Shown here piece by piece: positions 1 to 41,943 of a stretch of 41,943 bases of DNA. Below the pieces are notes generated by a model that was given only the letters and a program-made list of their open reading frames with translations, was not told the DNA's origin and made no database searches. The position numbers and the translations under genes were made by a program. The stretch's first letter is position 1, and each line of letters begins with the position of its first letter. The stretch comes from Octopus bimaculoides (lineage: Eukaryota). The stretch is taken from contig NC_068993.1 in NCBI RefSeq assembly GCF_001194135.2, positions 36,894,697-36,936,639 on the forward strand. Reading direction: 5' to 3'.

Positions 1-357
1 GCAAAAGAGACCGATAGAAACAAGTAAAAGAGTATACAATTTTTATTCTTTAAAACGAAACAAAACAGTGAGAGGGGAAATAATGTTTATTTTTGTATAC
101 TTCCACTTCATTTATGTTTGAAAAGTTTTCTCCTACTTTTTTGAATTGCAAAATCTTTGATCAGATCCTCAAAATTAACCTTAGGTAACACATCTGCATC
201 TATACTTAGTAGAGATAAAGGCATCCCGAATATTATTTTAGCAAGTTTAAAGTAATTTTTTTTTCTGCCGTAAACCATTCACCATTTCTGTGGTGCCTTC
301 TCCTTCCCTTGATGCCCTAAGCACGTGCTTATTTTTCTTAATGATTAATCCAACGTT

Positions 358-551
358 GAAGAAGCACACTCTAAGAAGCTGAGCAATCTATATTTATTAC
401 TGGTGAAGGCCGGTTTATAGGGTTAACCTGGGCTTCTCGCAGTAATAAATGCCCAGTAATAAATATAGGCGAGAAATCCAAGGTAACCCTATAAACCGGC
501 CTTCACCAGTAATAAATATAGATTGCTCTACTTCTTAGAGTGGGCTTCTTC
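358..551. mobile_element. Foldback/MITE-like palindromic element, ~83-bp arms and 28-nt spacer
   Basis: 358-440 is the near-perfect reverse complement of 469-551 (gaagaagc...ttactggtgaaggccggtttatagggtt...ttctcgc). The spacer repeats agtaataaat. Confidence 0.75.
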
Positions 552-690
552 TCCGGATTTATGTTTTTCTTAAAAAACGATCTATATATGTGTGTGTGTG
601 TGTATTTTTTATTCGAAATGTATAGTATTAAATATCCATCACGGCTGATCTTGTCAATCGGTTTTGCGTAAAGAAGAATACAATGGAATG

Positions 691-834
691 TTAGGTAACA
701 ATCCGATTATATAACTTTACACTCATCAGAGTTAACTGATATGGAAGGGAATATGGCGAGAGCAGTCGCCATATTCCCTTCCATATCGGTTAACTCTGAT
801 GAGAGTAAAATTATATAGTCGGACTGTTACCTAA
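691..834. mobile_element. Palindromic hairpin element, 69-bp arms and 6-nt loop, abutting (TA)n
   Basis: 691-759 vs 766-834 are reverse-complementary with 5 mismatches; loop gagcag. Confidence 0.8.
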
Positions 835-852
835 TATATATATATATATATA

Positions 853-1300
853 TTACCTTTTACTTGTTTCCGTCATTAGACTGCTGCCAGGCTGGGGCAC
901 CGCCTTGCAGAATTTTTAATCAATTGGCTCGACCCCAGTACTTACTTTTAAGCCCGGTACTTACTTTGTCGGTCTCTTTGCTGAACCGTTAAGTTACAAG
1001 GATGTAAACAAAGCATCACCGGTTGTCCAGCGGCGGTGGGACACACAAACACACATACATATACATACATATATANNNNNNNNNNNNNNNNNNNNNNNNN
1101 NNNNTGTGTGTGTGTGTGTGTGTGTGTGTGTATAAACGACGGGCTTCTTTCAGTTTCCGTCTATCAAATCTACTCGCAAAGCTTTGGTTGGCCCGAGGCT
1201 ATAGTAGAAGATACTTGCTCAAGGGGCCACGCAGTGTGACTAAACCCGGAACCATGTGATTGGAAAGTTAACTTCTTACCACACAGCCACGCCTGCGCCT
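853..1300 (-). mobile_element. Full-length tRNA-derived CORE-type SINE (type A: head-CORE-(TG)n-tail)
   Basis: Minus strand has GGCGTGGCTGTGTGGTAAG A-box-like head, GGGTTTAGTC B-box-like, CCTTGAGCAAGT CORE-like block, (TG)n with gap, and tail ending GAAACAAGTAAAAG. The family recurs >10 times in the window. Confidence 0.8.
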
Positions 1301-1529
1301 GACGCACGAAACTCTCAGCCCTTGAGTCCTTCTGTTGCTTCTGCTAAATATTAATAATAAAAAAGATAGATAGATAGATAGAACTTAACCGTTAGGACGT
1401 CAGATATATAATGATTTATGGTATTTAGTTGCTTTTAAGCATTCTGAATTAATTCCCACAAAATGGAGCTCTGCCTTTCATCGATCCGCAATTAATAATA
1501 TATTTATATTCCTATGAGGAAACTTAGAT

Positions 1530-1711
1530 CAGTACTCCGCAATCTTTTTACATTTGCAATTCACTTTCTTTTCAAAATTCGGCGGCACACCTGAACTAAA
1601 AATATAACTAAAACTATAGGAAAAAAAATTATATTCAGTTTACATTGCGGCACACATAGCATCGTCTCGTGGCACACCAATGTGCCACAACATACTGGTT
1701 GCGGAGCACTG
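1530..1711. mobile_element. Non-autonomous hAT MITE (182 bp)
   Basis: TIRs CAGTACTCCGCAATC / GGTTGCGGAGCACTG; 8-bp TSD acttagat / acctagat; subterminal GCGGCACAC-like repeats. Confidence 0.8.
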
Positions 1712-3220
1712 ACCTAGATATAAATGAAGTTATTATATGATATGGAATAGAAAGGGTATGTTCGGGTGATTATAGTTTCCGCAAAAGCCGTTAGCAGTGC
1801 AAAGGAGAGAGTTTCAAAGAAACCGAGGTGGTATAACTTGGCTCAAGTCCACCGGGGATTCCATTGCTTGTCTCTCAAACAACACCCTTCAATGTCCTCT
1901 TTAAATTAATGTTTCAGTTAATGTATTAGATTCGCTGAAAGAGATTGTTATTCAATTATAAAGTGCATTAAGATATTTAATAAAATATTAGACCTAAAAA
2001 TGAAATTGTCTATTTAATTGTTCTATTGTTATGGACTCTGATAAAGCATACATCTGTAATTTCCGTCAGCCTTACATTTGTAATGTTTTCTTAAGCGTCA
2101 CTCAACCAACGAACAATGTTCTAACATCGTTAAAAAAAATTCTAGGAAGGACATATAGTCTTTTGTTCATGCGGCTAAAGTATTAGTACTTATGCACTAG
2201 GAGTGGGGGAAATCCTTGACTTCCATAAGAGTATTATGGAAGTGACATGCATACAACTACAAATGGGAATCGAAACTAGGTCGCTGTGAGTTTACCTTAT
2301 TTCACACTACTAATAAAGGTCGCTTGGAGACTGATGTAAAAGAAACAGAAATCAGAATTTAAAAATAAAATATATTGATAACGTGTTACGTATGTGGCAG
2401 GGAAACTTGGAAAAAGCAGATTTATAATGACGAAGGAAATATAGAAACTGATTATCTCTCGCACAACTTGTGTAACCTGCAATAGAAACAAAAGGTGGCC
2501 AGCAGATCTTAAAATTCGCCTTAGCAACCATAACAGGGTAGCATACACCTTTAAGATGAGAGGTAGTCATACTCATCAGCAAGTTAACTGCCACTGTGAG
2601 TGTGTGTGTGTGCGCGTGTGTGTACACAATCGAAGTAATATTAAATTAAATTAGCCATCTGTAATTCATATTTAATGTATATATACCGTTGACAGGTAAA
2701 TTTATAGTAGAATTCGTCCAAGATAACATCTATCGTGCTCTGTTTAAAACTAATATACATCAGAGAGAGACGTAAGGATCGTCAGCGGCTTGCGAGAAAG
2801 CCAGATGCATTTCAGCCTAGTTGGGTTTTATTAGTAATAAAAACTTACAGCCAACCACATGCCTAGACTAGATTTATTAGCTCCAAAATATGAAACAATG
2901 AAAATGATATACAGCGATACTGCGAATAGCCACGCTCAATGGATGTACATCGTTCATAGGCAATTTACTTCGGTGCTCGTTTGAGATAACATCTTTTATA
3001 AAACATACATACATACATACGTCTACTATTGCACTTGATAAATTAGGTAACAAAGCAAGCCTGTTGGCTGGAGACACATAGTCGCTTTGGGATGAATGTA
3101 AAAATACACATGTAATTTAAAGGTCTCGTTCAGGTGTACACCAAGTTTTAAAAAAAGATATTAAGTAGATGTATACCTTTAAATCTCAAGCTATTGCTGT
3201 GCCTTGTCTTTCCTCTAGAC

Positions 3221-4392
3221 CAGGGGTCACCAAACTCTTTTCACAGCGGGCCAGATAACTGAGAGAAAGGCGAGCGCGGGCTGCATAACCATTTTGTTCA
3301 ATACAATACAGTGAATATACGCAAAATAAAAACAACCAATATATTTATTTACCAAAAAGTTATCAAAGAAGATGACATTAGCAATAAGATAGTTATATCA
3401 CACCCAATGGGCACATATCCGAATTTCACAGACTAAATAGCAAAAAAAAAAAAAGTTTAGTGAGATTTGTGAAACTGGTGCTTAGCTTTTAAGATATCAA
3501 TACTTGCTTTGGAATTGCTGCATCCAACCAATAGAATTACATTCAAACATTCATCAGTCAACCTCGTTCGATGTGCTAACTTCAGATTACTTCAATTTTG
3601 AAAATGTTTGCTCACAGACAAAGATTGTTCCAAACACAGATGCCATACCAGAGGCAAATTTCTTCAAATTTGAAAACTCATTATCAGGTAAGCAGTGATA
3701 AAATTCTACAAGTATTCCTTCTCTGTGCTTCTCATTCAACAAGTCAATGAGCACCAACTGTAGTTCGACTGGCAGGTTATCAAAACCCAAACGCATTCTG
3801 GGACAGAAGAATGTCATTCTCAATTCTGCCGAGATCTGAAAATCTCACCAAAAAATACTTATTTAAGTCACGAATTATCTTCTTCAGAAACTCGAGGTTG
3901 GCATCTGTGATTCTAGCGCGAAACTCTTTGAGACACTGAAAATTAGAGAAGTTTCCTCCTTCCAGTTGTGCTTCAAATAATGATAGCTTTCTCTGAAATC
4001 TTTTGTTGATTCTGTAAAAATCATTATATTCTCCCCAAGTTCTTCTGTTCGCCATAACTCTGAGCTTGCTGAAAAGCTGATGCTTCCAAGCAAATCGGCT
4101 TTCTCAGGATACAAGTCATTTGCTGCTTCCATCATACACTTTTTGATGAAGTTGCCGTCGGTAAACGGTTTTCCTCGCTCTGCCATCTTATGCATTATTT
4201 TGTAACTTGTACGACTGACATATTCATTTTCAACAAACATTCTTGTAAAGAGAATGTTGAAACACGACGATGCAAGTTAAAACACGATCGCTGCAGGAAT
4301 GAACTCTCAATGCAGGTACTTACAAAGAAGGTACAGTGTGGCGGCGGACCAGATGAACTGACCTCACGGCCCGTAAGTTTGGTGACCGCCTG
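3221..4392 (-). mobile_element. Internally deleted hAT transposon (Charlie/Buster, GTF2IRD2-like transposase remnants)
   Basis: TIRs CAGGGGTCACCAAACT / AGTTTGGTGACCGCCTG; 8-bp TSD ctctagac / ctcaagac. Frameshifted ORFs contain KPFTDGNFIKKCM and FGTIFVCEQTFSKLK (hAT dimerisation domain); catalytic core and N-terminus are deleted. Confidence 0.9.
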
Positions 4393-4546
4393 CTCAAGAC
4401 GAGATAGAAGGAAATTGTCATGGCATCCTGTTCGGGGGCTTGTATAGCTCTCAATTCCAAAGTTTGGTGCCCATCTCTCTAGGATCTTTCACATGCATAT
4501 CACTACATATTTCTCATACACTACACACACAGATTTATAGGAATCT

Positions 4547-4893
4547 TGCAGGCGTGAAGTGGATTCGATCCACTATGCCACAAATTTGAATTAACACTGC
4601 GTCAGAACGTTTCCCGCGGTGGAACAACGGTTTCGATCTGACAGCAGTTAGATATGTCCCAGACGCCTTTAGCTAGGCCAAAGCGGTGTCTCCACCACTT
4701 GACCCTTTCTGACCTCTTCTACTCCATCTAGAATAGAGATAAACAAGACCGCCAGCTAAATCCTTTGCACTCACTACCCTGCTTGATAGCTATAAAAACA
4801 GGAAACCTCCAAGCAAACTTCCTCTTTTTAGTCACCGGTGGGTGACGACTCATGGAGAACGAAGTCTGGCTGACCAATTACAAGAAGCCCGTA

Positions 4894-4896
<3 letters not shown>
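4547..4896 (+). mobile_element. Unclassified CpG-containing insertion, possibly a solo LTR
   Basis: TG...CA ends possible, TATAAAA at 4791, flanked by (TA)n. No TSD or internal coding sequence found. Confidence 0.25.
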
Positions 4897-4935
<39 letters not shown>

Positions 4936-5352
4936 GACAATAAGAAGATGGAGGGGATCAAGAGGTGGTATTCATCAACTTTTAGACATTATATTGTCTA
5001 TTTGTTTATTTAAAAGAAGAAAAAAAACAATTATAACAATATACATACATGTATAACATATGCTTTACATATATAAAAATACCAGTAATTATTAAAATAT
5101 ATAACGTAGAACATAGAAAGTAGAATAGTTTCTTACAGCAGTTTCAGCCAAGAGGTCATAGTACCCCACTTTACTTCCTTCCCTTCAGTGAACTGAAGTA
5201 TTTGGTAGATAAAATTAAGGAACTCGGGTGTGCCTCTGGGCTTCGTCAGAGAGTTTAGAAAGTTCATGAGGTTAAGTTATAAATATAAATGTATATATAT
5301 ATATATACACACTTTTACATATACATAAATACATATCTATACATTTTCCCCT

Positions 5353-6312
5353 CTAGTGTCAGCTCAGAGCTGCGGCCATGCTGATGCACCACCGTTTTGC
5401 TACACTCTAATTACTGAAGGCCTCCTCCAATATGTGGCACTTGGTGAAGAATGGAGTTTGATGTAACTACCCTCATTTGCACCTCTTGCCGTGAGGTAGG
5501 TTCATCTGGGACTCTCGACAGGAAGATGTCCAGCTTTGATTAAAAACCCCCTACATCTACTTTGTGCAGGTTCCTCAGGCTCTTTGGGAGAATATTAAAA
5601 AAGCTGTGGGCCCTTGAAACCCAAACTGTTGCAGTAACTGGTCCTGAAGCACAATGGCATTGCTGGGATCTTTGGCACTATGCAGTGTCGTCCCGTTCTG
5701 GCATTGGTGTAGCTTTCAATGCCAAAATTTGGCANNNNNNNNNNAGATGTATATTACTGCATACCTCTCCCGCCTTGTCTCCAGGGAGTAGAGTCTCAGC
5801 TGTTTCAGCCTTTCCCAGTAGCTGAGCAGTTGCAAAGAGACAATCTTCTTTGTGAATCTTCTCCGGATTGCTTCAAGGTCTGCTGTTAATTTCACACTGG
5901 TGGGTGACCATAGCTGGGAGCAGTAATCCAGACGGCTGAGGACGAATGTCCTCCAGAGGACCATCATAGTTTCCTTATCTCTGGTTCTGAATGTTCTCAG
6001 GATCCATCCAGCCAGTCGTCTGCACTTTGTCGCCATCCTGGTAATGTGCACATGGAAAGAGGTATTATCACTCATGTCGATACCCAGGTTTTACTGATTT
6101 AGGCTCTGAGATTGAAATTCCCTGCGGACCAGTGTACCCTGTAAGTTTCATATTCAGTTTTGGACGTTGGTAAATTGAGTCCAACTCCTGCTGCAGATGT
6201 GCAACATCACTGGGGTTCTGTATTTTCTGCGAGACTTTCGTATCGTCTGCGTAGCTTGCAAGGGTGGTTATCCGGGCACTTGAGGGCATATCTGAGAGGA
6301 TCACTATAAATA
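5353..6312 (-). mobile_element. 5'-truncated CR1/L2-group LINE (RT C-terminal half + 3' UTR)
   Basis: YADDTK motif (6068-6325 ORF) and LGWIL-type/SRLDYCSQLWSP/LSYWERLKQLRLYSLETRR motifs (5716-6075 ORF); internal deletion and frameshifts. Confidence 0.85.
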
Positions 6313-6500
6313 TATATACATACATATATATGCATACAACGGAATTTATTATTATTATTATTAGGTGTAATATATAATTATTATTATTAGATAAAGTATA
6401 AACAGGGGAAAGAGAAAATTATGTATGTATGTATGTGTTGGAGCAACGGAGGATTCCTTTAAGATCAGAGTAACTAATCACAGATCCTCTTTCACGAACT

Positions 6501-6755
6501 CATCAACACCGATTGTTAAGCGGTGGTGGGGACCAACACACATACACACATGCGTGTGGGTGTGTTTGTCCCCACCACCGCTTGACAATCGGTGTCGGTG
6601 TGTTTACATCTCCGTAATCTAGCAGTTCGGCTAAGAGACCGATAGAATAAGTACTAGGCTTAAAAAAAAGAAAACGTCCTGGGTCCATTTGTTCCACTAA
6701 AATCTTTCAGCATGGCCACAGTCAAATAACTGAAACAAGTAAAAGATAAAATAAT
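6501..6755 (+). mobile_element. Type A SINE 3' half with a 5' foldback inversion
   Basis: 6561-6755 matches the type A tail; 6501-6549 is its inverted copy. Confidence 0.75.
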
Positions 6756-6769
6756 AGATTCAAATTTTG

Positions 6770-7375
6770 GCACAAGACTGAGAGCTCAACTGCTACTTAT
6801 TTTTATCGACTTAGAAATGTAAAGACGAACGAAATGTCTCTAAGCACTTTGCCAGCTCGCCGCTCTACTTCTAATAATAATAATAACATAATATAAATAA
6901 AATGTCAAATGTTTTGGTGCATGACTTTTGGCCCATCCCGTAGATTTGTAAGAGGTACAAAGCCACTTAAATCTACAAATTTCGAAGAAATACTACAGTA
7001 AATTATATCGATCCAGAATTTGAGTGGTGCTTTGTTTTTATCGACCCCCTAGATAAGTTAATCTCAGTTATTTTTTTTCTTCTCGAGCCTTCGTACTCAT
7101 GAAGCCGGTTACTCGTTTTCCCTGGCGTATCACCGAGATGACAACTTTCTCCACTGAAACAGGATGCCAATCCATTTCTTAGTCGAAGACCAGTAATTTT
7201 TGGGGGAGGGGGTAAGTCGATTACATCGAACTCAGTACTTGATAAATACTTTATTTTATCCCGAAAGTATGAAAGGCAAAGGTAATCTCGGCAGGTTTTG
7301 AACTTAAAATGTAAAGAGCCGGAAGAAAGACCACGCAGCGTTTTACCCAACGTGCTTCCCGTCATGCCAGCTCGC
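6770..7375 (-). mobile_element. Cluster of degenerate tRNA-derived SINEs with GCCTTTCATCCTTTCGGGGTCGATAAA core (Nin/Deu-like)
   Basis: Reverse complement of the 20744-20974 family is visible at ~7190-7375, with further fragments at 6770-6860 and 7000-7060. Confidence 0.65.
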
Positions 7376-7601
7376 AATTACTACAAGACATCTCGTCCAG
7401 CGGTCTACGGAGAAATGTTGCATTTTATAATGATAAATAAACAAAAATATTAAAATTCTAGCTTAAACTATATACTATATATTTTTAATTTTAAAAATAA
7501 AAATTACTGAACAAAAAACAGACAAAATCTCTCTTCAATTTTGGGTTGAAACGAAAATACATGCATGTGCTCGTCTAATTATTTAATGCGGGATTTTTAT
7601 C

Positions 7602-7727
7602 ATGGCGGCGCCTATGTCTGCCAGTCTGCCGATAATCATAGACAAAAAAGTGAAGAAAAAACTTCAGCGATGTCGACATACTTTACGCAAGTTAGATAAT
7701 ATCAGTTTATCAAATGAGCAAACTAAT
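7602..7727 (+). CDS. ALKBH8: ALKBH8 coding exon 1 (MAAPMSASLPIIIDKKVKKKLQRCRHTLRKLDNISLSNEQTN; N-terminal basic helix)
   Basis: ATG at 7602, 42 codons, then GTAAGA donor at 7728 (phase 0). KKVKKKLQRCRHTLRKLDNI resembles the recalled human [20 protein letters not shown]. Joins in frame to exon 2. Confidence 0.8.
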
Positions 7728-7856
7728 GTAAGATATTTAAAAATTATTTTTGATGTTAAATTGCTTTTTTTAAATGTTTTTTTTTTCTGGCTAGCAGACG
7801 CTCTGATGTTATATATGTAAGATATTAGCTTTGTAGATTAAGTAGTGTTTTACAAG

Positions 7857-7887
<31 letters not shown>

Positions 7888-8437
7888 GTATGTATATGAG
7901 GAGTGCTTATAATATCCTTGCTGCAATTCATTCACTGTGTCAGTTCAAAACTATAAATGTTCATTCGTTCGTAACTTGAAAGATGCTTTATATAGGAGAA
8001 AATAGCGAAGAGAAGGTAACTTATTGCTAGAGAATTGACTTTTCGCATAACGAAAAATGGCTTCGGAATAGAAATAAAAAGAGAATCGAACTAGAATTCT
8101 TCTTCAGTACTATAGCCCAACATCATTTGTGTTGTTGTCCAGTCCCCAGGTCAGTACTGATCGAACAGGCGTAATAAAATGCATTCCATTTCTAACCATT
8201 TCGTCGTTTTGTATATTTGTAGCTAAATTATCTTAGCGCGTCGCGTCCACTTTTAGGAAGTCAGCGTGTGAGTTGGGTGGGGTGCTGGTGATATAGCTAT
8301 TTAAAACTTTTTTTTTTTTATTGGCGATCCTTTGTCTGATGGTGATTCTTCCTGCTCGGAAGCCAACTTACACTTTATAACGATGAAAATGTTGTACGTC
8401 GGTGGTCACTTTTGCTGCGATGATGCCGAAAGAAAGT

Positions 8438-8554
8438 TGGCCGGCATCATCTATGGAAGCGTGATGATTCAAGTAGTGGTCGGCATTATCTATGGAAGAA
8501 TGAAAATTCAAGTAGTGGTCGGCATCATCTATGGAAGAATGAAGATTCAAGTAG
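8438..8554 (+). repeat. 39-bp tandem repeat, 3 copies
   Basis: Unit tggtcggcatcatctatggaagaatgaagattcaagtag at 8438, 8477 and 8516. Confidence 0.9.
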
Positions 8555-9000
8555 TGCCTTTACCATTTCCCAGAGCTAACTGTCTGAATCAAACATGTCA
8601 AAACCATTCTAAAGTAAAATCAAAAACCGAAATGCGGAACGCNNNNNNNNNNNNNNNNNNNNNNNNNNNNNNNNNNNNNNNNNNNNNNNNNNNNNNNNNN
8701 NNNNNNNNNNNNNNNNNNNNNNNNNNNNNNNNNNNNNNNNNNNNNNNNNNNNNNNNNNNNNNNNNNNNNNNNNNNNNNNNNNNNNNNNNNNNNNNNNNNN
8801 NNNNNNNNNNNNNNNNNNNNNNNNNNNNNNNNNNNNNNNNNNNNNNNNNNNNNNNNNNNNNNNNNNNNNNNNNNNNNNNNNNNNNNNNNNNNNNNNNNNN
8901 NNNNNNNNNNNNNNNNNNNNNNNNNNNNNNNNNNNNNNNNNNNNNNNNNNNNNNNNNNNNNNNNNNNNNNNNNNNNNNNNNNNNNNNNNNNNNNNNNNNN

Positions 9001-9130
9001 TGTTCGGCAAAAGAGATAGAATAAATACTAGGCTTACAAAGAATAAGTCCTGGAGTCGATTTACTCGACTAAAAGGCAGTGCTCCAGCATGGCCACAGTC
9101 AAATGACTGAAACAAGTGAAAGAGTAAAAA
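9001..9130 (+). mobile_element. Type A SINE tail emerging from the gap
   Basis: tgttcggcaaaagagatagaataaatactaggc...ccagcatggccacagtcaaatgactgaaacaag. Confidence 0.75.
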
Positions 9131-9569
9131 TTTCTAATTTAGAGTAAAATAGTTGTACATTGATAAAATGTTGTTCACTGCAATTGGATTTGCTTGTTAT
9201 GAACGTTTTTAAAAATAAAAACCAGGGCTTACATTTGCAAATACTTGTGCAGGTAATTCAGGCATGTTGCTAAATACTGGCCTTATGTTCAGAGGGAGAC
9301 TATGTTTGTGTTAGAATGAGTCAATAATTTTTTTTTGTTAAAAGCTGTTTCCTAGTCTCTGCATCAAAATCAATCTTTAATCTGAAATATATTTCTTGAG
9401 AGTGCCACAAATAGCTGAGGGCCATCTCCCTGAAAGGATCTGTGATTTGTCTGTTTTCCTACTTACTAGGAAAACAGACAAATCACAAGTCTCTTTAGGG
9501 AGATGGCCCTGCTTGATATGTCAGAAAGGTATTGGTAGAAACTACATATAGCATACCCAGTGCTAGCTA

Positions 9570-10342
9570 TATAAACATGTCCAGTGGGGACTGTCAGTGT
9601 AAATGATTTGAGAAAAGAATTGGGTTTTAAGAGACATTAGATGCTGCATGCAAGAGTGAAGACTGTAGTGGTATGGTCATGAGATGCATATGAATGAGGG
9701 CAGCTGCATGAAGAAGTGTCTATCTTTAACTGTGGAGGGAACCTTTGGAAGGGGTAGACTCAGGTGATGTGGGACAGAGTGGTGAGAAAGGATCTTGAGA
9801 TTTTGGGCTTCACTCAGGAGATGACAAGGGACCAAGACTTCTGGCAATTTGCTGCACTTGAGAATGCATATCAAGCTAAGTAAAATCATGGCCATCCATA
9901 CATACAGGCATGTCCTTTTCTGCTATGTCTCCCACTACCTCTCTCAGCAGAGAGGTCATTGTCTTGTGGGTTTGCAGGTGCTGTTGTTACGTGAAAAGTA
10001 CCCGTTTTTGTGTCATGTAAAAAGCATCCATTTCGGTTTCACATAAAAGTGGCTGAGCTGGTGCCATGTAGAAAAGCACCCATTCCAGTACCATTGTAGA
10101 AAGGCACCTCTGCTGGTGCCACATGAAAAACACCTATGCCAGTGCCATGTATAAAGCACACATGTTGGTGTCACTTAAGTACCCAGTATACTCTATAAAG
10201 TGGTTGGTGTTAGGAAGGGCATCCAGCCATATAAATCATACTTAGACAATTGGAGTCTGGAAAGCTCTCTGGTTGGTCAGCTCCTGTTAAACCATCCAAC
10301 CTATGCCAGCATGGAAAACGGACATTAAATGATGATGATGAT
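9570..10342 (+). mobile_element. 5'-truncated, degenerate RTE LINE (ORF end + 3' UTR + (GAT)n tail)
   Basis: 9660-9880 matches the RT C-terminal region of the 26240-27715 copy, followed by an AAAAGCAC array, the GGAAGGGCATCC block and a (GAT)n tail. Confidence 0.7.
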
Positions 10343-10724
10343 TAACACATCAATCACTGCTGTTATCAACACCACTGTCACCGCTGTTGTTTTTTTTATC
10401 ATTGCTATCTTAGAGAAATTCATCTTCAGTGCTATCTATCACATTACTGATTACAAAATATTTTTTAAACCATGGCTGTTATTTCTGCTCTTATAGTTGC
10501 CTATGATGACTTCATCTATTGACATAGCAGTACAGTAACAGGTCACTTTAGTTACTCTTGCTTTTTATTTTTGAGCCCTAAACCTCATTAGGTTGGTTAC
10601 CTGGGTTTCCTGGTGTATGAGTGACCAGCATCACAACATTTCCCCTGAATGGGACATCAATCCAGAGCTTATGGCCAGCAATTTTGAGAGTAGGGGATAA
10701 GTGTACCTACTTGTTCCACCCTTA

Positions 10725-10970
10725 TCATCATCATCATTTAATGTCCATTTTTCCATACTGGCTGGATGTTCTTCCTAATGTCAACAACTTCACAGAGTGT
10801 ACTAGGTGCCTTTTTTAAGTAACACTGGCTTGGGTGCTTTTACATGGCACCAGTACGGGTGCTTTTACATGGCACTTGCATGGGTGCTTTTAAATGGCAC
10901 TAGCACAGGCCTTTTTATGTGGCACTAACACAGGTACTTTTATGTGGTACCATCATGGGTGCTTTAAGAT
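10725..10970 (-). mobile_element. RTE-tail element with a 25-bp tandem array
   Basis: (CAT)n-TTTAATGTCC tail; 25-bp units gtgcttttacatggcaccagtacgg at 10834, 10859, 10884, 10909, 10934 and 10959 (partial). Confidence 0.75.
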
Positions 10971-11472
10971 TTTTGCTGTTTGTGCTTTGTGGGCTTGAAA
11001 TTTATTCCACATTAATGTTAATTTCCACAACAAACTACTGGATGCTGTGGCCATAATCCATCCAATCATAGTTTTGTGCTACCATCATTTATCAACCTTT
11101 TTGCTATGAATGTGAACAAGTGTACCAGGTGGAATAAATTCTTTGGAAATTGGTTTTCATTTAACAATTGCTAAAGGCAAGAGCTTTATGATCCTTGCAT
11201 AACAAGCCAAAATTCCAGTAGAGTGAGAGTTTTATATCCAGTTGTTTTTATGGTCACTGACTGTGTTCCTGTATTTTTCAATAGTGTTGTGTTGAGTCAT
11301 AGAGAGAGTTTTCACCAAATACTATTGTGTTCATATGTAATCCTTTACAATCAGTAGTGTTAGTCAAACTGACAAGACAAAAGTTCCTTAAATATACATC
11401 ATCAAGTACAAACACACTAAAAGCATGCACCCTTATTAACATACTGATGACATTTATAATATACAGTACTTA

Positions 11473-11792
11473 CATCATCATCATCGTTTAACGTCCGCTT
11501 TCTATGCTAGCATGGGTTGGACAATTTGACTGAGGACTGGTGAAACCAGATGGCTACACCAGGCTCCAATCTGATTTGGCAGAGTTTCTACGGCTGGATG
11601 CCCTTCCTAACGCCAACCACTCAGAAAGTGTAGTGGGTGCTTTTACGTGTCACCTGCACAAAGGCCAGTCAGGCGGTACTGGCAACGGCCACACTCAGGA
11701 TGGTGTATTTTATGTGCCACCTGCACAAAAGCCAGTCCAGGGGCACTGGCAACGATCTCGCTCGAAAATCCTACGAAGGCCAGTCAGGCGGT
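11473..11792 (-). mobile_element. Young RTE-tail element (truncated LINE 3' UTR or SINE)
   Basis: catcatcatcgtttaacgtccgctttctatgctagcatgggttgg...ggatgcccttcctaacgccaacc; about 90% identical by eye to 12688-13046. Confidence 0.85.
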
Positions 11793-12687
11793 TTACAATA
11801 TACAGTATTCATAGTAATGATTTTGCACCTTGCTATAACACTAACAACTTTACAAACAGTTTTGTTTCATATTGCCTATTTGCTAATGATACTTCATTTA
11901 TATTCTCTTTTTGTTAATATACCTTCATCTCTATATTGTCTACTTGCTAATAGTATTTCGTCTATATTGTCTATTTGTCCTAGCTAATAATTGTTCTTTT
12001 CTTGGCATAGATCATATTTATTTGTGAAACTCCCAGATGTTTTCTTCATACTCTTCAGATATCTTCTTTGCAGTCCTGGTCTTTACTCTCATACTTGACT
12101 CCTGCTTCTTCAGGATGTAGCATCATGATGAAAAACCAGTAAATTCATCTGTTGGTACATTTCCCTTTTCTTCTAATTTCTTTGCCTTACACTATTATTA
12201 TCATTGTGGAGATTTTATAGCCCCATAGTTCGTTGATTGTGTATCCATGGTTTGTGACTTCCTCCAGTTCTTAATGATGTGCTTCTTTATGATGAAGTCC
12301 ACATTTTTTTCATTCTTCTGTTTTCTCATTTGGTGGTGATCTATACCATAGCTCAACTACCTAGTTGCTGTATTGTTTGACATATACAAAACTTGTAGCT
12401 TGTAATTATGCCTGTCTTCTCTGCATGTGTAGCATTGTAGAGGGGTTGTAAGTTAAATAACTAAACTGACAGGTAACAGATGGTGTCTAATTCAGAGGTA
12501 CTACTGCTGGCCTACAAAAGATGTGAAGCATCAGCGTTATTGATTCACCATAAATCAAATAAATGACATTCTGTTACCAGTGCCAGTGAGCCCTTGTAAA
12601 CAGCTACTAGTTACCATTAATTACAAAACTAATGAATATCGTAATCATAAATCCAAGATATGTTTAGTATGTGTGAATATAGATGTA

Positions 12688-13046
12688 CTGTGCGGGTGGC
12701 ACATGAGATGCACCATTTTGAGCGTGGCCGTTGCCAGTACCGCCTGACTGGCTCCCGTAGGATTTTCGAGCGAGATCGTTGCCAGTGCCCCTGGACTGGC
12801 TTGTGCGGGTGGCACATAAAAGACACCATTTCGAGCGTGGCCGTTTTCGTGCGGGTGACACGTAAAAGCACCCACTACACTCTCTGAGTGGTTGGCGTTA
12901 GGAAGGGCATCCAGCTGTAGAAACTTTGCCAAATCAGACTGGAGCCTGGTGTTGCCATCCGGTTTCACCAGTCCTCAGTCAAATCCTCCAACCCATGCTA
13001 GCATGGAAAGCGGACGTTAAACGATGATGATGATGATGATGATGAT
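12688..13046 (+). mobile_element. Young RTE-tail element, inverted relative to 11473-11792
   Basis: ggttggcgttaggaagggcatccagctgtag...ccaacccatgctagcatggaaagcggacgttaaacg(ATG)n. Confidence 0.85.
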
Positions 13047-14504
13047 TACGAAATGGGGTTTCTTGTGAATATCAGACCCAGTTGTTGAATGTTGTTCTAT
13101 CATCTGACATTTTACATTTTATTGAAAAAATGAGATGTAGGGGAATTCTTAAGGAGTTTTTCAGGAATAAAGTTCATCTTATGAGCCAGGAAATATGTAA
13201 GTTTGTGTATATATGCTGCTGTTTGATTCAAACTGTTTGTTACCCCTATACTTTTATCTTAAAGGAATTTGAACTCCAGGTATTTTGAAAAGAGAAATCA
13301 GGAAAATCATTTTGTGTATTTGAAAATAATGTCTAAATCATCAGGTGACTACCTTTATTTTAATAGCATATTGTATAATATGCTGTAATGTTCTATATAT
13401 TTTAAAAATCTTTTATTACTGTATTTCTGTTAAAATATGCTACCTTTGTTTCAATTAACTCTTTGGCATTCAGATTACCCTGTCAAATGTAATGCTTATT
13501 TATTCAATTTGTTCTGAGTTAATTGTGGATTATCTTGTAGCTTCTAGAGTTCAATGATGTGATTGTTTATTTTCAGAATGACTTTGTAGGATAGGTGCGG
13601 GAGGTTGGATCTAGCCTGTATGAACATGAAACAGGTTGAGAATTTGGACCTGATACGGCCAATGCTAAAAGGTTAATTGTAAAAATAATGAAGAATTTAG
13701 TAAAACAACTTTGTCATTGTTCATTTGGTGTTTGGTACATACATTGACTTGAAATTTTAGTGGAAGGTTTTAATTTAGATCATTTTAAAACAAAAAATGT
13801 ATATCATAGAACTATGGGTGCTCTTGGGCAGGCTGGCATCAAAAGAGTTACTCTGCTATCAGTAAACTAAAATATCTAAATACACATGTTATCTACTTTT
13901 TTGCCCTTTTAGATATGAATTGTTGCTAATTTGCTAGAGTAAAAAAAAGTTTCTCTGTTTGGATTGCTAACTGAATATAACTTCAAAATTTGTAGTTTGA
14001 AAAGCATGATTTAAAAAAATGATCAATTTTCAAATTTGGAGAATGATTAAAAATCATTTTGTGTTATGTTGTAATAGGGTGGAAGGTGAGTGGAGTGTTG
14101 GGATGAAAGAAATATTGTGTTTGTTACGGAATATATTGATCTCTGTTAATATTAATTTCTAACATTAGCATGTGGCCACAAATTTGAGTAATTGTTTGTA
14201 TAATTTATTTAATCAACTCAACCACTTATTTTTGTTTTTGTATTTTTTATATTATTTTATATTACAATTAAAGAATAAGAATATTATTGGTTACATGTTT
14301 ACAGTATACCTATCACTGGGGCAAGGGAGTGTCTGTAATTCACTGCTAAACAAATGTCTCCATTTAATATTTATCTAAGTCTTTTGAATATGAACAGCAC
14401 AATGGCAAAACGTGTTTTCATGACAGGCTGCAAATGAACAACTCTTCTTGTATGACAGTGATTTTTGTTAACATACACACACACACAACATATATTTATG
14501 GCTT

Positions 14505-14790
14505 CTTTCATTTTCAGTCTGCGATATCCGCTCACAAACCTATGGTCATCCCAGGGCTATAGCAGAAGACACTTGCTTATGTATGTGTGTGTGTGTGTGT
14601 GTGTGTATACATACACATGCACACACATGTCGCACAACACAACAAGCTTCCTCACAGTTTTCATCTACTAACCCACTGCTATGATAGAAGAGACTTGCTC
14701 AAGGGTTTGTAAAGTAGGATTGAACCTTGAAGCATATGGTTGTGAAGCAAATTTCTTAAACACAGAGCCATACCTGCAGCCAGGAACTTC
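14505..14790 (-). mobile_element. Degenerate CORE-type SINE fragments
   Basis: gctatagcagaagacacttgc and gaagagacttgctcaaggg blocks match the CORE head. Confidence 0.6.
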
Positions 14791-15155
14791 ATTTTATCAA
14801 TTCTGAACAGATGAAAGGCAAAGTTGACTTCAGCAGGATTTGAGCTCAGAACTTAAAGGACTTCAACTTTGTATTTTCCTTGATCAGTCCCTTTTCAGTA
14901 TTGATTTCTAAAACAGGCACCATGCCACACACCTGGGTAGGAGGGTTTAGTTCATTATATTGACTCTCTCAACCAGTACTTGACTGTTAGTTTATTTTAT
15001 CAACCAAGGAATAATGAATGGAACTGTCAACCTATGCAGGATTTGAAATTAGAGTCTAAAGCGCTGTAAATTAAGTACTACAAATCATTTCATCTGCTGC
15101 TCTAATGATTCTATCAATCTATTTGTTAATGTTTGATAATGTTTATAAATTACTA

Positions 15156-16277
15156 TTGGGTTGCCTAAAAAGTCCTTTTGCTTTTTAAGTGAAAATAAGA
15201 CACAAGTTTTAAACGTAGAGTGATTTATTTAATCAATGATATAATTACCAATTGATTTCAAAATCTTCTGCTTTCATTGGCCAAGAGCTCTTCCAGGTGA
15301 ATTTCTACACCATCTTTAGAACTGAAAGTCTGTCTATTTAATGAATTTGAAGAGGCCAAAATAGGTAGAAATCTGAAGGCACAAAGTTGGGTGAATATGG
15401 AGAGTGAGGCAAAACTTCCCAACCAAGCCATAGTAACATTTTTTTGTGTCTGCAGAGAAGCCTGCAGTCTGGCATTGTCACGGTGAAAGACAGTGCCCTT
15501 GTAACTGAAAAGTTCTGGATGCTTCTCATTGATTACTGTGTTTAATTTGTGTAGCTGGTCACAGTACACATCTGAAGTGATGGTCCTGATCATAGGAAGA
15601 TGCTCATAAAAGGCCATGCCCTTCCAATCCCACCAAAGTCCTGCACTGGAGGTTGTTTGTGGTGGTTTACTGCACTTACCCATGATCATTTGTGCTTCAC
15701 GTTGTTATAATGACTCATTTGTCTTTTCTTGTCAACATTCTTTTCAAAAAAGGATAATTTTTGTTCATGTATCTGCTGCAAATTGCAGTTGGACATTCAT
15801 TGGGCCATGCTCTCCTCATTCAATTGATGTGTGACCCAAACATTGAGCCTGCTGGTGTAACCAAGTTGGTGCAGATAGTTTTTAGTACTTGATTAGGATA
15901 TTTGGAGAATATCTGCAATGATCCTTGTAAAATGGAGTAGGGTATGACTAACTCCTTCACTTTGTTGCTGTTAATCTCTCAGTTGGTCGGCTTCTTGAAT
16001 GGAAAAATTTCCTGATTAAAATCTTGAAAACCACTTCTGGCACATATGTTCCATAACAGCATTCTGTACACAACACATATCTTCCTGCATGTTTCCATTG
16101 CTTTCTGATGTGTTGATAATGTTCATTTTGATTTTCCATTTTCAGGATGATCTTAAGCACACAAAATACAACCTGTCTCATTGCAAGTTCATGTCAAACT
16201 ATGTTAGAGTGTCAGGTATCTAGCAAGTATGCATATGTAAAGGAAGAAAATGTAAATAAACTTTTGGGTCAACCCAA
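15156..16277 (-). mobile_element. Near full-length degenerate mariner (DD34D) element
   Basis: TIRs TTGGGTTGCCTAAAAAG / CTTTTGGGTCAACCCAA flanked by TA (15154-15155, 16278-16279). Broken ORFs contain MENQNEH, WWDWKG...YE, FHRDNAR and LPHSPYSPNFVPSDFYLF; many frameshifts. Confidence 0.92.
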
Positions 16278-16784
16278 TATTTTAAATGAACAGCTGAAAC
16301 AGAATCTAAACTTTCATCTGATACCTTAACAATTTTGCCAGTCTACATTTTAATGTCTAATAATGTTTGAAGCTTAACTTTTTTTTTAAAGTGGTTGTAT
16401 TTCCAGTTTTGTAGTGAGTTGAAAATGTTTTAAGTAGAGTTGTTGAGAATGTGAATCACTTATAGACACACAGATAGACAACTTGTTAATATGTTTTCTC
16501 TTTTTGGTTTTGAGTAAGAAGTAGAGCATGGCTAATGGTTAATGTTGCTTTTCTTCCCTCTCCTTATAAAACATTTATTGTTTGACATAGTGTAATACTT
16601 TATAACTAGTTGTCTGTGATATGAGTACACATGATAATGTGTCTCTTTAACATTATAACAAAAAGGTTTGTAATTCAGTCCCACTGTACAGCACCTTGGC
16701 AAGTGTGTTCTACTCTAGCCCTGGACTGCTCTGTGCCTTGTGAGTAAATTTGGTAGATGGAAACTGTGAGGAAGCATAATCGTC

Positions 16785-17450
16785 GTCATCATCATCATTG
16801 AATGTCCATGTTCCATGTTGGCATAGGTTGGACGGTTTGATAGGATCCACTGTGTCCAAAGACTGCAGTTTGCTTCAATATCTGTTGTGGCCTGGTTTTT
16901 ACTTGATGCCCTTCCTATTGCCAACCATTTTACAGTGTGCACTGGGTACTTATTTTCAAGCCGCCTGCACTATTGAGGTCGCCATACAATTCATAAGATT
17001 ATGAACCCTGCGGAAGATGTGTGTGTGTGTGTGGTGGGGAGCAACTTCATGCTCAGGGACAAGGGGATTACTATGACAGGAGGTGGGGAGAGCAACTTCC
17101 TGCAGAGGGGTCTGCATGACTGCTAACGTCTTATAGGGGAAGAGAAAGCGAAAAATAATTGATGGGAGCTGCAGGACATACATAATGGTGATAAAGTGCC
17201 TAGGTGTTCCCCCCCACCCACTGAGTAGAAGTGGGTGAAAGGGTAGGGTTGAAGGGTAGATAAAACAGAATCATGAACTGGGGAAGATAGAAGGATGCAG
17301 ATGAACAACAGAAGTAGTAAAGATGATACAATGGCTGGAAGGGTGGGGAACAAGAGAGAGGTAAGATTTGGTTGAGTAGACTGGAGACAGAGGGAGGGGG
17401 AAGAGGCCGACATAATTCATGGGGTGAAAGAGAATCACTGTAATGGGTGG
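16785..17450 (-). mobile_element. Older long element with pyrimidine-rich body and RTE-type (GAT)n tail
   Basis: Tail + GATGCCCTTCCTA block at 16785-16950. Body ggaagatagaaggatgc is shared with 18095-18770; a related copy lies at 36790-37200. Confidence 0.55.
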
Positions 17451-17539
17451 AGAACCCCAAGCTTTCAGAACTCAGTTTTGCTGCCGTGTGTGTGTGTGTG
17501 TGCATATGTGTGCACGTGTGTGTGTGTGTGTGTGTTGAT

Positions 17540-17745
17540 TTTGAACCCTGCTCCCTGCTTGACAATCAGTGTTGGGTTGTTTATGTCACTGTGACTTAGC
17601 AATTTGGCAAAGTGACTGATAAAATAAGTACCAGGCTTAAAAAAAAAGGCCTGGAGTTGACCAAATGTTTGACTAAAACCCTTCAAGCCAGTGCCCCAGC
17701 ATGGCTGCAGACAAATGACTGAAACAAGTAACAGATTAAAGATAA
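17540..17745 (+). mobile_element. Type A SINE 3' half
   Basis: cttgacaatcagtgttggg...aaataagtaccaggc...ccagcatggctgcagacaaatgactgaaacaag. Confidence 0.7.
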
Positions 17746-18094
17746 TTAATTCAAAACAAATGTGAATAAATAAGTATTACATTAGACAGAAAAATCTGAA
17801 TGTGAAAGGGTTAATCTACAATTTTCCTTGCTAGCATGGGTTTAGAAAGATAGCTATGAGAGAGAGAGAATTTTATGGCTGGATGTGCAGGTGTGACTGT
17901 GTGGTTATGTAGTTCTCTTTCCAGCCACATGGTTTTGAGTTTCATCCTAATAGTGTGGCACCTTGGGCATGTGTCTTCTTCCTGGTGGAGTTGGGGTGGG
18001 CAAGAAAGGACAATGCAAGAGTGTAGAGAAAGGGCAACAGAAACAAATAGCACTTATGACTGAAAGGTGTAGAGCAGGGTGTAAGTAAAATAAT

Positions 18095-18770
18095 ATATCG
18101 TTGTCGTTGTCTAATGTCCATGTTCTATGCTGGCATAGGTTGACAGGATCTGATGTAGCCAAAGATAGCATCATACTCCAATATCTGCTTTGGCACTGTT
18201 TCCAAGGCTGGATGTCCTTCCTAACACCCACCACTTTACAGTGTGTATTTGGTGCCTTTTTTTTGAGCCACCAGCTCTATTGAGATTTCCATGCAGTTTG
18301 CAAGACTATGAGCCCTGAGGGAGGTAGACACAGCTTTATGGTATGGGATGAATTAAGGTACAAGAGAAGAGGGGGTAGAACAGGTTCTTCTAGTAGAGCT
18401 GTATTGTTACTCACATTTAGTAGGGGAGAGAGGTAATGATCAGTAGGACCTGTGAAGAGATAGGTATTAGGAATGAGGTATTTAGAGTGATCCCTCAAGA
18501 TCTGAGGGGAGTAGAAGTGAATGGGTATCTGGGGTTGGCAAGATTGTACAGGGATCAGGAGACAGCCTGCAACTGTAAAAATGTTGGGTAGAGTTGAAGG
18601 GTGATAACCAATAGGTCATGAGTTTGGGAAGATAGAAGGATGCCAGAGGGAGGAGGTAGGTGAGAGTGGCAGGACAATAATGATTCTGTTGACAGAAGGA
18701 CAAGAGAAAGATGACAGTGAAATTGGATGCAGGAGCAGAGGGGAGAGGTAGGCATAGAACATAGTGTGAG
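18095..18770 (-). mobile_element. Second copy of the older pyrimidine-rich-body RTE-tail element
   Basis: Same module order as 16785-17450. Confidence 0.55.
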
Positions 18771-18932
18771 AGGTAGTTTGGTTCATATATATATGTATAT
18801 AAATATATATATATATATCAGGAAACTGAAAAAGAGAGAAGGTATCAACTTATGTTACTCACTGAAATAAAAGTAGTTTTCCAGTATAAAAACCTCATAT
18901 TCTCCAGAATTGTTGCTTTTGTTTTTCCCTAG

Positions 18933-19158
18933 ATTCTTTGTGTATTCAATGGTGGACTGGACACTGGTGTGAGCAAGGAAGAAATAGAAGAGGCTTTCTG
19001 TGAAGATGTCCGTGCTGAAGAAATTATCATGCTGCCTCAAAGACCTTATGCCTTTATATGTTACCTTTCTACTGAAGATGCAGTACAGGCCGCCAATAAA
19101 TTGAACGGTACTAAACTAAGTAATGGAAACAACATCTATATTTCTTTTTTAAAGACAA
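18933..19158 (+). CDS. ALKBH8: ALKBH8 coding exon 2, RRM domain (ILCVFNGGLDTGVSKEEIEEAF...PQRPYAFICY...LNG...IYISFLKT)
   Basis: Pyrimidine tract + TAG acceptor at 18930-18932; GTAAGT donor at 19159 (phase 1). NGGL, P-x-x-PYAF and LNG motifs match the ALKBH8 RRM (human VANGGLGNG...PPNKPYSF...LNGK). Confidence 0.92.
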
Positions 19159-20743
19159 GTAAGTGATCAGTATTTTCTTTTTAATATTTAACTCTTCTTC
19201 TCCAGGCCACTTCTATTTTATATCACCTTCCCTTCAAGCTCATATTTACCATTGACCACCTCTGCATCCTTTTACTACAATCACTTCTCTACTAGTCTCT
19301 AATCATCTGTCTGTCTTCTCTCACATTCTTGCAAACTTATTCGCCCAATCTTCCTGATCTTCTGTCCCATTTCTCTCTTCTACTCACTTTACCCACCTTC
19401 TTGCATTTATATTTCTTTCTAGCTATTCCAACAAACCCTTTATATAATGCAAAGTAGTCATGTATCTCCTTTTCAGCTATACCTGTCTCTCTCTTTCTCT
19501 CTCTGTCTCATACTTTAGCCCCTTAACAGCCTAGAGCCACCTTTTCTACTACACTTGTACTCGGTCAAGGAAGCTTTTTTGTCTTGTGAGTTACATTGTA
19601 ACTCCTCTAGAACTACTGCTGCAAAATAAACACTCAGTTACATTCTGTAAAGTGGTTGGCAACAGGGAGGGCATCTGGTCATTGAAACCATACCAAAGCA
19701 GACATTGAAGCATGACACAGTCTTCTAACTTGGATTCTGCTAAACCATTCAACCTATGATGGCATGACTGACAGGCATTAAATGACAATGATAATGATAT
19801 TTATTTTGTAATTATACATCTATTTTTATACATTGGTTATATAAGTTTACATTGTAACTTTCATTGAGGAATAAGCTGTGGTTGAGTAACCCTGATCAGT
19901 TTTGCATGTAAATATTATAGAATTTGTGGATGGATTAAAGCCTCAAACTGGTGTTAATAACTGGTTTTCTTTTCTTTATTGTTGGAAGGTGTTAAAACTT
20001 CTAACCACCTCTCTGTCATGCGTGTACCTATGTTCATGTAAATTGGTTTTCAAATTTTGACACAAGAGCAGCAATTTCGTGGGAGTGGGGTGGGGGCTAA
20101 GTCAACTACATTGACCCCAGTGTTCATCCTCCTTCTCTTCATCATCATCCTTTAATGTCCATTTTCCATGCTGGTATGGGTTGGATGGTTTGACCAGGGC
20201 TGGCCAGCTGGAGAGCTTCACCAGGTTCCAGTCTGAGTTGGCTTAGTTTCTGCAGCTGGATGCCCTTCCTACTGTCAACCACTTTACAGAGTGTGCTAGG
20301 TGCTTTTATTATGCCACTGGCACAAGTGCTTTTTACATGATGCCACCAAAGGTGCTTTTTATGTGGCACTGGCACAGGATTCTTGCAGGCCAATCCTCTT
20401 CACCAGGGAATGCAGCCTTAACACTACTGGTACTTATTTTATCAACTCTGTAAGAACAAAAGGTAAAGTTGACCGTGGCGGATTTTGACAGCTGAAATGC
20501 CACCAAATAATTTGCCTGGCATGCAAATGCTTCTGTCAGCTTGCTGCCTTACATGCTGAGTATCTCAAACATGTTAACTTTTTTTTTTAATGTAAATAGT
20601 GAGGAAATTTTTTCCAGGTAGATATGTATGTTAATAATAATATAGATGAAGCAACATCCTAGAAACTTGGGTTTACTTTAACCCTTTTGATACAATCCTT
20701 CCGAGACCACCTCTGATTGTATGATAGAAACTCTTTGTTTCAA

Positions 20744-20974
20744 GGTGGTGAGCTGGCAGAAACGTTAGCACGCCGGGCGAAATGTTTAGCGGTATTTCGT
20801 CTGCCGTTACGTTCTGAGTTCAAATTCCGCCGAGGTCGACTTTGCCTTTCATCCTTTCGGGGTCGATAAATAAAGTACCAGTTACGCACTGGAGTCGATG
20901 TAATCGACTTAATCCCTTTGTCTGTCCTTGTTTGTCCCCTCTATGTTTAGCCCCTTGTGGGCAATAAAGAAATA
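20744..20974 (+). mobile_element. Young full-length tRNA-derived SINE (Nin/Deu-like core) with TSD
   Basis: A-box-like TGGCAGAAACG, B-box-like GAGTTCAAATTCC, core GCCTTTCATCCTTTCGGGGTCGATAAA, AAGAAAT tail. TSD agaaactctttgttt (20726) / agaaactcttcgttt (20975). Confidence 0.88.
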
Positions 20975-21571
20975 AGAAACTCTTCGTTTTAAAATGATAT
21001 AAATTAAAGCTTCCTATCAAAATTTAATATTCAGTTACTTGCTTAATATTGACTCACTTATTTTATGAAATTCTTCGTTTGTTTTTTTTTTTCAAAATTA
21101 ATCTAGTGACATTACATTTCAACAGAAATTTAGTAACAAAATAGGTTGATTGGAGTGTTCCTAACCAAGGTAGATAACTCTGTTTGTCATACTCCACTGT
21201 TTCGAAACTTACTATTTCTATCTCACTGATAAGTGATTAAGTTCTAAACGATTTTTAACAGTGTTAGCAGTTTTGCAAATGCTTAACTATGCAGAAATTG
21301 TGATATCAATGCTAACATTTTGAATGCTATACAATAATATCCTTGCTAGCATTTAAATTGCTCTAAAAAAAACAAAAGGTGCTAATAAGCATGAAATTAG
21401 TTGTAATAAAAAACTGCAAGAGTTACCTGCCTTGTATATTCTCTTGTTTTTGTTCATGAATAGATGAAAATACATTTATCCCTGGATAGTAACATCCTCT
21501 AGTAGATTTGGTATCTGTTTCTAGACAGCTAAGTCAAATTAAGAGACCATGAAATGTATTCTTTTCTCCTA

Positions 21572-21953
21572 TTCTTTAACTTGTTTCTGTCATTTGACTG
21601 CAACCATGCTGGAGCACTGCTTTGAAGGGTTTTAGTCAAACAAATCGACACCAAGACTTATTTTTTCAAGACTAGTATTTATTCTGTCTCTTTTTCCGAA
21701 TCGCTAATTTACGGGACATAAACATACCAACACTGGTTGTCAAGCGGAGATGGGGGGACAGACAGACAGACGGACACACACATACACACACACACAATGG
21801 GCTTCTTTCAGTTTCTATCTGCCAAATCCACTGACAAGGCTTTGGTCGGTCTGAGGCTATAGTAGAAGACATTTGCCCAAGGTACCACGCTGTGGGACTG
21901 AACCCAGAACTATGTGGTTGAGGAGCAAGCGTCTTACCACACAGCCACACCTG
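21572..21953 (-). mobile_element. Full-length type A CORE SINE
   Basis: Same head-CORE-(TG)n-tail order as 853-1300. Confidence 0.85.
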
Positions 21954-22073
21954 AAGATTTTAAAACAGAAACTTTTTAGTTGTTGACCCATGCCATCTTC
22001 ATTTATTCTCTCCCTTTCTGCGACCGAGTGGAACCCTTGAATACATCTCTGTAATCAATGAGTTCTTTGACTT

Positions 22074-22105
<32 letters not shown>

Positions 22106-22120
22106 CTTTCTATTTGGTAG

Positions 22121-22246
22121 TTCCATCGTGCTTAGTTCCATCCACAGACCTACCACCAGGTTTGATTCTTCTGAAAGATTTCATCAGTGAAGATTACGAA
22201 ACCCAGCTGATCAGTGCTATAGAATGGGCTGACTGTGATAATCCAA
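22121..22246 (+). CDS. ALKBH8: ALKBH8 coding exon 3 (IPSCLVPSTDLPPGLILLKDFISEDYETQLISAIEWADCDNP)
   Basis: 30-T tract then TAG acceptor; GTAAGG donor at 22247; phase 1-1, 126 nt. LPPGL...FISE...L...W is the start of the AlkB domain. Confidence 0.92.
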
Positions 22247-22736
22247 GTAAGGCATTTTTTTTTTGTTTATTTTCCAGTAGAGTAAATACAAAATAGCTCT
22301 ATTGGTTAAATATCTTTACATCTCCTCTCGTTTATTTCTTTAGATGTGATTCCAAGTTGTGTGTTAATGATTCTGCCAGCTTGCCACTTTATTTAGAGTT
22401 TAATATTGACATCTATTAATAAATAATGAGCCAACAAGAAGAACCTCTTGACCTGCTAGAAATCGCAGTCAACTCTCATATCTCATCCTAAAAAAAAAAG
22501 GACACTTTAGACAATGTAGTCCTAGATAACTCTATAACCCTTGTAAAGACAGGCTAGTCTCAACCAGAATATCTCTGATCATTCAGTATTGACCTAGGAT
22601 TAAACAACAATAAAATTTAAAATATGACGGTTATAAATTTTTAAGTAGGTTGACTAAAGCCAACTCAAACATGTGTCCTAATTAAAATTTCATTTTGTAG
22701 TTTTTTAAATTCAATTCTTGTTGTTTCATTATACAG

Positions 22737-22937
22737 CCCAAACAACTTTGAAACACCGAAAAACAAAGCACTATGGATACGAGTTCTTGTACAGCACAAA
22801 CAATGTTGATCCAAGCACTCCTCTTCCTTGTGGAATCCCTCCAGTATGTGATAAATTAATTTCAAAGGTTATGCAACATGGATTAATTAACCACTGTCCA
22901 GACCAGTTGACTGTCAACCAATACTTACCCGGACAAG
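22737..22937 (+). CDS. ALKBH8: ALKBH8 coding exon 4 (TQTTLKHRKTKHYGYEFLYSTNNVD...PDQLTVNQYLPGQ)
   Basis: CAG acceptor at 22734-22736; GTATGT donor at 22938; phase 1-1, 201 nt. LKHR-x-x-KHYGYEF-x-Y and PDQLTVNQY-x-PGQG are ALKBH8 signatures. Confidence 0.95.
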
Positions 22938-23494
22938 GTATGTGTGCATCAAGCCACTCAGTATTTGTACATTCAGTTTTTGTCACTATTTGTTTTGTGT
23001 GTGTACGTGTGTGTGTGTGTGTGTTTAATGAAATAAAAGTTTTGTGTGTGTATACAGGAAACCCTTGAGATTTGTCAGTTCAAATTTCATGTGTTCATAT
23101 TCCTCAAACTTTCACAAATTTAAGGATTTCAAAAGTTGAATGTATGAATCTTGAGAATTGCCTGTTTATTCAAAATAATAGAAGCACTACCGGAAAAAAC
23201 TCTGCGTTTAATACAAGCAAATTGTGTACACTACGTCTAGGTATAAGCCTATAAGCTGTGAAGTACAATTCCCTTTCTCTCTTTCTCTGTGGATAGAGAG
23301 ATGAATAGCTGACCTGTGAACAAATTGTTAAAAAACATTGAAGCTAGTCAGGCCAGTCTTTTGTTTTTTTGACCACAAAGAGAAAAATGTGGTTTAACTC
23401 CATAATCTACTTTTTATAATGAGGTTAAAATTGGGTTTGCTAAAATTCTCTATCATAAGATATGTATGTATATAGGAATGTAAAGGGATGTAAT

Positions 23495-23675
23495 TGAATA
23501 GTACAAGGCATTTTGTCCATCATTCTACAGTGTGGAACTGGTACTTAATTTACTGACCTCGAAAGGATGAAAGACAAAGTCAACCTTGGCAGAATTTGAA
23601 TTCAGAATGTGAAGATGGACGAATTACCGCCAAGCATTTCGCCTGGTGTGCTAACGATTCTGCCAGCTTGGCACC

Positions 23676-23708
<33 letters not shown>

Positions 23709-23995
23709 GGCTTCATACATTTGTACCCCAGTGTCACTTTGATGACATGCACTGCTCTCTCACTCAATAATAATAATAATTCTTTCTACTGTAGACACAA
23801 GGCCTGAAATTTGGGGGAGGAGGATAGTCGATTATATTGGTCCCAGTGTGTAACTGGTACTTATTTCATTGACCCTGAAAGGATGAAGGGCAAAGTCAAC
23901 CTTGGCAGAATTTGATTTCAAAGTGTGAAGACAGACGAAATACCGCTAAACATTTCGCTTGGCATGCTGACAATTCTGTCAGTTCACTGCCATAA
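23495..23995 (-). mobile_element. Two tandem Nin/Deu-like SINEs separated by (TAA)n
   Basis: gaaaggatgaaag(a/g)caaagtcaaccttggcagaattt occurs at ~23565 and ~23880. Confidence 0.8.
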
Positions 23996-24918
23996 TAATA
24001 ATATTAATAATTCTTTCTAATTTTGGTACAATATCCACAATTTTGAGAGTTCTTGACTTGTATTTTATTTTATTAACCTTGAAAAGATAGAAAGCAAAGT
24101 TGATCTTGGTGGGATTTGAACTTAGAATTTAAAGAGCTAGAACAAACACTGCATAGTATTTTCTTTCTGATACTCTAACAAATCTGTCAGCTAACTGCTT
24201 TCACCCTGAATATAATAACAATGCTTTCTTATAACAGAACACTTTTTACCATGCTGAATATAGATGTATCAATTCTATGACATAGTTTATAACCATTCAT
24301 CTTCATCTCATTGAAAAGTTCAATGTCCTCTGATCTGACCTCACTACTTGTCTCTTGGTCTTCGCAATATGTGGAAGAAGGTTCCAGATGTTATCTTATT
24401 TCTCTTGTTCTCTAATTCATTTATGCCATTATTAATGGCAATCTCTTGAGTGATGACTGAAAGAGTGTGATTGTGATTACAAGTGCCTGAAATAGGGTTC
24501 CTGTGAAGGATCTCAGGTGATTTAGCTCTCCAGATTGAGTCGATACTTCTCCACATTGAGAGGTAACACCTCTTGTACTACAGACTTGTGATTAGCATGA
24601 TGCAAGAAAGAATTGCAAGACAAGTTCTTTAAACTGAGCCAACTGGCAGGAGACTTAATGGTAAGAGGTGGTTGGATAATATCCAGAGTCTCAGCTAGTC
24701 ACACTTGGGAATCCATCCAGAAAGTCTAATGACAGTTCCTTCTGATAGGACCCTATGGAGGAAATGCCCAAGGACTCTACTCCAACAACCCTTCCAGGAA
24801 TGAATGGACAGATAGAATCTTGTATTTCTGTAACATGAAGTTTTTTTTTCTCACATGTTGTCCTCTATATACCATGTTACTACATTAATTATGAACATTG
24901 ATATATATTTACTTGTAG

Positions 24919-24989
24919 GTATACCACCACATGTAGATACTCCTTCAGCTTTTGAAGATGGAATCGTTTCCTTAAGTCTTGGTTCTATG
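24919..24989 (+). CDS. ALKBH8: ALKBH8 coding exon 5 (GIPPHVDTPSAFEDGIVSLSLGSM; HxD iron ligands)
   Basis: Not in the ORF track; read by hand. TAG acceptor at 24916-24918, GTGAGA donor at 24990, 71 nt, phase 1-0. HVD at 24930-24938. Confidence 0.95.
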
Positions 24990-25329
24990 GTGAGATTTCT
25001 AACTATACAGAATTTTATTTTCTAAATATTATTACAAATTTTTTGTTTATTGTGTGTGTACGGTTAGAGGTCTGTAAATGTTCGTTTGCTGAAATGGCTA
25101 CAACTACTACTATTTATTATGATTGTTGCATATTGTCCAGTCACGGAATTCAGTTTCTGTAATTAATTGATCTGTATTATGTCTTTGAAGTATTTTAATA
25201 TTTAATAATTCTTCTTCGATGGAATGTGATGAAATTTTTTTTAATATTTCAAGGGAGAGAACTCTGGATTTATATTTTACAAGTTTTTTCCCTTAATTAA
25301 AGAAAATGAAAACTTCTGCGAACATATTT

Positions 25330-25927
25330 TATCTTTTGTTCCAGTCAATTCGACTTCACCCATGCTGGAGCACAGCCTTGAAGAATTTTTAGTAGAATCG
25401 AACCCAGTATTTGTTTTTTGTTAAACCTTGTATTTATTCTGTCGGTCTGTTTTGGCGAACCGTTTAGTTACAGGGACGTAAACATCCAAAACCAGTTGTC
25501 AAGCAGTAGTGACACACACACACACACACATATTTATACACGTTTCGATGTTTGCGTAGGTCTGACAGAATTTGTCGAGGCACTTTTCAATGGCTGGATG
25601 CCAAGCAAGGTAATATTTCCCCATGACCAGACAATCTCTTGTAGAATATTGGAAACAAAAGACATATGCTTGTGCTCATTTACAACCCCCACTTTGTGAA
25701 AAACTAAGAGATACAAGCACACGCATATGTATATACAAACAGGAAAAATCTATTTCTCTGCAGATTAAAAAAATGCCGAACACCATGCAAGCATGGCTGT
25801 GTGGTAAGGAGCTTGTTTCTCAACCACATGGGTCCAGGTTCAGTCCCATTGTGTGGCACCTTGGGCAAATGTCTTCTACTATAGACTTGGCTTGACCAAA
25901 TCCTTGTGTGTGGATTTGGTAGATGGA
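25330..25927. mobile_element. Type A SINE tail (- strand, 25330-25510) and CORE SINE head (+ strand, 25790-25927)
   Basis: Direct match to family modules; the head runs into the N gap. Confidence 0.7.
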
Positions 25928-26025
25928 NNNNNNNNNNNNNNNNNNNNNNNNNNNNNNNNNNNNNNNNNNNNNNNNNNNNNNNNNNNNNNNNNNNNNNNNN
26001 NNNNNNNNNNNNNNNNNNNNNNNNN

Positions 26026-26059
<34 letters not shown>

Positions 26060-26061
<2 letters not shown>

Positions 26062-26165
26062 TGGAGCCTGGTGTTGCCATCCGGTTTCACCAGTCCTCAG
26101 TCAAATTGTCCAACCCATGCTAGCATGGAAAGCGGACGTTAAACGATGATGATGATGATGATGAT
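26060..26165 (+). mobile_element. RTE-type 3' tail fragment
   Basis: ccagtcctcagtcaaattgtccaacccatgctagcatggaaagcggacgttaaacg(ATG)n. Confidence 0.85.
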
Positions 26166-26239
26166 GTATATCAATTCTGTCAGCTGACTGTTTAGTATAA
26201 TAATCTTCTAATATAATAATGAGTGTAGCGTTTTTATAT

Positions 26240-27715
26240 CATTATCATCATTTAACGTCCGTTTTCCCTACTGGCATGGGTTGGACGGTTTGACTGTGGT
26301 CTGGAGAGCCAGCGACTGCACCAGGCTCCAATCTGATCTGGCAGTGTTTCTACAGCTGGATGCCCTTCCAAATGCCAACCACTCCAAGAGTGTAGTGGGT
26401 GCTTTTTACGTACGACTGGCGCAAGAGCCAGTCAGGCGGGCCTGGCATCAATCATGTTCGGATAGTGCTTTTTATGTGCCACCAGCATGGGAGCCAGTCA
26501 GGGGGTACTAGCATCGGCCATATTCGGATTGTGCTTTTTACATACCACCAGCACAGGGGCCAGTCAGGCGGTCCTGGCATCAATCACATTTGGATAGTGC
26601 TTTTTACATGCCACTGGCACAGGAGCCAGTCAGGGGTTACTGGCATCGGCCATGTGCGGATAGTGCTTTTTATGTGTCACCAGCACGGGGGCCTGTCAGG
26701 GGGCACTGACCACAGCTGCAATTTTGGTTTTACTTGACTCTACAGGTCTTCTCAAGCATATCATATCACCCAATACATCAAGGGTACTCTTAAATGGGCT
26801 GGACATGCAACACTGGCATCGGCCATGGCTGTGATCTCACTTTAGTTCCAGGTCTTCTCAATCACAGCATAATTCCAAAGGTCTTGGCCTCCTGTCATTG
26901 TCTCTGTGAGGTCCAATGTTTGAAGGTCATGCTTCACCATCTCATTCCAAGTCTTCCTGTGTCTACTTCTTCCACAGGTTCCTTCTACTGTTAGTGAGTG
27001 GCACTTCTTCACACAGTTGTCCTCATCCATACGTAACACATGACCATACCAGCGCAGTCGTCTGTCTTGCACACCACATTTGATGCTTCTTATGTCCAAC
27101 TTTTCTCTCAGGGTGCTTACACTGTGTTGTGTATGCACACGGACATACATCCAGCAGATCATATTAGCTTCATTTCTTACTGACATTACGCATGTCCTCA
27201 GCATTCACGGCCCATGTTTCACTGCCGTGTAGCATGGCAGTTCAAACACATGCATCATACAGTCTGCCTTTCATCCTGAGTGAGAGGCCCTTAGTTGGCA
27301 GCAGAGGTAGGATCTCTTTGAACTTTGTCCAGGCTATTCTTACTCTAGCCGCTACACTTTCAGAGCAACCCCACCCCACTACAAACTTGGTCACTTAAGT
27401 AGTGGAAGCTATTAACTACTTCTCGTTTTTTTCCCCTGGCATGTGATGGAATCTGTTTTCTGTACATCTTCAGTGTTTATTGCACCTGTGCATCTGCCAC
27501 ACACAAAAACTATCTTTCTGGTTAACCTTCCTTTGATATTGCTGCCCCTTTTATGTGTCCATAGCTTACACCGGGTACATCGTATGGAGTTTTTACCCAC
27601 GCCTTTTCTACAGATCGAGCAGGGCCATCTACCTGGAGAGGTTTGTGATTTGTCAGCCTTCCTACTTACTAAGACTTTGATTTTTGCTAGGTTAACCCTA
27701 AAACCCTCCAATTCT
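26240..27715 (-). mobile_element. 5'-truncated RTE-clade LINE: PHD-like Cys module, RT C-terminus, repeat-containing 3' UTR, (GAT)n tail
   Basis: RVNLAKIKVL, CSIC...CTRC...H...CGRC, LHGSETW and RLRWYGHVLRM...GR...RKTW motifs across frameshifted ORFs, contiguous with the array, the GGAAGGGCATCC block and the tail. Confidence 0.88.
26399..26710 (+). repeat. 66-bp tandem array (~4.7 units) with A/B alternation
   Basis: Units start at 26399, 26465, 26531, 26597 and 26663. Confidence 0.9.
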
Positions 27716-28039
27716 AGACCTTATATTTGTATGTATATATATATATATTTGTCCAGAATCACGCTGGATGCGGAGGAGGAGAGAGAAAATAGTAATTCAG
27801 TGAAGGAGAAGTAGTGAGAGTAATAGCCCTGACTGAGAGGGAGTGAGAGAAAGTAATAGCAGTATGGAAAAGGAAGGGGTGAACAAAAATCAGTTTTTCA
27901 ACTCTGTGAGTATATGTGTGTATGTGTACAAGAGAAGTATGTGAATGTTTGTATGTATGATTATTATGTACCTTATTTATATAAAAACTACTACAATTAG
28001 CCGTCATTATTGATGGTACATGGTCAGCTGGTAATAATA

Positions 28040-28330
28040 AAAATCACCATTATCAATTAATGTCTGCTTTCCATGCTGGCATGGGTTAGACGGTATGACT
28101 GGAACTGGTAAGCTACAGGGCTGCACCAGGTTCCAGTCTGATTTGGCATGGTTTCTATNNNNNNNNNNGCACCAGGTTCCAGTCTGATTTGGCATGGTTT
28201 CTATGGCTGGATGCCCTTCCTAATGCCAACCACTCTGAGAGTGTAGTGGGTGCCTTTTACATGACACCAGCAAGCACAGCATATCACCAAAGGTCTCGGT
28301 CACTTGTCATTGTCTACATGAGGCTCAATA
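28040..28330 (-). mobile_element. Short 5'-truncated RTE copy
   Basis: Tail and GGATGCCCTTCCTAA block joined to ccaaaggtctcggtcacttgtcattgtct, which is the RTE ORF end. Confidence 0.7.
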
Positions 28331-28457
28331 TTATATATGTATATGTATGTATATATATACATACATATATATATAATTTCACACAAACACACACATACAC
28401 ATCTGGCAAAAATATTGATACACACTGTCAATAGAATTGTCAGAAATGTGCCTCAGC

Positions 28458-28682
28458 GAGCTGGCAGAATCATTAGCACACCGGGCGAAATGCTTAGTGG
28501 TATTTCGTCTGCCGTTACATTCTGAGTTCAAATTCCGCTGAGGTCGACTTTGCCTTTCATCCTTTCGGGGTCGATAAATTAAGTACCAGTTATACTCTGG
28601 GGTCGATGTAATCGACTTAATCCCTTTGTCTGTCCTTGTTTGTCCCCTCTATGTTTAGCCCCTTGCGGGCAATAAAGAAACG
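28458..28682 (+). mobile_element. Very young Nin/Deu-like SINE with a perfect 16-bp TSD
   Basis: TSD agaaatgtgcctcagc at 28442-28457 and 28683-28698; roughly 93% identical by eye to 20744-20974. Confidence 0.92.
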
Positions 28683-28902
28683 AGAAATGTGCCTCAGCAA
28701 AACCTGGGAACAAATCTTCAGTGACTTATTTGAGTTTTAATCGAAATGAGAAATGAGTAAAAAACAAATTATACTTTGTTTTAGAATTGATATTAATCCC
28801 ATTAATTCTTGTTGTAGAGATGTAAATGGGATGACTTTGTTGTTGCTTTTGTCAAAGAATCTTGGCAAATGGTTCATTTCCATTCTTTGTTCTTTATTTC
28901 AG

Positions 28903-29128
28903 GTTGTCATGGAGTTTCATCATTCTGATGGTCATCACAGGAGTGTAATCCTGCCACAAAGAAGTCTTCTAGTAATGACCGGAGAATCTAGATATATCTG
29001 GTCCCATGGGATCACTCCAAGAAAGTCAGACATTGTACCCCTTCCAGACAGTTCGATGACTCTGGTCAAAAGAGAAACAAGAATATCATTTACGTTTCGC
29101 AAACTAGCTTCGGAAAATTCTATGCATA
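28903..29128 (+). CDS. ALKBH8: ALKBH8 coding exon 6 ([10 protein letters not shown]...[27 protein letters not shown]...[20 protein letters not shown]); reads through to TAG at 29155-29157 if the donor is not used
   Basis: TTTCAG acceptor at 28902. LP[19 protein letters not shown] (third Fe ligand) and R-x-SFTFR (2OG arginines) are present. GTAAGC donor at 29129 (phase 1). The 3' boundary is uncertain. Confidence 0.9.
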
Positions 29129-29269
29129 GTAAGCAGAAACACTTCTTGTTGTTTTAGTAAATATTTGGATCTTAATGAACACTTCGTTATTAAGGTAGTT
29201 GCCTGTCATTGTTGTTGTTATTGTCAGCCCCAATTAAGAAAAACTACAATTAAAAGTGTTCCAACTGCA

Positions 29270-29830
29270 GCTGTCCTGAGGACTGGTGGACCAGGTGGCT
29301 ACACCAGGCTGCAATCTGATTTGGCAGAGTTTCTACAGCTGGATGCCCTTCCTAACGCCAACCACTCAGAGAGTGTAGTGGGTGCTTTTACGTGCCACCG
29401 GCATGAAGGCCAGTCAGGCGGTACTGGCAACGGCCACGGTCGAAATGGTGTATTTTATGTGCCACCTGCACAGGAGCCCCATTATTGTATATCTAACACT
29501 ACATTCTCTATCTTGATTTTTCAAAACACTCATTATCATCATCAACATTTAATGTTTGCTTTCCATGCTGGCATGGGTTTTATGGCTTGACAGGAACTGG
29601 CAAGGCCAGAAGCAGCACCAGGTTCCATAGTCTGTTTTGGATTGGTCTTTACAGCTTGAGGCTTTTCCTAATGCCAACCACTTTACAGAATGTCCTGGGT
29701 GCTTTTTACATGGCACCATCACCAGTACTTTTTACATAGCACCAGCACCAGTGCTATTTATGTGGCACCAGCACCAGTGCTATTTATGTGGCACCAGCAC
29801 TCACACCAATACTTTTATGTGGCACCTTGG
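29270..29830 (-). mobile_element. Two RTE-tail elements (29270-29480; 29530-29830, the latter with a ~26-bp array at 29699-29826)
   Basis: ggatgcccttcctaacgccaacc blocks and gtgctatttatgtggcaccagcacca units. Confidence 0.75.
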
Positions 29831-30669
29831 TTTTCAGATATCATTTCTGTCGCAATGTCCAGTCCTCATTGTGTTGTCATGGGTTGTGTGCCTCAATGAC
29901 CCTGAGGGCCATACCAGTGAAGCACAAACTCCTGATAGAACCTCCTATACTGGACAGGTCAAAAGATAGAGGCCGGACTAATATGGACCAGACCATCTCT
30001 TCTCAGAAGTAAAAATGGGTTTGCATAAGGTCAACACCCCTACCTAGAATAAAGTAAAGTTAGATGGGCATTGATAACAATTCAAAACCAACAAGAATTG
30101 GGAGCTTAGAGTCAATATTAGTAGAGAAAAGTTGTTGGTGACCTATGCTTCATAGGGAGCAAAGAGCTTAAATAAGTAAACAGGGTGATTTGAGAGTGGT
30201 TTGGTTGCTATTTCTAGCAGTTCAGTCAACCATGTAGATACTTCCTCATTGGCTTGTTATTGTTGTTGATGCTGTTGCTGTTGCTACTACTGTTGTTTTT
30301 GGGAGCCCTGTTCCATCAGAGCTATATTATAGAGGAAGCTAACAGATTAAGTATTTCCGAATGAAATCCTAGAGCCTGGTGGGATGTTTGTGCAAGATAC
30401 ACTGTGACATATTCAAGGCTTATCATACATTATGGATTGTGGTAGGAAGAGAGGACTTGTATGGGACATAATGTTTCAGAGGGTAACGGTCAAGGTAGAT
30501 TGTAATAGGTCAGTCCTGATTAAGCAGACCTATGACCATCACATATTTTTTTCACACAGTGTGGGTATGGGTGTGTGATTAAGAAGCCCGCTTCCTAACG
30601 ATATGACTGTGGTTATAGTCCCACTGTGTTCAAATTCTGGTCCTAGGGGTTAAGGGATCAAATCCAGCA

Positions 30670-31080
30670 ACATGCATTTCAGTGGATATGTTCAGTGTTT
30701 ATTGCCCTTGTACATCTGCCACACACAAAAACTATCTTCTTGGTTAACCTTCCTTTGATATTGCTGCCCCTTTTATATGTCCATAGCTTACACTGGGTAC
30801 ATCGTATGGAGTTTCTACCCATGCCTTTTCTACAGATTGAGCAGGGCCATCTACCTGAAGAGGTTTGTGATTTGTCAGCCTTCCTACTTACTAAGATTGT
30901 TTTTTTTTTTGCACATTTATTATGTAAAGTGGTTGGCACTAAAAAGGGCATCAGCTGTAGAAACCTTGCCAAAATAGACAATTGAAGACTGGTGCAGCTC
31001 TCTGGCTTGCCAGCTACTATCAATCTCTCCAACCCATTCCAGCATGGAAAATGAACGTCAAATGATGATGGTGATGATGT
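30670..31080. mobile_element. RTE PHD-like fragment (- strand, 30670-30895) plus RTE-tail element (+ strand, 30925-31080)
   Basis: SRKADKSQTSSGRWPCSICRKG...CTQC...CGRC is nearly identical to the 27412-27711 copy. Confidence 0.8.
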
Positions 31081-31144
31081 ATGTGCACACTTGTCTCTTA
31101 TTTGTGTTGTTTTTGTTACATATACACATTCACTCATTAATACA

Positions 31145-31530
31145 CACACACATGACTGTGTGGTTAAGAAATTTCCTTCCAAACCACATGGTTTGGGGCT
31201 CAGTACCACTGCATAGCACTTTCAGCAAATGTCTTCTACTATAACACTGGGCTAACCAAAGCCCTAAAACCTTGTGAGTGAATTTGGTAGATGGAAACTG
31301 AAAGAAGTTCATTGTATGTGTGCGTTTTGTCTCCTTGTTGTGATTGTGTGATTATTGGAAATTAATGACATTCTACAAAAACATGTCTGGCCATGTGGAA
31401 ATATTACCTTGCTTGGAAACAGGTGAGGGTTGGAAACAGGAAGGGCATCTGACTGTTAGAATCCTACTTTAGTAAACTCTATCTGACCCATGCAAGCACA
31501 GAATAGAGGACTTTAAAATGAGGATGATAT
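31145..31530 (+). mobile_element. Type B composite SINE: tRNA/CORE head + GGAAGGGCATC block + RTE-like tail
   Basis: The head matches type A. After the TG stretch it switches to aaaacatgtctggccatg...ggaaacaggtgagggttgg...aggaagggcatc...gacccatgcaagc...(GAT). The same 3' half occurs at 39110-39375. Confidence 0.7.
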
Positions 31531-32158
31531 ATTTTCATCTCTAACTCTGTGTTATTTTTTGTTATATGCACACACACACACACACACTCTTTTTCTCTTT
31601 TTTTCTTTTACTCTTTTCACATACAAGCACATGTTGTTGCCCCCACCACACACAAATAAACTCTTAATGCATAACACAGATTCATGAAAACATTGACCTC
31701 ACCTAAATGGTTTTTACAGCCTGTCCTTCACATGCAAGCCAATTCCGTCAGCAGCATCTATTAAATTGGTTCATAACACATTGTTCCTTTACACAAAGAA
31801 TCTACAAGTTGTTCAGTACACTCAAGTATTCTGACAGCTCTAATTCTTATAAGCTGCACTTAATTGTCTCTTCAAAATCTCAAACAAAAACCAAAACTAA
31901 AACAAAGAATAAAAGAAAACAGACAATTTGTCTCGCATCAGTGAATCCGAGGACATTTTGCCCCTCCAATCCTTATCCCTTTTTTCTTTGTATTTTCTCT
32001 TTCATAATTGAAGTTCACTGTTGTACTGCGCTAGTCATATTCTTTAACTGTGTTATTCTAAAAATACAGATCTTTGGGGTTTCCACCTTATTTTTGATCT
32101 TCCAACAAGTGCACTGTCCTGGCATACATTTGACCCATTTGAAGTCAAAGTTCCTCTT

Positions 32159-32196
<38 letters not shown>

Positions 32197-32639
32197 TTTA
32201 TTTTGTTGATTTTTCTCTTCTTTTCTTTTCTTATTATTTTATTATGTTTTTACATATGTATCTCTTCTTGAGAATTATGTTTTAAGGAATCTTACATGAA
32301 CACAGACTATTATAGCATTTGAACTAAGAACTTTTTTGATCATAAAAAAAAAATAATAAAAGCAAGTGGGGTAATAGCTTTGCACTAAAGCACCTTCCCA
32401 AATAAGTTTGTTCCCTCAAAAGGCTTTTGTCTTGAATTCTTCTAGAAAATTCTCTTCCGTCAGTGTTTCACAACAAGTGGTGAGTCACCACCAAAATGTT
32501 GTAAGCATCATTAGTTTGGTGTGAAAACAAATGATTCTACTTGCATAGATATATCACAATTCTGGGCTGTTGTTGTTGATGGTGCTGTTTAGATAAGCTA
32601 TGACCATCCCACCTTTTTTTTTTCAGTTCCATTGCAGGA

Positions 32640-32980
32640 TACCTTGGGCAAGTGTTTTCTACTATAACCCCAGGCTTACCAAAACCTTGTGAGTGGATTT
32701 AGAAGATGGAAATTGAAAGAAGCCACTACCATTACTACTCTCACTATCATTACCACCACTGGAAGTGGGGACACAAAGACACACACACACGTGGGTGTGT
32801 GTGTATAAATATATATAACAGGCTTCTTTCAGTTTCCATCTACCACATCCGCTCACAAGGTTTGGTTGGCTTGAGGCTATTGTAGAAGACACTTACCCAA
32901 GGTGCTATGCAGTGGGACTGAACCCAGAGCCATGTGGTTGGGAAGCAAACTTCTTACCACACAGCCATGCCTGCACCTAC
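32640..32980. mobile_element. Two CORE SINE heads in inverted orientation
   Basis: + strand 32641-32725 vs - strand 32818-32980. Confidence 0.75.
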
Positions 32981-33003
32981 ACACACATATCACCACCACC
33001 ACC

Positions 33004-33037
<34 letters not shown>

Positions 33038-33724
33038 TCCTTAACATATGTCTAAGTCATGTAACTTAACTCAAAAATACAATGTAGCATGAGAAAACAT
33101 TTCTTCAAAAAGTTTATTAGCTTAAGTCTGTTTTAATAAAAGATTTCTACATATTTGCAAATGTATTTTATTTGATTTTCCTTTTCAGTATTGAGTTTTA
33201 GGTGTGNNNNNNNNNNNNNNNNNNNNNNNNNNNNNNNNNNNNNNNNNNNNNNNNNNNNNNNNNNNNNNNNNNNNNNNNNNNNNNNNNNNNNNNNNNNNNN
33301 NNNNNNNNNNNNNNNNNNNNNNNNNNNNNNNNNNNNNNNNNNNNNNNNNNNNNNNNNNNNNNNNNNNNNNNNNNNNNNNNNNNNNNNNNNNNNNNNNNNN
33401 NNNNNNNNNNNNNNNNNNNNNNNNNNNNNNNNNNNNNNNNNNNNNNNNNNNNNNNNNNNNNNNNNNNNNNNNNNNNNNNNNNNNNNNNNNNNNNNNNNNN
33501 NNNNNNNNNNNNNNNNNNNNNNNNNNNNNNNNNNNNNNNNNNNNNNNNNNNNNNNNNNNNNNNNNNNNNNNNNNNNNNNNNNNNNNNNNNNNNNNNNNNN
33601 NNNNNNNNNNNNNNNNNNNNNNNNNNNNNNNNNNNNNNNNNNNNNNNNNNNNNNNNNNNNNNNNNNNNNNNNNNNNNNNNNNNNNNNNNNNNNNNNNNNA
33701 CACACACACACACACACACACACG

Positions 33725-33885
33725 ATGGGCTTCCCTCAGTTTCTGTCTACCAAATCCATTCACAAGGCTTTGGTTGGCCCAAGGCTTATAGTAGAAGACA
33801 CTTACCCAAGGTGCCACACAGTGGGACTGAACCTGGAACTGAGTGATTGAGAAACAAGCTTCTTACCACACAGCCATGCCTGCAC
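33725..33885 (-). mobile_element. CORE SINE head
   Basis: gggcttccctcagtttctgtctaccaaatcc...cttaccacacagccatgcctgc. Confidence 0.8.
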
Positions 33886-33962
33886 CCGTTATGCAATTCC
33901 TTTCATTTTGTGTCTTTTATGGGTTGTTTATTCCTTACATTTTCTACCTTTTATCTTTCCAG

Positions 33963-34005
33963 CCTCTGAAACTCTGATTCCTGCCAAAACCGCATCTGAA
34001 AATGG
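33963..34005 (+). CDS. Candidate further ALKBH8 mini-exon (T)SETLIPAKTASENG
   Basis: tttatctttccag acceptor, GTATGT donor, open in the phase-1 frame required by exon 6. No recognisable homology. Confidence 0.3.
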
Positions 34006-34199
34006 GTATGTTGTTTTTGTTTTTGTATATTTTTTAAGAAGTTTTTATTAATTATTTTACATTTTTTGGATTGTATTCTTATTCTTTGTAGGTTGCATTA
34101 GTCTTACATTTGCATAGATTTTCTTCTTGGAGAGCACCAGACTAGATGCTTTATACCATTTTGTTTTGCATCTTTGGTTTTGTGTCTAAAATCCTTCTA

Positions 34200-35106
34200 T
34201 TCATACCTCCAGTACTGATTTAAGTTGCAATTAACACCACGAATGAACACAAGACATTGTGACGTACTAGAGAGATCAGTAGACTCATCCATTGCAAGAG
34301 AATACCACAAAAAGTTCTTAGCTTTCTCATGTATCTGTATATTCTCTCCAAGTTCTTCTATTCTCTGCACAACTGAACTTGCTGAAAGGCTGATACAGCC
34401 AAACATGTTAGCTTTTTCAGGACACAAGTCATTTGCTGCTTCCATCATGCACTCTTTTATAAAGTTTCCATCAGTAAATGGTTTTTCTCACTCTGCCAAC
34501 TTACTCCCTATTTTGTAACTTACATGAATAATACATTCATTTTCAACAAACTTTTCCGTAAAGAAATTCTTTTGAGATTCCAAACTGTTTCATAGATTCA
34601 AATTTCTCGAACCACAACTTTCCAGAATGTTTAGAATGTGTTGAGAGATGTTTTGCTTCATAGTGACGATGAATATTGTACTCTTTCATAACAGCAACAC
34701 TTTTGTTGCATATCCAGCAACTAGCTTTCTGGTCGTTTGTTTCCACAAAGAAGTACTTTTCTTCCCATTCCTTATTGAAAATGCGACATTCATCATCAAC
34801 CTTTCTATTCTTAGTAGCCATAACGATGGGTGAAAAAAAAACAAAAGCAGTCTTAGGCCTCGGCGTCAGATATTCTCGTTTTCATTGAAATCACTAATAA
34901 CTAACTAGCCCGAGGCACACGTGATGTACTGTAGTAATTATTATGGAGCGTGAAATACATAGCGTGTGACGTGACTGACTCAGTTTACATACAACATGCG
35001 TAATCTAAGAACTGTAAGAAGCAGTGTAAAAGCATGTTTATTTTTTTCAGCATCCAATGGTGGGCCGGACAAATTGATGTTGCGGGCTGTAGTTTGGTGA
35101 CCCATG
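34200..35106 (-). mobile_element. One-ended hAT (Charlie/Buster) element with the transposase N-terminus
   Basis: TIR agtttggtgacccatg ends at 35106. ORFs MATKNRKVDDECRIFNKEWEEKYFF...CWICNK...VMKEYNIHRHYEAKH (BED-like finger) and YSLAMDESTD...FIRGV. The left end is missing. Confidence 0.88.
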
Positions 35107-35129
35107 CTGTAGGTCAACCTTCTTCTCCT

Positions 35130-35450
35130 CCCCCTCCTCCTGCTGATCATGATGATGATAATGATCATCATCATCATTGACATCACCATCCTTCTCGTAA
35201 TCATTGTTGTTATCATCAGTTTCATCACTGTTATCACCATCCTTCCCAACTCTTCATCATCATCATCATCTCCTCTTCACCATCATCATCTTCATCATAT
35301 TTATCATCATTGTCATTACCACTCTCCTCCTCATAATCATTGTCATCATCATCACCATCATAATCCTCCTCTCTCCTCCTCTTCCTCATCATTACCATCA
35401 TAATCTCTCCCTCCTCCTCCCCATCATCATCAGCATACAGTCACCTAGGA
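35130..35450 (+). repeat. Low-complexity (CAT/CTC)n region
   Basis: Degenerate trinucleotide repeats. Confidence 0.85.
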
Positions 35451-36049
35451 GAATAATAATTCTTTTCATTAGGAAGAGAGTTATGGTGTTTATCTCATTA
35501 AACCATCAGTTAGATGATTACTGTTAAACCATTCACTAGCTACAGACGTTACAACTTAAACACTTTACTTTGCTCTGCTTTGGCTGAAGAACAAGAATAA
35601 GATGCAGGATGACACCATTTCATCATGCCTTGGTGTATATTATAATATATATAATACACACAGAGTTATTTGTTTGTTTGGCACAGTGACAGATATCTCT
35701 TTGTTCCCAAGAACAACAGTTCTAAACATTGCTAAACAGACAACAGTTCCTAGTGTTTCTGTTTTTCAACTTTCTCTTCTCTTCTGTAGAACTTTCAAGC
35801 AATGGAAAAAATGAAAAACACAAAAAATCGGTTCCTACAGGTTTTTTATGATGGTGGTGTGGTTAAGAATTTGGTCTCATAAGTATGGCTGTGTTGTTTA
35901 AGAAGTTCACTGTACTTTGCAGTCGTGAGGTTTCAGGTTCGATCCTGAAGTGTGACACCTTGGGCGAAAATCTTTTACGTTAGCCCTAGGGTCGATCAAA
36001 GTTTTGTCAGTAAACTTTGGTAATGGAAACGGTGTGGAAGCTCACCACT

Positions 36050-36450
36050 CATTCACACACACATATATAGACACACACATTAGATACATAGACACATTAG
36101 ATACATACATAGGTACACGCATGCAAACATACATAGATAAACACAGGCATGCATTCATACATAGACACACACATACACATGCATGCATACATAGACACAC
36201 TCACACATATATAGAAACACACATTAGGCACATAAATACGTTAGATACATACATAGGCACACACATGCACGCATACATAGATAAACACACACATGCACGC
36301 ATACATAGATAAACACACACATGCATGCATACGTAGACACACATACACATGCACGCATACATAGACACACTTGTGCACACATACATAGACACACTTGTGC
36401 ACACATACATAGGCACACTCATATAGATATAGATACACACACACACACAA
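36050..36450 (+). repeat. Compound (CA)/(CATA) microsatellite with local 24-bp duplications
   Basis: Direct inspection, e.g. acatacatagacacacttgtgcac x2. Confidence 0.85.
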
Positions 36451-37212
36451 AGTAGTGAAGTGACTGAACTGTTAGAGCACCAGGTCAGTTGCCTAGCAGA
36501 AATTCATGTTCTAGTTCTGTGTATCCTAATTTCAAATCCCACCAAGGTTAACTTCGCCTTTCATCCTTTTGGACTTGATAAAGTACCAGTCCTGTACTGG
36601 GGTTGTGACTATTCTTTTTCTCACTCTATCTGTCTTGTCTGTCTATCTTTCTTCTGGAAGAAATCTGCTGTGGTTAGACCTAGAGAGGGATGGGTACCAC
36701 CAGGATAAAATGTACCCAAGACATATCGCATGTCACAGTAGAGACCCCACAACCATATAAAGTGCTGAGGGCTCAAGGCAAAGCCAAAGCAACCATCATC
36801 ATCTTTTAATATCTGACTTCTATGCTTGGACAATTTGATAGTATCTGACTGGTCTGAAGACTATATTGTGCTTCAGTGTCTGCTTTGGTACAGATTCTTC
36901 CTAACCCCAACCACTTTACAGAGTGTACTGGGTGTTTTTTCATGGCACCAGCACAAGTGAGACACCAAGCAGCTTGCAAGACTAAAGATCCCTTTCAGCT
37001 GAGTAGGGTTACAGTAGGGAGGCAGCTTTATGTCCAGAGATGAGAGATTAAATTATGAGAGAAGGGGCCCATAACAAGACAGGTTTTTTTTTTTTTTTAC
37101 TGCAGGTGAGCTCTATAACTACTTATATTATAGAAGGGAGGATAGGAATAACAGGTGGAGCTGGAAAGGGGATAAAATAATGGGGATGAAGTAGCTGGGT
37201 GGATAGTGAAGG

Positions 37213-37470
37213 TGTTGTTGTTGGCACTCCGTCGCTTACGACGTCGAGGGTTCCAGTTGATCCGATCAACGGAACAACCTGCTCGTGAAATTAACATGCA
37301 AGTGGCTGAGCACTCCACAGACACGTGTACCCTTAACGTAGTTCTTGGGGATATTCAGCGTGACACAGTGTGACAAGGCTGACCCTTTGAATTACAGGCA
37401 CAACAGAAACAGGAAGTAAGAGTGACAGAAAGTTGTGGTGAAAGAGTACATCAGGGTTCACCACCATCCC
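37213..37470 (-). mobile_element. Distinct SINE-like family with (AAC)n tail
   Basis: gttgttggcactccgtcgcttacgacgtcgagggttccag...cgtgtacccttaacgtag; a degenerate relative lies at ~38090-38200. Recalled as an abundant octopus repeat. Confidence 0.6.
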
Positions 37471-38239
37471 NNNNNNNNNNNNNNNNNNNNNNNNNNNNNN
37501 NNNNNNNNNNNNNNNNNNNNNNNNNNNNNNNNNNNNNNNNNNNNNNNNNNNNNNNNNNNNNNNNNNNNNNNNNNNNNNNNNNNNNNNNNNNNNNNNNNNN
37601 NNNNNNNNNNNNNNNNNNNNNNNNNNNNNNNNNNNNNNNNNNNNNNNNNNNNNNNNNNNNNNNNNNNNNNNNNNNNNNNNNNNNNNNNNNNNNNNNNNNN
37701 NNNNNNNNNNNNNNNNNNNNNNNNNNNNNNNNNNNNNNNNNNNNNNNNNNNNNNNNNNNNNNNNNNNNNNNNNNNNNNNNNNNNNNNNNNNNNNNNNNNN
37801 NNNNNNNNNNNNNNNNNNNNNNNNNNNNNNNNNNNNNNNNNNNNNNNNNNNNNNNNNNNNNNNNNNNNNNNNNNNNNNNNNNNNNNNNNNNNNCAGACAA
37901 GTACTGGAGTGGTGGGGTGGGTGGGGGTGGGGTCAATAAAATTAACTAAAGTTCTTCATAGTGTTGCTCCAGCATGACCACAGTCTGATGACTGAAACCA
38001 ATAAAGGATAATGAGATTAAAGGTGTTTATTTTGTGAGTGAAATCAGGTAGATGGAAACTGTGTGGAAGCTCCTCTGATGGATCATACCTGTAATTTAAG
38101 GGGTCACTTCTGATACACATTGTCACACTGATTCTGCCTGAAGATTAAGGGTACATATGTCTATGGAATACTTGGCCACTTACACACCAATTCATTGAAT
38201 TAGTAGTTAGTTACCAAACAACTGAAACTTATGGTTGGA

Positions 38240-38435
38240 AATTCTTCTCAACCATGTAGTTTTGAGTTCAGTTCCACGGCATAGTGCCTTGGGCAAGTGT
38301 CTTCTATTTCCCAGTTTGTCCAAAACATTGTGAGTGGATTTGATGGATGGAAACTGAAAGAAGCCCACAGTGTATGTATGTATGTATATATGTACATATA
38401 TCATCATCGTTTCGTTTAACGTCCGCTTTCCATAC
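38240..38435. mobile_element. CORE SINE head (+) followed by an RTE tail fragment (-)
   Basis: ccttgggcaagtgtcttcta...gaaactgaaagaagccc, then catcatcgtttcgtttaacgtccgctttccat. Confidence 0.7.
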
Positions 38436-38436
38436 G

Positions 38437-38498
<62 letters not shown>

Positions 38499-38504
38499 TG
38501 TATG

Positions 38505-38835
38505 TGTAGTAACACCGTGCGCATGCGTAGTCTCACGCATGCGTGGAATTCAACAACCAAGCTTTTCCGCTTCATTCTGCCTCTTTCTTGCTGGCCAGCG
38601 ATTGAGCAAGGACGTGTTTAGCTGTCTCTCTCCATCTTTCGAACTTACGCTAGACGGCTCGCTCACATCTACATACCAACGTCACAACAACCATGCTCAC
38701 ACACACAGAAGACGTCTCAACAAACAAGAGCTAAAGATGTATATATTCCACCTTGAATAAATGTTGTTTGTGTTGATAGTCTGGAGTTCAGCGTTCCGTT
38801 AATTCTTAATTTTATATAGGAAAGTCAGGTATACA
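38505..38835 (+). mobile_element. Probable solo LTR inserted in a (TATG)n tract
   Basis: TGTA...TACA termini, AATAAA at ~38756, CpG-rich U3-like start with two GCATGCGT palindromic motifs. No clear TSD. Confidence 0.45.
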
Positions 38836-39109
38836 TCTAATGATGTATAACCCACTTTCCACTAAATATGTATATATGTATGTATGTATATACATATGTA
38901 CGTATGTATATACATATGTATGTATGTATGTATGTACATATGTATGTGCGTATGTATGTATGCAGGCGCTGTCCCTGGAATTTTTCAAAGGGAGAGCACA
39001 AGGTCAGAAGGGAATGTAATTCCAGGAGAAAAGGATGTAATAACATTATTTAGAAGGGCACACTTCTTTTCTTGATTGGGGCCCATGCTCCTCAGGCCTC
39101 CCCTTGGGT

Positions 39110-39375
39110 CTGCCCCTTGTGTGTGTGTGTGTGTGTGTGTGTGTGCCCTTGTCATCACGTGATGTTTCTAAATGAGCATCGTTGTCATACAAGCAATGTT
39201 GTTAGTTTCCAGTCTTCAATGAAAAACATGTCTGGCCATGGGGAAACATTACCTTGCTTGGAAACAGGCAAGGGTTGGCAACAGGAAGGGCATTCAGCCA
39301 TAGAAAACAGCCTCAACAAATTCTATCTGACCCATGTAAATATGAAAAAGTGGACATTAAATAATGATGATCATA
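39110..39375 (+). mobile_element. Type B SINE 3' half
   Basis: (TG)n then aaaacatgtctggccatgg...aggaagggcatt...(GAT). Confidence 0.7.
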
Positions 39376-40029
39376 GTGATGGTGATAATCTCTTTGCCTT
39401 GAACTGGAAATACAGCTAAGTGATGAATATTCAACTCCCAGTTTCCAATTTCAAAATTCTAATCAGCTGTTGGTATTTTGTTGTGATTTTCTGAGAAAAA
39501 CACTTTATTCCTCAAGACTTCGCCTGCTGTGAATGGGTCCAAGAGTATCTGGAAATGTTAGCAACTTATCTGGGTACAAATTTGTCTTTCTTTCTCAATA
39601 CTATAAACACCACAGCTAAATACTGGACCCTCATTAACCAATGAAGGAGCCTCTATGTAGTTGCTCAACCAGCTAGAATTAGCAGCTAAATCTCTCATGA
39701 ATAATGTCTTATTGTCTTGGAAAACGGGATACATTATATGGTGTTGTCCTAGGTACATTATGTCTGAATTCTGAATAAAGGCAGGATGATCATAGATGGA
39801 ACGCTTTTGATCAAGTATTTACTGGATCAGAGCTGAATCAGACTAAAACAACAGCAACAATGAGAAATAACACATTGGATAATGTAGTCCTAGGTAGACC
39901 ATATTCGACATAAAGCACCAATCGTGTGTGATGTCGATTTAATCTTATACTCCCTCCCATTAAATGTGTCAGTTTGTACCCTAGGTTACCTGTACATGGC
40001 AATAATAATAATGATGATGATGATGATGA

Positions 40030-40480
40030 TTTCAAATTCTGGCACAAGGCCAGCAATTTCGGGGGTAGGGATAAGTCGATTACATCGACTCCAGTGCCCA
40101 ACTATTACTTATTTTATCAACTCTGAAAGGATGAAATGCAAAGTTGACCTAGTTGGAATTTGAACTCAGAATGTGAAGACAGATGAAATGTTGCTAAGCA
40201 TTTTGCCTGGAAAGCTAATAATTCTGCCAGCCCATTGCCTTATTATGATAATGATAATAATAATCCTTTCTACTAAAGGCACAAGGCCTGAAATTTGGGG
40301 AGGGAGTCAGTTGATTTCATCAGCCCCAGTACTCAACTGGTATCTAATTTATTGATCCTGAAAGGATGAAAGGCAAAGTCGACCCCAGCAGAATTGGAAA
40401 TCAGAATGTGAAGATGGACGAAATGCCGCTAAACATTTTGCCCAGCATGCTAACGATTCTGCCAACTCACCACCTTGATA
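40030..40480 (-). mobile_element. Two tandem Nin/Deu-like SINEs
   Basis: gaaaggatgaaa(t/g)gcaaagt repeated at ~40125 and ~40360, with ATA/GAT-rich tails. Confidence 0.8.
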
Positions 40481-41029
40481 ATAATAATAATCAATAGGAT
40501 GGCCATGGCTGGAATATCAATGATCATAGATATGATCCGGACTGATATGTTGTGAAACTACAAATGCTCCTATAGGATAAAAGAGAAATTTAGGTTTTCA
40601 AATTTATTTAATTAATTTGATAACCTTAAAGGAAAGAATTTACAGGCGACTCTGGTGAGTTTTGAACTTGGTATGTGGAGAATCAAAAGTAAATAGTGTG
40701 AGATATTTACTTTGGCATTCTTCTGTTTTCAGCCATTCTCTGCTCCATTCTTTGACTCTGATATATTGAAATATCAAAGAATTAAGACTGGTTCCCATCA
40801 GCTGCATCACCACCACCACCACCTCCCTCTTGCGTCATAAAGGCCATTGTATAGAGGCGTTTGGAACACACATCCATCGCATGTAACATTACTGCACTCA
40901 GTGGCAGCATTTTGGTCTTCAACACAGACACAAACACCTTTCTGTCTGTCTGTTAGTCAGTCAGTCTATTGTTTGGGCATCGCAGTTGCTTATACACATG
41001 GATATGAAAAATATATATATTTGTGTATA

Positions 41030-41380
41030 TGGGGGTGTGTGTGTGTTTGTGTATGTATGCATGTATGTATGTATATGTATGTATACGCATGTGCATATGT
41101 GTATGTATGTTTATCTATCTATATATATATTTATGTAGGTATATATGTATATTTGTATACATGTATATGTATATATAAATTTGTATGTATAAACGTGTGT
41201 GTGTGTGTGTGAAATTTGTATATATGTACATGTGTATGTGTATATATANNNNNNNNNNNNNNNNNNNNNNNNNNNNNNNNNNNNNNNNNNNNNNNNNNNN
41301 NNNNNNNNNNNNNNNNNNNNNNNNNNNNNNNNNNNNNNNNNNNNNNNNNNNNNNNNNNNNNNNNNNNNNNNNNNNNNNNN

Positions 41381-41434
<54 letters not shown>

Positions 41435-41943
41435 CATATATATGTGTGCATATGTATGCATACTGCTATCTCTTCTTCATCAGCTGTGTGGAGGTGGAGG
41501 TGCACTCAGAACTGTTGCTAATCACACCATCCCCACCACCATTGCCCTCCTCATCACCTACCTCATCCTCATCATCACATGTTTGTCATCATCCCCCTTG
41601 TTGTTACCATCTTCATACCTTCATGGTGATGATGATAATGGTTGTCATCATCAACGTCATCACAACACTGTCATCACCATCGTTGTAGTCATCACCACCA
41701 CCACCACTGCCATCACTGCTGCTATCATCATTGTCATCACAACACTGTCATCACCATCATTGCTGTCATCATTATCACCACCACCACTGCTGCTATCATC
41801 ATCATTGTCAATGTCATCACAATACTCATCATCATCACTGCAGTTATCATTATCACCACTACTACCACCACCACCACCATCATCATCATTGTCACCATCA
41901 CCAGCACTACAACCACCATCATCATCATCATCACCAACAGCTG
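41030..41943 (+). repeat. (TA)/(TATG) microsatellites, a gap, and a degenerate (CAT/CAC)n tract
   Basis: Direct inspection. Confidence 0.9.

Follow-up and report, generated by a model that had tools for sequence, protein, structure and literature searches.

The window, a 41,943-nucleotide stretch of the Octopus bimaculoides genome, contains coding exons 1 to 7 of the 11 that make up ALKBH8, the 5′ two-thirds of the gene (Table 1). ALKBH8 is a bifunctional tRNA wobble-uridine enzyme in which an RRM is combined with an AlkB-type Fe(II)/2OG hydroxylase and a Trm9-type methyltransferase. The best matches are all ALKBH8, and a gene tree groups the sequences by the expected phyla. With every intron of the GT-AG type, the 11-exon model has a translation identical to the 657-aa NCBI protein XP_014783678.1. 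Exon 2 aligns to the RRM in PDB 3THP and to 2CQ2; Pfam PF00076 (RRM) is annotated on most mollusc orthologues, though not on this protein (P0001), and the N-terminal RRM is needed for the activity of human ALKBH8. The AlkB-type 2OG/Fe(II) oxygenase signature, HxD...H plus Rx5R, is present (Pfam PF13532 on P0001), and the match to 3THP has an E value of 6e-77. The methyltransferase, encoded by exons 9-11 outside the window, matches Trm9 (5CM2, E 2.7e-37) and has the SAM methyltransferase motif DIGCGNGKY.

Table 1. Features of ALKBH8 within the window
Feature	Position	Strand	Evidence or remark
CDS exon 1, Met1 to N42	7602..7727	+	tblastn of P0001; exact-translation model
CDS exon 2, RRM domain	18933..19158	+	exact-translation model; aligns to human ALKBH8 RRM in 3THP
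CDS exon 3, AlkB domain start (LPPGLILL...)	22121..22246	+	exact-translation model
CDS exon 4, AlkB domain (LKHRKTKHYGYEF...NQYLPGQ)	22737..22937	+	exact-translation model
CDS exon 5	24919..24989	+	Fe ligands H231 (24930-24932), D233 (24936-24938)
CDS exon 5, Pro235	24942-24944	+	replaces Zn ligand His242
Intron 5	24990..28902	+	both flagged assembly gaps inside; no coding sequence
CDS exon 6	28903..29128	+	Fe ligand H285 (29005-29007); phase 1 at end, GTAAGC donor
CDS exon 6, 2OG ligands	R310 (29080-29082), R316 (29098-29100)	+	
CDS exon 6, Ser323 and His325	29119-29121 and 29125-29127	+	replace Zn ligands C341, C343
CDS exon 7, 43-nt micro-exon (T)SETLIPAKTASEN(G)	33963..34005	+	Cys-free; tblastn and exact-translation model

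The exon join given in the first-pass annotation was incomplete, the 43-nt exon (TSETLIPAKTASENG) located between exon 6 and the next large exon having been overlooked. If exon 6 is spliced straight to the exon at 47078, the next obvious one, the phases do not match (phase 1 versus phase 2), and a weak GTTGTT donor at 29147 was dropped in favour of the 43-nt exon, which gives the exact NCBI protein. In position, this exon corresponds to the vertebrate segment that contains C349-D-S-Q. Vertebrate ALKBH8 isoforms diverge directly after the CxC and the residue that follows has a common first base, as would be expected of an intron in phase 1 at this site. An intron after the CxC position, in phase 1, is apparently common to human and octopus ALKBH8. 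A PDB search with a BED-like ORF at 34543-34881 returned no significant match.

Read directly, the codons at 24930-24944 are CAT-GTA-GAT-ACT-CCT, encoding H-V-D-T-P, the last of them, CCT at 24942-24944, specifying Pro, and those at 29119-29127 are TCT-ATG-CAT, encoding S-M-H, exactly as annotated earlier. The zinc cysteines of human ALKBH8 are C341, C343 and C349 (PMC4051686). Relative to the human CCCH site (H242, C341, C343, C349), all four ligands are replaced in the octopus; H242P, C341S and C343H, the coordinated loss originally proposed, are confirmed, and C349 is also gone, with no counterpart cysteine. There are no cysteines in the 45-residue linker from FTFRK to the methyltransferase domain, and the structural Zn(II) site, or ZnF, that follows the AlkB domain is absent from the octopus protein. 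His242 is reported to be the fourth zinc ligand (Pastore et al. 2012), a role that in the present data is supported through its perfect co-occurrence with the cysteines. In other respects the human enzyme (3THP, 3THT) and the octopus orthologue are alike, with the same RRM-AlkB-linker-Trm9 architecture and 50-60% identity in the AlkB core, although the octopus alignment to 3THP ends at FTFRK and an 11-residue insertion, SLKSGIITSDV, that precedes the last strand in the human protein is missing in the octopus. Human H238/D240/H292 and R328/R334, which we take to be the Fe and 2OG ligands, respectively, correspond to identical residues in the octopus, H231/D233/H285 and R310/R316. All five are therefore retained, as first reported, and they are invariant in a 27-species alignment.

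An artefact, in the form of an assembly error, a gap-hidden exon or a wrong gene model, could in principle mask a normal zinc site. There are two gaps within the 24930-29128 span, introns 6 and 7 hold 3.6 kb of N that could conceal an alternative exon, and the first exon join was, as noted, incomplete. Both flagged gaps, 98 N at 25928-26025 and 10 N at 28159-28168, are however inside intron 5 and affect no codon. Exon 5 ends with LSLGSM followed by gt, exon 6 begins with VVMEFHH preceded by ag, and the junction is free of indels relative to the human (LSLGSE/IVMDFKH) and Argonauta (LSLGSL/VVMEFHH) sequences; the gaps, therefore, conceal no coding sequence. Because the 10-N gap has an identical 36 bp on each side, it points to an unmerged overlap. 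When the readable introns were scanned for a cryptic CxC..C or CxC..CDSQ-like frame, none was found, only translations of (TG)n microsatellites. Three further octopods whose sequences were obtained independently (O. vulgaris, O. sinensis, Argonauta hians) have an identical P / S..H / no-Cys arrangement, and some 40 mollusc proteins besides are concordant. With the gaps intronic, the NCBI translation exact and four octopod assemblies in agreement, the chance that a normal site has been masked is negligible, and the loss is genuine, as the first-pass annotation had argued. For the window itself, the gene model is now verified, the 43-nt exon included, and the flagged gaps are harmless to the coding sequence.

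The loss extends far beyond the octopus. A His at the 242 position is found in none of 46 mollusc ALKBH8 sequences versus 235 of 235 non-mollusc sequences, and CxC..C in 0/45 versus 217/221. The four non-mollusc exceptions retain the first two cysteines, as CxC in three and as CxxC in P0219, and three of the four (P0042, P0163 and P0273) look like isoform variants. The molluscs sampled are cephalopods, gastropods, bivalves and one chiton (Liolophura); six of the 46 sequences are transcript assemblies assigned by similarity rank, of which only P0004, a cephalopod-like transcript, was placed by the tree. The non-mollusc sequences are from a sponge, cnidarians, annelids, a brachiopod, nemerteans, arthropods, echinoderms and chordates. 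Aplacophorans, scaphopods, monoplacophorans, Nautilus and several other lophotrochozoan phyla are not in the sample, and 'all molluscs' and 'only molluscs' apply to the sampled sequences. The possibility, raised at the outset, that most invertebrates had already lost these residues is not borne out, as the non-mollusc invertebrates in the sample keep the site. Of the roughly 1000 columns in an alignment of 41 species, just six are conserved to ≥85% among non-molluscs yet kept to ≤15% among molluscs, namely H242, C341, C343 and C349 with the adjoining D350 and S351, a pattern in the loss of the zinc ligands that goes beyond chance. In a gene tree built without these six columns, the molluscs form one clade (SH-aLRT 97; 99 with all columns) and one change is needed, which fits a single loss of the zinc site on the mollusc stem.

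The loss was initially described as lineage-specific. It is inherited, as that description implies, but the lineage is the whole of Mollusca, including the chiton, and not the octopods or cephalopods. A recent loss confined to either of these groups might be suggested by the finding having been made in an octopus, and by the exact S..H after FTFRKLAS being common only to octopods; it is, however, scarcely credible, as gastropods, bivalves and Liolophura are without His242 and all of the motif cysteines, the tree places one change at the mollusc base, and it gives no hint of paralogues among the non-cephalopods. Such a phylum-wide loss lowers the surprise of finding it in the octopus window. 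The four-residue signature provides a clean molecular marker for the sampled molluscs.

The human and octopus proteins, used as queries against the genome, identified this locus and no second ALKBH8, so the gene is not the decaying paralogue of a canonical copy, a reading that the first-pass annotation had left available. Two candidates were rejected. The one further AlkB-like hit, an ORF on C25 (L013:1722-2540), matches structures of NMAD-1, an ALKBH4-type AlkB enzyme, at E 1.5e-37, far better than ALKBH8 (E 4e-8), and so is no paralogue of ALKBH8; the PDB label of NMAD-1 is DNA N6-methyladenine demethylase. A putative decayed copy of exon 6 at C13:36941505-36941858 is exon 8 plus a spurious alignment extension.

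Identity of the AlkB core to that of the cnidarian Actinia is 50-61% in molluscs (60.7% in the octopus) versus 47-60% in zinc-bearing bilaterians. Because these ranges match, the mollusc core has no sign of relaxation and is under ordinary constraint outside the zinc module. We consider it probable, on the basis of this conservation, that molluscs have a working ALKBH8 without a zinc clasp, lost once on the mollusc stem from an enzyme whose core stayed under constraint and whose catalysis was kept. Mollusc ALKBH8 would then still make mcm5U and hydroxylate it to (S)-mchm5U. The ancestral clasp would have pinned the segment after FTFRK to the strand following the HxD motif, whereas now this segment may be only a flexible tether, and the cost of losing the zinc, if any, would be in protein stability rather than in catalysis. 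A reading in which the AlkB domain has been catalytically retired and persists only to bind RNA or to scaffold the methyltransferase, with zinc loss as one part of its decay, could draw on the conservation of the lost site from plants and apicomplexans to animals (PMC4051686), and a literature search found no mollusc tRNA modification data. It is very unlikely, given that the five Fe/2OG ligands are invariant across molluscs, that core conservation equals that of zinc-bearing lineages and that no column outside the zinc module distinguishes molluscs; decay should have struck the catalytic ligands in some of the 46 sequences.

That a functional ALKBH8 can dispense with zinc is documented in other systems. 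Hydroxylation of mcm5U to (S)-mchm5U persists in vitro in the human C341A/C343A/C349A mutant (Zdzalik et al. 2014, PMC4051686), the ZnF being credited only with stability and being dispensable in vitro (PMC4051686). Because this mutant keeps mcm5U hydroxylase activity, the effect on activity suggested in the first-pass annotation is weakened. The mutant resembles the octopus protein in having the RRM and an intact AlkB core but none of the zinc cysteines. It is, however, a laboratory construct in which His242 and the remainder of the ZnF peptide are retained, whereas the mollusc change arose naturally, extends to the His, has lasted phylum-wide and has left a ZnF peptide that has diverged beyond recognition. 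The Tetrahymena thermophila ALKBH8, an AlkB domain only, is also ZnF-less and hydroxylates mcm5U (PMC4051686). This enzyme and the bacterial ALKBH8-like AlkBs resemble those of molluscs as ALKBH8-type AlkBs without a ZnF, but they also have no RRM or methyltransferase and, in the published view, represent a state preceding the gain of the RRM and ZnF; in molluscs, by contrast, a complete animal-type enzyme has secondarily lost its ZnF. In Arabidopsis and Cryptosporidium parvum, ALKBH8 is an RRM/AlkB/ZnF protein, and the ZnF is thus ancient in eukaryotes (PMC4051686). These proteins have the same hydroxylase module as the octopus but keep the ZnF, and in plants, unlike in animal ALKBH8, the Trm9 methyltransferase is a separate gene. 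Since the Tetrahymena enzyme is active without it, the CCCH site is taken here as non-defining for membership of ALKBH8, though usual in the described architecture, and the octopus gene is classed as a ZnF-less variant rather than a canonical member. The site is fixed in the described architecture from plants and apicomplexans to mammals, its function is uncertain, and a phylum without the zinc clasp constitutes a natural experiment on what the clasp does. No relevant work on molluscan ALKBH8, that of octopus and oyster included, emerged from a literature search, and the loss is apparently new to the literature; the zinc-less mollusc ALKBH8 is a real, if modest, evolutionary curiosity.

Rather than merely lost, the clasp might have been replaced by another stabilising device, such as a conserved Pro235 stiffening the strand; in octopods, it might be a metal site newly built from histidines, namely His325 and the FHHSDGHH loop (28918-28938). 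Where His242 used to be, Pro occurs more often than any other residue across cephalopods, the chiton and many gastropods and bivalves, and octopods combine a loop unusually rich in His with a His in place of C343. Replacement seems distinctly unlikely, however, as the residues at the C341, C343 and C349 positions vary or have been deleted among molluscs, the His-rich loop and His325 are found only in octopods, and position 235 is T, G, R, V, I, C or L in heterobranchs, oysters, venerids and limpets. Simple loss of the clasp from a working enzyme remains the preferred reading, and we regard it as unlikely, though worth stating, that the loss on the mollusc stem was non-neutral. In the human structure, zinc pins the C-terminal segment to the strand adjoining the Fe ligands; the segment, once freed, may alter the link between hydroxylase activity and either tRNA binding or the methyltransferase. 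Alternatively, the loss may have rid the enzyme of a thiol/Zn site that redox stress or Cu/Cd could damage. Octopods may have gained a His-based site from the FHHSDGHH loop and His325. Were the loss non-neutral, the balance or regulation of mcm5U and (S)-mchm5U in molluscs would be measurably unlike that in other animals.

The window maps to G000:C13:36894697-36936639, on one contig of the 2.34-Gb O. bimaculoides assembly, and its + strand holds coding exons 1-7 of ALKBH8; four further coding exons lie past the window end, in flanking sequence. Every intron has GT-AG splice sites, and the translated CDS is identical to XP_014783678.1 (657 aa), recorded as 'alkylated DNA repair protein alkB homolog 8 isoform X1 [Octopus bimaculoides]'. 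Both gene and protein are already annotated. In the annotated isoform X2 (database match P0002), exon 9, which encodes the SAM-binding motif DIGCGNGKY, is skipped; this isoform should retain the RRM-AlkB part and probably lacks methyltransferase activity.

Coding exons of the octopus ALKBH8 gene (exons 8-11 in coordinates continued past the window end)
Feature	Position	Strand	Source
CDS exon 1	7602-7727	+	exact-translation gene model
CDS exon 2, RRM	18933-19158	+	exact-translation gene model
CDS exon 3	22121-22246	+	exact-translation gene model
CDS exon 4	22737-22937	+	exact-translation gene model
CDS exon 5	24919-24989	+	exact-translation gene model
CDS exon 6	28903-29128	+	exact-translation gene model
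CDS exon 7, 43 nt	33963-34005	+	exact-translation gene model
Exon 8, past window	47078-47150	+	flanking sequence
Exon 9, past window	49731-49886	+	flanking sequence
Exon 10, past window	53792-53941	+	flanking sequence
Exon 11, past window	55537-56112	+	flanking sequence

The first-pass annotation, in which the human residue numbering is correct, described an ALKBH8 with an intact catalytic centre and three structural zinc ligands lost. The codons CAT GTA GAT ACT CCT at 24930-24944 do encode H-V-D-T-P, with Pro in place of H242, and exon 6 ends TTT ACG TTT CGC AAA CTA GCT TCG GAA AAT TCT ATG CAT A|gtaagc (last base 29128), with Ser and His, read from TCT ATG CAT, at the positions of C341 and C343. 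None of the five Fe/2OG ligands is missing, none varies in a 27-species alignment, and the catalytic ligands are unchanged in 21 of 21 aligned molluscs. The count of three does not stand: the linker that runs from FTFRK to HVHQVYNE is free of cysteine, C349 is also gone, and octopus ALKBH8 lacks all four zinc ligands.

Exon 6 ends in phase 1 and the next conspicuous exon (KLDPSALEIPETRAANLEVTHVHQ) begins in phase 2, so a direct join is impossible. The two are bridged by the 43-nt exon 7 (TSETLIPAKTASENG), missing from the earlier exon set, which begins 264 nt downstream of a 493-N gap (33207-33699); such a micro-exon is easily overlooked, and without it exon 6 has no in-frame join to the downstream exons. 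Vertebrate ALKBH8 isoforms part directly after CxC, keeping the first base of the next residue (S/T in mammals, A/G in a goby), a split that would match a phase-1 intron at the octopus position. With an intron probably at the same place in vertebrates and octopus, the positional equivalence of S323 with human C341, and of H325 with C343, appears well founded, and the protein isoforms suggest that the micro-exon is the counterpart of the C349-bearing piece. Isoforms lacking C349 and split right after CxC were seen in teleosts (P0042, P0163, P0273) and mammals (P0135, P0137); vertebrates may thus possess natural zinc-site-less ALKBH8 isoforms.

Both program-flagged gaps, 25928-26025 and 28159-28168, fall within intron 5 (24990-28902), and the exon 5/6 junction, LSLGSM|VVMEFHH, matches human LSLGSE|IVMDFKH residue by residue, so no coding sequence is missing. 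The 10-N gap (28159-28168) has an identical 36 bp (gcaccaggttccagtctgatttggcatggtttctat) on either side, in a SINE-like repeat (28123-28204), and is probably an unmerged overlap of two contig ends rather than missing sequence. Sequencing error as the source of the zinc-site loss is ruled out, since independent assemblies of O. vulgaris, O. sinensis and Argonauta hians share the P and S..H residues and the lack of Cys in the linker. No cryptic CxC..C exon turned up when the readable parts of the introns were scanned. Some 3.6 kb of introns 6 and 7 is N, with a 2,599-N gap in intron 7 starting at the first post-window base (L011:1-2599, a fetched stretch; continued coordinates 41944-44542), and so alternative exons may lie there.

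The loss extends well beyond the octopus. In a census of 286 ALKBH8 sequences from three database searches, His follows HxDT in none of 46 mollusc and all 235 other sequences, and CxCx4-7C is absent from all 45 scored mollusc sequences but present in 217 of the 221 remaining ones. In the four non-molluscs that depart from this pattern, the first pair of cysteines is retained, as CxxC in P0219 and as CxC in the rest; three of the four resemble isoform variants. The molluscs include octopods (4 species), a cephalopod-like transcript, many gastropods and bivalves and the chiton Liolophura; six of the 46, including that transcript, have no species name. Among the zinc-bearing sequences are those of a sponge, two sea anemones, annelids, a brachiopod, two nemerteans, chelicerates, a centipede, many insects, echinoderms, hemichordates, amphioxus and vertebrates. 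His242 is reportedly the fourth zinc ligand; over 281 sequences this His and the three cysteines show perfect co-occurrence, which independently supports that role.

When 41 species are aligned, only six columns set molluscs apart: H242, C341, C343, C349, D350 and S351. A maximum-likelihood tree that leaves these six columns out groups the molluscs in a single clade (SH-aLRT 97; 99 with all columns) and requires only one change in zinc-site state. Because cnidarians and the sponge retain the site, and a ZnF is reported in plants and Cryptosporidium (PMC4051686), this change is read, within the classes and phyla sampled, as a loss on the mollusc stem. The lineage-specific removal proposed earlier is therefore a genuine inherited loss but not an octopus-only one, as every sampled mollusc shares it. 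Among molluscs, Pro most often occupies the former His242 site; it is not fixed there but is probably ancestral for molluscs.

Measured against the sea anemone Actinia, the AlkB core is 50-61% identical in molluscs (60.7% in octopus) and 47-60% in bilaterians that carry the zinc site, and methyltransferase identity follows the same pattern. A second, canonical ALKBH8, with this gene as its decaying paralogue, had been named earlier as an alternative, but whole-genome searches, first with the human protein and next with that of octopus, located no second ALKBH8 locus. One extra match is exon 8 with a spurious alignment extension. The sole other AlkB-like match, a 272-codon open frame with an AlkB-family domain in the fetched stretch L013:1722-2540 (G000:C25:33411721-33412539), matches the ALKBH4-type enzyme NMAD-1 (E 1.5e-37 against the C. 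elegans structures) and has no bearing on the zinc question. The zinc module was lost as a whole, from a single-copy gene whose catalytic core is conserved. As an ALKBH8 orthologue in all tested sequence features except the zinc site, the octopus protein is filed as a ZnF-less ALKBH8 variant.

A human C341A/C343A/C349A mutant hydroxylates mcm5U normally, RRM removal abolishes activity, Tetrahymena ALKBH8 is active without a ZnF, and the ZnF is credited with raising overall stability (PMC4051686). The phylum-wide loss agrees with the prediction from the mutant data; mollusc ALKBH8 would be a working methyltransferase and hydroxylase, its post-AlkB segment a plain tether, and zinc loss probably has little effect on catalysis. 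The literature searched held no report on ALKBH8 in molluscs or of ZnF absence in any animal phylum, and so the phylum-wide loss appears unreported. Being common to molluscs rather than peculiar to this octopus, and probably of little catalytic consequence, it carries modest weight; mollusc ALKBH8 nevertheless offers a clean natural experiment for studying a metal site that is conserved but whose purpose is unclear. The sole hint of a possible replacement metal site is His325 taken together with an octopod His-rich loop at 28918-28938 (FHHSDGHH; FHHPDGHH in O. vulgaris), compared with FRHPDGRH in other molluscs and FKHPDGIA in human.

The window also contains transposon-like and other repeat sequences. 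A mariner-type transposase fragment (15258-15704, - strand) in intron 1 matches Mos1 transposase and SETMAR (E 2e-5). A transposon-like ORF (KPFTDGNFIK.CMMEAANDL.PEKA...) is present twice (3884-4276 and 34197-34487, both -), the second copy adjoined by an ORF (34543-34881, -) whose C..C...H..H pattern recalls a BED zinc finger; these two lie antisense to ALKBH8, directly beside the micro-exon, and a PDB search with the BED-like ORF gave no significant match. Two copies of a retroelement-like ORF, in intron 5 (27412-27720, -) and intron 6 (30679-31221, -), both contain RWPCSICRKG.G.NSIRCT.CKLWT.KRGSNIKGRLT.KIVFVCGRCT. A short interspersed repeat (translation ...RLQSDLA.FLQLDALPNANHSESVVGAF....) has many copies (11534-11917, 12645-12974 (-), 26212-26511, 28099-28434, 29108-29590), one starting within the 3' end of exon 6, and assembly gaps tend to fall in or beside these repeats and microsatellites.
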